Below are positions 1 through 64,000 of a stretch of 64,000 nucleotides of DNA, in pieces; position 1 is the first letter of the stretch; every line of letters starts with the position of its first letter. Position numbers and translations under genes: made by a program. The notes beneath the pieces were generated by a model, which saw only the letters and a program-made list of their open reading frames with translations, was not told where the DNA came from and did not search any database. The stretch spans positions 18,253 to 82,252 of the forward strand of contig DAIRVG010000009.1 of assembly GCA_036802945.1 (NCBI GenBank), in the 5' to 3' direction. Source of the stretch: Vicinamibacterales bacterium (lineage in GTDB: Bacteria; Acidobacteriota; Vicinamibacteria; Vicinamibacterales; UBA2999).

Positions 1-567
1 CTCCGCGAGGGCCACCGAGTACGTGCCAGGGCCGCCGCCAATGTCGATCAGGTGCTTCCGCCCGTCGAGATTCAGATACGGCAGGATCGATCCGATGCCC
101 CGCGCGCGTTCATGCATCGCGTGCACGAACGCGCGGGTCACCTCTTTGCTGTCGCCAAGCATGACCGACGCAGGCATCGGCGGCTTGCCATCGCGAAGCA
201 GATCCGTCAGACGTCCCCACGCCGGATAGAGATTTTCGGCGTACTTGAATCCATTCGCACTGAACTGCGGACTCGTGCGCGCAAGGTAGCCGGCGGCGAT
301 CGCGCTATTCGAGTAACTCGGACCGTCAGCAACGAGCAGTCCCTCGACGACGCATGCGTTGAGAAGAAGCTGTATCGCCCGCGGGTGCGCATTGCACGCG
401 TCGGCAAGCTGCGCGGCCGTTTTCGCGCCGGGCGACAGCAAAGTAAAAATGTCGAGATTGACGGCTGCAAACAGGACCGCCGAGGACCGATAAGCCAGGC
501 CGAGCTGCATGAGCAGAGCTGGGCTGGGCACGCGCGCCTGATCGGTCCCAGGCTGGGATGCGTTCAT
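1..567 (-). CDS. Class I SAM-dependent O-methyltransferase (family-2 OMT-like); 3' end cut by window edge
   Basis: Not in the ORF track because it runs off the edge. My reverse translation from ATG at 567-565 gives MNASQPGTDQARVPSPALLMQLGLAYRSSAVLFAAVNLDIFTLL... and ends at position 1 with ...LDGRKHLIDIGGGPGTYSVALAE. That last stretch is SAM-binding motif I (DxGGGxG). No in-frame stop. Confidence 0.75.
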   Translation of the reverse strand, partial: MNASQPGTDQARVPSPALLMQLGLAYRSSAVLFAAVNLDIFTLLSPGAKTAAQLADACNAHPRAIQLLLNACVVEGLLVADGPSYSNSAIAAGYLARTSPQFSANGFKYAENLYPAWGRLTDLLRDGKPPMPASVMLGDSKEVTRAFVHAMHERARGIGSILPYLNLDGRKHLIDIGGGPGTYSVALAE

Positions 568-633
568 GAGGACTCCCCAAGATGTTGACGGGTATGAGCT
601 TCTGATCTTCGCTGCTCGAGTACGTACTGTCAA

Positions 634-1395
634 TTGTCGGAGTGTGCAGAATCGTGCGGCCATTGCATGCCGCCCGGAAACCGGGGTCTAATTTTGCTGT
701 TGGCCACAATCGATCTCCTCACGAGCGCGGTCTGCGCTCGAGCGGGCACTGCAGCGCAGACCTGGCTCGACGCGGCTGTGTCACGTGCGGCGAAGGGAGA
801 TCGGGACGCCCTGTTCGCGGCATATACCAACGCTCCCAAGCACACCGGACGTGACCTTCTTCAGCTCCCCGTGAGCGAGCGCGCGGCGCTTGCGTCGACA
901 GCGCCAGGCACCTTCTTCGACCGGTGGACAGGTGACGATGCGGGCAGAGCCGTGTTGTTGCTAACGCTTGCGGAACATGTCGGTGCCGATCAGTTCGCGA
1001 CCGCTGCGATTGAGTGCTACGAGCGTGGGGACTCGCGCGAGCAGCAAAGCTGGCTCAAGGCCTTGCCGCTCTTGCCAGGTTCCGAGCGCTTTTTGAGCGT
1101 CGCGATCGATGCCTGCCGCACGAACATCCTTCCGCAATTCGAATCGATCGCCTGCGAGAACCCGTATCCCGAGCGTTACTTTCCGGAGCTGAACTTCAAC
1201 CAGCTCGTCCTGAAGGCGATGTTCAATGGCATTTCGCTCGCGCGGATCGTCGGGCTTAGCGGACGATTGAACTCGGAATTGTCCCGTATGGCGCTCGACT
1301 ACGCCGCGGAACGGCGAGCCGCGGGACGTTCCGTGCCCCTGGATCTCGCGCTCGCCCTGACGAAGGACGCACCCACGGAGGAGCAACTTCGATGA
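634..1395 (+). CDS. eboA: EboA-like protein (ebo cluster, unknown function)
   Basis: 253-aa ORF whose stop overlaps the start of the TatD-type gene (ATGA at 1392-1395). Its position and size fit the EboA member of ebo clusters. The start is uncertain, with an alternative ATG at 667. The family call rests on context and recollection, not on a motif I can verify. Confidence 0.55.
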   Translation: MSECAESCGHCMPPGNRGLILLLATIDLLTSAVCARAGTAAQTWLDAAVSRAAKGDRDALFAAYTNAPKHTGRDLLQLPVSERAALASTAPGTFFDRWTGDDAGRAVLLLTLAEHVGADQFATAAIECYERGDSREQQSWLKALPLLPGSERFLSVAIDACRTNILPQFESIACENPYPERYFPELNFNQLVLKAMFNGISLARIVGLSGRLNSELSRMALDYAAERRAAGRSVPLDLALALTKDAPTEEQLR

Positions 1396-2276
1396 AGATT
1401 TTTGACCCACACGTCCATATGACCTCGCGGACAACCGACGACTACGAGGCGATGGCGCGCGCCGGCATCGTGGCACTCATTGAGCCCGCGTTCTGGCTCG
1501 GGCAGCCACGGACGATGGCGGGCAGCTTCATCGACTACTTCAACAGCCTGCTTGGATGGGAGCGCTTCCGCGCGTCGCAATTCGGCATCAGGCACTTCTG
1601 CACGATCGGGCTGAACCCGAAGGAATCGAACAACCCGAAGCTCGCGGATGAGGTGCTTGCGTTGCTCCCGCGCTACTTGAACAAAGAGGGCGTCGTCGCC
1701 ATCGGAGAGATCGGTTTCGACGATCAGACGGACGCCGAAGAGAAATCATTGGTCAAGCAGCTCGAGCTGGCGGGCGAGTACGACCTGCCCGTGCTCATCC
1801 ACACGCCGCACCGGGACAAGAAGCGAGGAACCATCCGGACGATCGAGGTCGTCAAGCGGGTGGGCTTACCCGAGGAGCGCGTCCTCATCGATCACAATAA
1901 TGAGGAGACGCTGCCGTTCGTGCTGGAAACGCGCTGCTGGGCGGGCCACTCTCTCTATCCGAACACGAAGATGGACGAGCAGCGCATGGCCGTGCTCGTG
2001 CGGAAGTTCGGCACCAGCCGAATGATTATCAACAGTGCCGCGGACTGGGGTATCAGCGATCCGCTTAAAGTGCCGAAAGCGGTCGAGGTCATGCGCGCGA
2101 ACGGCGTCGCTGACGCCGATATTCAGCGCATCGTCTGGGACAACCCCGTCGCCTTTTTCGGCCAGACCGGACGGCTCGACGTAGGAGACATCAGCGAGCG
2201 GCCCGCGATCGACCGGCAGCAGAAGTTCGAGAACAACTCCGTCCTGCGCGGAGAACAGATCACCGCGACACGGTGA
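1392..2276 (+). CDS. eboB: TatD-family metal-dependent hydrolase (EboB type)
   Basis: N-terminus MKIFDPHVHMTSR (HxH metal motif), plus GEIGFD and LIHTPH motifs typical of the TatD/amidohydrolase fold. Overlaps both neighbours by 4 nt. Confidence 0.8.
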   Translation: MKIFDPHVHMTSRTTDDYEAMARAGIVALIEPAFWLGQPRTMAGSFIDYFNSLLGWERFRASQFGIRHFCTIGLNPKESNNPKLADEVLALLPRYLNKEGVVAIGEIGFDDQTDAEEKSLVKQLELAGEYDLPVLIHTPHRDKKRGTIRTIEVVKRVGLPEERVLIDHNNEETLPFVLETRCWAGHSLYPNTKMDEQRMAVLVRKFGTSRMIINSAADWGISDPLKVPKAVEVMRANGVADADIQRIVWDNPVAFFGQTGRLDVGDISERPAIDRQQKFENNSVLRGEQITATR

Positions 2277-3667
2277 CGCACCCGACGGCGGTTATCAACG
2301 TCGTCGGCCTCACGCCGGCACTGATTGGCAGCGACACACCGAATCTCCGCGCCCTGGCGCACGACGGCAGCATAGGCCCGATCCGCGCCGTGCTACCCGC
2401 GGTGACGTGCACGGCGCAAGCGACCTACCTGACTGGAACGCTCCCGAAAGACCACGGTATCGTCGGCAATGGGTGGTACTTTCGCGATCTCGCGCAGGTG
2501 ATGTTCTGGCGCCAGTCAAACCAGCTCGTGGCGGGAGAGAAGGTGTGGGAAACGGCGCGTCGCCGCGACCCCGCGGTGACCTGCGCCAACATGTTCTGGT
2601 GGTACAACATGTACAGCTCGGCGGACTGGTCAGTCACGCCGCGCCCCATCTATCCGGCCGATGGCCGGAAGATTCCTGATATCTACGGATTCCCGGCGGA
2701 CCTGACCGCACGCCTCACGGCCGACATCGGGACGTTTCCCTTTTTCAACTTCTGGGGACCGAACGCCGACATTCGCTCCAGCAACTGGATCGCCGAGGCC
2801 TCGCTGCGCATTGACGAATGGATGTCGCCGTCGCTGCTCCTGATTTACCTCCCGCACCTCGACTACAACATGCAACGCCTCGGACCGGATGACGATCGGA
2901 TCCGGGCTGATGTGCGGGCGATCGACGCCGTCTGCGGGCGTCTCATCGACCGCCTTCGCGCCCGCGGCCGCCGCATCATCGTGCTTTCCGAATACGGCCT
3001 GACCAAGGTCACATGGCCCGTGCACATCAACCGGGCGCTGCGCGAGGCGGGACTGCTGGTCGTTCGCGAGGAGCTCGGCACGGATGCCTTGGATACTGGA
3101 GCAAGCCAGGCATTCGCCGTCGCCGACCATCAGATCGCGCACATTTACGTCCGCAATGCGGCGCGTATCGGCGAGGCCAAAGCGCTGGTCGAACGGCTCC
3201 AGGGTGTGGAGAGCGTCCTCGAGGGCGCCGGCATTGCCGCTCATGGGTTGAATCACGAACGCTCGGGTGAGCTGATTGCGATCGCCGCCTCGGATTCGTG
3301 GTTCACTTATTACTATTGGCTCGACGACAGTCGCGCGCCGGACTTTGCGCGAACAGTCGACATCCATCGCAAGCCCGGGTACGACCCCGCCGAGCTCTTC
3401 CTTGATCCGGCGATATCGATGCCCAAGCTCAAGATCGGATACACGCTTGCGAAGAAGGCACTCGGCTTCCGGTATCTGCTGGAAGTGATCCCGCTGGACG
3501 CATCGCTTGTTCGGGGGTCGCACGGTCGAATCACCGACCGCGCCGAGGATGGACCGGTGTTCATCTCGTCAGAGAAGAACGCCGTGCGGGGCGTGATGGA
3601 ACCGACATCGGTCCGTGACGCCATGCTCGCGCATCTTTTCGATCAGGTCCCTGGCACCACGCGCTGA
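2273..3667 (+). CDS. eboF: Alkaline-phosphatase-superfamily nucleotide pyrophosphatase/phosphodiesterase (EboF type)
   Basis: 464 aa. The N-terminus INVVGLTP...LPAVTCTAQATYLTG contains the nucleophile Thr region of type I phosphodiesterase/NPP enzymes. The GTG start overlaps the eboB stop (GTGA). Confidence 0.8.
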   Translation: MTHPTAVINVVGLTPALIGSDTPNLRALAHDGSIGPIRAVLPAVTCTAQATYLTGTLPKDHGIVGNGWYFRDLAQVMFWRQSNQLVAGEKVWETARRRDPAVTCANMFWWYNMYSSADWSVTPRPIYPADGRKIPDIYGFPADLTARLTADIGTFPFFNFWGPNADIRSSNWIAEASLRIDEWMSPSLLLIYLPHLDYNMQRLGPDDDRIRADVRAIDAVCGRLIDRLRARGRRIIVLSEYGLTKVTWPVHINRALREAGLLVVREELGTDALDTGASQAFAVADHQIAHIYVRNAARIGEAKALVERLQGVESVLEGAGIAAHGLNHERSGELIAIAASDSWFTYYYWLDDSRAPDFARTVDIHRKPGYDPAELFLDPAISMPKLKIGYTLAKKALGFRYLLEVIPLDASLVRGSHGRITDRAEDGPVFISSEKNAVRGVMEPTSVRDAMLAHLFDQVPGTTR

Positions 3668-4374
3668 AGCATGAGCGTCGCGGGGAAGCCCGCGGCCGCG
3701 AGCGCGACCAGGGCAATTCCGCCGCCGCTCAACGCGACCACACCCGCATCAAACAGTGAGATCCCCGCGATGAGGAGCGGAACCACAACTCCGGCACGCG
3801 GACCAATCCGCTTTGCCACCTCGGTCAGCCCCACAACGTAGGCGATGAGACACAGGGCGGCCACAAGAACGCTGCGCGGAACCGCCACCGCCGCGGCAGC
3901 CGCGGCAACGCAGTACACCAGCCCTCGGCAGAGACCCATCACCAACGGACCGAGCGGATTCTTCTTGTGGTGATAGTTGTAGCGGACGATCGCCGCAGCG
4001 AGAAGAAGGCTCCAAGCAAGCGGCGCCACAAATCGCGTCTGCATGGCCACGACGAACACACCGGCCCCGAGCATCGCAAAACCGGATACGAACGCAGCCC
4101 GCGCGGTGACGTCGCCCGCGGGAATCGGCCGGTCGGGCCGCTCGACCGCGTCGATGTGCCTGTCGAATGCATCATTGAGGAACATGCCGGCTGTGTAGAG
4201 CAACGACACGCCAGCCGCCACTCGCGCAACGACGGACCACTGAACAGGAGCATGCGCCGCGACGATGCCGGCGAGAACGTTGGTCCAGATGGTCGGCAGG
4301 TTCGAGATCCGCGAGAGCAGGAGGTACGCCCGCCATCGCGGACGCTTCACGCCTCGAGCAGCGACCGTGTCCAT
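3643..4374 (-). CDS. eboC: UbiA-family prenyltransferase (EboC type)
   Basis: Polytopic membrane protein with LLLSRISNLPTIWTN, LNDAFDRHIDAVERPDRPIPAG (Asp-rich UbiA motif) and YNYHHKKN. I chose the start at the internal Met (MDTVAARG...) because the longer track ORF (to 4470) would overlap eboE by 124 nt. Confidence 0.8.
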   Translation of the reverse strand: MDTVAARGVKRPRWRAYLLLSRISNLPTIWTNVLAGIVAAHAPVQWSVVARVAAGVSLLYTAGMFLNDAFDRHIDAVERPDRPIPAGDVTARAAFVSGFAMLGAGVFVVAMQTRFVAPLAWSLLLAAAIVRYNYHHKKNPLGPLVMGLCRGLVYCVAAAAAAVAVPRSVLVAALCLIAYVVGLTEVAKRIGPRAGVVVPLLIAGISLFDAGVVALSGGGIALVALAAAGFPATLMLQRVVPGT

Positions 4375-5546
4375 GACAGCTCGCGAGCGATCGCCGTGCA
4401 GACGTCGGTCGTGCGGTACTCCGGCGGCAGCACGTCCCACGTGTATGTTTCGATCTCGAGATAGCGGCACGCCGGCTCGCGCCTCAGCGCGCCGAGCAGC
4501 GCGGATAAATCGCGCTGCGTTGTCTCGAATCCCTGCATCGCGGCGAGAAAGATCGGCACGTGGAAGTGGACACGCCAGTCGCGGTACATTCCTGGATCGC
4601 GCGCCGCGGCGGCAAGCGCATCAGGCAGGTCCGTAAACTGGACCCGCCCCGCGGCGCTGTTCTCGACCACCTGGTGAAGATACGTGTCGTCGGCGAACCG
4701 CGTCAGCGAATGCGACAGTGCCGCCGCGTCCTGATGCTCCAGGTGCAGAGCCGAGCTGACCTGCACCTTCAGAATCCTGATGCCTGCGTCACTCAGCTTG
4801 CGCAGCGCCACAAGCGGATCCTCGAACTCCACAGCAACATGACACGCATCGAGGCAGATCCCGACATGCCGCCGGACGTCATCCACGGCAAGAGGCGTCC
4901 CCGTGTCGGCGGAGACCGACGACACGAGCGAGGGATCGAACAGGTATTTCGAAAAGAACTCGACGGCATCGTCTGTGGTCTCGATGAGACACGCGGGCTC
5001 GGGTTCGATTGCAAGGGCAACGGTCGCGCCCGCCTGCTGGCGGAGCCGTACGAGAAACGCGGCGTGGCGAAGAAAATTCGTGGCGATTGTTCTGGCGTCG
5101 CCATTGTCATGAACCGCAGCTCGGAAAGCGCCCGGCACGGTACTGACGCTCCCCTCGATGTCGTCGCGGCCCGCGAGAAGCGCCGCGAGTATGCGGGCCA
5201 GGGAGTTCGAGTAGTCCAGCCGCTCGCGCGTGCGCCAGTCTGGCAAGTACACCCGCTCCTTCACACGCTCACTGTGAAAGGCGCCGTACGGAAACCCGTT
5301 GATCGTGAAGACGTAGTAGTTGCCTTCGCGCAGGAAGGCGCGAAAGCGATCGAGTACCGCCTGCTGGTCCAGTGCCGTGGCGGCTTCGGCAGATACACGG
5401 AGTCCCACGGCCATCGCACCATGGTAGCCAAGGATCTTGCGAATGCGCGGCAACGACGTTCGCAGCGCGTCATCCATCGCTTCCCACGTCTCACCGGGAT
5501 GAATATTGGAGCAATACGTGAGGTGAAACCCATCGCCGACCTTCAT
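4347..5546 (-). CDS. eboE: Xylose-isomerase-like TIM-barrel protein (EboE type)
   Basis: 399 aa starting MKVGDGFHLTYCSNIHPGETWEAM..., matching the sugar-phosphate isomerase/epimerase fold proteins annotated as EboE. Lies immediately upstream of the UbiA gene. Confidence 0.75.
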   Translation of the reverse strand: MKVGDGFHLTYCSNIHPGETWEAMDDALRTSLPRIRKILGYHGAMAVGLRVSAEAATALDQQAVLDRFRAFLREGNYYVFTINGFPYGAFHSERVKERVYLPDWRTRERLDYSNSLARILAALLAGRDDIEGSVSTVPGAFRAAVHDNGDARTIATNFLRHAAFLVRLRQQAGATVALAIEPEPACLIETTDDAVEFFSKYLFDPSLVSSVSADTGTPLAVDDVRRHVGICLDACHVAVEFEDPLVALRKLSDAGIRILKVQVSSALHLEHQDAAALSHSLTRFADDTYLHQVVENSAAGRVQFTDLPDALAAAARDPGMYRDWRVHFHVPIFLAAMQGFETTQRDLSALLGALRREPACRYLEIETYTWDVLPPEYRTTDVCTAIARELSWTRSLLEA

Positions 5547-5556
5547 GTCGATAGAC

Positions 5557-6828
5557 CTAACCGATTTTTACGACGTGGTTCTGCTTGGCGCCCTTACGGA
5601 GGACGAAGAGGCGCCCGTCTATGGCGTCGCCGGAGCGGAGCCGCGCCTTTTCGTCAGTGACGCGGCGGTTGTTGACGTAGACGCCGCCGCCGCGAATCAG
5701 ACGGGTGGCTTCGCCCTTGGACGCGGTCAACCCGCTGGATGCGAGAAGCTCCACCACCGCAACGCCATCGCCCGCCAGCTTATCCGCCGTTACGGTCGAC
5801 GAAGGCACATCGTCGAAGACCGACAACACGTCCTCGGCAGGGAGCATCGAAATGTCTTCACCAAAGAGGACGCCGGACGCCCGCTCCGCACGCGCGACGG
5901 CCTCGTCGCCGTGCACCATCCGCGTGACCTCGCGCGCGAGCGCTCGCTGCGCTTCGCGCAACTCCGGTGCCATCCGCGCGGTGTCTTCGAGCTGTTCGAC
6001 GGTGGGTCGATCGAGAAAGGTGAAGAACCGAAGGTACTTCCCCACGTCGCCGTCCTCGGTGTGCAACCAGAACTGGAAGAAGCGGAATGGCGAGGTCAAG
6101 CTCGGATCGAGCCACACGGCCCCCGCCTCGGTCTTGCCGAATTTTGTTCCCGATGCCGTTGTCAGCAACGGCATCACGAGACCGTGGGCCTTTGTCCCTT
6201 TGAGGCGACGAATTAAATCGCATCCGGCGAGGATGTTTCCCCATTGATCACTTCCACCAACCTGCAGCGTGCAGCCGAAGCGATCGTTCAGCACGAGAAA
6301 GTCGTACGCCTGCAGCAGTGAGTAGCTGAACTCCGTGTACGAAATCCCCTCCTCGCTCTCCATGCGGCGCTTGACCGACTCCCTCGCGAGCATGGCGTTC
6401 ACGGTGAAGTACTTGCCCACGTCTCGCAGAAACTCCATCGCGTTCATCTTCGTCAGCCAGTCCGCGTTGTTCACGAGCCGTGCGGTGTTGGTGGACGCAT
6501 CGAAATCAAGAAAGCGCGCGAGTTGTTCGCGGATCGACGCAACGTTCGCCTCGACCTGATCCACGCTGAGCAACGTGCGTTCGGTGCTTTTGCCGCTGGG
6601 ATCGCCAATCAGACCAGTGCCGCCGCCGACAATCGCAATCGGGCTGTGACCAAGACGCTGCATTCGTGCGAGTGCGAGTGCGGGCAGCAGATGGCCCACG
6701 TGCAGGCTGGACGCCGTCGGATCAAAGCCGCTGTATGCGGTGACTTTCTCTCGCGCGAGAACGTCGCGCAGCCCCTCGGTGGCGTCGTACACAAGACCGC
6801 GCCACTCCAACTCGCCATACAGGTCCAT
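5557..6828 (-). CDS. tyrS: Tyrosine--tRNA ligase
   Basis: [14 protein letters not shown] (HIGH motif), KFGKTE (KMSKS-type motif), and a C-terminal S4-like domain. Confidence 0.95.
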
Positions 6829-6851
6829 CAGCCGCTACTATACAACCGCGT

Positions 6852-7676
6852 ATGCCCCTCACCCGGCGCGCGGCAATCAAGGGAATGGTCGCCACCGCAG
6901 TGGGCGCATTCACTGGGGCCGGCGCGTACGGCGTCGCGTACGAGCGTCATCACGTCGGCCTGACTGAGGCAACACTCCCCGTATCAGGTCTGCCTCCGGC
7001 GCTTGATGGATTGCGCATCGGCCTGATTACAGACATTCATCACAGCGCGATGGTCCCAGCCGAAGATGTGCAGGCGGCCATCGATCTCATCACCACCGCG
7101 CATCCAGACCTGATCGTTCTTGGCGGCGACTACGTGACGTGGGGCGATCGCGCGTACGTCGGACCTGTGGCGGACCTGCTCGCGCCGTTACAGGCGCCGA
7201 ATGGCGTGTTCGCGATTCTCGGGAACCACGACGACGACCGCGACATGCCTGCGGCGTTGATCGCGAACCACATCGAGGTGCTGAAAGACGCCCGGACGCG
7301 GCGCGAGATCCGCGGAGAGGGCCTCGAGCTTGCAGGGATCCGATTCTGGACTCGTAAGGCATCGGAAATTGGTCGCGTGCTGCAGCGTGCGCACGATACG
7401 ACAATCCTTCTGGCGCACGATCCGCGAAGGCTGGATGAGGCGGCGCAATTCAACGTCCCGGCGGTTCTCTCAGGGCACACTCACGGTGGACAGGTCGTCC
7501 TGCCCGGCGTTGGGGCTCTCGCGCACCGGCGATTTCCGGTGCTTTCCGGTCTCGGCTCGCGTGAGAACACATCGATGTTCGTGAGTAGAGGCGTTGGGAC
7601 GGTCTACGTGCCGATCAGAATCAATTGTCCGCCTGAAGTGGCGATCGTCACGTTGACGCCAAAGTCGGCGGCTTAG
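6852..7676 (+). CDS. Tat-signal metallophosphoesterase (calcineurin-like)
   Basis: MPLTRRAAIKG twin-arginine leader. Motifs ITDIHH, LGGDY, GNHD and SGHTHGG belong to the metallophosphoesterase superfamily. Confidence 0.85.
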   Translation: MPLTRRAAIKGMVATAVGAFTGAGAYGVAYERHHVGLTEATLPVSGLPPALDGLRIGLITDIHHSAMVPAEDVQAAIDLITTAHPDLIVLGGDYVTWGDRAYVGPVADLLAPLQAPNGVFAILGNHDDDRDMPAALIANHIEVLKDARTRREIRGEGLELAGIRFWTRKASEIGRVLQRAHDTTILLAHDPRRLDEAAQFNVPAVLSGHTHGGQVVLPGVGALAHRRFPVLSGLGSRENTSMFVSRGVGTVYVPIRINCPPEVAIVTLTPKSAA

Positions 7677-8278
7677 CCCCGACGAAACCGCCGCCCTTCA
7701 ACCTGCCATCCCCCATCAAGAATCATCTGCGCAGCCTCGGGATACGCCCGATGCTCCTCGGCGAGGATTCGCGCGGAAAGCGATTCCGCCGTATCCCCGG
7801 GGAGGACTGGCACAGCCCGCTGCACCACGATTGGCCCGCCATCCAGTTCCGCAGTGACGAGGTGGACGGTCACGCCACTCAGCTTCACGCCATGCTCAAT
7901 CGCCTGCCGCTGCGCGTCCAGGCCCGGAAAGGCGGGCAACAAAGAGGGATGAATGTTGAGGATCGCATTCGGGAACGCATCAATGAGCGGTGTACCCACG
8001 AGTCGCATGAATCCGGCAAGGCAGACCAGACCAACCTCGCGCGCACGGAGCTCCCGCGCCAACGCACGATCGTAGTCATCTCTCGTCGGCCACGCGCGAT
8101 GGGAGAGGCAAATAGCCTCGATCCCGGACGCCCGCGCTCGATCCAGACCCGCGGCATCTTCACGGTTGGAGATGACGACCGCGATCGAGGCATCGAGCCT
8201 GCCGTCCGCGATCGCGTCGATGAGTGCTTGAAGATTGCTTCCGCGTCCCGAGATGAGAACGCCGAGTCTGCGGTTCAC
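7673..8278 (-). CDS. purN: Phosphoribosylglycinamide formyltransferase
   Basis: LISGRGSNLQALID and NIHPSLLP motifs. 201 aa. Confidence 0.92.
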   Translation of the reverse strand: MNRRLGVLISGRGSNLQALIDAIADGRLDASIAVVISNREDAAGLDRARASGIEAICLSHRAWPTRDDYDRALARELRAREVGLVCLAGFMRLVGTPLIDAFPNAILNIHPSLLPAFPGLDAQRQAIEHGVKLSGVTVHLVTAELDGGPIVVQRAVPVLPGDTAESLSARILAEEHRAYPEAAQMILDGGWQVEGRRFRRG

Positions 8279-9312
8279 TGCAGGTTCGCGTAGCTTACGC
8301 CTGGCGGCTCGCCCGGAACGACCTCACCGATCACACGCGCGTCTCGGCCACCGCGGGCCGCAAGCTCGCCGAGGAGCGCTTCTGCCTGATCGCGGCCGGT
8401 CACGATGATCAAGCCGATTCCCATGTTGAACGTGCGCATCATGTCGTCGATCGGAATGTTGCCGTTCTGCTGAAGCCACTTGAATATCTGGGGTACCTCC
8501 CACGCGGATCCGTCGACGACCGCCGCGGTGCCGTGCGGCAGCACGCGCGGCAGATTGTCCGTAATCCCTCCGCCGGTGATGTGCGCCATCGCTTTTATGC
8601 GACCGGCGTCGAGCAAAGGCCGGATAAACGGCAAGTACGATCGGTGCGGCTCGAGCAGCGCCTCACCCACGGTTCGCGACAGTTCGGGCACGTAACTGCT
8701 CACCTTGAGCTGCAGATGCTCGAAGATGACGCGCCGAGCCAGCGAATACCCGTTGGTATGCAGGCCAGACGAGGGGACGCCGACCAGCACATCGCCGACG
8801 GTGATGGTCCGGCCTGCAATCAGGCGTTGACGATCGACAACGCCGACGATGAATCCGGCGAGATCGTATTCGCCGTCGTTGTAAAACCCGGGCATCTCCG
8901 CGGTTTCGCCGCCAAGCAGCGCGCACCCGTTCGCGCGGCACGCCGCGGCCATGCCGCCGATGATCGATTCGGCGACGTCTGGCAACAGCCGGCCCGTCGC
9001 GAGATAGTCGAGAAAGAACAGCGGCTCGGCCCCCTGCACGAGGATGTCGTTGACACAGTGATTGACGAGATCGGCGCCGATCGTATCGTGGCGGTTGGCG
9101 AGGAACGCGACCTTCAGCTTGGTCCCGACGCCATCGGCGCTCGAGACGAGCACTGGCTCGCGGAACTGGCCCGGCTCGAGCCGGAACAACCCGCCAAAGG
9201 AGCCGATATCGGAGAGGACGCCGCTCGTGAACGTCGAGCGAGCGAGGCCACGGATGCGGCGGACGGTTTCGTTGCCCGCGTCGATGTCGACGCCGGAAGC
9301 CTTGTAGTCCAT
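8275..9312 (-). CDS. purM: Phosphoribosylformylglycinamidine cyclo-ligase (AIR synthetase)
   Basis: MDYKASGVDIDAGNE... is the canonical PurM N-terminus. I set the start at the internal ATG at 9312, which shares one base with the purF stop (TGATG). The track ORF extends further upstream into purF. Confidence 0.92.
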   Translation of the reverse strand: MDYKASGVDIDAGNETVRRIRGLARSTFTSGVLSDIGSFGGLFRLEPGQFREPVLVSSADGVGTKLKVAFLANRHDTIGADLVNHCVNDILVQGAEPLFFLDYLATGRLLPDVAESIIGGMAAACRANGCALLGGETAEMPGFYNDGEYDLAGFIVGVVDRQRLIAGRTITVGDVLVGVPSSGLHTNGYSLARRVIFEHLQLKVSSYVPELSRTVGEALLEPHRSYLPFIRPLLDAGRIKAMAHITGGGITDNLPRVLPHGTAAVVDGSAWEVPQIFKWLQQNGNIPIDDMMRTFNMGIGLIIVTGRDQAEALLGELAARGGRDARVIGEVVPGEPPGVSYANLQ

Positions 9313-10778
9313 CAACGAACGACGGGATCTGTGACAGCTGTCGCGTGTATCGCCGGCTCTGGCTGTGGCGCGTCGGCGTTCAGCTTCAGCGCCAGCTGCA
9401 GGTAAGCCGTCTCGTCGCGCGGGAAGGCCACTGGGTAGACACCCGTATAGCACGATGTGCAGTATCTCGAGCGCCCTCCTTGAACGGCACTCGTCAGCCC
9501 ATCGAGGCTGAGGTATGCCACGCTGTCCGCGTCGAGGTACTTGCGTATCTCGTCGAGCGTGTGCGTGGCGGCAATCAGTTCGGACCGACGCGGCGTGTCA
9601 ATGCCGTAGAAGCAGGGAGACACCGTCGGAGGGCAGCTGATGCGCATGTGGACTTCGCGCGCGCCCGCGCTCCTCACCATCCGCACGATCTTCCGGCTGG
9701 TCGTCCCGCGCACGATCGAATCGTCCACCAGCACGACGCGCTTGCCCTCGAGGATGCTGCGGACGGGGTTGAGCTTCACGCGCACCCCAAAATGGCGGAT
9801 TGACTGTTGAGGCTCGATGAACGTGCGCCCGACGTAGTGATTCCGGATAAGGCCCATGCGCATCGGAATGGCCGACGCCTCCGCGTACCCGATGGCGGCG
9901 CAGACTCCTGAGTCAGGAATGGGGACGACCACGTCGGCGTCGACGTGCGCTTCCTGCGCGAGGGTGCGACCCAGCTGTGTCCGCACTTCGTTGACACTTT
10001 CGCCAAACACGTAGCTGTCGGGACGCGCGAAATAGACGTGCTCGAACACGCACTGCGACTGGCGGGCCGGCCCGAATGGCTTGATCGATTTCAGGCCGCC
10101 GGCACTCGCGATCACCACCTCACCGGCCTCGACGTCGCGCACGTAGGTCGCTCCGATCAAATCGAGCGCGCAGGTTTCAGAGCAGATCACCCAGGCGTCG
10201 CCGAGCTTGCCGATTGCGAGCGGACGGAATCCGTGCGGATCACGGACGCCGATGACGCGATCCCTGGTCATCATCACGAAGGAGAAGGCGCCGCGGACCT
10301 GCGAAATGGCGTCGACGATGGCCGCCTCGACACCTTCCTGGCGCGATCGGGCGAACAGATGCACGACAACCTCGGTGTCGCTGTTCGTCTGGAAGATGGC
10401 ACCGCACCGGACCAGCGCGTCGCGCAGCTCACCGGCGTTCACCAGATTGCCGTTGTGGCAGACCGCGAGCTGGCCGTGGATGCTGTCGACGACGATCGGA
10501 TGCGCGTTCGCGACGAGGCTTTCGCCGGCGGTGGAATATCGCACGTGTCCCACTGCCAGGGAGCCGGGCAACTTCGCCAGCGACTCGCTGTTGAAGGCCT
10601 CGTTTACGTACCCCATCGCCTTGTGGAGGCGAATCAGCGTACCGTCCGAGGCGGCGATGCCGGCACTCTCCTGCCCCCGATGCTGCAGCGCGTACAAACC
10701 GAGGTAGGTGAGGTTCGAGGCCTCGGAGTGACCGAAGATCCCGAACACGCCGCATTCGTCCTTGAACTTGTCGATCAT
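9312..10778 (-). CDS. purF: Amidophosphoribosyltransferase
   Basis: DECGVFGIFGH places the N-terminal nucleophile Cys after a short propeptide. A PRTase motif VLVDDSIVRGTT and C-terminal Cys residues typical of Fe-S PurF are present. Confidence 0.95.
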   Translation of the reverse strand: MIDKFKDECGVFGIFGHSEASNLTYLGLYALQHRGQESAGIAASDGTLIRLHKAMGYVNEAFNSESLAKLPGSLAVGHVRYSTAGESLVANAHPIVVDSIHGQLAVCHNGNLVNAGELRDALVRCGAIFQTNSDTEVVVHLFARSRQEGVEAAIVDAISQVRGAFSFVMMTRDRVIGVRDPHGFRPLAIGKLGDAWVICSETCALDLIGATYVRDVEAGEVVIASAGGLKSIKPFGPARQSQCVFEHVYFARPDSYVFGESVNEVRTQLGRTLAQEAHVDADVVVPIPDSGVCAAIGYAEASAIPMRMGLIRNHYVGRTFIEPQQSIRHFGVRVKLNPVRSILEGKRVVLVDDSIVRGTTSRKIVRMVRSAGAREVHMRISCPPTVSPCFYGIDTPRRSELIAATHTLDEIRKYLDADSVAYLSLDGLTSAVQGGRSRYCTSCYTGVYPVAFPRDETAYLQLALKLNADAPQPEPAIHATAVTDPVVR

Positions 10779-10911
10779 TTAGTGGACCGTTCGCACTGAT
10801 TGAGTACTAGTCACAACAGGCCTCCGAGCGCGATCTGCGGCCGCGACAACGGAGCGGCCCGTTAGTAATTCGGAAGAAACATGCCACTAGAGACCTTCCC
10901 AGTGTACGGTG

Positions 10912-13148
<2,237 letters not shown>

Positions 13149-13152
<4 letters not shown>

Positions 13153-13862
13153 CTCGCCGCCGCAAACGCGCCCTGCGTCACGGCGCGCACGACCGAGTCG
13201 AAGAGGACCCGCCCGTCGGAGCTGCCGAGCGCCAGCTCGCAGGCGCGTTCCGGGTGCGGCATGAGGCCGACGACATTCCGTCGCTCGTTGCAGAGACCGG
13301 CGATGTTGCTGACCGATCCGTTTGGATTGGCGTCCTCGGTCTCGACCCCATCGGCGTTCGTATAGCGAAAGACCACCTGGCGATTCTTGTCGAGCCGCGC
13401 AACGACGTCCGGCTCCGCGTAGTAATTGCCTTCGCCGTGGGCGATCGGGATGCGGAGCACCTGCCCTGGGCGGCACGCGAGGGTGAACGGCGTGTCCGTC
13501 TGCTCGGTCTTGATCAGGACGTGCTCGCACTGAAACTTGACGCTGCGGTTCCGAAGCATCGCACCGGGAAGCATGCCCGCCTCGAGCAGCACCTGGAAGC
13601 CGTTGCAGATCCCGAGGACCGGTCCCCCGGCGTCGGCGAATTTCCTGACCGCCGTCATGACTGGTGAAAAGCGCGCAATCGCGCCGGTCCGCAGGTAGTC
13701 GCCGTGCGCGAAACCGCCGGGCAGGATGACCGCGTCGGCGTTCCCGAGACTCGTGTCCTTGTGCCACACATACTCCGCCTGCTGGCCGAGCACGTGCGTC
13801 GCGGCGTAGTGCGCATCGTGGTCGCAGTTGGATCCGGGGAACACAACGACGGCGAACTTCAT
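13149..13862 (-). CDS. purQ: Phosphoribosylformylglycinamidine synthase glutaminase subunit PurQ
   Basis: [16 protein letters not shown]..., GICNGFQ (nucleophile Cys), MPHPER. Confidence 0.93.
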
Positions 13863-14113
13863 GCGGTCACCTCGTCGACGATCTCGATGCGATAGCTTTC
13901 GATGACGGGGTTCGACAGGAGCTTGTCGGCCGCCTCGGAGGCCAGGCGACGCGCGTCATCCGGGCTGCGCGCGTCGACATCCAGCTCGAAGTACTTCCCC
14001 TGCCGGACATCTCTTACGGCGGCAAAGCCGAGCGTGTGCAGCGCGTCGGTCACCGTCTTCCCCTGTGGATCGAATACCGATGGTTTCAAAGTGACAAACA
14101 CGCGGGCACGCAT
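13859..14113 (-). CDS. purS: Phosphoribosylformylglycinamidine synthase subunit PurS
   Basis: 84 aa starting [17 protein letters not shown]. Position between purB and purQ. Confidence 0.9.
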
Positions 14114-14119
14114 GAAACG

Positions 14120-15460
14120 CTACCTCCCTACGGGCCTGTTGAAGCCGGCCCCCACGACTTCCGGTCGATCTTCAAATACCCGGTGAAATATCTCGTCGAC
14201 GTGCTTCAACTGCTCGTCGAGATCGAAGGCGCGCTCGATCTCGGCCGGAGGAAGCACCCGAGTGACGTCGGTATCGACCAGGAGGAGCGCCTTGAAGTCG
14301 CGCGCCTCATGGAAGGCGCGCATCGCGTTGCGCTGCACCCAATCGTAGGCCTGCTCCCGTGACACACCACGGCGCGCCAGCTCCAGCAGCACGGTGCCCG
14401 AGAACACCACGCCCCGCGAGCGGTCAAGGTTTTCCTTCATGCGCTCCGGATAGACGACCATCCCGGACACGATACGGGTAAAGCGGCGCAGCATGTGATC
14501 GAGCACGGTAAAGCTGTCAGGCAGGATGACGCGCTCGACGGACGAATGCGAGATGTCGCGCTCGTGCCAGAGGGCGTTGTTCTCAAACGCGGCGCCCGCA
14601 TTGGCGCGAAGCAGCCGCGCAAGGCCGACGACCTGCTCGCATCCGATCGGATTTCGCTTGTGCGGCATCGCCGACGAACCCTTCTGCCCTTTCGCAAACG
14701 GTTCCTCGACCTCGCCGATCTCCGTTTTCTGCAGTCCGCGGATTTCGAGCGCGAACTTCTCCAGCGACGAACCCGTGATCGCAAGGGCGGACAGCAGTTC
14801 CGAATGCCGATCCCGTTGAATGACCTGCGATGCCACCGGCGCCGGCTGGAGACTCAGCGTGCGGCAGACGTCGGCTTCGACGGACGGAGGGAGGTGGGCG
14901 AATGTGCCCACGGCGCCGGACAGCTTCCCGACCGCGACCGCCTCACGCGCGCGCTCGACCCGTGCCACGTCGCGCGCCAACTCCGCGTACCAGAGTGCCA
15001 GCTTCAACCCGAAGGTCATCGGCTCGGCATGCACGCCATGGGTGCGGCCAATCATCGGAGTACGGCGATGCTCGTCGGCGCGGAAGCGCACCGCCTGCAT
15101 CAGCCCGTCGAGGCCTTCCAGGAGCAGGTCGCACGCGTCGCGCATCTGAAGGGCCTGCGCGGTGTCTATGACGTCGGAGGAGGTGAGACCGAAATGGAGC
15201 CACCGGGCCGAAGGGCCAACGCGCTCGGCAACTGCGGTGGTGAACGCGATCACGTCGTGCTGCGTGACCAGTTCGATCTCCTCGATGCGGTCGATGTCGA
15301 AGGCGGCGCGGGCGCGGATGTCGTCCGCCGCTTCTTGAGGCACGATCCCGGCCCGGGCCATCGCGTCGACCGCGGCCAATTCAACCTGCAGCCAGGTTTC
15401 GTATTTCCGCTGGTCGCTCCAGATGCGACCCATTTCCGGGTGCGTGTACCTCGGTATCAT
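14120..15460 (-). CDS. purB: Adenylosuccinate lyase
   Basis: MIPRYTHPEMGRIWSD...; GSSAMPHKRNP fumarate-lyase signature. Confidence 0.95.
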   Translation of the reverse strand: MIPRYTHPEMGRIWSDQRKYETWLQVELAAVDAMARAGIVPQEAADDIRARAAFDIDRIEEIELVTQHDVIAFTTAVAERVGPSARWLHFGLTSSDVIDTAQALQMRDACDLLLEGLDGLMQAVRFRADEHRRTPMIGRTHGVHAEPMTFGLKLALWYAELARDVARVERAREAVAVGKLSGAVGTFAHLPPSVEADVCRTLSLQPAPVASQVIQRDRHSELLSALAITGSSLEKFALEIRGLQKTEIGEVEEPFAKGQKGSSAMPHKRNPIGCEQVVGLARLLRANAGAAFENNALWHERDISHSSVERVILPDSFTVLDHMLRRFTRIVSGMVVYPERMKENLDRSRGVVFSGTVLLELARRGVSREQAYDWVQRNAMRAFHEARDFKALLLVDTDVTRVLPPAEIERAFDLDEQLKHVDEIFHRVFEDRPEVVGAGFNRPVGR

Positions 15461-16728
15461 CCCAGCGAAAGTCGCTCCGGCGTAATCTCCAGGCCGTTGA
15501 CCGCGCCCAGCACGGTCGCCGCAAGCGCGCCGTCGCGGAGCAGGTCGCGCGCCACCCGTTGCACTTCGTCCGTGGAGACCCGCTCCACGCCCTCCAGCGT
15601 TTCATCGAGGCCGAACTGTCGGTCGAAGTAGATTTCCTGCCGCGCGAGATGCGACATTCGGCTCGACGTGCTCTCGAGATTCAGCATGAGGCTGCCCTTG
15701 AGATGATCCTTGGCGCGTCGAAGCTCCGGTTCGGGCAGGGGCTCGTCCTTCATCCGCCTCAGTTCCGCGACCACGACGTCAATCAGTTCGCCGATCGCGT
15801 GGTTGGCGCATCCGGCATAAATGGTCATCGAACCGGCATCGCGGTACGCACTGAGACCGCTGAACACCGCGTACGCCAGCCCGCGCTTCTCGCGGACATT
15901 CTGAAACAGACGCGAGCTCATCGAGCCGCCAAGGATCGTGTTGAGAACGTAGCTCGAATACCGATCCTTGTGATCCTGCTGATAGCTGCTCGTGCCGAGG
16001 CAGACGTGACTTTGCTCGAGCTCCTTGTTGCGGATGATGATGCGGGGAACGACACGGGGAGGCGCGTCTGACAGCTGCCAGTTTTCGCTCGGAACGGACC
16101 CGAACGCCCGCTCCACGATGTCGCGTACCTGTTGGTGCTCGATGTTGCCGACGGCGGCAATGATCATGTTCGGCGCGGTGTACACCCCGCCGAAGTATCG
16201 CCGTAGCCCCTCGACCGTCAGCGCTTCGACGGTCTCCTTCGTGCCGAGGATCGGACGGCCAAGCGGGTGGCCTTCCCAGAAACTCTCGGTAAAGAGCTCG
16301 TGGACCAGATCGTCAGGCGTGTCCTCGACCATCTTGATCTCTTCGAGTACCACCTTCTTCTCGCGATCGATGTCGTTTTCGCTGAACGCCGGCCGCCTCA
16401 CGATGTCCGAAAGGACGTCAACGGCAAGCGGGAGGTGTTCGTCGAGCACCTTGATGTAGTAGCTCGCGTACTCCTTCGCCGTGAACGCGTCCATCTGGCC
16501 GCCGATCGAGTCGATCGTCTGCGCGATGTCCTCGGCGCTGCGGGTCGCCGTCCCTTTGAAGAGCATGTGCTCGACAAAATGCGCGATGCCGCTCTGCTCC
16601 TGCGGCTCGTGACGCGAGCCGCGGGCGAGCCACACGCCGATGCTGACGGACCTGACATGAGGCATCCGCTCGGTGAGGAGCCGGAGACCGTTAGGGAGCA
16701 CGTCACGGACGATGAGTGGTTGAGTCAC
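15457..16728 (-). CDS. M16-family zinc peptidase (pitrilysin/insulinase-like)
   Basis: GIAHFVEHMLFKGT contains the inverted HxxEH zinc motif. 423 aa. The stop overlaps the purB start (ATGA). Confidence 0.88.
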   Translation of the reverse strand: MTQPLIVRDVLPNGLRLLTERMPHVRSVSIGVWLARGSRHEPQEQSGIAHFVEHMLFKGTATRSAEDIAQTIDSIGGQMDAFTAKEYASYYIKVLDEHLPLAVDVLSDIVRRPAFSENDIDREKKVVLEEIKMVEDTPDDLVHELFTESFWEGHPLGRPILGTKETVEALTVEGLRRYFGGVYTAPNMIIAAVGNIEHQQVRDIVERAFGSVPSENWQLSDAPPRVVPRIIIRNKELEQSHVCLGTSSYQQDHKDRYSSYVLNTILGGSMSSRLFQNVREKRGLAYAVFSGLSAYRDAGSMTIYAGCANHAIGELIDVVVAELRRMKDEPLPEPELRRAKDHLKGSLMLNLESTSSRMSHLARQEIYFDRQFGLDETLEGVERVSTDEVQRVARDLLRDGALAATVLGAVNGLEITPERLSLG

Positions 16729-16983
16729 GGATGCGTTGGGAAATCAGTCGGTGCCGGGGCCCGAGCCGGTCAACACCACGACGCGGTCTCATTCACAGAG
16801 CACGCCGCAAACCGTTGACAGACAGGGAATTAGAAGAACATACGAATCATAACATGCGGCGGATTCCGGCTGCAATAACGAAAGGGTGCCTCATGCGTCT
16901 CGTCCACGCCGATACCCCCGTTGCGGCATGTTCGATTTGCTAGAATCGAATGCTCGCATCTTCCACGAAATGCGGGACATAGC

Positions 16984-18063
16984 ATGAGCACCGCGCCATT
17001 GGATCTTGCTGAGCTCGAAATTCTCGAGCTGGAAGCTGCCCTCGAAGCAAAAGGCGGCGAGCGCTTCCACGCGCGACAGGTCTACCGCTGGATCTACAAA
17101 CGCGGCGTCGTTGATTTCGAGCGAATGACCGATCTCTCGAAGGGTCTGCGCTTACAGCTTGCCTCTGAATTCATGCTTACCACGCCGGTTGTCATGTCGG
17201 AGAGCCGGTCGATCGACGGCACGCGTAAATTCGTGCTCGAACTCGCGGACGGTCGCCGTATTGAGGCTGTGTTCATCCCCGACACGCCCGCAATGACGTT
17301 CTGCATCTCGACGCAGGTCGGATGCGCCATGGGTTGCGGCTTCTGCCTGACGGGGAAGATGGGGCTGGTTCGCAATCTGACGGCCGGTGAAATCGCAGGT
17401 CAGGTTCGCGTCCTGGCCCAGGCCACTGGTCTGCTCGATCGTCCGTTCAATATCGTCCTCATGGGGATGGGCGAGCCGCTGCACAACTACGACAACACGA
17501 TGAAGGCGCTCCGCATCCTTCATGCAGAGGAGGGCCTCGCTGTGTCGCCCAGGCGTGTCACGTTGTCGACGGTCGGGATTGTTCCCGGATTGCAGCGTCT
17601 GGCGCACGAGCCACTGATGCCGAACCTCGCGATTTCGCTGCACGCGACGACCGACGAGCAGCGGACGGAGCTCGTGCCGCCCAATCGGAAGTATCCGCTG
17701 GCCGAGATCCTCGAGACGTGCCGACGGTTCCCGTTGAAGAAGCGAAGCCGCATCACGTTCGAATACGTGATGCTCAGCGGCGTCAACGACACACCGGAAG
17801 ATGCGCGTCGGCTCGCGCGCCTGCTGTCCGGGATCAAGTCCAAGGTCAACTTGATTCCGCTGAACCCCGCGCCAGGCATTCCGTACGAGCGGCCTTCTGA
17901 TGAACGAATCGATCGATTCGCTCAGATCCTGGCCGACCGTCACCTGACCGTCTCGGTGCGTAAGAGCCGCGGGCGCGATATCCGCGCGGCGTGTGGTCAA
18001 TTGATTGTCGAAGGGGGCGTCAAGAAATCGGCCGCGCAGCAGATGGCGCTCTTAATGGGTTAG
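16984..18063 (+). CDS. rlmN: 23S rRNA/tRNA (adenine-C2)-methyltransferase, radical SAM
   Basis: FHARQVYRWIYKRGV, and QVGCAMGCGFCLTG (CxxxCxxC radical SAM cluster). Start chosen at ATG 16984; the track ORF begins at 16921. Confidence 0.9.
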   Translation: MSTAPLDLAELEILELEAALEAKGGERFHARQVYRWIYKRGVVDFERMTDLSKGLRLQLASEFMLTTPVVMSESRSIDGTRKFVLELADGRRIEAVFIPDTPAMTFCISTQVGCAMGCGFCLTGKMGLVRNLTAGEIAGQVRVLAQATGLLDRPFNIVLMGMGEPLHNYDNTMKALRILHAEEGLAVSPRRVTLSTVGIVPGLQRLAHEPLMPNLAISLHATTDEQRTELVPPNRKYPLAEILETCRRFPLKKRSRITFEYVMLSGVNDTPEDARRLARLLSGIKSKVNLIPLNPAPGIPYERPSDERIDRFAQILADRHLTVSVRKSRGRDIRAACGQLIVEGGVKKSAAQQMALLMG

Positions 18064-19320
18064 CGCCCGGCCGACGAGCGGATCCGCGCTGTCGATTTCA
18101 ACATCAACCCAGGTGTTCCGCGGTCGCGGTTCGGCGATTCTGACCTTCAGATAGTTTCCCGTCACAACGGACCTCCCGTCGTCCACGGTCAGTGCCCGCA
18201 GGGTCAGGCCCACCTGCGATCGCCGGAACTGCGCCGCCTTCCGCTCCCCTATAGCGCGAATCTCCCGGGCGCGCGCGCGGATGTCATTGCCGTCAACTTT
18301 ATCCGGCATCCGCGTCGCATCGGTGCCGGGACGATCCGAGTACGGGAAGACGTGGAGGTAGGTCACGGGCAGCGCGTCGAGCACAACGCGCATCACGTCG
18401 AAATGCTGCGCGGTCTCGCCGGGGAAGCCGACGATGACGTCCGTACCTACCGACGCGTGGGGAAGACGGGCGCGGATATCGTCGACGAGATCGCGGTAAT
18501 ACCCGGCCGTGTAGGGCCGCTTCATCGCCGCGAGCATCGCGTCCGACCCGTGCTGGAGCGGAAGGTGAAAATGCGCGGCGATCCTCGCCGAACGTGCAGC
18601 AGCGTCGATAATCTCCGGCGTGCAGTCCATCGGCTCGAGCGAGCTGACACGAAATAGCACGTCGTCCGGCCAGTCGCACAGCACCCGGACAAGGTGCGCG
18701 AGCGTGGTGCCGTCGCCCAGATCGCGCCCGTATGATCCGAGATGCACGCCGGTGATCGCAATTTCGCGGTAGCCCGCATCGACGGCGAGTCGAATGTCAC
18801 GAATCACGTCACCTGGAGGTCGTGAACGGCCGGCGCCACGTGTGCGCGGGATGATGCAGTAACTGCACGCTTCGTCGCATCCAGTTTGAACGCGCAGTAT
18901 CAATGCAGTCCGGCCGGCAACTCCTGGCTCCAACGCCAGCCCGCAGGGACCCTCTCCCCCGTCGAACCTCCGCGCCGTCGTCAACTCGCCTGCGGCGTCG
19001 AGCGCGGCGACGAGCGTCTCCTTCGCGTCGTTGCTCACGACCCGCACGACGTTCGGAAGCTCGCTGATTTCCTCGGGCCGGCGCGTCGCATAGCAACCGG
19101 TGACAACCACCTTCACGCCCGGGTTGCTGCGGACAATCCGCCTGATCGTCTGTCGCGTCCCTTGGTCGGCACTCGCCGTCACCGAGCAGGTGTTGATGAC
19201 GACAAGATCGGCGTCCTCGGGCGGCGCATCGACGGCACCGCGGCGGCGAAGATGTTCTTCGATGACAAAGGAGTCCGCCTGGTTCACGCGGCAGCCGAAC
19301 GTGACGATGGCGTACTTCAT
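18052..19320 (-). CDS. mtaB: MiaB-like radical-SAM tRNA methylthiotransferase (MtaB type)
   Basis: MKYAIVTFGCRVNQADS (UPF0004 domain), TGCDEACSYCIIP (radical SAM), and a C-terminal TRAM-like segment. Confidence 0.85.
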   Translation of the reverse strand: MKYAIVTFGCRVNQADSFVIEEHLRRRGAVDAPPEDADLVVINTCSVTASADQGTRQTIRRIVRSNPGVKVVVTGCYATRRPEEISELPNVVRVVSNDAKETLVAALDAAGELTTARRFDGGEGPCGLALEPGVAGRTALILRVQTGCDEACSYCIIPRTRGAGRSRPPGDVIRDIRLAVDAGYREIAITGVHLGSYGRDLGDGTTLAHLVRVLCDWPDDVLFRVSSLEPMDCTPEIIDAAARSARIAAHFHLPLQHGSDAMLAAMKRPYTAGYYRDLVDDIRARLPHASVGTDVIVGFPGETAQHFDVMRVVLDALPVTYLHVFPYSDRPGTDATRMPDKVDGNDIRARAREIRAIGERKAAQFRRSQVGLTLRALTVDDGRSVVTGNYLKVRIAEPRPRNTWVDVEIDSADPLVGRALTH

Positions 19321-20636
19321 AGGGGGTCAGACCCCATTTTGGTTCGCGTAATGGGGTCAGACCCCATCAAGGCTTTGCGACCGATGTCGGTGCGAACCTG
19401 CATGCCGTCGAACCGGACGTGCGACGCGGCGGCGTACGCAGTATCGATTGCGTCACGGTACGTGGCGCCGCGGCCCACCACGGTCAGCACACGACCACCA
19501 GCGGTCACGATCCGCCCATCCTGCCGCGCAGTTCCGGCGTGAAATACCAGCGCGTTGGGCACACGGTCCGCTACGTCGAGGCCGGTAATCGGCTTTCCGG
19601 TCTCTACCGCATCGGGATAGCCGCCGGCCGCCAGCACGACACCAACGTGCGGCTCGTTCCGGAATCGCGCCGCTCGCGACGGGAGCACGCCTGTCGCCGC
19701 GGCACCGAGCAGCCAGGACAGATCTTCGTCGAGCATCGGGAGCACGACCTGTGCCTCGGGATCACCAAAGCGCACATTGAACTCGATCGCCTTGGGACCG
19801 TCGCTGGTCAGCATCAGACCGACATACAGGAATCCGCGATAGGGCCTGCCTTCGCGTTGCATCCCGTCGAGGACGGGCCGCACGATCTCATCGAGTACAC
19901 GACGCTCCACGTCCGCTGTTACCAGCGGGCTCGGCGCGAACGCACCCATACCGCCCGTGTTTGGTCCCCGGTCGTCGTCGAAAATGCGTTTGTGATCCTG
20001 CGCGGAAGACAGCGACATGAACGCGGTGCCGTCGGCAAGGACGAAGTACGACGCCTCCTGGCCGGTCAGGAACTCTTCCAGTACGACCCGCTCGCCGGAT
20101 ACACCGAAGCGCCGGTCGATCATTACCGTGCGAATCGCCGCGGCCGCCGCCGGACGATCCTCAGCGATCACGACGCCCTTGCCTGCGGCCAGACCGTCGG
20201 CCTTGATCACGACGGGATAGCCGAACTCACCGCTGGCAATCGCCGCGAACGCCGATTCCGCCGAGTCGCAGATCCGAAAGCGCGCCGTCGGCACACGATG
20301 CCGCGCCATGAAGTCCTTCGCGAACGCCTTGCTCGATTCGAGCTCCGCGGCGGCCGCGGACGGACCGACGATCGGAAGATGGTCGGACGCGAACGCGTCC
20401 GCTATACCGCGACTGAGAGGGACCTCGGGACCGACGACTGTGAGGTCGACGCGCTCGCGACGGGCGATGCTCAAGAGATCCGCTGGTTTGCCGGAATCGG
20501 CAGGTATGCAGCGCGCGATGGCACCGATGCCGGGGTTCCCGGGAGCGCACAGTACCTCCGTAACCGTGCGCTCGCGCGACAGCTTCCACGCAAACGCGTG
20601 CTCCCGTGCACCGCCACCGACAACGAGGATCTTCAC
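19317..20636 (-). CDS. purD: Phosphoribosylamine--glycine ligase
   Basis: MKILVVGGGAREHAFAWKL... ATP-grasp fold. The C-terminal tail MGSDPITRTKMGSDPL is encoded by the twin palindromes, and the stop overlaps the mtaB start (ATGA). Confidence 0.92.
   Translation of the reverse strand: MKILVVGGGAREHAFAWKLSRERTVTEVLCAPGNPGIGAIARCIPADSGKPADLLSIARRERVDLTVVGPEVPLSRGIADAFASDHLPIVGPSAAAAELESSKAFAKDFMARHRVPTARFRICDSAESAFAAIASGEFGYPVVIKADGLAAGKGVVIAEDRPAAAAAIRTVMIDRRFGVSGERVVLEEFLTGQEASYFVLADGTAFMSLSSAQDHKRIFDDDRGPNTGGMGAFAPSPLVTADVERRVLDEIVRPVLDGMQREGRPYRGFLYVGLMLTSDGPKAIEFNVRFGDPEAQVVLPMLDEDLSWLLGAAATGVLPSRAARFRNEPHVGVVLAAGGYPDAVETGKPITGLDVADRVPNALVFHAGTARQDGRIVTAGGRVLTVVGRGATYRDAIDTAYAAASHVRFDGMQVRTDIGRKALMGSDPITRTKMGSDPL
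19321..19367. repeat. Two copies of a 17-bp palindrome (ATGGGGTC-A-GACCCCAT), centres 30 bp apart
   Basis: Copy A is 19321-19337 (agggggtcagaccccat, one arm mismatch). Copy B is 19351-19367 (perfect). They lie in the last 16 codons of the purD reading frame and end 1 nt from the mtaB ATG. Confidence 0.85.
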
Positions 20637-20735
20637 GTGAATCCGAGGTAACTAACTGCAGGACAGCTATTTACCCTCTGAAATCGTGCTGGAATCAGGG
20701 ATCGGAACACACGCGGACTTAGCCCGACTATTTCG

Positions 20736-20764
20736 TTGACGTGGCGAGGTGTTGCGCCTAGAAT
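20736..20764 (+). promoter_or_regulatory. Sigma-70-type promoter upstream of rpsU
   Basis: TTGACG (20736-20741), a 17-nt spacer, then TAGAAT (20759-20764), about 90 nt upstream of the rpsU start. Predicted from sequence only. Confidence 0.5.
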
Positions 20765-20773
20765 CCGCGCCTG

Positions 20774-20821
20774 CCTGTGATAGCGTAGCATGTTCGGCCC
20801 TTCTATAAGGGCCATCACAGG
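20774..20821 (+). promoter_or_regulatory. Structured 5' leader of rpsU (nested stem-loop)
   Basis: Outer stem cctgtgat (20774-20781) pairs with atcacagg (20814-20821). Inner stem ggccctt (20796-20802) pairs with aagggcc (20807-20813) around a 4-nt loop. It starts a few nt after the predicted TSS. Confidence 0.45.
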
Positions 20822-20855
20822 GAGCCACCAGGCCGGTGAGGGGGTGTTTCACAGC

Positions 20856-21053
20856 GTGGCTGAAGTCAAGATTCAGGAGGGCGAATCCATCGAGAGCGCT
20901 CTCCGGCGGTTCAAGCGGAAGGTGCAGCAGGAAGACATCATCAAGGACATCAAAAAGCACTCCTTCTACCTGAAACCGGGGGACAAGCGGCGAGCCAAGC
21001 AGGCGTTGGCGCGCAAGCGTAATCGCAAGAAGCTCCGGCGCGAATCGGAGTAG
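20856..21053 (+). CDS. rpsU: 30S ribosomal protein S21
   Basis: VAEVKIQEGESIESALRRFKRKVQQEDIIKDIKKHSFYLKPGDKRRAKQ... is canonical S21. GTG start at 20856 is preceded by ggtgaggggg; the track ORF starts earlier, at 20790. Confidence 0.9.
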   Translation: MAEVKIQEGESIESALRRFKRKVQQEDIIKDIKKHSFYLKPGDKRRAKQALARKRNRKKLRRESE

Positions 21054-21092
21054 CGCGGCGGGGCCCGGATCGACGAACAAAGGTGGCGACCG

Positions 21093-21398
21093 ATGGAGTT
21101 CCAGGACAAGGCCCTGAGGTGTGTGGACTGCGCGTCGGAGTTCATCTGGACAGCGGGTGAACAGCTCTTCTTCGCTGACAAACAGTTCAAAAACGAGCCG
21201 AAGCGCTGCAAGGCGTGCAAGGCGAAACGAGCGAACCGGGTGAGCGCCGGGCCGTCGATGCGCGATCGCGTCGAGACCCAGGCCACCTGCTCGGCGTGCG
21301 GCAAGGACACCACGGTGCCCTTCCGTCCCACGCAGGGCCGACCGGTCTTCTGCAAGGAATGCTTCCAGCAACGGAAGTTTGCAGGCGCCGGCGGGTAG
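21093..21398 (+). CDS. Double zinc-ribbon protein of unknown function
   Basis: CVDC...CKAC then CSAC...CKEC. The first half, FIWTAGEQLFFADKQFKNEPKRCKAC, resembles the probable zinc-ribbon domain family. The second half, TVPFRPTQGRPVFCKECF, resembles the CxxC-x17-CxxC family. Confidence 0.7.
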   Translation: MEFQDKALRCVDCASEFIWTAGEQLFFADKQFKNEPKRCKACKAKRANRVSAGPSMRDRVETQATCSACGKDTTVPFRPTQGRPVFCKECFQQRKFAGAGG

Positions 21399-21438
21399 AC
21401 GTTCCGAGGCTCCACGTTCGCTACTGAAGTGAAATGCA

Positions 21439-21474
21439 GAAAGGCCAGACGTCGCGTCTGGCCTTTCCATTTAT
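21439..21474 (+). terminator. Rho-independent terminator after the zinc-ribbon gene
   Basis: aaaggccagacg (21440-21451) pairs with cgtctggccttt (21455-21466) around a 3-nt loop, followed by ccatttat. Confidence 0.65.
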
Positions 21475-21517
21475 AATTGCAATCTTCTCTCGAAGATTGA
21501 ACGTGAGGCGTGTGTAA

Positions 21518-21868
21518 ATGCAGATCGAAGAACGGCCCCTGGGCGATATCGTCGTCCTGGATCTCAAAGGCAAGATGACGCTGGGCGAAGGCGACGAGCT
21601 GCTCAAGGACAAGATCAACAGCCTCGTTCACCAGGGCCGGCGGAAAGTGGTGCTCAACCTCGAAGGGGTGCCGTACATCGACAGCGCGGGCCTCGGCGAA
21701 ATCGTCCGGACCTATACGACGATCAGCCGGCAGGGGGGCAGTATGAAGCTGCTCAACCTCACGAAGCGGATCACCGACCTCCTCTCGATCACGAAGCTGC
21801 TCACGGTGTTCGAGACCTACGACAACGAAGCGGACGCAGTTCGCAGCTTCTCCTCCGCAAAGGTATAG
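21518..21868 (+). CDS. STAS-domain anti-sigma-factor antagonist (SpoIIAA/RsbV-like)
   Basis: 116 aa with LEGVPYIDSAGLGEIV, carrying the conserved phosphorylatable Ser in the DSAG context. Confidence 0.85.
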   Translation: MQIEERPLGDIVVLDLKGKMTLGEGDELLKDKINSLVHQGRRKVVLNLEGVPYIDSAGLGEIVRTYTTISRQGGSMKLLNLTKRITDLLSITKLLTVFETYDNEADAVRSFSSAKV

Positions 21869-21901
21869 CCGGCACGCTCCTCCGGGAGCGGCCGCGCGGT
21901 C

Positions 21902-22855
21902 ATGGCCCGCGTATCACCTTCACCACCTCCCGTGACCGACGCAGCGCCAACGCCTGTCGTGCGGGATCGCTCGACCATCCATCTCCTGTTGATCTCGCTT
22001 CGTCCCGAGCAATGGACGAAGAATCTGCTGGTCCTCGCGGGCGTCGTGTTCGGCGGGCGGTTGATGGACCCCCGATCGGTCGAGATCGCGCTCGGCGCGT
22101 TTGCGATCTTCTGCGCGCTGTCGGGCGCGGTCTACCTCTTCAACGACGTCGCCGATCGCGCGGCCGACCAAAACCACCCGCTGAAACGCGAGCGGCCGAT
22201 TGCGTCGGGCCGGCTCTCGGTAACGACGGCGCTGGTCGCCGGCCTTGTCCTCGGCATCGCGGGCGTGCAGGCAGCGTTCATGATCCGCACCGAGCTGGGG
22301 GTCGTCGCCGGCACGTACGTGACGATGTTGTTGATCTATTCCGCTGCGCTCAAGCATGTCGTGATCGTGGACGTGCTCATGATCGCTGCCGGCTTCGTGC
22401 TTCGCGCGATCGCAGGGGCGGTTGCCGTGGACGTTCCGATCGGGCACTGGCTGCTGGTCTGCACGACGCTGCTGGCGCTCTTCCTCGCCCTGAGCAAGCG
22501 CCGCCACGAGCTGACCCTGCTGGCCGAAGGGGCGACCGATCACAGGCGCATCCTGGAGGAGTACTCGCCGTATCTCCTGGATCAGATGATCGGGGCTGTG
22601 ACCTCCTCGACCCTGATTGCGTATACGGTGTATGCCACCAGCACCGACACGGCCGCCCGGCTGGGAACGGCCAAGCTCGGCCTGACAATACCTTTTGTGC
22701 TCTACGGGATCTTCCGATATCTCTATCTGGTGCACCAGAAGCGTGGAGGGGGCAGCCCCGCCGCGATGCTGCTGACAGACAGGCCCCTTCTGGGCTGCGT
22801 TGCGCTGTGGGCGGCCACCGTGATCGCGCTTCTGTATTCGCCGCTGGGAAAGTAA
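21902..22855 (+). CDS. Decaprenyl-phosphate phosphoribosyltransferase-like UbiA prenyltransferase (DPPR synthase family)
   Basis: LRPEQWTKNLLVLAGVVFGG and NDVADRAADQNHPLKRERPIASGRLS closely follow the motifs I recall for M. tuberculosis Rv3806c-type enzymes. Polytopic membrane protein. Confidence 0.8.
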   Translation: MARVSPSPPPVTDAAPTPVVRDRSTIHLLLISLRPEQWTKNLLVLAGVVFGGRLMDPRSVEIALGAFAIFCALSGAVYLFNDVADRAADQNHPLKRERPIASGRLSVTTALVAGLVLGIAGVQAAFMIRTELGVVAGTYVTMLLIYSAALKHVVIVDVLMIAAGFVLRAIAGAVAVDVPIGHWLLVCTTLLALFLALSKRRHELTLLAEGATDHRRILEEYSPYLLDQMIGAVTSSTLIAYTVYATSTDTAARLGTAKLGLTIPFVLYGIFRYLYLVHQKRGGGSPAAMLLTDRPLLGCVALWAATVIALLYSPLGK

Positions 22856-23983
22856 ATGCCAGTTACCACGATCGAAGCGCCGTCGAAACCCGAAGCGGCG
22901 CCTCACACGCGTACGGCGCGAGTAGCGGTCGTCCGCACCACGCCCGGGACGGTCCTGACCGATTACGCGCGCGTCATGGATCTCGCCGGCTACCGCGACA
23001 CTCTCGCGCGCGACTGCGACACGCTCATCAAGCTCAATTTGTCCTGGACAAAGTATTTCCCTGCGTGCTCTTCACAGCCGTGGCAAGTGGACGGCGTCGT
23101 CGGGAAGATGCTGGCGGATGGCTTCTTTCGCGAACGGTTGATCCCCATCGAGAACAAGACAGTCGTCACATCCCCTCGAGAGGGATGCCGCAACAACCGC
23201 TGGGAGCCGGTGCTGAATCGCCATGGCCTCACGTTCACGCCGCTGACCGATGTGGAATGGCGCATCTACCGGTTCAAGAGCCCGCTCCTGAAACTGAACG
23301 ACATCTTTCCTGAAGGCATTCAGATTCCTGCGATTTACCCGGGACGGCAGATCCTCCATCTTCCCACCGTGAAGACGCACGGTCATGCCGTGATGACCGG
23401 ATCGGTGAAGAATTCCTTTGGCGGGCTGCTGCGCGAGGTGCGTCACTACGCTCACAAGTACATGCACGAAGTGCTGGTCGACCTCTTGTACATGCAGCGC
23501 GAGCTGCACCCGGCCGTCTTCACCGTGATGGACGGGACCGTCGCCGGCGATGGTGCGGGCCCGCGCACGATGATTCCGCGCGTGAAGAACCTGGTTCTCG
23601 CGGCGACCGATTCCGTCGCGATCGACGCGATCGCGGCGCAGCTCATGGGGTTCGACCCGATGTCGATCCCGTTCCTCCGGATGGCGCACGAGAGGGGCCT
23701 CGGTATCGCCGATCCGCGGCAGATCGAGCTCGTCGGCGACGACGTCTCGATGGAAAACTTTGGATTCCAGACGAAGAAATCATTGGTCATCTGGGGCGAC
23801 CAGATGATCCGCAAGGGCTTTCTCCGCCCGCTCGAGCGCGTCCTGCTGCACTCGCCGCTGATGGTGTGGGCGCCGTTCGCGTCGAACGTGTACCACGACG
23901 TGGTGTGGTATCCGACGATCGGTCAATCCCGCATCCGCGAGTTCATGCGGACGGGATGGGGACAGCTATTTCAAAAATACTGA
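22856..23983 (+). CDS. DUF362-domain protein
   Basis: 375 aa with VAVVRT...LIKLNLSW...KTHGHAVMTGSVKN...DGTVAGDGAGP, the pattern I associate with DUF362. The ATG directly abuts the upstream TAA. Confidence 0.65.
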   Translation: MPVTTIEAPSKPEAAPHTRTARVAVVRTTPGTVLTDYARVMDLAGYRDTLARDCDTLIKLNLSWTKYFPACSSQPWQVDGVVGKMLADGFFRERLIPIENKTVVTSPREGCRNNRWEPVLNRHGLTFTPLTDVEWRIYRFKSPLLKLNDIFPEGIQIPAIYPGRQILHLPTVKTHGHAVMTGSVKNSFGGLLREVRHYAHKYMHEVLVDLLYMQRELHPAVFTVMDGTVAGDGAGPRTMIPRVKNLVLAATDSVAIDAIAAQLMGFDPMSIPFLRMAHERGLGIADPRQIELVGDDVSMENFGFQTKKSLVIWGDQMIRKGFLRPLERVLLHSPLMVWAPFASNVYHDVVWYPTIGQSRIREFMRTGWGQLFQKY

Positions 23984-23993
23984 GCATTCACTG

Positions 23994-25067
23994 ATGGATC
24001 ACAATCAGCAAGGACGCCGCGGCGGACATTTCCACAACCGCGGTCGGCGCGGCCCCGACAGGCGGGGCCCGGAGCGGCGACAGCCGCCCCCACCCGAGCA
24101 GATCAACCGTGGCGATCGGGTCGATGTCGAGCAGATCATGCGAGACATCCGTGCGCGTATCTCGCAGCGCAGCGGAATCGACCTCTCGAACCAGCAGATA
24201 CAGGAGCTGGCCGCCCGGCGTCTGGAGGCCATCCTCGATCCCCGGGCCCTGAAGCCCGGCCTGCTCGATCAGCTGCGGCGCGGTGCGGGTGACCGACAAC
24301 AGCCATCGCAGGCCGCTCCAGCATTGCCGCCTCTGTTTGAGGAGGTGAATCTGTACGACTCGCCCAGCGGGCTGCTGCGTTTTGTCCGCAAGGTGCTGAA
24401 CCCGATCCTGCGACTTTTCTTCAATCCCACTCCGATTGCGCATGCGCTAGCCGTCCAGGGACGCCTGAACGCCGACGCCGCCATGCGTGAGACCGAGCGC
24501 GAGCGCCGCCAGACCGAGTGGAACGCGTTGCACTACGAAATCCTGCAGCGGCTTGTTACCGAAGTCGCGCGCGTCAGCCTCGAGGCGCAAAGTCTTTCTC
24601 TCCGCGTCGAGTCGTTGAGCACGCGTGTCGACTTCAACGATCGTCGCGTCCGCACCTTCGAGGGCACGCAGGTCCGCGCACCGCGCCCGCAGGACACGGC
24701 GGCCGCACCGCAGCCGCAACCCGGCGCCGCCGCGGCTGCGCCACTGGAGCCGACCGCCGCCGCTCAGCCGCCGACCGAGGGCCAGCAGGGACAGCCAGGA
24801 CAGCCTCAGCCTGGCGACCCGCCTCGCCGCCGGCGTCGCCGCCGCCGTGGCCGCCGTGGCATGGGCGCAGGCACCAGCGTGCCCCCCGAGACCGCGGCCG
24901 GAGCACCCTCAACTCCCGGTGTCAGCGACATGGAATCGGAAGGCGAGACAGACGAAGGATTCGACGACGAGCCGGCCGCTGAGGAAGCAATGACGAACAG
25001 CGTTGAAACACCTTCCTCGGATGCCGTCTCGCGTGACGATTTACCTCCTCGCATTCCGGAGGAATGA
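23994..25067 (+). CDS. Hypothetical protein: Arg/Gly-rich disordered ends around a central coiled-coil-like core
   Basis: The N-terminus is QQGRRGGHFHNRGRRGPDRRGPERRQPPPP. The central segment is LYDSPSGLLRFVRKVLNPILRLFFNP...RQTEWNALHYEILQRLVTEV. An RRRRRRRGRRG run and an acidic tail follow. Tight operon spacing supports that it is coding. Confidence 0.55.
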   Translation: MDHNQQGRRGGHFHNRGRRGPDRRGPERRQPPPPEQINRGDRVDVEQIMRDIRARISQRSGIDLSNQQIQELAARRLEAILDPRALKPGLLDQLRRGAGDRQQPSQAAPALPPLFEEVNLYDSPSGLLRFVRKVLNPILRLFFNPTPIAHALAVQGRLNADAAMRETERERRQTEWNALHYEILQRLVTEVARVSLEAQSLSLRVESLSTRVDFNDRRVRTFEGTQVRAPRPQDTAAAPQPQPGAAAAAPLEPTAAAQPPTEGQQGQPGQPQPGDPPRRRRRRRRGRRGMGAGTSVPPETAAGAPSTPGVSDMESEGETDEGFDDEPAAEEAMTNSVETPSSDAVSRDDLPPRIPEE

Positions 25068-25108
25068 CCACTCGGCAAGGTCAGACTCACCAGGAGCGTA
25101 GTCGAGGG

Positions 25109-26419
25109 ATGAAGCTTGCCGTCGTGGTGCAGCGGTACGGCGCCAATATCAGCGGCGGCGCCGAGTTGCACGCTAGATACGTCGCCGAGCGCCTTGTACG
25201 CCATGCGGACGTACGCGTGCTAACCACGTGCGCGCGCGACTACGTGACATGGCGTAACGAACTTCCGGCCGGCGCAGATACGGTCAACGGTGTTGCCGTC
25301 GAGCGCTTTCCAGTTACGCAAGAGCGCGACGACGCGGATTTCGGCAAGCGTTCGACGCAGGTCTTCACACGGCACCATTCGTTGCACGATGAGTTGGAAT
25401 GGCTGGAGAGTGAGGGTCCTGTCAGCCCTGCACTGATCGAACGTGTCACCGCAAATCCGGATGAGTTCGACTTCGTCGTCGTGTTCAGCGCGCGCTATTA
25501 CCACGCCTATCACACCGCGCGGGGCGTGCCCTTGCGCACCGTGCTCGTTCCGACGGCAGAACGCGATCCGGCCCTTGGACTCGGCCTCTTCGGACCTGTG
25601 TTTCGCGGCGTGCGCGCGATCATGTACAACTCGTACGAGGAACGGGCGTTGATTCAAGCCGTCTCGTCCAACGAGCAGGTCCCGGGCGTGATTGTGGGTG
25701 TCGGGTCCGAGATTCCTCAGGTCGTCGAACCGGCGCGCGTACGGAAGAAGTTTGGTCTCGATGGACCCTACGTGATCTACGTCGGTCGCATCGACGTCAA
25801 CAAAGGCTGCATGGAGTTGTTCGACTTCTTCATTCGGTACGTCGACGGACACCCGCACCCGCCGTCACTGATGCTGATCGGGACACCGGTGCTCGACATT
25901 CCCTCTCATCCGCGCATCAGGCACCTCGGCTTCGTGGATGACCAGGACAAGTTCGACGCGATCGCGGGGGCGGCGGCGCTCATCATGCCGTCGTACTATG
26001 AAAGTCTTTCGATGGTGGCGCTCGAGGCCTGGGCGCTCGGGACGCCGGTCATCGCCAACGCGCGATGCGACGTACTGCTCGGGCAGTGCCTCCGGAGCAA
26101 CAGCGGCCTCTATTACACGAACGACTCGGAGTTTGCCGGCGTGCTCGATCGGCTCCTGGAGGACCCAAACCTTGCCGAAACGCTTGGGCGAAACGGCCGC
26201 GAATTTTTCGAGCGAAATTACAGCTGGCCTGTCATCGAACGGAAGTATCTCGACATGTTTGCGGAACTGTCGTCCAATCCGCCTACGCATCGCATGGAGG
26301 GCCTTCCGGGATGGCTGTCCCGGCGGCAGCGCACGATGCGTCCGGCGGCCGAGGTCGTGGATCGGCTGCCGTCCGGCCCGGTGATCGACACACCGGCATC
26401 GCGCGGAGCTATCGCATGA
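25109..26419 (+). CDS. Glycosyltransferase, GT4 (GT-B fold)
   Basis: MKLAVVVQRYGANISGGAELHARYVAERL... and the C-terminal SYYESLSMVALEAWALGTPVIAN (E-x7-E region). An alternative start at 25064 would overlap the upstream stop. Confidence 0.85.
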   Translation: MKLAVVVQRYGANISGGAELHARYVAERLVRHADVRVLTTCARDYVTWRNELPAGADTVNGVAVERFPVTQERDDADFGKRSTQVFTRHHSLHDELEWLESEGPVSPALIERVTANPDEFDFVVVFSARYYHAYHTARGVPLRTVLVPTAERDPALGLGLFGPVFRGVRAIMYNSYEERALIQAVSSNEQVPGVIVGVGSEIPQVVEPARVRKKFGLDGPYVIYVGRIDVNKGCMELFDFFIRYVDGHPHPPSLMLIGTPVLDIPSHPRIRHLGFVDDQDKFDAIAGAAALIMPSYYESLSMVALEAWALGTPVIANARCDVLLGQCLRSNSGLYYTNDSEFAGVLDRLLEDPNLAETLGRNGREFFERNYSWPVIERKYLDMFAELSSNPPTHRMEGLPGWLSRRQRTMRPAAEVVDRLPSGPVIDTPASRGAIA

Positions 26420-27690
26420 AGCTCGCTTTCATCACACCGCGTTACGGAGGCGAAATCACGACCGGCGCCGAGCACGCATGCCGTCTGCTCGCGGAACAGC
26501 TCAAAGAACGGCACGACGTGGAAGTCGTGACGACGGCAGCGCGCGACCCCCGCACTTGGAAGAACGAGTACGGCGAGGGCACCGATCGCGTGCGCGGCGT
26601 CCTGGTCCGGCGCTTTTCCGTCAACCAACTCCACGACCCGCACACGTTCAAGGAGTTCACTGACAGGATCCTCGGTGCACCGCGATCGCGCGATGAGGAG
26701 ATGGACTGGGTACGGCGGCTCGGCCCGTCAGCGCCGGGGTTGATTGAACACCTGAAGCGGCAGCACCGCTCGTACGACGCGCTGGTCTTCTTCTCGCTGT
26801 TCCACGCGACCACCGTCCAGGGCCTCGCGGTCGCCCCCGAGCGAAGCATCCTGTTTCCGTGCCTGCGCCTCAGCCCCATTCTCCGATTCGGCCTGTGGCC
26901 TGATGTCGTGTCCTCGGCGCGGACGATTGGCTTGTTGTCCGGTTCCGAACGCCGTCTGCTCCGATCGTTTCTTCGGGTCGGCACCGGGCAGGAGGAACTG
27001 GTGGGAATCGGCGTTGAGCCGGCTCAACGCCAGGTGTATCCACGACACCAGCAGGATCCGGCCGACGATGCGGTCGATGACGATAGGGCAACCGACTCGG
27101 ACGTATCTCCCTCACCTGAGGACGAGCGTGCGGATCGAGGGGTCCCGTTCCGGCGCCGGCATCGTCTGTATGGGCCGATCGCGCTCTACGGTGGTCGCGT
27201 CGAACCGGACAACGGCTGTGAGGAGATGCTCGATTACTTCGACAGCTATGCTGCGGCCGACGGCGACACGTCGCTCGTTCTGATGGGCGTCAAGATGATG
27301 CGAGTGCCTGACGAACCGTACCTGCGGCAGGCAGGCGTCCTGCCCGATCGGGACCGGATGGTCGCGTACGAGGCTGCCGACGTCACGCTCGTGCCAGGAT
27401 TCGACGATCCCCTCGCGCAGTCGGTCCTCGAGAGTTTTGCCGTGGGCACACCCGTGCTGGCGAGTGCGCGCAACGATGCGGCCGTCGAGCACTGCCGGCG
27501 CGCGAACGGCGGGCTCTACTATGCCAACCGCGATGAGTTCGTCGAGGGGCTGCGCATCCTCATGACCGGGTCAAAGCTGCGCGAGCAGCTCGGCGAGAGC
27601 GGGCGTCAGTATGTGCGGCAGCACTATCGGTGGGATGCGGTCCTCGGCCGCTTCGAGCGGCTCGTCATGGCCGTCAGAAACCGGGCGTGA
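26416..27690 (+). CDS. Glycosyltransferase, GT4 (paralogue of the preceding gene)
   Basis: MKLAFITPRYGGEITTGAEHACRLLAEQL... and PLAQSVLESFAVGTPVLAS. Start at ATG 26416 (ATGA overlap). The 541-aa track ORF is an out-of-context upstream extension. Confidence 0.85.
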   Translation: MKLAFITPRYGGEITTGAEHACRLLAEQLKERHDVEVVTTAARDPRTWKNEYGEGTDRVRGVLVRRFSVNQLHDPHTFKEFTDRILGAPRSRDEEMDWVRRLGPSAPGLIEHLKRQHRSYDALVFFSLFHATTVQGLAVAPERSILFPCLRLSPILRFGLWPDVVSSARTIGLLSGSERRLLRSFLRVGTGQEELVGIGVEPAQRQVYPRHQQDPADDAVDDDRATDSDVSPSPEDERADRGVPFRRRHRLYGPIALYGGRVEPDNGCEEMLDYFDSYAAADGDTSLVLMGVKMMRVPDEPYLRQAGVLPDRDRMVAYEAADVTLVPGFDDPLAQSVLESFAVGTPVLASARNDAAVEHCRRANGGLYYANRDEFVEGLRILMTGSKLREQLGESGRQYVRQHYRWDAVLGRFERLVMAVRNRA

Positions 27691-29183
<1,493 letters not shown>

Positions 29184-29187
<4 letters not shown>

Positions 29188-32100
29188 TGAGCGGCGCGCG
29201 CCAGCTGTTCGGCCTCCGCGGGCGGAAACCGCAGCGTGAACCGCGTGCCCTGCCCGATGCTGCTCTCGCAGTCGATCGAGCCTTCGTGCTCGCGGACGAT
29301 GCCGTACGTGATCGAGAGGCCGAGCCCGGTGCCGTGCCCGATGGCCTTCGTGGTGAAGAAGGGATCGTAGATCCGCGCGAGGTGCTCGCTGGGAATGCCC
29401 GAGCCCGTGTCGGAGATCTCGACGACCGCCTGCCCAGTCTCCAGCCGCGACGCGATCGACAACCAGCCGCCCTTGGGCATCGCGTCCTTCGCATTGAGAA
29501 ACAGGTTGAGAAACACCTGTTGAAGCTTCTGCTCGACGCCGAGCACGTTAATCGGTTGTTCGCTCAACTCGCGCCGAACCGTGACGTGGTGCAGATGGAA
29601 CTGGTGCTCGAGCAGAGACAGCACGTCCGAAATAACGGTGTTGACGTCGACTGCGGCCAGGTCGTTGCTCATTGCGGCGCCGGGCCGCGAGAGATTCAGG
29701 AGACCATTGACGATCTTGGCCGCTCGAAACGTCTGTCGCTCGATCTTCTCGAGCACGCGGGTCCGTGGATCCTGTGGGTCGGCGCCGTCGAGCAGCATTT
29801 GCGTGAAGCTGGAGATCCCGGTGAGCGGCGTGTTCACCTCGTGCGCCACTCCGGCAGCCAGCAACCCAATCGACGCCATCTTTTCCGAAATCTGGAGCTG
29901 CTCTTCGAGCTGCACGCGGCGCGTGACGTCTTCAATGATCACAATCGTGCCGACTGTGGTGATGCCGCTTTCATCCGCCGCCCGCAGGGGCACGACGGCC
30001 GCATTCACCGTCAGCGGCTCGTCGCCGCCGCCGCGGCGTTCGAACTGGAGCCGCGAGAGGGTCGCTCCCGCCGGCGTGTCGCGGCGCGCGGCGCGGAGCG
30101 CTTCGACGAAATGACCGTCGAACAGATCGTCCAGGCGCCGGCCGGTCGCTTCGCCCTTTGACACGCCATACAACGCTTCGAGCGCCGGGTTCCAGCGCAC
30201 GATGCGATCGTCGAGATCCAGGACCAGCAGGCCGTCGTCGAGCGACTCGAGAATGTTTTCGTTGAAGGCGCGCACGCGATCCAGCTCCAGCGCCTTCACG
30301 TGCAGCTGGCGGTACAGGCGCGCGTTTTCGAGCGCCGTCGCAATCTGTCCGGCGACCGCGCCCAGCAGGCTCATGTCCTCGCTGTTCAGCGGCTCGCCCG
30401 TGTCCTTGCGGCCCAGAACGAGCACCGCGATCGCGCCTTCCTTGGCCACGCACGGGACGAAGTAGTAGAGACCCGAATCGCGCCAGAACTCGATCTCCTC
30501 CACCGAAAACCGCGTCGCCGCGATGGGGTCGTCGAGCGCCACGGTGTGGCCCGCCTCGAGACGCCTCCCTATGCCCGAATGTTTCGGCAGCGCCGGCGGA
30601 TGACTGTCGCCGAATCCCGACGCGCGAACGGACCCGTAATATGGCGCTGCCTCATCCGCGAGCATCAGGGCCATCCGTTCGACGAGCAGCGTTTCGACGA
30701 CGCGCGACACGAGTCGCTCGGACAACCTGTGGAGATCGAGATCGCTGTTGAGGTCGCGCGCGAAGCCCACGAGCGCGCGCCGGTAGTCGTACCGATCGCG
30801 GTAGAACGCGCGATCGAGCGCATTCTGCACGGCGTTCTTCACAGGCGGCGCCAGCAGCAGCGCTACCAGCGTTGCCAGAAATGCGATGATCCAGTTGTGT
30901 TCGTTGTCGTCGTTCAACCAGACGCGCTGGACCCCCTGCAGCATCGCCGCGTAGATCGCGACGATGGCGCCGAGCGCCGCGGCATAGACCAGCGCGCGCT
31001 TCACGATCACTTCGATGTCCATCAGCCGGTACCGCACGATGGCCGAGGCATACGCGAGCGGAATCAGACCAAGTGGGATGGCTGAAAGCTGCATCGGCAG
31101 CGATCCGTCCACGCCAACCGCAAAGGGAAGCGCGTAACCGAGCGCGAAGGGTCCGGCCCCGAGCGCCGTACCCCATGCGATCCAGCGAAGCTGCCGGCGG
31201 CCCGTAATCGATCGCACCTCGTGCAGTGCGCGCGTGAGCGCCGACAGGCCTGCGATTAAGCACCCCGCAAGATAGAGGAACTCGAGCCGGTCGAGCGTTT
31301 CGAGCACGCGCATGAAGCGCGCGGGATCGGCGGAAAGACGCGTGAGGGCCATGACGTGGGCGATGCCCAGTACGACCGCCGGAACGTAGGCGAGCGGGAC
31401 GACGGCGCGGCCAATCGGGCCTGCCGTCCACCGTCGCGCCCGCTCGGGAAAGACCAGCGTGAAGTGCAGAAAGAGTGGCGGCAACACGAGCATCGACACC
31501 GCATCGGCCCAGTAGAACACCCAATCGAGTCGATCGAGCCGGCCGCTGAACGAGAAGGTGAAGACGCCGAAGAAGGCCACCGACAGCCAGAAGAAATGCA
31601 GTGTCGCGGGATCGCGTGGCCGGCGCAACCGGACGGCGCCGCCGACCAACAGCGTAAAGATGCCGACGGCGGCAAGCAGGAAGTAAAGCGCGCGGGGGCC
31701 GCTCGGGATGGGGGCGATTCGTAGATCCACGACCTCGCGCGTACCGAGCCTGAGGATCGTGTAGCGAACAGTCTGGCCGGCATCCGCCGTCTGAAGCATC
31801 CGCACCACGTCGGACATCTGCTGGACTGGACGGTCGTCAATGGCCAGGAGCAGGTCGCCGCGCTTGATACCAACCGAGGCAGCCGCCGTCCCGGCGCCGA
31901 TGTCGGCCGCCACGACTCCGTCGGGCTGCGTCGTCCAAAGCACGCCGTCTTCAACGGCATGCCACGTCGCGCGAGCTGAGATGTTCGCGATCCCGAGGCA
32001 GAGCAATCCGGAGACGACGAGAAGCGGAAGGACGGGTCCTCCCCAATGCGCCCACGCACGTGTCGCGTCCGAGCCTCGTTTACCGTCTCTCATCTTTGTC

Positions 32101-32189
32101 AATGCCCGCCCGGAGACACGCCGGGCGGTGCGTCTCTGGCGAGCAAACGATATACCACGAGCGGTGGGGTGGCCCTGGTCGTAACTCAC
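29184..32189 (-). CDS. Sensor histidine kinase: TM-PDZ-polytopic membrane domain-GAF-PAS-HisKA-HATPase
   Basis: PDZ-like VGIKRGDLLLAIDDRPVQQMSDVVRML follows the first TM, then about 8 hydrophobic segments. AFYRDRYDYRRALVGFARDL resembles the PrsK-type juxtamembrane motif. The H-box is AAGVAHEVNTPL, and the N/G boxes are NAKDAM and DTGSGI. An alternative start exists at 32093. Confidence 0.85.
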
Positions 32190-32298
32190 TGAAAATCAGT
32201 CGTTTAACGAAGTTCAAGAATATCAGAACCCGTGTCGATCCAATGCGCGGGAGCCATCATCCAATCGGATGGACCTCAAAACCGCTCAAAAATACGCG

Positions 32299-34200
32299 TT
32301 AGAAGCGAACGGTGACGCCGCCGACGATGTGTTTGGGAGGCCTGGCGACCTGAAGTTCGTCGTACACGGAGGTGTCGAGGAGGTCTTCGTGGAAGAGATT
32401 CCGTACCGCCACAATCATCTCCCACTGGCCGCTGGTGAAGTTGAGGAAGGGCAGCGCCTGACTGACCTGAACGTCGAAACGGGCGCCCAGTTTCGGCCGC
32501 AACGTGGTTGCGTCGGATCCCGCGAACCCCGAGTTGATCTTGTAGATAACGAAGACCCGCGTGTCCACGCGAGGCAACTCGCTCTCGACGGACGTTGTGA
32601 GATCGCGCAGTTGTTCGAACTGCCGGCGCATCACCGAGGGCATCACGAGGGCGACACGGGCCGAGCCTCCCGACGACCGGAGCCAGTCTGCATCAGCCTG
32701 CGTGTAATCGACCGATGCTCGCATCCCGTCCGAAACGATGCGACTCAGACTCACGCCCCATCCGCGCACGTCCACGTCGCCGGTATGGCCAACGTAATAG
32801 TGCCCGACGCTCGAGCCGGTGGTGTTGGGCAACGATACGCCGAAGAGCGTCGCGATCTGATCGCCGATCTGTTGACGGAACGCGCGAATCCCGACGATCA
32901 CGTCGTTGGCCAGGGGTTGCTCGGCAGCGACCTCCAGGTGATCGATTCGTTCCGGCTTGAATCCGAATCGTCGCGATGCCGGCGAGAACGTGCGTCCTGG
33001 TGGCAGCCATATGCCGGTTGAGGGCGGAAGGAATTCTTCCGCGCCCGGTGCGAGCTCGCGATGCGAAACGGCGCCGCGCACGCGGAACGACGCGTCGGGA
33101 AGGGGTGTCACCGTGACGCTCGCCTTTGGACTTAGAAGGTTTTCATTCGCAAGGTAGTCATAACGGGCGTAGCGCGCACCGTAGGTCACGTTGAGACGGT
33201 CAGCAATCGTCCAGTCATCAAACGCGTAGATCTCACCGGCATTGCGGTGTCCGTCGGCCATTGCAGCGAGCGCGTCGGCGTTTCCGCCCAGGTAGCGCTG
33301 CATCGCATACGACATCCCGGCACGGTACTTGTGCGAAGACCCTGCCGATCGCCGCGCGTACGAACCAGCGAGGATCCAGGAGGACAAATCCCCCTGCGTG
33401 GTGCCGCCGCGCACATTCCACTGACCCGTCGTGGTCGGCGCGGTGAGCGAGACAAAGGCCACGCTCCCCGCCATTCCGCCCTGCGTCGAGAAGAGCTGCT
33501 GCGGCCGATCGAACGACGTTCTCGTGAACAGGTTGATCTGCCCATCGAGCGGCAGTTCCGCGATAAAGGAGGCAAATCGCACAGGTCCGCCGACCGCCCG
33601 CGCGAGCGCAGCCAGCGAATCGTCCATGAAGGACCCGTCACTGCCGGGGCTGGCGATGGCGCCGTCCACGTCCTTCAGGACGCTCCGCTTCAGATGTCGA
33701 AGGCGCCACGCGATTTCTCCGTGATCCTCGCTGTCGGCGTCCGCGGATGACGGCTCCTGGCCGCCCACGCCGCCGAGGCCCGCCTGAAGGATCTGCGGCT
33801 GGTCGGATGGACCTTGAACGCGCGTCAGAGCGATCGAAATGTCGCGGGCCGCCGTCGTGACCTGAATGATCTTCGCCCGCGCCGGCACGTAGCCCTGAAG
33901 GTGCGCGCGAACAAGGTAGGGACCTGCCGGCAGATCGCGCAGTGTGAAGCGTCCGTCTCGGTCGGACACGGCAAAGGCGGTGCTGCCGCCCAGCGCAGAC
34001 ACCACGACACCCCCGAGCGGCTGGCCTTGCTCGTCGACCACGGTTCCGCGCAGCTCCGCCTGTGAAATCGAGGCGATCTGGATTGTCTGGGACTTGGGAG
34101 TGAACGCCGGCGCGAACTGCGCGAAAACGACCGCGGGACACACGATGCCCGCCATGAACACCATCACCACCGCCGGGCGTCTGGCGAAAAGGCGGGTCAT
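32299..34200 (-). CDS. Outer-membrane beta-barrel protein with N-terminal CarboxypepD_reg-like domain (TonB-dependent-receptor-like; no plug recognised)
   Basis: Signal peptide MTRLFARRPAVVMVFMAGIVCPAVVFAQ. LRGTVVDEQGQPLGGVVVSAL...DRDGRFTLRDLPAGPYLVRAHLQGY is the CarboxypepD_reg fold. The C-terminus GGVTVRF is a typical OMP terminal Phe. The track ORF starts at 34215. Confidence 0.75.
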   Translation of the reverse strand: MTRLFARRPAVVMVFMAGIVCPAVVFAQFAPAFTPKSQTIQIASISQAELRGTVVDEQGQPLGGVVVSALGGSTAFAVSDRDGRFTLRDLPAGPYLVRAHLQGYVPARAKIIQVTTAARDISIALTRVQGPSDQPQILQAGLGGVGGQEPSSADADSEDHGEIAWRLRHLKRSVLKDVDGAIASPGSDGSFMDDSLAALARAVGGPVRFASFIAELPLDGQINLFTRTSFDRPQQLFSTQGGMAGSVAFVSLTAPTTTGQWNVRGGTTQGDLSSWILAGSYARRSAGSSHKYRAGMSYAMQRYLGGNADALAAMADGHRNAGEIYAFDDWTIADRLNVTYGARYARYDYLANENLLSPKASVTVTPLPDASFRVRGAVSHRELAPGAEEFLPPSTGIWLPPGRTFSPASRRFGFKPERIDHLEVAAEQPLANDVIVGIRAFRQQIGDQIATLFGVSLPNTTGSSVGHYYVGHTGDVDVRGWGVSLSRIVSDGMRASVDYTQADADWLRSSGGSARVALVMPSVMRRQFEQLRDLTTSVESELPRVDTRVFVIYKINSGFAGSDATTLRPKLGARFDVQVSQALPFLNFTSGQWEMIVAVRNLFHEDLLDTSVYDELQVARPPKHIVGGVTVRF

Positions 34201-34223
34201 CGGGGGTCCCCACATCTTACGCC

Positions 34224-35261
34224 TTACGACGCCGCAACGGAGAAATTGACGTTCTGCGTTACGGTCTTACCCGACGGCTTGTCGGTGATCTTGATCTCCA
34301 GCCGGTAGTCTCCCGGCGGAAAGCTGAGAAGAGGCACCTGCAGCGTGCCCGGAATCGGACCACTGTTAGCCGTAAAGTCCGCCGGCAGCGACTGTGCGTT
34401 CAATGCCTGCGGCTGCGTCTTGTTGAAGAACTTCTCTCCATCCGCAGTCTTCTGATTGAAGCTGTTTTCGATCTGCACGTCCGGCTTGCCGGCCGAATCA
34501 CCGGTAATCCCGTAAATCCAGTAGATCACCTCGAGAGTATCGGCCTTCTTGTACTTTCCATCGCGGGACAGCACGATCTGCATGGGACCGAACACGTACG
34601 GATCTTCCTGCGCCGAGGCGCCCGCCGGCAGCGGCTGAATTGCCGTCGCCAGGATGACGCTGCTGGTTGTCAGTTCCGGCTTGTTGTAGTCGGGGATGCT
34701 CAGTTCCTTCTTCGCGACCGCGACCGTGGGGTTGAAGTTCTTATCGGCTTTTTCAACCGTGCCCTTGTCCTTCACCGCCACATACACGTCGTAGTCGGTG
34801 CCACCCTTCACCTGGAAAGCGCGCGAGACTTTCCCCTCAGGACTGACCGTCGCGAAATAGACGTTTTCCCAGGGGTGGATGGCGCCAGCCTTGTCCTTGT
34901 TGTCCTTGTTGTCCTTGCTCGGCGGTGCGGGTGCGGCGCCCTTGGTGTCGACGCGGACGTACAGCGCGACGGTCGGCGACATCAATTTCGAGCGATCCAG
35001 TTGCACGGTGAAGGGAACGTAGGTCGTGCCGTCCTGCGAGCGGATGAAATGGTTCGATTCCCACGTCACCATCGTGGTCGGCGCGGCCTGACCCGCTGAG
35101 ACCGTGTCGACCGCCTTGAGCAGGACCTCGATGTCGAGCTGTTCAGCCTTACTGCGCTTTACTTCCTGCTTGTTGTCGGCCTTCTGCGCGAGCAGCGCCG
35201 ACGAACCAGCAGTCACGCTCAGCGCGACGCAGAGAGCAACCATCCCTCTCATCTTCTTCAT
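34224..35261 (-). CDS. Secreted hypothetical protein
   Basis: MKKMRGMVALCVALSVTAGSSALLAQ signal peptide, preceded by the gggagagagagg RBS. Contains a KDNKDNKDK repeat and is beta-rich. Sits 8 nt upstream of the barrel gene's longest ORF. Confidence 0.65.
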   Translation of the reverse strand: MKKMRGMVALCVALSVTAGSSALLAQKADNKQEVKRSKAEQLDIEVLLKAVDTVSAGQAAPTTMVTWESNHFIRSQDGTTYVPFTVQLDRSKLMSPTVALYVRVDTKGAAPAPPSKDNKDNKDKAGAIHPWENVYFATVSPEGKVSRAFQVKGGTDYDVYVAVKDKGTVEKADKNFNPTVAVAKKELSIPDYNKPELTTSSVILATAIQPLPAGASAQEDPYVFGPMQIVLSRDGKYKKADTLEVIYWIYGITGDSAGKPDVQIENSFNQKTADGEKFFNKTQPQALNAQSLPADFTANSGPIPGTLQVPLLSFPPGDYRLEIKITDKPSGKTVTQNVNFSVAAS

Positions 35262-35564
35262 GCCTCTCTCTCCCGAAAGTGACGGAGACAATACAACAGC
35301 CGTGACGCTCAGAGTCGGGCTGCGGTGGCCGTTTCGATAGCGTGTTTCGAGGCCCTGTCAGGGATGAGAGGAGCCCTCGAATCCGTTGATCATAGGCGTC
35401 GTCCCCAGGCAAGTCAAACCTCTGAACAGCCGCGCGGCACGCCACTTTTTGACGGAAACTCGAGCGCCGCGCGACCTCTGCAGCGCGATTCACCGTGCTA
35501 TCATCGCTGCCCCTCAGGGGATCCGCGGGGCGCCTGGGCGCGCTGCCGGCCTGGGGCCATACCC

Positions 35565-36854
<1,290 letters not shown>

Positions 36855-36861
36855 GGGTTAG

Positions 36862-38184
<1,323 letters not shown>

Positions 38185-38195
38185 AGGAAAGGTCC

Positions 38196-38945
38196 ATGTA
38201 TCGACTCGTGCTGTTGCGTCACGGCGAAAGCCTCTGGAACAAGGAGAACCGGTTCACCGGGTGGACCGACGTCGACCTCACCGACAAGGGACGTGAAGAG
38301 GCACGCGAGGCGGGACGGCTGATGGCTGCCGAGAAGTTCGAGTTCGATGTCGCGCACACCTCGGTGCTCAAACGCGCGATCCGCACTCTTTGGATCGCCC
38401 GCGACGAGATGGACCTGCTCTGGATCCCGGTCTATCGCTCGTGGAGACTGAACGAGCGCCATTACGGCGCGCTGCAGGGGTTGAACAAGTCCGAAACCGC
38501 GGAGAAGTATGGCGAGGCGCAGGTGAAGATCTGGCGCCGCAGCTACGACATCCCACCACCTCCGCTGACGCCAGACGATCCGCGGCACCCCTCCCGCGAT
38601 CGCCGCTACACGTCGCTCTCGCTGCGGGAGCTGCCGCTGACCGAATCGCTCAAGGACACCGTCGCGCGCTTCCTGCCGTACTGGCACCAGGCGATTGCGC
38701 CCGACATCATTGCCGGCCGGAAGGTGCTCATCGCGGCGCACGGGAACAGCCTGCGCGCGCTGGTGAAGTATCTCGACAATCTGTCGGAAGAAGAGATCGT
38801 GGAGCTGAACATCCCGACCGGCATTCCTCTCGTATACCTGCTCAACGATGACCTGAAACCGCTCCAGAAGTTCTACCTGGGCGATCAGGAGGCGGTGCAG
38901 CAGGCGATGTCGGCCGTCGCGAACCAGGGTAAAGCCCGTACGTAG
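38196..38945 (+). CDS. gpmA: 2,3-bisphosphoglycerate-dependent phosphoglycerate mutase
   Basis: [20 protein letters not shown] (RHGE catalytic motif); 249 aa. Confidence 0.95.
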
Positions 38946-39018
38946 AAACTCCCAAGCCCCAACGACCAGCTCCCGAGGTGCTTGGGAATTGGAAGTTGGG
39001 AGTTGGGAGTGGGTTTCT
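38944..39018. repeat. Imperfect inverted repeat of C3/G3-tract low-complexity arms; likely bidirectional terminator
   Basis: Left arm agaaactcccaagccccaac (38944-38963); right arm gttgggagttgggagtgggtttct (38995-39018). Lies between the convergent gpmA and the 39032-39340 gene. Confidence 0.6.
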
Positions 39019-39031
39019 CTTCTCTAAACCT

Positions 39032-39340
39032 CTAGCCTTCTACGGTCGGCTCCTTCGCCTCGTCAGCTCCGATGCGGAGCGAGCGCAGGAATCGCTTGTC
39101 GTTCGCAGTCAGTTCGAAAGCCCGGCGCGCCGGCAGCAGGCGGGCGGGAGTGGTGATTTTCGTTACCGCCGCTCCATTGTTGCGGTTCACAAAACCAACG
39201 ACCGCTTCGAGCGTCACTCGCATATCGAAGCCGGCTTCGCGCGCCTTCGCGCGACACGCTTCCACTTGCTGGTTTTCGGCTACGGCAGCGGCGATCGCGT
39301 CGGCCAGCTCTTTTGCGAACCGGTTTACGACGTCATCCAT
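39032..39340 (-). CDS. Small hypothetical protein (102 aa)
   Basis: ATG at 39340 is preceded by a strong RBS (gaggagg). Sequence MDDVVNRFAKELADAIAAAVAENQQVEACRAKAREAGF... I recognise no family. Confidence 0.5.
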   Translation of the reverse strand: MDDVVNRFAKELADAIAAAVAENQQVEACRAKAREAGFDMRVTLEAVVGFVNRNNGAAVTKITTPARLLPARRAFELTANDKRFLRSLRIGADEAKEPTVEG

Positions 39341-39634
39341 ACCTGCTTCCTCCTCACACCGCCGCCGGGCCGGGATCCGGGGCGTCTCCCGATCCGAACC
39401 TGCACATACCGGGGAGGTCTGGCAGGGATCGAGCGCCAAAGATGTTCATCTGTATGGGGTTAGCCTTCGTGAAGACTACGTTTCATTGTAGAGACAGTGC
39501 TGATGAGTGTCAACGAACTGGCAGTTTTCGGCCTGTTTTCGCGTAGCTGAACAGATGACCCGCCTGCTCCAGCCACATTGCGGCCGTTAACCGCTGGTAC
39601 ACAAGGGGTTGGAGTAGAATCGCGTGGCACCCCC

Positions 39635-41218
39635 ATGACGAGCGGTCCGACGAGCCGTTTCTACCGCACCCCCGACGATCTGTCAGATATCGACCCCGAA
39701 ACGGATATCGGCTATCCGGGCGTCTTTCCCTACACCCGGGGTATTCAGCCGTCCATGTACCGGGGCCGTCCCTGGACGATGAGGCAGTACGCGGGGTTTG
39801 CCGATGCCGCGGAATCGAACCGCCGCTATCGGTATTTGCTGTCGCAGGGCGTCAGCGGGCTGAGCGTTGCGTTCGATCTACCGACACAGATCGGCTACGA
39901 CTCGGACCATCCGCTGGCCGCAGGTGAGGTCGGACGCGTCGGCGTCGCGATTGACTCGATCGAAGACATGTCGGCGCTCTTCGACGGCATTCCGCTCGAT
40001 CGCGTGTCAACGTCGATGACGATCAACGCGACGGCCATTATCCTGCTCGCTTTGTACGTTGCCGTCGCAAAGCGGCAGGGGGTCGCGCCCGCCGCGCTCT
40101 CGGGGACCGTGCAGAACGACATCCTGAAGGAGTATGTCGCGCGCGGCACCTACATCTACCCTCCCCGCCCGTCGCTTCGCATCGTGACCGACATCCTGGC
40201 ATTCTGCGAGCGCAACATGCCGCAGTGGAACACGATCTCGATCAGCGGGTATCACATCCGCGAAGCAGGCTCCACGGCCGTTCAGGAAGTCGCGTTCACG
40301 CTCGCACACGCGAGCGCGTACGTCCAGGCCGCGATCGATGCCGGCCTCGACGTCAACAACTTTGGTCAGCGGCTGTCCTTCTTCTTCAACGCTCACAACG
40401 ATTTCATCGAGGAGGTTGCCAAGTTCCGCGCCGCTCGTCGTCTGTGGGCGCGCCGCATGGCGCAGCGGTTCGGTGCCACTCATCCGCGCGCGCAGCAACT
40501 GCGCTTCCACACCCAGACGGCGGGAAGCACGCTGACCGCGCAGCAGCCGGATAACAACATCGTCCGCGTCGCGCTGCAGGCGCTGGCGGCGGTGCTCGGG
40601 GGAACGCAGTCGCTTCATTGCAACGGCAAGGACGAGGCGCTCGCGCTACCAACCGAAGAGAGCGCGACGATTGCCCTGCGAACGCAGCAGATCATCCTGC
40701 ATGAGAGCGGTGTCGCGAACACGGTCGACCCGGTGGCCGGCTCCTATGCGATCGAGGAGATGACGACGCGGATCGAACGCGCGGCCTCGGAACTCCTTGA
40801 CCGGATCGATCAGATCGGCGGAACACTCGCGGCGATCGAATCTGGCTATATCCAGCAACAGATCCAGGATGCAGCCTATCGCGCACAACAGGCGGTCGAC
40901 GCGGGTGATGCCGTCGTCGTCGGAGTGAACAGGTTTACGAGTGGCGAGGCTTCGGGCGGGCAGGTGCGGCCGAACGCCGACCTCTTCCACATAGACCCGG
41001 AAGTCGAACGCCGCCAGGTCGAACGCGTGCGGGCGATGCGCGCTGGACGCAGCGAGCGCGAATGGCGCTCAGCGTTGGACGCGGTCGAATCGGCGGCGCG
41101 CGGGACGGCGAACCTCGTGCAGCCAATCATCGACGCCGTCGAGAAACGCGCGACCCTCGGCGAGATCGCTGACGCCATGCGCCGGGTGTTCGGCGAGCAC
41201 CAGGACGTCCCGCCGTGA
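39635..41218 (+). CDS. Methylmalonyl-CoA mutase family, catalytic (large, N-terminal) domain only
   Basis: [27 protein letters not shown] and [17 protein letters not shown] are hallmark MCM catalytic-barrel motifs. The roughly 527-aa protein ends before any B12-binding (DxHxxG) domain. Confidence 0.9.
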
Positions 41219-42009
41219 GCGCACGCAACCCGTTGCTTGACGTTCAGCACCTGACGGTGACCTTTGGCGGCTCATCCGCGACACCCGCGGTCGACGATGT
41301 GAGTTTCCAGATCATGCCGGGTGAAACACTCGGACTCGTCGGCGAATCGGGCAGCGGAAAGTCGGTCACGGCATTTTCCATCCTGCGCCTCCTTCAGCCC
41401 CCGGGCCGAATCACAGGCGGCAGCGTGATGTTCGACGGACGCGATCTGCTTTCCCTTCCGGAACGGGAGATGCGCGAAGTACGGGGCGCCAGAATCGCGC
41501 TGATCTTTCAAGAACCGATGACGGCGCTCAACCCAGTGATGCGCGTGGGCGATCAAATCGCTGAAGCGCTGACCGTCCATGGGAGGGGGACACACGCCGA
41601 GGCACGTACCCGCGCCACGGAATTGCTCGACGCGGTGCGCATTCCAGACGCTGCGCTCCGCGCCCGCGACTACCCACATCAGCTCTCAGGGGGTATGCGC
41701 CAGCGCGTCATGATCGCGATTGCGCTCGCCTGCGAACCGCCGCTGATCATCGCGGACGAGCCCACGACCGCGCTCGACGTGACAATCCAGGCGCAGGTAC
41801 TGGAGCTCATGCGGGAGTTGAAGGCTCGCTACAACCTTGCGTTGCTGCTGATCACCCACGACTTCGGCGTCATCGCCGAGATGGCCGATCGCGTAGCGGT
41901 GATGTTCAAAGGCAAGCTCGTCGAGCAGGGTCCCGTGCGCGAAATCCTGCGTCACCCTGCGCACGAATACACACGCAACCTGCTGGCGGCCGTCCCCGGG
42001 GCCCGCTGA
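41215..42009 (+). CDS. ABC transporter ATP-binding protein, Opp/Dpp/Nik D-type
   Basis: [13 protein letters not shown]...[11 protein letters not shown] (Walker A), LSGGMRQRV (signature), [12 protein letters not shown] (Walker B). The GTG start overlaps the MCM stop (GTGA). Confidence 0.9.
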
Positions 42010-42911
42010 TGCCCTTCGACTGCGCTCAGGGTAAACCGCTCCTCGAGGTCCGTCACCTCGTCAAGCATTTCGTGCGGAAGCAGGGCCTGCTGCGTCCTCC
42101 GTCTGTCGTGAAAGCCGTGGACGATGTGACCTTCGCGATCGAGGAAGGCGAGATGTTCGGGCTCGTGGGCGAATCGGGAAGCGGCAAGAGCACGACCGGT
42201 CGTTGCATCCTGCGACTCATCGAGCCGACGTCCGGAGAGGTCCTGTTTCGCGGCGAGAACGTCGTCGGATTCTCGCGACAGCGCATGCGGATGGCACGCC
42301 GCGACATGCAAATCGTTTTCCAGGATCCGTATTCCTCGCTCAACCCGCGCATGCGGGTCGGCGACATCGTCGAGGAGCCGTTGGTCATTCACAAGCTCGG
42401 CTCAAAGACCGAACGGCGTGCTCGCGTCGCGGAGCTGTTTCAGCTTGTCGGCCTTGAGCCGGAACACATCGCGCGGTATCCCCACGAGTTCAGCGGCGGA
42501 CAGCGGCAGCGTATCGGAATTGCCCGCGCTCTCGCGCTGAATCCGGCGCTCATCATCGCGGATGAAGCCGTCTCCGCGCTCGACGTGTCGATTCAGGCGC
42601 AGGTGGTCCGGCTGTTGATGGAGCTGAAGGACCGGCTGAAGCTGACGTATCTCTTCATCGCGCACGATCTGCGGCTCGTTGAGCATATCTGCAGCCGCGT
42701 GGCGGTGATGTACATGGGGAAGATCGTCGAACTGGGTGAGACGAAAGCGCTCTTCTCGAATCCCACCCATCCGTACACGAAGGCGCTCCTCAGTGCGATT
42801 CCGGTGCTCGATCCGGATGCGCCGCGACAGCGGATCGAGCTCAATCCCGAGTCGTTCGAGCGGAACGCGCCATTGAAGGAAATCGGCGCACGGCACTGGG
42901 CTGCGGTCTAA
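42009..42911 (+). CDS. ABC transporter ATP-binding protein, Opp/Dpp/Nik F-type
   Basis: [39 protein letters not shown], and C-terminal [15 protein letters not shown]. The start shares one base with the upstream stop. Confidence 0.9.
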
Positions 42912-42947
42912 GTCCCAAATCCCAAAACCCAAATCCCAAAACCCAAG

Positions 42948-43664
<717 letters not shown>

Positions 43665-43724
43665 GCGCGTCGGTCTCCAGTCCTACACTCTACGACCGGG
43701 AACCGCGGATGGTTTCACGGGCCG

Positions 43725-45692
43725 CTAATGCTCGTCCTGGTACTGTTCCTTCAGCTTCGCGACCACGTTCGGATCGGCCAGCGTCGTCGTGTCGCCCAGC
43801 GTCTTTCCCTCGGCAATGTCACGAAGCAGCCGGCGCATGATCTTGCCCGACCGGGTCTTCGGCAGGTCCGCGGTGAAAATGATGTCGTCGGGTTTTGCGA
43901 TCGCGCCTATCTTCCTGGCAACGTGATCCTTCAACTCGATCATCAGTGCCTCGCTCGGCTGCACGCCTTCCTTCACGGTCACGAACGCGGCAACCGCCTG
44001 ACCCTTGATCTCGTGGGTTCGGCCCACGACGGCGGCTTCGGCGACCTTCGGGTGATCGACGAGCGCGCTTTCGACCTCCATCGTGCCGATGCGATGACCG
44101 GCAACGTTCAGCACGTCGTCAACGCGGCCAAGCAGCCAGAAGAAGCCGTCCTGATCGAGCTTGGCGCCGTCACCCGCGAAGTAGATGTCGGATGTGAATT
44201 TGCTCCAGTACATCGACACGTACCGCTCGGGGTCGCCGTAAATGCCGCGGAGCATTGACGGCCATGGCCGCGTCAGCGTCAGCAGGCCTCCTCCGGTCGG
44301 AATCGTCTCGCCTTGATCGTTCTTGATCTCCGCCTTGACGCCGGGGAAGACCCGCGTCGCGGAGCCGGGCTTGGTCGTCGTCAACCCTGGCAACGGCGTG
44401 ATCATGATCGCGCCGGTTTCGGTCTGCCACCATGTGTCGACGACCGGACATTTCTCACCCCCGATGTAACGGTGATACCAGACCCACGCTTCGGGGTTGA
44501 TCGGCTCGCCGACGGATCCCAGGAGCCGCAGACTCGACAGGTCACGCTTCTTCGGCCACTCCGGTCCCCACTTCATGAACGCCCGGATCGCCGTCGGAGC
44601 CGTGTAGAAGATCGTGACGCCGTATCGCTCGATGATTTCCCAGAAGCGATCCTTCTTCGGCCAGTCGGGAGCTCCTTCGTACATCACCACGGTCGCGCCG
44701 TTCGCGAGCGGACCATAGACAACGTAGCTGTGGCCGGTGACCCAACCAATATCCGCCGTGCACCAGTAGACGTCGTCGTCCTTCATGTCGAAAACCCACT
44801 TCGTTGTGGCGTAGGTTCCCGTCAGGTAGCCGCCCGTGGTGTGCATGATGCCCTTGGGCTTCCCCGTCGTGCCGGACGTATAAAGGATGTACAGCAAGTC
44901 CTCCGAGTCCATCTTTTCCGGCTCGCAGGTGTTCGGCGCATCCTGCATCAGGCGGTGGTACCAGTGATCGCGCCCTTCCTGGATGTGCACGGGCGCGTTC
45001 GATTGCCCCTGGAGCCTCTGAACGACGACCACGTTCTTGATCGAGGGCGTGCCTGTCAGCGCCTCGTCGGCCATCTGCTTGAGCGGCACGATCGAGCCTC
45101 GGCGCCAGCCGCCGTCGGAGGTGATGAGCAGATTGCATTGCGCGTCGTTGATGCGGTCGCGGAGCGATTCCGAGCTGAACCCGCCGAACACGACGGAGTG
45201 CGCCGCGCCGAGACGCGCGCACGCCAGCATCGCGATCGCCAGCTCGGGAATGAGCGGGAGGTAGATCGCGACGCGATCTCCGCGTTTGACGCCGAGTGAC
45301 TTCAGCACGTTTGCGAACTGGCTGACCTGGCGATACAGGTCAAAGTACGTCAGCGTGCGGCGGTCGCCAGGCTCGCCTTCCCAGATCAGCGCCGCCTTGT
45401 TACGGCGCGGTCCTCGGATGTGACGATCGACGCAGTTGACGCTCGCGTTGATGGTGCCGCCGACGAACCACTTCGCATGCGGCGGTTTCCATTCGAGCAC
45501 CTTCGTCCAGGGCGTCGACCATTCGAGCTCGGACGCAAAGGCAGCCCAGAAACCTTCGGGATCCTTGTCGGCGCGCGCGTAGACGCCTTCGTCGTTGATG
45601 TTGGCCTGCGCGCGGAATTCTTTCGATGGTGGAAATGTCCGGTCTTCCTGAAGGAGATCGGCGATATCTGTCGGTGGTTTCTTTTCTGCCAT
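43725..45692 (-). CDS. acs: Acetyl-CoA synthetase
   Basis: 655 aa with [11 protein letters not shown] (AMP-binding motif), the C-terminal [10 protein letters not shown], and an N-terminus typical of Acs. Confidence 0.95.
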
Positions 45693-45745
45693 GGTCTATG
45701 CGGACCCCGATGAATATTTGAGCGGGTAAGGATACACCAGCGCCC

Positions 45746-46218
45746 TCAGGACCCTCCATCGTGTGCACGCGGTATTTCGGCGCCAAAAATCGCGGCGCCA
45801 AGCAGCCCTCCGAGTCCGGCAAAAGGTGTTGCGATGAACAGCTGAAAGAGGAATCCCACCACGAACCGGAGAGGCGCGGATGCGCGATCGCCAAGCCCCT
45901 CCAGCCACGACCTCACGTCCGGAGGCATGTCGGACGCGTTGCGCAATATCAAATCCGCAGCACGCTGCTGCAACGGTGCCACCATGAGGTCGACGGCCAT
46001 CGACGCGATTAGCCAGATCACGGCGCCGACAATACCGGCGCGAACCCCAATCCTGGCTCCCTCGAGAAGACCTATCGAGAGCGGTTGATCCTGTTGCGCC
46101 ACATAGACGGCGAAGACGCCGCCCCCAATAATCCAGAGGCAGCAGCAGTTGGGGATGTTGACAACGGGCAGCGCGGACAGCACTCCGATGAAGAGGCCGC
46201 CAAGCAGAACCGCCTGGG

Positions 46219-46222
<4 letters not shown>
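45746..46222 (-). CDS. Small polytopic membrane protein, unknown function
   Basis: Four hydrophobic segments and an unusual NIPNCCCLW motif. I propose a TTG start at 46222 overlapping the ino1 stop (TTGA). The longer track ORF (to 46372) would overlap ino1 by about 150 nt. Start uncertain. Confidence 0.5.
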
Positions 46223-47532
<1,310 letters not shown>

Positions 47533-47562
47533 AATCGCTGACTATATCATGAGGAAAATCGC

Positions 47563-48120
47563 ATGTTTTTGCGCAAATCACGCGTCGAGCCGCTGCCTGT
47601 GACAATGAGCGCGGTGCGCATGGGCGAACGCCTGCTGCAGATCGGCATAGACGATCCCGGACTTGCAAGCGCCCTTGCCGCGAAGGTCGGTCTCAGCGGT
47701 AACGCGGCGATAGTTGTGACCGACAACGCGGACGCGGCACGCGCGCGCGCAGCGGCGGCGAGCGCAGGCGTGCTGGTCGACGTGCAGGTGACGCCGCTCG
47801 CGACGCTGCCGTTCGAGAGCGGCGCGTTTGATCTCGTGATCGCCCACAGCATGCGTGGACTCGTGTCGTCACTCGACACGAACGCACGAACGGCGGCGTT
47901 GCGTGAATGGCATCGCGTGCTGCGAACGGGCGGCCGCGTAATGACGATCGAAGCCGGCGCCGCCGGCGGCCTGAGGGGTCTGCTGCGACAACCGCACCCC
48001 GACGATGCGTACGCGGTGTCTGGCGGGGTGGTCGGCGCGCTCGAGGCGGCGGGCTTTCGACCGGTTCGGGTCCTCGCGGAACGCGAGGGTTACAGGTTCG
48101 CGGAAGGCATCAAAGCATAA
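47563..48120 (+). CDS. Methyltransferase-fold protein with degenerate SAM motif I
   Basis: FDLVIAHSM...WHRVLRTGGRVMTIE are Methyltransf_11-like post-I motifs. Motif I reads LLQIGIDDPG rather than the usual xLDxGCGxG. Confidence 0.6.
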   Translation: MFLRKSRVEPLPVTMSAVRMGERLLQIGIDDPGLASALAAKVGLSGNAAIVVTDNADAARARAAAASAGVLVDVQVTPLATLPFESGAFDLVIAHSMRGLVSSLDTNARTAALREWHRVLRTGGRVMTIEAGAAGGLRGLLRQPHPDDAYAVSGGVVGALEAAGFRPVRVLAEREGYRFAEGIKA

Positions 48121-48249
48121 ACCCGCCGTCGGCTGAGGACAGCCCAACCGTCCAACCGAGGGCACAATCGATCGCCTTTGCGGCATTATCCGGCCTGAAT
48201 TATCCGTCGCAATGAGGCAAGGCTTTTGCCTTGAGCCACCTTACCTTCA

Positions 48250-49332
48250 ATGTCCCAGGTTCCCCCCGATGAAGTCTTCACGACTACAGAGGTCGCCAGA
48301 GCCGCCGGCGTCCCGTTGGATGCCGTCCGCACGCTGATCGCAGCCGGCCACCTGAAGGTCATACCCGGGACCCGCTTTGTCACCTTGAGGGATGCGGCGA
48401 AGGCGGGCGGGCGCCTGCGCGAGGCAGCGGTGGCTTTGCAGGCACGTCCTGCGCACGCTCTTTTTACACCGAACACGACACGGCGCGATGCAAGGGATCC
48501 CGCAGTCGTTTCCTTCGTCGCCCACGTCGCCCTCGTAACGCTGGCCGTTTGGCTGTCGATGGGCCGGATCGAGACTGCGGCACTTGATGACACCGTCCGC
48601 GACGAGACGCACCTCGTTTTTCTCCTGAGCCCGGGACCGGGTGGAGGCGGGGGCGGCGGCGGCCTGCGTCAGCCTCGACCGGCCCCAAAGCTTGCGCGCC
48701 GTGGCGAAAGCCGCCTGCAAGTGTCCGTTCCTCCGGTCACCGAGAAACCAGTGATCACGACTGCGAGCGATGAATCGCCGAAGCCAACGCCCGCTGAGCC
48801 GGTCATTCAACCGCCGCCTGCCCCAGCGCCTGAGCCGGAGCCTGCAAAGGTGATCGTGGCGCCTGTGGAAACGGTGGCCTCGAACGATCGCGACCGCGAA
48901 GGCGTAATCGAGCACGCGGCCGACGGCCCGGACAGTCACGGCCCCGGAACGGGGGGCGGTGTCGGCCCGGGCCAGGGCATGGGTAACGGTCGGGGCCTTG
49001 GTTCAGGGATCGACGATGGTGAAGGTGGCGGCACCGGCGGCGGGCCGTATCGGCCAGGGAGTGGCATTTCGCCGCCTCGACTCCTTCGCGAGGTCAAGGC
49101 CGAGTACACGGAAGACGCACGGCGTCGCAACATCACGGGCGACGTGCTGCTGGAGATCGTCATCCGTCGCGACGGCACGGTGGGCACCGTTCGCGTGCTC
49201 CACGGCCTTGGCGGCGGTCTCGATGAGCGCGCCACCTACGCCGTGCGGCAATGGCGCTTCGATCCGGCGCGTCGCAAGGGCATCCCGGTGGACGTCCTGG
49301 TCGAAGTGGCTGTCGAATTTACGCTGCGTTAA
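48250..49332 (+). CDS. HTH-TM-Pro/Gly-rich linker-TonB_C fusion protein
   Basis: N-terminal FTTTEVARAAGVPLDAVRTLIAAGHL is an excisionase/MerR-like HTH. TM segment AVVSFVAHVALVTLAVWL. Pro-rich PAEPVIQPPPAPAPEPEP linker. C-terminal TonB domain AEYTEDARRRNITGDVLLEIVIRRDGTVGTVRVLHGLGGGLDERATYAVRQWRFDPA. Confidence 0.8.
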   Translation: MSQVPPDEVFTTTEVARAAGVPLDAVRTLIAAGHLKVIPGTRFVTLRDAAKAGGRLREAAVALQARPAHALFTPNTTRRDARDPAVVSFVAHVALVTLAVWLSMGRIETAALDDTVRDETHLVFLLSPGPGGGGGGGGLRQPRPAPKLARRGESRLQVSVPPVTEKPVITTASDESPKPTPAEPVIQPPPAPAPEPEPAKVIVAPVETVASNDRDREGVIEHAADGPDSHGPGTGGGVGPGQGMGNGRGLGSGIDDGEGGGTGGGPYRPGSGISPPRLLREVKAEYTEDARRRNITGDVLLEIVIRRDGTVGTVRVLHGLGGGLDERATYAVRQWRFDPARRKGIPVDVLVEVAVEFTLR

Positions 49333-49344
49333 CGGAGCGAATTC

Positions 49345-50040
49345 ATGGATGTTGTGCTACTGATTGTCACCACCTTGTCGCTTGCGGCGGCCGTCGGCTT
49401 TGGCGCTCTGTCCTGGCGGATTGGCCGTGAAGAGCGGGAACGCGCGACGGCGCGGATCGCCGTCCTTTCGACCGCCATGGACCCCCCTTCGCCCAGGGCT
49501 GCGACGGGCCAAGCTACCTCGACAACGTCGGCAGCCGCCGGACCGCGAGTTGCCGTAGGATCGGTGTTCGACAGGGGCAACGAAGGCATCCATGGCCGTC
49601 CGCTGATCAGGGTCGCGGTCGGCGCCGTCATGACGCTCGCGATCGTGATTGGTGCGATCATTGGCGCGCGGAGCAGCGGCGGATCGGCGTCCGACGTGAG
49701 CAGCGTTCGGCCGCTCGAACTGGTCTCGATGCGCCATCAGCGCGAGGGCACGACGCTGACGGTATCGGGGCTGGTTCACAACCCCGCAGCCGGCGCGGCC
49801 GTGAATGGAGTGACCGCGGTGGTGTTTGCATTCGACCGTAACGGAGGGTTCGTCGCCAGCGGTCGAGCGCCCCTCGAGTTCAGCTCGCTTGCGCCCGGCG
49901 ACGAGTCGCCGTTCGTGGTGTCGGTGCCCAATGTGTCAGATGTCGCTCGCTACCGCGTGAGCTTCCGGACGGGCCATGGGGTCGTGCGACACGTCGATCG
50001 TCGCGGCAATCAGGTACAACTCGCACAGGCTGTGAGGTAG
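49345..50040 (+). CDS. Membrane-anchored hypothetical protein (DUF3426-like C-terminal beta domain)
   Basis: Two TM segments. The C-terminal LTVSGLVHNPAAGAAVNGVTAVVFAFDRNGGFVASGRAPLEFSSLAPGDESPFVVSV pattern resembles DUF3426. This is a recollection, not a search result. Confidence 0.55.
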   Translation: MDVVLLIVTTLSLAAAVGFGALSWRIGREERERATARIAVLSTAMDPPSPRAATGQATSTTSAAAGPRVAVGSVFDRGNEGIHGRPLIRVAVGAVMTLAIVIGAIIGARSSGGSASDVSSVRPLELVSMRHQREGTTLTVSGLVHNPAAGAAVNGVTAVVFAFDRNGGFVASGRAPLEFSSLAPGDESPFVVSVPNVSDVARYRVSFRTGHGVVRHVDRRGNQVQLAQAVR

Positions 50041-50044
50041 TTCG

Positions 50045-51133
50045 ATGCGCGCCATTCGCCTTCGCCTCGCGTTCCTATTGTCATTTGCGGCGGCCGCGGT
50101 TGCGGCGGTCGGCGCCCAGACGTCCACGGGAGCCTCGTCGCAGCAAGGCGACGAGGGCTTCCGCTTCAAGAGCGGTGTCGAGCTCGTCAACGTGACCGCC
50201 ACGGTCAGCGACCAGGACGGCCACTTCGTGTCCGGCCTCACCAAAGATGACTTCACGGTGTACGAGGACGGTCAGCGACAGGAAATTACCAACTTCAGCA
50301 ATGAACGCGTGCCTGTCAGCCTCGGGATCCTGCTCGACACCAGCGGCAGCATGACACCCGACAAGATGTCGGCGGCGCGCAGCGCCATCGATCGCTTCAT
50401 CTACGATCTGTTAGGCAAAGACGACGAGCTGTTCTTCGTGCAGTTCGCCAGCGTGCCCGATCTACTGCAGGGATGGACTTACGACCGCCGCGCGATCAGC
50501 CGCGCCGTCGGTGAAACAACCGCCGCCGGCGGAACCGCCATGTACGACGCCATTGCGCGCGCACTTCCGATCGCCGCCGACGGTCGCAACCAGAAGAAAG
50601 CGCTGCTCGTGATCTCCGACGGCAACGACACCAACAGCCGGACGACCGTTGGCCAGCTGCGAAACCTGATTCGCGAGAGCGAAGTGATGGTGTACGCGCT
50701 CGGCGTCGACGGCACCGCGGTCAGCACCTACGCCCCTCAGCCTCGCCGCCCGACCACGCCTCGGTTCCCCATCCCGATTCCTGGTGGCCGCGGGCGTTTT
50801 CCCGGCGGGCGCTTCCCGCTGGGTCCGCAGCTGGCGCCGCAGATCCAGTTTCCGCCGATCGGCGGAGGCAGCTGGGGCCGGAGCGGCAGCGAACGGGTGA
50901 ACGAAGACGCGCTCCGGGCGGTCACGGACGATACGGGAGGCCGGACCGAAATCGTCCGCGGCTTCGGCGATCTCAATGCGGCAACCGAGCACATCGCCGA
51001 CGAATTGAGTAAGCAGTACTACATTGGCTACAACAGCGCCGGACAGAAAGATGGGCGCTGGCACGCCATCAGGGTGGAGATCAAGGACCGTCGCCTGCAG
51101 GTTCGCGCGCGCCGGGGATACGTCGCTTCATAA
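50045..51133 (+). CDS. VWA-domain protein of the VWFA-related acidobacterial type
   Basis: Signal peptide, then FRFKSGVELVNVTATVSDQDGHFVSGLTKDDFTVYEDGQRQEITNF, followed by LLDTSGSM (MIDAS DxSxS). Confidence 0.85.
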   Translation: MRAIRLRLAFLLSFAAAAVAAVGAQTSTGASSQQGDEGFRFKSGVELVNVTATVSDQDGHFVSGLTKDDFTVYEDGQRQEITNFSNERVPVSLGILLDTSGSMTPDKMSAARSAIDRFIYDLLGKDDELFFVQFASVPDLLQGWTYDRRAISRAVGETTAAGGTAMYDAIARALPIAADGRNQKKALLVISDGNDTNSRTTVGQLRNLIRESEVMVYALGVDGTAVSTYAPQPRRPTTPRFPIPIPGGRGRFPGGRFPLGPQLAPQIQFPPIGGGSWGRSGSERVNEDALRAVTDDTGGRTEIVRGFGDLNAATEHIADELSKQYYIGYNSAGQKDGRWHAIRVEIKDRRLQVRARRGYVAS

Positions 51134-51196
51134 GTCCCAAACCCCAAATCCAGAGGACACGGGCTATCATCCGAACTCGTGTCCTCCTTCTGGATT
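51133..51196. terminator. Heptamer half-element plus hairpin between the VWA and ZIP genes; overlaps the ZIP start codon
   Basis: agtcccaaaccccaaatcc is a half copy of the 42911 element. aatccagaggacacg (51147-51161) pairs with cgtgtcctccttctggatt (51178-51196) with a 4-nt bulge. The GTG start at 51179 lies in the 3' arm. Confidence 0.55.
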
Positions 51197-51910
51197 GCGC
51201 TCGGGCTCAGCCTCCTCGGCGGCCTGGGCGGCCTCCTTGTCGCCTCCGGCGTTCTCCTGATCCGCGATCCATTTCGCGCGAAGCTCATCCCGTGGCTGGT
51301 TAGTTACGCCGTCGGCGCGTTGCTCGGGATTTCGATGATGGGATTGCTCCCGGAATCGCTCGAATCGCTTCCAGCCGCCCGGGTGTTCGCGACGCTGCTC
51401 GGCGGCATCCTGCTCTTCTTCATTCTCGAGAAGCTCGTGCTCTGGCGGCACTGTCACACTCATGACTGCGAGGTGCACGAGAGCACCGTCGCGTCGGTGA
51501 TGATCGGCGACACGTTTCACAACTTCGTGGACGGCGCGGTCATCGCCGCCGCCGTCTTAACGTCGGTGCCGCTTGGCGTCAGTACCGCGGTCGCCGTCGC
51601 CGCGCACGAGATCCCGCAGGAGATTGGCGACTTTGCGATTCTCCTGCACGCCGGGTACTCGCGCCGGAAGGCGCTGTTGCTCAATGTGTTGTCCGCGCTG
51701 GCAAGCGCTGCTGGTGCGATTGCCGCCTTCATGGCGTTCGATATTGTTCCCCGGACCTTGCCGTACTTCCTCGTACTGGCAGCGTCGAGTTTTCTCTACG
51801 TCGCGATGGCAGACCTGATTCCAGGCCTGCATCGCGGCCGCACCGACGCCAGCTCGCTTCGGCAAATCATCCTGATTGCGCTCGGGATCGCCACCATGGT
51901 CCTCCTGTAG
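51179..51910 (+). CDS. ZIP-family divalent metal transporter (ZupT-like)
   Basis: Eight hydrophobic segments with HNFVDGAVIA and HEIPQEIGDF motifs characteristic of ZIP transporters. GTG start. Confidence 0.88.
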   Translation: MSSFWIALGLSLLGGLGGLLVASGVLLIRDPFRAKLIPWLVSYAVGALLGISMMGLLPESLESLPAARVFATLLGGILLFFILEKLVLWRHCHTHDCEVHESTVASVMIGDTFHNFVDGAVIAAAVLTSVPLGVSTAVAVAAHEIPQEIGDFAILLHAGYSRRKALLLNVLSALASAAGAIAAFMAFDIVPRTLPYFLVLAASSFLYVAMADLIPGLHRGRTDASSLRQIILIALGIATMVLL

Positions 51911-52089
51911 CTCGCGTCCTCTGATGACCTGTCCAGTGACGGGGACGCCCTCGTCAGGATCGTCAAAAACAGGCCTTATTTTTCAGATTTCGCGCTGGCA
52001 AACACCTTGCCTCATGAGAAAGTGCGTGCCCCGACCGGAGTGAACCGGTAGAGGCCGGATGAAGCTTCGCTTATGAGGAGGTCACCAAC

Positions 52090-52632
52090 ATGTTTGCCAG
52101 GTTTATTGCCGCAGTCACGGTTGTGCTCGCGCTGAGCGCGCCCGCGTGGGCGGCTGATCGGAAGGACTTGCAGGTCGCCCGCGATGTCTCGAAGCAGGTG
52201 CTGACCTATTCGCAGTTCTCGATCTTCGACGCCGTCCACATGCAAATCAACGACGGCACTGTCACGCTGACGGGTAAGGTTACGATGCCGTACAAGAAGA
52301 CCGACATCGAGAAACGCGTCGCGAAGATCGACGGCGTGAACCGTGTGATCAACCAGATTACGGTGCTGCCGGTGTCACAGTACGATGACGAGCTGCGCTT
52401 CCGGGTTGCCCGCGCGATCTATGGAAACTCGTCATTCTGGAACTATGGATCGATGGCCAACCCCCCGATCCACATCATCGTCGAGAACGGACACGTGACA
52501 CTCGACGGCGTCGTCAACAGTAATACTGACCGGATGCTTGCCCGGTCGCTTGCCACCGGGTTTGGCGCCTTCTCAGTGACCAACGATCTGAAGACCGACG
52601 CCGAGATGCAGCAGGAGCTCGAACATCTCTAA
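52090..52632 (+). CDS. Secreted tandem BON-domain protein (OsmY-like)
   Basis: Signal peptide MFARFIAAVTVVLALSAPAWA. Two BON-like units (VTLTGKVTMP..., VTLDGVVNSN...). RBS gaggagg. Confidence 0.8.
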   Translation: MFARFIAAVTVVLALSAPAWAADRKDLQVARDVSKQVLTYSQFSIFDAVHMQINDGTVTLTGKVTMPYKKTDIEKRVAKIDGVNRVINQITVLPVSQYDDELRFRVARAIYGNSSFWNYGSMANPPIHIIVENGHVTLDGVVNSNTDRMLARSLATGFGAFSVTNDLKTDAEMQQELEHL

Positions 52633-52646
52633 TGTGAACCCGATCT

Positions 52647-52733
52647 AACCACGAAGGAACGAAGGTCTCGAAGGTCACGAACCAACCCAAAATTGGATTC
52701 GTGATCTTCGTGATCTTCGTGAGTTTCGTGGTT
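52647..52733. repeat. Long inverted repeat built from CGAAGGNNN nonamers (ACCACGAAGG family); likely bidirectional terminator
   Basis: Left arm aaccacgaaggaacgaaggtctcgaaggtcacgaacc (52647-52684). Right arm ggattcgtgatcttcgtgatcttcgtgagtttcgtggtt (52695-52733). Lies between convergent genes. Confidence 0.8.
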
Positions 52734-52738
52734 GTTTC

Positions 52739-53482
52739 TTAGGAAGGGGACTCGGCGATCTCTGAGTCCCGGCCCCGGCGAGATACCCACCAAATCACGG
52801 CGGCGAACGTGAGGATCGCCGCCACAATCGTCGATCCAAACAACAACAGCGTGCGCGAGAGAATCGACTGCGTTTCCATCTGCACCTGGATGTCGATCGG
52901 CGTACCCTGAAGGCGATCTGTGAGCGCCTGCTCCCACTCGAGGATGTTTCCCCGTTGGGTTTCGTGTGATGGCGTGTTGTGATACGCGATCTTGCTCGGC
53001 ACGTGCAGCCGGAACGCGAGCAGCTCGCTGCCATCCCATCCGACGTCCCCGACGGCCTTTCCCGACGCGGGCGCACCAACGGTCTGTTTGAACTCGTACA
53101 GATCTCCATCGCGATCGAACCGGTAGGATGACCACGCGAAAGGTGCCAGCCTCTGAAGAGACCGGACATCAGCAACATCGATGCTGACGTGCACGAACCG
53201 GCGGCCGTGCCGGCGCGACGAGCTGACGGCCGTGAGCGTGGCGCCCGGCCCCTCATAGAACGCTCGCAGCCGATCACGATCGAAACGGGCGCGCGAGCTA
53301 ACGTTCAGGTCGATGCCCCGCAGCGCGACCAGTGCCGGCACCGAGGCGTTCACGCTCAGCGTCGCCGACCCGTCGAGCGACAGATAGAGCTCTTCCTCGT
53401 ACTCGTATTGCTTCTTCAGGACGCCACCACAGCCGGCAGCAGCAACAGCTGCGGCGAGCGCGATCACAACCCACGAACGCAT
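52739..53482 (-). CDS. Lipoprotein with C-terminal TM anchor, unknown function
   Basis: MRSWVVIALAAAVAAAGCGG is a lipobox. The C-terminus contains the hydrophobic segment LLLFGSTIVAAILTFAAVIWWV. Confidence 0.6.
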   Translation of the reverse strand: MRSWVVIALAAAVAAAGCGGVLKKQYEYEEELYLSLDGSATLSVNASVPALVALRGIDLNVSSRARFDRDRLRAFYEGPGATLTAVSSSRRHGRRFVHVSIDVADVRSLQRLAPFAWSSYRFDRDGDLYEFKQTVGAPASGKAVGDVGWDGSELLAFRLHVPSKIAYHNTPSHETQRGNILEWEQALTDRLQGTPIDIQVQMETQSILSRTLLLFGSTIVAAILTFAAVIWWVSRRGRDSEIAESPS

Positions 53483-53560
53483 CTACTCGAATGATATCCT
53501 TACGGAGGGCGAGTCCTTTTGGGCCCGCCGTAAAGCCCCGCAGCACCCCGACTCACCGAC

Positions 53561-56275
53561 ATGTCCCGGCCTACGCTCTTCCTGATCGACGGTAGTTCGC
53601 AGATGTACCGCGCGTATCACGCATTTCGCGGGAGGGGTCTGTCGAACCAGGAAGGGCAGACGACGCACGCGGTCTACGTGTTCGTTACGATGCTGCGAAA
53701 GCTCATTGCCGATCACAAGCCAGCCTACATCGCGGCGTCATTCGATCTTAAAGGACCTACGTTCCGCGATCGGATCGTGGACGACTACAAGGCGAATCGT
53801 GCCGCCATGCCGGATGACCTTGCCGAGCAGATCAACTGGGTCCATCAGGCGTGCGAAGCCCTTGGCGTCCCGATCGTTACCGCGGCGGGCTACGAGGCTG
53901 ACGATGTGATCGGCACGCTGGCGCGGCGTGCCGCGTCCGACGGCTTCGAGGTGGCGATCGTCTCGATCGACAAGGATTTCTTCCAGCTCGTGCACGACGG
54001 CATCCGCGTCTACGATCCGCGCGAGGACGGCGCCTGGTTCGATGCGCAGGGCGTCCTCGAGAAATTTGGCGTGCAGCCGTCGCAGGTGGTGGACGTGCTC
54101 GCGCTCGTGGGCGATACCAGCGACAACGTGGCGGGCGTCCCGGGAATCGGCAAGAAGGGGGCGATCGACCTGCTCACGCAGTACGGCAGCCTCGACGCGC
54201 TCCTTGACAAGGCCGGAGAACTGAAGCCGAAGCAGCGTGAGGCGCTCGTCGCACATCGAGCGGCGGCGCTGCAAAGCCGTGAGCTGGTGACGATCCGGAC
54301 CGACGTGCCGGTCGATGTCGACTTCGACGCATTGAAGTATCGCGGCGCTTCGCGCGAGCGCTGCTACGAGCTGTTCTCGCGCCTCGCCTTCCGCACGCTG
54401 GTCAACGAGTACGCGCCGACCGCGGACAGCGTCGAAAAAGATTATGCGCTCGTACGTACGCCGGAAGAGCTCGACGCGCTGATGTCCGAGCTGCGTACCG
54501 CGGGCGAATTCGCGCTGCGCGTGATCCCCACTGAGCCGTCGGCGATGCGGGCGGCCATTGTCGGCCTGGCGTTTTCGGTGCGCGATCGACAGGCTCGGTA
54601 CGTGCCGCTCGGCCATGAGGGGGGAGATTCGAACAACGACCTGCTGTCGGGTGCGAGCGCCCCGGCGCAGATCGCGCGCACGGCCGCCCTCGAGCAACTG
54701 CGGCCGTTGCTCGAGGATCCCTCGATCCGAAAGCTCGGGCACGATCTGAAATTCGACGCGCTGCTCCTCGCGCGTCACGGCATCGTGCTCGGGGGCCTCG
54801 AGTTCGATTCGATGCTTGCCAGCTACCTCCTCGATGCGACCCGGCCCGGTCATCCGCTCGAAGAATCGTCGCTCGAGCATCTTGGGTACAAAGCCCTGAC
54901 GGAAGAGGATGTGTGCGGCCGCGGCGCGAAGTCCGTCTCGTTCGCTCACGTATTGCCTGAAGCGTTCCTCACGTTTGCCGGCGAGCGCGCCGACCTCGCG
55001 CGTCAGCTGTCAAACAGGCTGGCGCCTCTACTCGTGACGGACCAGCTCCAGGAGGTGTATCGCGAGCTCGAGATGCCGCTGATCCCCGTTCTCGCCGATG
55101 TCGAGCGTGCCGGCATCCGGATTGACGGCCCGGCGCTAGCGGCGCAGTCGCAGCATATCGAGCAGGCGCTGGCCCAGCATACGGCCCGAATCTGGGAGCT
55201 TGCCGGCGAGCAGTTCAATGTGAACTCGCCGAAACAGCTCGGCGAGATCCTTTTCGAGAAGCTGAAACTACCCGCGCTGAAAAAGACTGGAAAAACACGC
55301 TCGGTGTCGACGGCCGCGGATGTGCTCGAGGAGCTTGCTCTCAACCATGAGTTGCCTCGCCTGGTGCTCGAGTGGCGCGGCCTGCACAAATTGAAGAGCA
55401 CGTATATCGACGCGCTCCCGCTGCTGGTGCATCCAGAAACCGGGCGCGTGCACACCTGCTTCAACCAGGCGATTGCCGCGACGGGCCGATTGAGCAGCTC
55501 CGATCCGAATCTGCAGAACATCCCGATCCGGACCGAGCTGGGACGCGAGATCCGCCGCGCCTTCATCGCCGCACCAGGCAACGTCCTGATCTCCGCGGAC
55601 TATTCGCAGATCGAGCTGCGTGTGCTCGCGCACATGGCCGGCGAAGAGTCGCTCATCGAAGCGTTTCGCAGCGGCGAGGACATTCACGACAGAACGGCCC
55701 TGAAACTATTCGGCGCCGACAGCGGACTCGACCGGCACGAGCTGCGCAGCCGTTCGAAGATGGTCAACTACGCGGTGCTGTACGGAAAAACGCCCTTCAC
55801 CCTTGCGAAGGACATCAATGTCACACAGGAAGCCGCACAGGAATTCATCGAGGCATACTTCAGGGGTTTTCCGCGCGTCCGTGCGTTCATCGACACCATG
55901 CTCGAAGACGCGCGCCAAACGGGCGTGGTGCGGACGATGTTCGGGCGCCGGCGGCTCGTGCCCAATCTGACAAGCCGGAATTTCCAGATGCGCGCCCAAT
56001 CGGAACGTGAGGCGGTCAACATGCCCATCCAGGGCACTGCCGCGGACATCCTGAAACGCGCGATGATCGACCTCCATGCCGCACTCGCGACGCAGCGGCT
56101 GCGCACGAGGATGATCCTGACCGTGCACGATGAGCTCTTGTTCGAGGCGCCGCTCGACGAAGCCGAAAGCGCTGCGGCGCTGGTGCGCGAGCGGATGGAA
56201 GGCGCCGTCACCCTCGACGTGCCGCTGACGGTGGACGTCGGCATCGCGGACAACTGGCGGGACGCTAAGCCTTGA
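53561..56275 (+). CDS. polA: DNA polymerase I
   Basis: 904 aa. 5' nuclease N-terminus LFLIDGSSQMYRAYHA. Polymerase motif A (ISADYSQIELRVLAH), motif B (RSRSKMVNYAVLYG) and motif C (VHDELLFE). Confidence 0.97.
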   Translation: MSRPTLFLIDGSSQMYRAYHAFRGRGLSNQEGQTTHAVYVFVTMLRKLIADHKPAYIAASFDLKGPTFRDRIVDDYKANRAAMPDDLAEQINWVHQACEALGVPIVTAAGYEADDVIGTLARRAASDGFEVAIVSIDKDFFQLVHDGIRVYDPREDGAWFDAQGVLEKFGVQPSQVVDVLALVGDTSDNVAGVPGIGKKGAIDLLTQYGSLDALLDKAGELKPKQREALVAHRAAALQSRELVTIRTDVPVDVDFDALKYRGASRERCYELFSRLAFRTLVNEYAPTADSVEKDYALVRTPEELDALMSELRTAGEFALRVIPTEPSAMRAAIVGLAFSVRDRQARYVPLGHEGGDSNNDLLSGASAPAQIARTAALEQLRPLLEDPSIRKLGHDLKFDALLLARHGIVLGGLEFDSMLASYLLDATRPGHPLEESSLEHLGYKALTEEDVCGRGAKSVSFAHVLPEAFLTFAGERADLARQLSNRLAPLLVTDQLQEVYRELEMPLIPVLADVERAGIRIDGPALAAQSQHIEQALAQHTARIWELAGEQFNVNSPKQLGEILFEKLKLPALKKTGKTRSVSTAADVLEELALNHELPRLVLEWRGLHKLKSTYIDALPLLVHPETGRVHTCFNQAIAATGRLSSSDPNLQNIPIRTELGREIRRAFIAAPGNVLISADYSQIELRVLAHMAGEESLIEAFRSGEDIHDRTALKLFGADSGLDRHELRSRSKMVNYAVLYGKTPFTLAKDINVTQEAAQEFIEAYFRGFPRVRAFIDTMLEDARQTGVVRTMFGRRRLVPNLTSRNFQMRAQSEREAVNMPIQGTAADILKRAMIDLHAALATQRLRTRMILTVHDELLFEAPLDEAESAAALVRERMEGAVTLDVPLTVDVGIADNWRDAKP

Positions 56276-56281
56276 GAGCCG

Positions 56282-56370
56282 GTAATTCAAAATGCAAAAT
56301 GCAAGAGGCAAACAGGACGTCGCCCGCAGTGCTTCAGTGTTTGGATTTTGAATTTTGCATTTCGCATTAC
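56282..56370. repeat. AT-rich imperfect inverted repeat (AAATGCAAAAT core) between polA and the convergent gene
   Basis: Left arm gtaattcaaaatgcaaaatgcaagaggcaaaca (56282-56314). Right arm tgtttggattttgaattttgcatttcgcattac (56338-56370). About three quarters of positions are complementary by my manual alignment. Confidence 0.65.
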
Positions 56371-57242
56371 TTCCATTGCTGTTTGACAGATTCCCACTGA
56401 CTGCGAAGGGCTTCCGTGGCATCGCCCTGGTCGCGTGCGGGGCGTATGCGGGCGCGCTCCGGGATGATTGCCTGCGTCACGAGGTGATCGATGTCGGACC
56501 GCAGCCACACGGACGTCTCTGAATCCAGTGGCGCGCGTACCCACGCCGCGACCGCCGCGTCCCACGCCGCGTCGATATCGCCAACCCCGCGCGCGGCGAC
56601 CGCTCGCCAGTAGTTGGCGGGAGCGCTGCCCGGATCCCGGCGCAGCTCCTCTCCCATCCGCGCCGCCATCCGTTCGTAGAGTCGCGTGCGGCGGTCGGGG
56701 TCGCTCGCTTGCGCCTCGCGATCGAGCGCGGTCGCCCACCAATCGAGGAGCATCATCCGATCACGTGTCGGCAGGAAGGCTCCGCGCTCGATTGCAGTGT
56801 CGAACAATTCCGCGGCGGGACCAAACAGCTCGCCGAAATACAACGACTGCCCAAGGCCCACGAGAAAGTCGAGCTGATCACGGGGCATGAGGGCGGACGA
56901 ATGAACCGTGCTCAATGCGTCGCGGGCGGCACCCAAGTCGGCGGAATCCGCCGTCTGCCGATACCGTTCGAGATGGGCACGGGCCTCCACGAGCGCGGCA
57001 GCATCGGCGCTGCCCGGCTGCGTCCGGGCCTGGGCGGCGGCCGCAATCGCCCCGTCATAATCGGCCGCGTTGTACAGCGCGCGCGCCTTCACGAGCACCG
57101 GCGGCTCCGCCGCGTACGCGCTTCGGGCCACGAGCGCCATCGCAATCACGACGACCGCTGTCACGATCCGGAGACTGCGGCGCCCCCCCCTGAGGGTCGC
57201 GGAAGGTCGCATTCCCGAATCGTAGCATTGGCGGCGCTGCAT
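56367..57242 (-). CDS. Secreted TPR-like hypothetical protein
   Basis: Signal peptide ...IVTAVVVIAMALVARSAYA followed by helical Ala-rich repeats (ALYNAADYDGAIAAAAQAR). An alternative start exists at 57212. Confidence 0.55.
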   Translation of the reverse strand: MQRRQCYDSGMRPSATLRGGRRSLRIVTAVVVIAMALVARSAYAAEPPVLVKARALYNAADYDGAIAAAAQARTQPGSADAAALVEARAHLERYRQTADSADLGAARDALSTVHSSALMPRDQLDFLVGLGQSLYFGELFGPAAELFDTAIERGAFLPTRDRMMLLDWWATALDREAQASDPDRRTRLYERMAARMGEELRRDPGSAPANYWRAVAARGVGDIDAAWDAAVAAWVRAPLDSETSVWLRSDIDHLVTQAIIPERARIRPARDQGDATEALRSQWESVKQQWK

Positions 57243-57286
57243 GAGCCGGCCTATCGGGCGGGTCCCCTTTGTTACAATGCGCTGCG

Positions 57287-58588
57287 ATGACCGTACCGGT
57301 GATCGTGCCTCGCGCCGAGCACGCCGTCTCCCGCAGGCAGATTGATCCGGATGCGCTGAAGGTTCTCTACCGCCTCCATCAGAACAACTACGTCGCGTAC
57401 CTGGTCGGCGGCAGTGTCCGCGATCTGCTCCTCGGCCGCAGGCCCAAGGACTTCGACATCGGCACGTCCGCGCATCCGTATCAGGTCAAGCGGCTGTTCC
57501 GGAACTGCTGGATCATCGGGCGACGGTTTCGCCTCGCACACGTTCGTTTCGGAAACAAAACCATCGAAGTCGCCACGTTTCGCCGTCAGCTCACCGCCGC
57601 GGAGCTTGCGGCGCCCGAGGAACTACCGGAACATGACGGCATCCCGCTCACCGACGCGGCCGACGCCGACCGGCTGCTCCATCGCGACAACACGTTCGGC
57701 ACGCCCGAGGAAGACGCGTTCCGGCGCGACTTCACGATCAACGCGCTCTTTTACGACATCGCCGACTTCTCGATCATCGATTACGCCGGCGGCCTTCGAG
57801 ATCTCGACGCACGAGTGATTCGGTGTATCGGTGAGCCGACCGAGCGCTTCCAGGAGGACCCGGTTCGGATGATCCGAGCGGTGTCGATGGCATCGCGGCT
57901 CGATTTCACCGTGGATCCGCCGATCGACGCAGCGATCGCGGCGCACCGTGGCGAGCTCGCGCGCGCCGCGCCGGCGCGGCTTGTGGAGGAGATCTACAAG
58001 CTGCTGCGCGCGGGGGCGTCGGAAAGAGCGTTCCGCATGCTGGCCGAGCGCAGGCTCCTCGAGCCGATTGCGCCGGAGATGCAGAAGCGGGCGGGCGAAG
58101 CGCTCTGGAAATCGCTCGCCGCCCTCGATGCGTACCGACGTCCGTTCGAAGAGACACCGGAGACGCTGACGAACGCGATTCTGCTCGGGACGCTGCTCGT
58201 GCCGATCGGATACGACTTCCGGCCGCCGCCCTTCGTGCCCAATCCCAGCGGGAAGCCGCGGAAAGAGCCCGCGATGTCGCTCGGCATGCTGCCGCTCGCG
58301 CGGCGCGACGTGGAACGCCTCCGTCACATCCTCACGCTTCAGCGGCGCCTGACCGACCTGCACCTCTCGCCGCGGGCGCGCAAGGCGCTCATGCACCGGG
58401 GCCCGTTCCGCGAGGCATTGACCTGGCTGGAGATTCACGGGAACGCACCCGAGGTACTCGAGCACTGGCGCGGCTTCATCGAGGCAGCGAAAACCTTCGA
58501 GCCGGAGGGGGAAGCGGCGGACGCAGCGCCGCCACGCCGACGGCGACGCCGCCGACGCCGCCGTCCGTTCCGAACGCCTACGGCGTAG
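57287..58588 (+). CDS. pcnB: Poly(A) polymerase I / tRNA nucleotidyltransferase-family enzyme
   Basis: AYLVGGSVRDLLLGRRPKDFDIGT, RRDFTINALFYD, and an Arg-rich C-terminal tail. Confidence 0.85.
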   Translation: MTVPVIVPRAEHAVSRRQIDPDALKVLYRLHQNNYVAYLVGGSVRDLLLGRRPKDFDIGTSAHPYQVKRLFRNCWIIGRRFRLAHVRFGNKTIEVATFRRQLTAAELAAPEELPEHDGIPLTDAADADRLLHRDNTFGTPEEDAFRRDFTINALFYDIADFSIIDYAGGLRDLDARVIRCIGEPTERFQEDPVRMIRAVSMASRLDFTVDPPIDAAIAAHRGELARAAPARLVEEIYKLLRAGASERAFRMLAERRLLEPIAPEMQKRAGEALWKSLAALDAYRRPFEETPETLTNAILLGTLLVPIGYDFRPPPFVPNPSGKPRKEPAMSLGMLPLARRDVERLRHILTLQRRLTDLHLSPRARKALMHRGPFREALTWLEIHGNAPEVLEHWRGFIEAAKTFEPEGEAADAAPPRRRRRRRRRRPFRTPTA

Positions 58589-58626
58589 CCACGAAGGTCA
58601 CAAAGGCGAGGTCTTAGCGGCTTTTA

Positions 58627-59718
58627 TCAGCCGTGCTTCCGCTCGAACTCCCGCATGAACGACACGAGGGCGTCGATGCCGTCCTCGGGGAACGCGTTGT
58701 AGATCGACGCGCGCATGCCGCCAACGGAGCGATGTCCCTTGAGCCCGTCGAAACCGGCGGCGGTTGATTCCTTCACGAACGTCTTTTCGAGCTCCTCAGT
58801 CGGCAGCCGGAACGTCACGTTCATCAGGGACCGATCCTGCTTCCGCGCGGTACCTCGATAGAAGCCGGTACGATCGATCTCGGCGTACAGCTTCCCCGCC
58901 TTACGCTGGTTGACCTTCGCGACCGCCTCGAGCCCCCCCTGCGATCGCAGCCACTTCATCGTCAGCCCGAGAATATAGATACCGAACGTACTCGGCGTGT
59001 TGTAGAGCGAGTCGTTCTCCGCATGCACCTTGTAGTTCAGCATCGTCGGCAGCGTGTCCGCGGAGCGTGTCAGGAGATCCTCCCGGATGATCACGAGCGT
59101 CACACCAGACGGCCCGAGGTTCTTCTGTGCGCCGGCGTAGATCAGCGCGTGCCGCGCGATGTCGATCGGTCCGCTGAACATTTCCGACGATGTGTCGTTG
59201 ACGAGCGGAACGTCGCCAACATCCGGCAGCGACCTCCACTGCGTGCCTTCGATCGTGTTGTTGCCCGTCATGTGGACGTACGCTGCGCCCGGCGTGAGCT
59301 TCAGCTCTCCCGCGTCGGGAAGACGTGAGTAATTCTCACCCTTGGTTGTCGCGGCAACGTTCACCTTGCCGACCTTCCTGGCTTCCTTGATCGCCTTGTC
59401 CGCCCACGAGCCGCTGTCGATGTAGTCGGCGGTGGCGCCGGGCCCGAGGAGGTTCATCGGCACCATGGTGAACTGCAGGCTCGCGCCTCCCTGCAGCATC
59501 AGAATCGTGTAGTTGGCCGGTATGTTCGCGAGCGCGCGAATGTCGTCCTTCGCCTTGCCCAGTAGATCCTCGAATGCCTTCGACCGGTGGCTGATCTCCA
59601 TCACCGACATCCCTACGCCGGGGAGCGCCACCAGATCGCGCTGCGCCTCTTCGAGGACGGGAAGGGGGAGAACCGCCGGACCGGCGGAAAAGTTAAAAAC
59701 GCGAGTGGCAGTCGGCAT
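58627..59718 (-). CDS. serC: Phosphoserine aminotransferase
   Basis: FNFSAGPAVLPLPVLEEAQ is the canonical SerC N-terminus, and KNLGPSGVT is the PLP-Lys region. Confidence 0.95.
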   Translation of the reverse strand: MPTATRVFNFSAGPAVLPLPVLEEAQRDLVALPGVGMSVMEISHRSKAFEDLLGKAKDDIRALANIPANYTILMLQGGASLQFTMVPMNLLGPGATADYIDSGSWADKAIKEARKVGKVNVAATTKGENYSRLPDAGELKLTPGAAYVHMTGNNTIEGTQWRSLPDVGDVPLVNDTSSEMFSGPIDIARHALIYAGAQKNLGPSGVTLVIIREDLLTRSADTLPTMLNYKVHAENDSLYNTPSTFGIYILGLTMKWLRSQGGLEAVAKVNQRKAGKLYAEIDRTGFYRGTARKQDRSLMNVTFRLPTEELEKTFVKESTAAGFDGLKGHRSVGGMRASIYNAFPEDGIDALVSFMREFERKHG

Positions 59719-59741
59719 GGATGGAACTCCGTTGGAGAAGC

Positions 59742-60962
59742 CTAAATTTTAACGACGTACAAGTTCAGAATGTCCTGGTTGCCGTGCTCGATTGTTTTCA
59801 GGAGGTCCGCCGGTGGATTACCGTCGAGATTGATGCGTGCGATGGCCGCCTCAGCGCCCTCGAAGATGATGTTTTCAGTTTCCTGCACGTTGAGGTTGGT
59901 GGCGCGGAGATGCTCGAACACGTGGGCCAGCACTCCCGGGCGATCGCGGTGCCGGACGACCAGCATATGCGTTGCGGGTGTTTTTGTCGCAAGGTTGACA
60001 ACATTCGGGACCTTGCCGGTGTCCTTGTAGGCCCGGATTACGCGCACCGCTTCTGCGGCAATTGCTTGCTGGGCCTGGTCCGTCGACGCGCCGATGTGAT
60101 GCGTGCCGATGACGCCGGGCAGGCCGACCACCGGATCGGTGAATTCACCCGTCGCGGAGGACGGCTCCTGCGCAAAGACATCGAGCCCTACTCTGATGCC
60201 ACGCGTGCGCACCGCCTCGGCAAGCGCCGCGGGGTCGACGATCTCAGCGCGCGACGTATTCACGAGATACGACCCCGACGCGAGGCGATTCAGGATCGAG
60301 GCGCCTACGAAGTTGCGCGTGTCGGATGCCAGCGCCAGGTGGACGCTGAGGACATCGGCGCGAGTGGCGACCTCTTCCGGTGACTGAACGACCGTGATCT
60401 CGAGATCGCCGGGAGGCGCGCCTGCCGCCGCACCATCGCGGTTGAATCGCCGGCTCCATACGACCACTGGCATCCCGAAAGCGATTGCGCGACGCGCGAC
60501 CTCCTGCCCGATGCGCCCGAAGCCAAGGAGACCAAGAGAACGTCCGTATAGTCCCCGAGCCTTCGAGTACTCCTTTTTGTTCCAACGACCAGCACGCAGG
60601 TCGGCGACGTTGTCGGGAATTCGCCTATCAAGCGCGAGGATGAGTGCAAAGGCGAGCTCCGCGACGGCTATCGCGTTCTTGCCGGGACAATTCGACACAT
60701 AGATTCCCCGGCGAGAGGCGGCTTCCACGTCGATCGTGTTCACGCCCGCTCCTGCACGCACGATCAGCGACAGCGAGCTGGCGTCGAGCATCGCCTCTGT
60801 GACCTGGGTACTGCGCACGACTAGTACGTCTGCGCACGTCGACGCCAACACCTCGGCGAGCTTCTCGTCGGCGATCTCGGGCCGGTAGATCAGCTCACAG
60901 CCAGCGGCCGCGATGGCATCGAGCCCCGACTGTTCGAACGTATCGGCAATGAGAACCTTCAT
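59742..60962 (-). CDS. serA: D-3-phosphoglycerate dehydrogenase with C-terminal ACT-like domain
   Basis: MKVLIADTF..., GLLGFGRIGQEVARRA (NAD-binding GxGxxG), and the C-terminal VVRHRDRPGVLAHVFEHL (ACT-like). Confidence 0.9.
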   Translation of the reverse strand: MKVLIADTFEQSGLDAIAAAGCELIYRPEIADEKLAEVLASTCADVLVVRSTQVTEAMLDASSLSLIVRAGAGVNTIDVEAASRRGIYVSNCPGKNAIAVAELAFALILALDRRIPDNVADLRAGRWNKKEYSKARGLYGRSLGLLGFGRIGQEVARRAIAFGMPVVVWSRRFNRDGAAAGAPPGDLEITVVQSPEEVATRADVLSVHLALASDTRNFVGASILNRLASGSYLVNTSRAEIVDPAALAEAVRTRGIRVGLDVFAQEPSSATGEFTDPVVGLPGVIGTHHIGASTDQAQQAIAAEAVRVIRAYKDTGKVPNVVNLATKTPATHMLVVRHRDRPGVLAHVFEHLRATNLNVQETENIIFEGAEAAIARINLDGNPPADLLKTIEHGNQDILNLYVVKI

Positions 60963-60973
60963 GAAGACAGATC

Positions 60974-61011
60974 AACCACGAAGGCTCCCTTCCTTCGCGA
61001 CCTTCGTGGTT
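60974..61011. terminator. ACCACGAAGG-family hairpin between DUF1015 and serA
   Basis: aaccacgaagg (60974-60984) pairs perfectly with ccttcgtggtt (61001-61011). An inner alternative pairing cgaagg/ccttcg also exists. The 3' arm abuts the DUF1015 stop codon. Confidence 0.65.
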
Positions 61012-62228
61012 TAAATAAGGTGCGACAACAGCCCGTCGCGGAGCTTCGGCTCGAACCAGGTCGATTTCGGCGGCATGATCCCGCCGGCATCCGAGATCTC
61101 CATCAGATCGTCGACGCTTACTGGATACATCGAAAACGCGACTGCGGCCTTGCCGGACTTCACGAGCTTCTCGAGTTCAGACGTCCCACGTGCGCCCCCG
61201 ACGAAATCAATGCGTTTGTCGGTACGCACGTCACCGACGCCGAGGATCGGTGTCAGCACGGCATCCTGCAGACGGCTCACGTCGAGCCGATCCGCCGCCT
61301 CGAGACCGCGCGGGGCGTCGCCGAGCACAATCGTGTGCCATACGCCATCGAGAAACATCGCGACCTCGCCGCGGCGGGCAGGGATCGCAGGCCCGCTCTT
61401 CACGGTGAACTGTTCCTTCAGTTTGGCCAGCAGGGTCTGCGGAGTGTAGACCCCGAGATCCTTCACAACCCGGTTGTACGGCAGGACCTGCACCTGGTTG
61501 TCGGGAAACGCCACGGCAAGCACGGTGTCCCAGTCACCTCGCGCGCCCACCGAACCGCGCAGCTTCTGGCGCGCGCGGGCTGCACTTGCGGCTCGATGAT
61601 GTCCGTCGGCGATGTACAACGCCGGAATCCGATCGAAGGCGGCAACGAGATCCGGCACGTCCGCGGCATCGATTCGCCAGATTGTGTGGCGCACGCCGTC
61701 GCGCGCCGTGAAATCGAACAGCGGCGCCTGCGTCGTCGCTCGATCGACCACCCCATTAACCCCACGTGAAGCGCGGTAGGTGAGAAATACCGGACCCGTC
61801 TGGGCACGCAGTTCGAGCATGTGGCGGGTCCGATCGTCCTCCTTGTCAGGTCGGGTCCGCTCGTGCTTCTTGATAACGTCGAGGTCGTACTCATCAAGGG
61901 AGAACGAGCCGGCAATGCCCGTTTGGACGTGATCGCCCATCTTCAGGCGATAGACGTAAAGGCTTGGCTCGTCTTCGACAACGAGCGGAGCGCGTTTTCT
62001 GAGCGTGTCGAAATTCTCCACGGCCTTCCTGTACACGCCATCCGAATACTGATCGGTGCCAGGCGCGAGATCGATCTCTGCGCGGGAAACGTGCAGAAAG
62101 CTCAATGGATTACCGTCAGCAAGCGCTTTCGCTTCCTGCGTGTTGACGACGTCGTAGGGAACTGCGGCCACGTGCGGCGCAGAGGCCGGCGTGGGGCGAA
62201 GAGCACGGAACGGATTAATAGCTGCCAT
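61011..62228 (-). CDS. DUF1015-domain protein
   Basis: MAAINPFRALRPTPASAPHVAAVPYDVVNTQEAKAL... and LYIADGHHRAASA match the DUF1015 pattern as I recall it. Confidence 0.75.
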   Translation of the reverse strand: MAAINPFRALRPTPASAPHVAAVPYDVVNTQEAKALADGNPLSFLHVSRAEIDLAPGTDQYSDGVYRKAVENFDTLRKRAPLVVEDEPSLYVYRLKMGDHVQTGIAGSFSLDEYDLDVIKKHERTRPDKEDDRTRHMLELRAQTGPVFLTYRASRGVNGVVDRATTQAPLFDFTARDGVRHTIWRIDAADVPDLVAAFDRIPALYIADGHHRAASAARARQKLRGSVGARGDWDTVLAVAFPDNQVQVLPYNRVVKDLGVYTPQTLLAKLKEQFTVKSGPAIPARRGEVAMFLDGVWHTIVLGDAPRGLEAADRLDVSRLQDAVLTPILGVGDVRTDKRIDFVGGARGTSELEKLVKSGKAAVAFSMYPVSVDDLMEISDAGGIMPPKSTWFEPKLRDGLLSHLI

Positions 62229-62287
62229 GAGAAGAAAAAATTATAGCGTGGCATGTGAATTGATTAGGTACGCCGGGATTGGTGTCC

Positions 62288-64000
62288 ATGCGTCACGCGC
62301 TGACCGTCGCTTCAACCACAGCTGTGCTGGTGGTCCTGCTTTCACTGTCGAGTCGGACAACCGCATTTGCTCAGAGCGGCACGGCTGAAATCTGGGGCCA
62401 CGTGGCGGATTCGTCAGGTCAGAGCATTGAGCGCGCGGCGATCACCGTCACGAACGTGGAGACCGGAGCAAATCGCCAGGTCTTCACCGATGACAGTGGA
62501 CGATTCGCGGCGCCGGCGCTTCCGGTCGGGCCTTACGAAGTGACCGCGGCCTTCGAGGGATACGCGGCGCGGCGCCAGGAGGCGCTGGTGCTGCATCCTG
62601 GGCAGCGAGTGGTACTGCAATTCGAGTTGCGCCGCGCGGTCTTCCCGGAAACGCTCACCATCGGGCTCATGCCCGCGGAGCTCGAAACGGCGCGCACGCA
62701 CGAGAGTTACTTCGTCGATACGTCGCAAGTCGAGACGCTCCCGACCAAGGATCGTCAATTCCTGCGCTTCACCCAGCTCGCGCCTGCGGTCTCGACGGAC
62801 GCGGCGACCGGCGGCCTTAGCGTCATGGATCAATCGAGCGCGCTGAACCGCGTCGTCATTGACGGTTTCGATCACACCAGCAGCTTGACCGGTGAGCCAT
62901 ACGGCACCCTCGGCGTCGACGCGACGCCATCGCAGCTGAGCGAGGCGGCGGTTCGCGAGCTTCGCATCGAGACCAACGGCTACCCGGCAGAGGCGGGCCG
63001 GGCCGGCGCCGGCGTATTCAGCGTCGTGACGAAATCAGGCACGGACACGATGCATGGCACCGCCTTCGAGTTCTTCGGTGATCGCGCCCTCAACGCCGCG
63101 AGAACGATCGACGGCGCAGACGAAGTGAATCCACCGTACCGGTCGAACCAGTTTGGCGGGGTGCTCGGCGGCCCGATCATCCGATCCCGCGACCTTTTCC
63201 TGGCGAGCTACGAAGGTCTCCGCCGCTCGGCGACGACCTCGGAGGACCAGGACCTCGCGCTTTTGCGACTCGATCATCATTTCACCGGCACCCAGCAAAT
63301 GATGGCCCGGTACCTCGGACAGCAATTCACAAGCGCGCCGTGGGACATTCGAACGTGGTCGCTCGGTCTCTCCCTGAACAGCAGTCTCGGCGGGTCGGTC
63401 GTCAATGAGGCGCGGGTGCAGCGTTCCGCGAACCGCGACGTGCAGAGCTTCGCGCACGATTTCGACGCAACACGAATTGAGGCTGCTGATTCGATCTCGT
63501 TCGTCGCGGGCAGCCATTCCATGAAGGCGGGCGCTGACGCACTCTTCGACACCAACTCCGCCACGTTTGGCGGGCGGGGCACGATGCCCACGGTCCACCA
63601 GGATGTCACGAGCTACGCTGCATTCGTCCAGGACGCGTGGCGCGCGGGCCGAACAGTGACGGTGGATCTCGGTGTGCGCTATGACATGCAGACGATGCCG
63701 TTAGTGCCGCGTGACCGGAACAACGTGGCGCCGCGGGTCGGGCTGAGCTGGGCTGGCACAGAACATTCGGTCCTCCGCGCGAGCTACGGAATCTTCTACG
63801 GCATGACCCCGGCGATCATCCCGGCCGTCGCAGGGCTCAACGGCGGCGCACCGTCGGTTGTCGTCGATGGCGGGTTTCAGAATGCGCAGGTTCAACAGGC
63901 CAATGTCGGATGGGAATGGGAGAAGTACCGCGTCGCGACGGCTGGAGTGACCTACTTGTTCGCAAGAGGGATCCACCTCCCGCGTGCGGAAGAGTCGAAC
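62288..64000 (+). CDS. TonB-dependent-receptor-like outer-membrane protein with CarboxypepD_reg N-domain; 3' end beyond window
   Basis: Not in the ORF track because it is open at the window end. My translation reads MRHALTVASTTAVLVVLLSLSSRTTAFAQSGTAEIWGHVADSSGQSIERAAITVTNVETGANRQVFTDDSGRFAAPALPVGPYEVTAAFEGY... and later NGYPAEAGRAGAGVFSVVTKSGTDTMHGTAFEFFGDRALNA...NQFGGVLGGPI. I saw no in-frame stop in the parts I translated. Confidence 0.8.
   Translation, partial: MRHALTVASTTAVLVVLLSLSSRTTAFAQSGTAEIWGHVADSSGQSIERAAITVTNVETGANRQVFTDDSGRFAAPALPVGPYEVTAAFEGYAARRQEALVLHPGQRVVLQFELRRAVFPETLTIGLMPAELETARTHESYFVDTSQVETLPTKDRQFLRFTQLAPAVSTDAATGGLSVMDQSSALNRVVIDGFDHTSSLTGEPYGTLGVDATPSQLSEAAVRELRIETNGYPAEAGRAGAGVFSVVTKSGTDTMHGTAFEFFGDRALNAARTIDGADEVNPPYRSNQFGGVLGGPIIRSRDLFLASYEGLRRSATTSEDQDLALLRLDHHFTGTQQMMARYLGQQFTSAPWDIRTWSLGLSLNSSLGGSVVNEARVQRSANRDVQSFAHDFDATRIEAADSISFVAGSHSMKAGADALFDTNSATFGGRGTMPTVHQDVTSYAAFVQDAWRAGRTVTVDLGVRYDMQTMPLVPRDRNNVAPRVGLSWAGTEHSVLRASYGIFYGMTPAIIPAVAGLNGGAPSVVVDGGFQNAQVQQANVGWEWEKYRVATAGVTYLFARGIHLPRAEESN

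Follow-up and report, generated by a model that had tools for sequence, protein, structure and literature searches.

The oppD and oppF genes of the window, that is, the whole stretch of 64,000 nucleotides from a Vicinamibacterales bacterium analysed here, probably encode a detached OppDF pair that acts in trans, is shared among importers and shares its transcript with a methylmalonyl-CoA mutase subunit of the Tyr/Arg type, as judged from comparison of sequences. The layout is widespread in Acidobacteriota and looks like a shared transport engine, with no new function of the mutase.

The features of the locus are collected in Table 1. The earlier note had described a mutase without B12 domain overlapping the first of two ATPases, which in turn share one base, and this description is confirmed: the mutase stop and the OppD start form GTGA (41215-41218), whereas the OppD stop and the OppF start form TGATG (42007-42011). 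The small divergent gene shows 46-71% identity in relatives by tblastn over nearly its full length, compared with only 29-44% for the overlapping frame on the plus strand; the 161-aa plus-strand ORF (38978-39463) was thus rejected as the conserved upstream gene. The 102-aa protein has no significant match in Pfam, and in the protein atlas it falls only into clusters of hypothetical proteins from Acidobacteriota. As this ORF lies on the minus strand between gpmA and the mutase gene, the trio would be a transcription unit of its own and not a continuation of eno-gpmA. The promoter-like site is weak evidence, because one site was found and 1.1 were expected in shuffled sequences.

Table 1. Features of the mutase-ATPase locus (positions in the window).
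Feature	Positions	Strand	Basis
Small divergent gene upstream of the operon, 102 aa, no known family	39032..39340	-	tblastn conservation
Promoter-like site TTGACA-17-TACAAT (11/12), towards the small divergent gene	39485..39513	-	consensus match only
mcmA, split-type methylmalonyl-CoA mutase catalytic subunit, 527 aa, without B12 domain	39635..41218	+	PF01642, TIGR00641
OppD-like ABC ATPase, 264 aa, short form, GTG start within GTGA	41215..42009	+	ABC_tran, NCBIfam, motifs
OppF-like ABC ATPase, 300 aa, ATG sharing its A with the preceding TGA	42009..42911	+	ABC_tran, oligo_HPY, motifs
Long hairpin between oppF and the convergent lolD-like gene	42907..42988		folding, heptamer repeat
LolD/MacB-type ABC ATPase, convergent, downstream of acs	42948..43664	-	Pfam, NCBIfam

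At the other end the trio does finish, as had been noticed, at a large hairpin (-43.5 kcal/mol, z -4.85; 0/200 shuffles as good), which is likely a bidirectional terminator. It is built of a heptamer repeat found throughout the genome, where the motif CCCAAATCCCAAA occurs 176 times, and its right arm overlaps the final codons of the lolD-like gene. The arrangement mcmA-oppD-oppF is best explained as one operon between the divergent small gene and the hairpin, whose three genes would be transcribed together. Among the 19 ORFs scanned in the flanks (29184-51910) none carries a B12-binding, MeaB, BPD_transp_1 or SBP_bac_5 domain, so that the small subunit, the MeaB chaperone, the permease and the binding protein are missing there, just as the earlier note had reported. 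The LolD/MacB-type ATPase likewise has no adjoining permease, and its position is kept in most loci of the same order.

The mutase possesses a full-length TIM-barrel catalytic domain. The Pfam family MM_CoA_mutase (PF01642) matches residues 27-539 of the mutase ORF with 726 bits (726.2 against a cut-off of 22.1) and profile positions 10-512 of 512 are covered; besides, the score for TIGR00641 is 741.6 (cut-off 303.8). In an alignment with 1REQ, 2XIJ and 4R3U, the motifs RQYAGF, VARGTY and GYHIRE stand at Tyr89, Arg207 and His244 in the numbering of the P. shermanii enzyme, with the first two as the residues of the substrate carboxylate. At these two positions 4R3U has Ile and Gln. The choice between Tyr/Arg, Phe/Gln and Ile/Gln sets the substrate specificity of these mutases, Phe/Gln belonging to isobutyryl-CoA mutase and Ile/Gln to HCM. 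Tyr, Arg and His are all present in the window mutase and in the 29/29 oppDF-linked orthologues aligned, and in the linked genes from other classes Tyr was found in 13/13 and Arg in 12/13. The dN/dS values of the mutase range from 0.06 to 0.17. The best reading of these residues is that of a genuine Tyr/Arg-type methylmalonyl-CoA mutase large subunit.

Related to this, the helpers that the earlier note proposed to look for are encoded elsewhere in the genome. The only stand-alone B12-binding small subunit (C53:10914-11291) lies beside a mutase paralogue which has Phe/Gln at the Tyr/Arg positions and is therefore isobutyryl-CoA-mutase-like, and in 5/5 relatives checked the only small subunit is likewise that of the Phe/Gln paralogue. 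MeaB (C17:8383-9162, 313.7 bits) is accompanied by an acyl-CoA dehydrogenase and by a methylmalonyl-CoA epimerase domain (TIGR03081, 146.3 against a cut-off of 114.95) fused to a metallo-beta-lactamase domain. The gap of 600-800 bp between mutase and oppD in other orders was considered as a place for a small B12 subunit, which was rejected since the gap contains a DinB_2-family gene. The large subunit of the window would have to borrow the single small B12 subunit encoded beside its paralogue. With two large subunits of different predicted specificity and one small subunit in these genomes, the sharing of subunits becomes a testable question.

In both ATPases the Walker A, Q-loop, signature, Walker B and H-loop motifs are intact, the signature of OppD being LSGGM, and ABC_tran (Pfam) is matched with 108 bits by OppD and 113 bits by OppF. 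With regard to oligo_HPY (PF08352, cut-off 27.1), OppF reaches 41.4 over model positions 1-47 of 65 only, and OppD 24.4 over positions 1-26 of 65 only. The top NCBIfam matches are OppD/DppD for the first ATPase and DppF/OppF/GsiA for the second, all of them below the cut-offs; in fact, no equivalog cut-off is reached by either ATPase (OppD, DppD, NikD, NikE, CntD/F, GsiA and others), the best scores being 315.6 against 575 for OppD and 357.5 against 408 for the Dpp subfamily. The dN/dS values (0.07-0.18 for OppD, 0.07-0.17 for OppF) are similar to those of the mutase.

The stop codon of OppD precedes a Cys-rich segment that most relatives retain, and the C-terminal tail of OppF in the window has no Cys. 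Profile matches run on past the OppD stop with TGA stops inside, and the span from OppD to OppF is shorter, as would be expected if about 65-75 codons had been deleted. Homology of OppD beyond its stop codon was also considered and rejected, as the read-through frame inspected by eye has no convincing similarity. The short form is kept throughout the genus, several species of which have an open frame of 265-279 aa.

The inventory of Opp parts was made on the window's own genome, which is 91% complete. Its oligo_HPY ATPases are the two of the window, which form its only Opp-type pair. The search for partners located four SBP_bac_5 proteins on other contigs (C83, C33, C112 and C156) and, on C3 and C33, one OppB/OppC pair each, neither of which has a neighbouring ATPase. 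With 360.9 the OppB on C3 passes the cut-off (350) of the NCBIfam model Opp2B, named 'nickel ABC transporter permease', and the OppC beside it reaches 299.3, the cut-off being 300; the best match among the binding proteins is the oligopeptide family Opp4A, far below its cut-off. In 12/12 relatives neither a binding protein nor an ATPase is encoded less than 4 kb away from the OppBC pair of the C3 type. The PrpD-family and ABM genes beside the C3 pair were examined as a link to propionate and rejected, because they are not conserved (12/12 relatives).

The same imbalance is found in related genomes. Four near-complete relatives (G207, G229, G197 and G179) contain the mutase-linked ATPase pair only, and 3, 3, 0 and 2 OppB N-terminal matches, respectively, all of them far from the ATPase pair. 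Among the 31 genomes of the family that are at least 90% complete, the ATPase pair is present in 31/31; it is single in 14, 12 of which have at least two OppB genes, and OppB genes outnumber ATPase pairs in 23/31.

OppD and OppF are predicted to form a catalytically intact heterodimer, the only such pair of the genome, which would dock in trans on the scattered ATPase-less OppBC pairs and their dispersed binding proteins. They may thus be a shared ('multitask') energising module for importers of the peptide/nickel family, and what is expected of such a module is found here: the ATPases are encoded apart from the permeases, and one ATPase pair stands against two OppBC pairs in the genome. Their position behind a gene of the central metabolism would provide steady expression whatever the permease in use. 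The linkage might be due to a constitutive promoter, or to joint expression of peptide import and the pathway that turns propionyl-CoA into succinyl-CoA.

The coupling had been called unusual enough to merit a survey of neighbourhoods, and the survey bore this out. The best OppD match has the mutase immediately 5' of it in 64/74 loci of the same order (by set, where the window's own locus is counted, 28/30, 24/25 and 13/20); the figure is 13/20 for other orders of the class and 13/40 for other classes of the phylum. As related genomes are not independent samples, there are fewer independent events than these counts suggest. The adjacency was seen in 0/61 mutase loci from records without an Acidobacteriota label. 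Since the linkage is conserved across the phylum, the synteny is not unique to this genome, a possibility that had been raised against its significance. Among named records the nearest are MAGs that bear the label Vicinamibacterales or Acidobacteria, with 74-79% mutase identity and the same gene order. The tight junctions are also conserved, stop and start codons overlapping or standing a few bases apart. None of the linked loci of other orders or classes has eno, gpmA, lolD or acs; the flanks are gone and yet mutase and oppDF remain together, which points to selection for the pairing, so that a 'convenient promoter' is not a full account of the linkage. Within the listings and abstracts on Acidobacteria or Vicinamibacteria that were covered, there is no description of a mutase-Opp pairing.

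Independent losses separate the two partners. In the sister family (26 genomes) a mutase orthologue (69-76%) is present in 24, an Opp-type ATPase in 9/26 and an OppB-type permease in 6/26, all six among those nine; 15/26 genomes keep the mutase and have neither Opp-type ATPases nor Opp-type permeases. At 14/24 of the mutase loci of this family the lolD-like gene lies directly 3' of the mutase, and at one locus (L210) a remnant of OppD was found. The opposite situation also exists: oppDF is in place in 5/5 genomes without a close split-mutase orthologue (at least 69% identity), one of which has a 66% mutase match at another locus and the other four none close. In their distribution the ATPases follow the orphan permeases and not the mutase. 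In G197 no OppB N-terminal match was found although the ATPase pair is kept, and in G233 and G234 the linked ATPases are kept and OppB was not found; each of the latter two genomes, however, has one poor oligo_HPY match out of two (with an internal TGA in G233 and below the cut-off in the other).

It is possible, although somewhat doubtful, that the operon is a functional regulon coupling the capacity for peptide import to the catabolism of amino acids. The ATPases would still serve the orphan permeases, for which reason this proposal refines the shared pair acting in trans and does not replace it. Its logic is that imported Val, Ile, Met and Thr would be converted into propionyl-CoA, methylmalonyl-CoA and succinyl-CoA, and that this would select for the linkage. 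The persistence of the linkage in other orders and classes (13/20 and 13/40 loci) after the disappearance of eno, gpmA, lolD and acs is consistent with it, as are the conserved overlaps or short gaps between the genes, the Tyr/Arg type of every linked mutase and the resemblance of the best binding protein to Opp4A, distant as it is from that cut-off. On the other hand, one of the orphan permease pairs scores as nickel-type, and mutase and oppDF have been lost independently.

The earlier note had suggested a cobalt- or cobalamin-related function, in which the ATPases would power a Nik/Cbi-like importer supplying cobalt for the B12 of the mutase. This seems unlikely. The OppB on C3 does reach the nickel-permease cut-off, with its OppC just at 299.3 of 300, the short OppD is similar to NikD and CntD in length, and NikD and NikE appear among the ATPase matches; but both cut-offs are missed (NikD 272.1 against 318.7, NikE 272.7 against 332.55) and the Opp/Dpp models score higher. 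Besides, Rfam gives 0 matches at gathering thresholds in 140 kb comprising the window and seven partner loci, which means that there is no cobalamin riboswitch at the window, permease, binding-protein, small-subunit or MeaB loci. The 15/26 sister-family genomes that keep the B12-dependent mutase without these ATPases or Opp-type permeases also speak against the suggestion.

A non-transport role linked to the mutase, the other function suggested there, fares worse and is very improbable. According to it, the ATPase heterodimer would bind the split mutase, for instance for assembly with the small subunit or for handling of the cofactor, much as PhnK and PhnL attach to the C-P lyase core. PhnK is among the weaker NCBIfam matches of the first ATPase, the tight translational coupling is conserved across the phylum, and neither a permease in cis nor a small subunit near the mutase was found. 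Nevertheless, each partner exists without the other (the mutase without the ATPases in 15/26 sister-family genomes, the ATPases in the 5/5 genomes without a mutase orthologue of at least 69%, one of them with the 66% match elsewhere), MeaB is present in the genome and there are orphan permeases in need of ATPases. A complex prediction for mutase and OppD (27-row alignments, without controls) gave a score of 0.00, which speaks neither for nor against binding. There is little chance that OppDF has a second job on the split mutase, such as ATP-driven assembly with the borrowed small subunit or cofactor exchange, besides or instead of energising permeases. The independent losses imply that such a job would not be obligatory, and they are compatible with an optional or lineage-specific interaction; if it were true, OppDF would be an ABC-ATPase accessory of a B12 enzyme, akin to PhnK/PhnL on the C-P lyase core.

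Finally, the view that the ATPases are the decaying remnant of a broken transporter operon, beside the mutase by chance, is hardly credible. In its favour are the lack of a permease in cis, the truncated OppD of the genus and the remnants or stops in some genomes of the sister family (L210, and the G233 match with its internal TGA). It is contradicted by the signs of selection (dN/dS 0.07-0.18) and by the catalytic motifs, all of them intact; the short OppD kept across the genus, open at 265-279 aa in several species, and the presence of the pair in 31/31 family genomes also speak against it.

If the ATPase pair is indeed shared and acts in trans, a whole phylum of bacteria abundant in soil would seem to power its importers of the peptide/nickel family with one fully detached OppDF pair, and this gene pair may be the single control point of peptide uptake. 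'Incomplete' transporters in genomes and MAGs of Acidobacteriota should then not be scored as broken, and the transport capacity would be underestimated by counts of ATPases. The persistence of the linkage between mutase and ATPases is a modest puzzle.

Compared with known mutases, the catalytic domain of the window enzyme is full length, as in HcmAB (PDB 4R3U) and in the fused MCMs (1REQ, 2XIJ). Its top match among solved structures is the large subunit of 4R3U (530 bits), followed by the MCMs (about 480 bits). Unlike split mutases such as HcmAB, it has no adjoining small subunit or MeaB; among the 61 mutase loci without an Acidobacteriota label, at least 16 have the small subunit directly 3' of the large one.

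As regards the ATPases, they have the ABC ATPase subfamily in common with those of DppBCDF and NikABCDE from E. coli, and OppF retains part of oligo_HPY. DppD and DppF of E. coli are described as carrying a C-terminal [4Fe-4S] cluster each, needed for the stability of the complex (PMC12136057). The OppD of the window is without the Cys-rich C-terminal part that carries this cluster in E. coli Dpp. Its assembly with the permeases may thus differ from that of E. coli Dpp.

Shared importer ATPases are known as MsmX in B. subtilis, MsiK in Streptomyces and MsmK in S. pneumoniae, and according to a 2020 study multitasking had been reported only in CUT1 (PMC7658222). There, as in the window, the ATPase gene lies away from the permeases and ATPase-less importer loci are found elsewhere; those ATPases are homodimeric, of the MalK type, and serve CUT1 sugar importers (PMC7658222), whereas those of the window are heterodimeric, of the OppD/OppF type, and their sharing is predicted. 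The window ATPases also differ in that their operon includes a mutase gene.

A similar composition is that of the Opp system of Borrelia burgdorferi, in which one constitutively expressed OppDF pair serves two OppBC permeases and there are five OppA proteins (PMC5736914). In the window, where the sharing is predicted, one heterodimeric OppDF would likewise serve more than one OppBC and dispersed binding proteins. The difference is that in the Acidobacteriota loci examined oppDF stands away from all permeases and is coupled to the mutase instead. The oppDF genes of Borrelia presumably still stand beside oppB1C1.

The genes for the catalytic large subunit of a split methylmalonyl-CoA mutase (mcmA) and for two ABC ATPases (oppD and oppF) are three consecutive plus-strand genes by Pfam and NCBIfam, in a window whose G+C content is around 63% throughout. 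Neither database finds a B12-binding domain in the mutase. The junction overlaps and the large hairpin at the end of the trio are as an earlier note, made from the sequence alone, had given them, and the absence of partners that it reported for the flanks also holds: none of the 19 open reading frames scanned between 29184 and 51910 encodes a B12-binding protein, MeaB, an ABC permease or a family-5 binding protein.

Features of the mutase-ATPase locus (window coordinates)
Feature	Position	Strand	Evidence or description
102-aa gene	39032-39340	-	no known family; 46-71% identity, full length, in relatives
Mutase catalytic domain, 527 aa	39635-41218	+	PF01642, 726 bits; TIGR00641, 741.6 (cut-off 303.8)
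Mutase/oppD junction	41215-41218		GTGA
OppD/DppD-like ABC ATPase, 264 aa	41215-42009	+	Pfam, NCBIfam
oppD/oppF junction	42007-42011		TGATG
OppF/DppF-like ABC ATPase, 300 aa	42009-42911	+	Pfam, NCBIfam
Hairpin, 82 nt	42907-42988		-43.5 kcal/mol, z -4.85
LolD/MacB-type ABC ATPase	42948-43664	-	convergent; no permease here

A plus-strand open reading frame between gpmA and the mutase was rejected, its identity in relatives being only 29-44% versus the higher values of the minus-strand reading. With this interval read on the minus strand, the trio forms its own unit, from the divergent 102-aa gene to the hairpin. The divergent gene, preceded by a TTGACA-17-TACAAT site, could be a regulator of the trio operon; in the protein atlas it matches only Acidobacteriota hypothetical-protein clusters. 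It is retained upstream of mcm-oppDF, of oppDF alone and of mcm alone. The hairpin, described as the terminator hairpin of the trio, is built from TCCCAAA-like heptamers repeated in tandem, with inverted orientation; the C-terminal residues of the lolD-like protein are encoded in its right arm. The 13-mer CCCAAATCCCAAA, with 176 copies on both strands of the assembly and frequent runs and inverted pairs, resembles a dispersed family of REP-like repeats. The lolD-like gene sits downstream of acs, in a position conserved across the order, and gives this locus a further detached ABC ATPase.

The mutase-ATPase arrangement is real and anciently conserved. The best OppD matches were collected in relatives and the upstream gene was identified by tblastn. 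The mutase lies directly upstream at 28 of 30 loci (41 genomes, from the genus and 16 other families of the order; the locus in the window itself is counted, as is L038 of the unpublished genome G009), at 24 of 25 further family and order loci and at 13 of the 20 remaining same-order best matches, that is, 64/74 for the order without the window's own locus. In other orders of the class the proportion is 13/20 loci (13/18 genomes), four loci being canonical oppBCDF operons, and in other classes of the phylum 13/40 (one locus per genome, 31 families). The 301-genome tally for these classes includes three unpublished genomes (G401, G308 and G285), from which no locus was drawn. Gaps between HSPs are about 110 bp or less at 11 of the 13 linked loci of other classes, where permeases lie upstream at three loci. 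In many relatives, mutase and oppD are likewise joined by a stop/start overlap or separated by only 2-8 bp. The synteny is therefore not unique to this genome, a possibility that the earlier note had raised, and as none of eno, gpmA, the lolD-like gene and acs was found at the distant loci (other orders and classes), the trio outlasts its own neighbourhood. In one genome group of another order (L082-L090), a DinB_2-family gene of 186-212 aa with a lysine/arginine-rich tail stands between mutase and oppD.

As a baseline, the mutase protein was used as query against one genome per species, and 80 loci of more than 603 matches were examined. Among these 80 matches listed, OppD-OppF follow the mutase at 6 of 19 Acidobacteriota-labelled loci (Vicinamibacterales, 'Acidobacteria' and Pyrinomonadaceae MAGs) and at none of the 61 loci without that label, at least 16 of which have the small subunit directly after the mutase. 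No description of a mutase-Opp pairing was found in a literature search.

Substrate specificity in these mutases is set by a few residues. Alignment to solved structures places RQYAGF, VARGTY and GYHIRE of the window mutase at Tyr89, Arg207 and His244 (Propionibacterium numbering); in 4R3U, a 2-hydroxyisobutyryl-CoA mutase, the first two of these positions are occupied by Ile and Gln. The Tyr/Arg (methylmalonyl-CoA) pattern is found in 29/29 aligned orthologues of the linked mutase, and in the linked mutases of other classes Tyr is present in 13/13 and Arg in 12/13. The own assembly (6.98 Mb, 381 contigs, 91% complete; window on contig C9) contains a second large-subunit gene (C53:9235-10776), 56% identical to that of the window, whose RQFAGF and IAQKEY (Phe, Gln) show the isobutyryl-CoA-mutase-like pattern. 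The B12-binding small subunit, which the earlier note proposed to locate elsewhere, exists as one stand-alone gene directly after this paralogue (both genes together: C53:9235-11291; L022 5029-7313). By residue pattern, the methylmalonyl-type subunit is the one adjoining the ATPases, and the sole small subunit lies beside the other paralogue. Five near-complete relatives have exactly one stand-alone small subunit each, placed in G050 directly after a 57% paralogue, and relatives again combine two large subunits with a single small one, which may be common to both. MeaB, likewise sought, is encoded on contig C17 (L023 4149-7599), translationally coupled to both neighbours, an acyl-CoA dehydrogenase gene and an unusual fusion in which a methylmalonyl-CoA epimerase domain, scoring above the TIGR03081 cut-off, is joined to a metallo-beta-lactamase domain (YtnP-like lactonase).

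The OppD/OppF pair is not decaying: Walker A, Q-loop, signature, Walker B and H-loop are intact in both ATPases and their dN/dS (0.07-0.18) is like that of the mutase (0.06-0.17), although dS approaches saturation in the more divergent comparisons. These two are the only oligo_HPY-type ATPases of the genome. Their candidate partners were located on other contigs: two OppB/OppC permease pairs, on C33 (binding protein before, DHDPS-family gene after) and on C3 (no binding protein alongside), neither adjoined by an ATPase, and four family-5 binding proteins, on C83, C33, C112 and C156. A short N run breaks the C3 oppB in its 5' part (L021, around 6272-6286), so that the true start of this gene is unreadable. 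The C3-type pair is 74-88% identical in 12/12 relatives of different genera, followed in 11/12 by the same convergent TPR gene; all 12 lack both a binding protein and an ATPase in the 4 kb around it.

Similar inventories are found in relatives. In a sample of 31 genomes of the family with a completeness of 90% or more (unpublished G009 included), ATPases and OppB are always present; 14 have a single ATPase pair, 12 of these with two or three OppB genes, and OppB genes outnumber ATPase pairs in 23 genomes, equal them in seven and are fewer in one. In the near-complete genomes G207, G229, G197 and G179 the sole Opp-type ATPase pair is the mutase-linked one, with 3, 3, 0 and 2 OppB-type permease matches, respectively, on other contigs or hundreds of kb away. 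The genome G125, which belongs to another order, carries a canonical operon in addition to its linked pair, and four further OppB matches. It is by such a combination of a detached ATPase pair with surplus permeases that shared ('multitask') ATPases are defined; the energisation itself is predicted from sequence.

Losses in a sister family (26 genomes, mostly closed) separate the components. An orthologue of the window mutase (69-76%) is kept in 24/26, an oligo_HPY ATPase of any kind in only nine, and an OppB-type permease (E 1e-20 or better) in six, all among those nine; 15 genomes have the mutase without either transporter part. At the 24 mutase loci, a convergent lolD-like gene follows the mutase directly in 14, oppDF in three, and a 57-aa OppD remnant persists in one. 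In G233 and G234 the linked ATPases are retained and no OppB was found; of the two oligo_HPY matches in each genome, one is of poor quality (in one genome with a stop inside it, in the other weak and below cut-off). Conversely, in five same-order genomes oppDF stands behind the small divergent gene or eno/gpmA and the mutase is absent there; these have no mutase orthologue of at least 69% identity (best 66%, in one genome at another locus) and carry instead fused mutase forms (open frames of 716-1094 aa). Mutase and ATPases can thus be lost independently, the ATPases following the permeases. This pattern speaks against any obligatory joint function of mutase and ATPases and favours transport in trans.

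The earlier note had proposed a cobalt- or cobalamin-related role for the ATPases. Although the C3 OppB scores above the cut-off of the NCBIfam model Opp2B, 'nickel ABC transporter permease' (360.9 vs 350), and its OppC falls narrowly short (299.3 vs 300), Opp/Dpp models outscore others for the ATPases, which miss the NikD and NikE cut-offs; zero Rfam matches, hence no cobalamin riboswitch, were obtained in the window and seven partner loci; and the B12-dependent mutase persists in the sister family where the entire Opp-type system is gone, all of which makes this role improbable. Still less credible is an accessory action of the ATPases on the split mutase, linked though the genes are, given the independent losses of either part.

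Most probably the two ATPases are a pair shared among importers, which is a known mechanism in a new setting; OppD/OppF would then energise the orphan OppBC permeases in trans. What remains puzzling is the persistence of the linkage, whose survival where the flanks do not survive suggests selection for co-expression of mutase and oppDF. Two non-exclusive reasons may be considered: the mutase gene could offer a steady promoter to an ATPase pair needed by several differently regulated permeases, or peptide import could be co-regulated with the propionyl-CoA to succinyl-CoA route disposing of Val, Ile, Met and Thr carbon.

The E. coli ATPases DppD and DppF carry a [4Fe-4S] cluster in a Cys-rich C-terminal segment, and the stability of the complex depends on this cluster (PMC12136057). 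OppD of the window genus (loci L028-L043), and also of G213, differs in being a short form of 264-279 aa (open frames of 265-279 aa in several species), versus 322-351 aa in most relatives; around 65-75 C-terminal codons are lost, including the four-Cys segment that most relatives keep. As to shared ATPases, MsmX, MsiK and MsmK are established for CUT1 sugar importers, the only importers for which a 2020 paper gives them as reported (PMC7658222). In Borrelia a single OppDF pair serves two OppBC pairs; expression of this shared OppDF is constitutive, whereas that of the binding proteins is regulated (PMC5736914). Unlike these systems, the present OppDF is detached from every permease, is conserved in this state across a phylum and is translationally coupled to a mutase gene.
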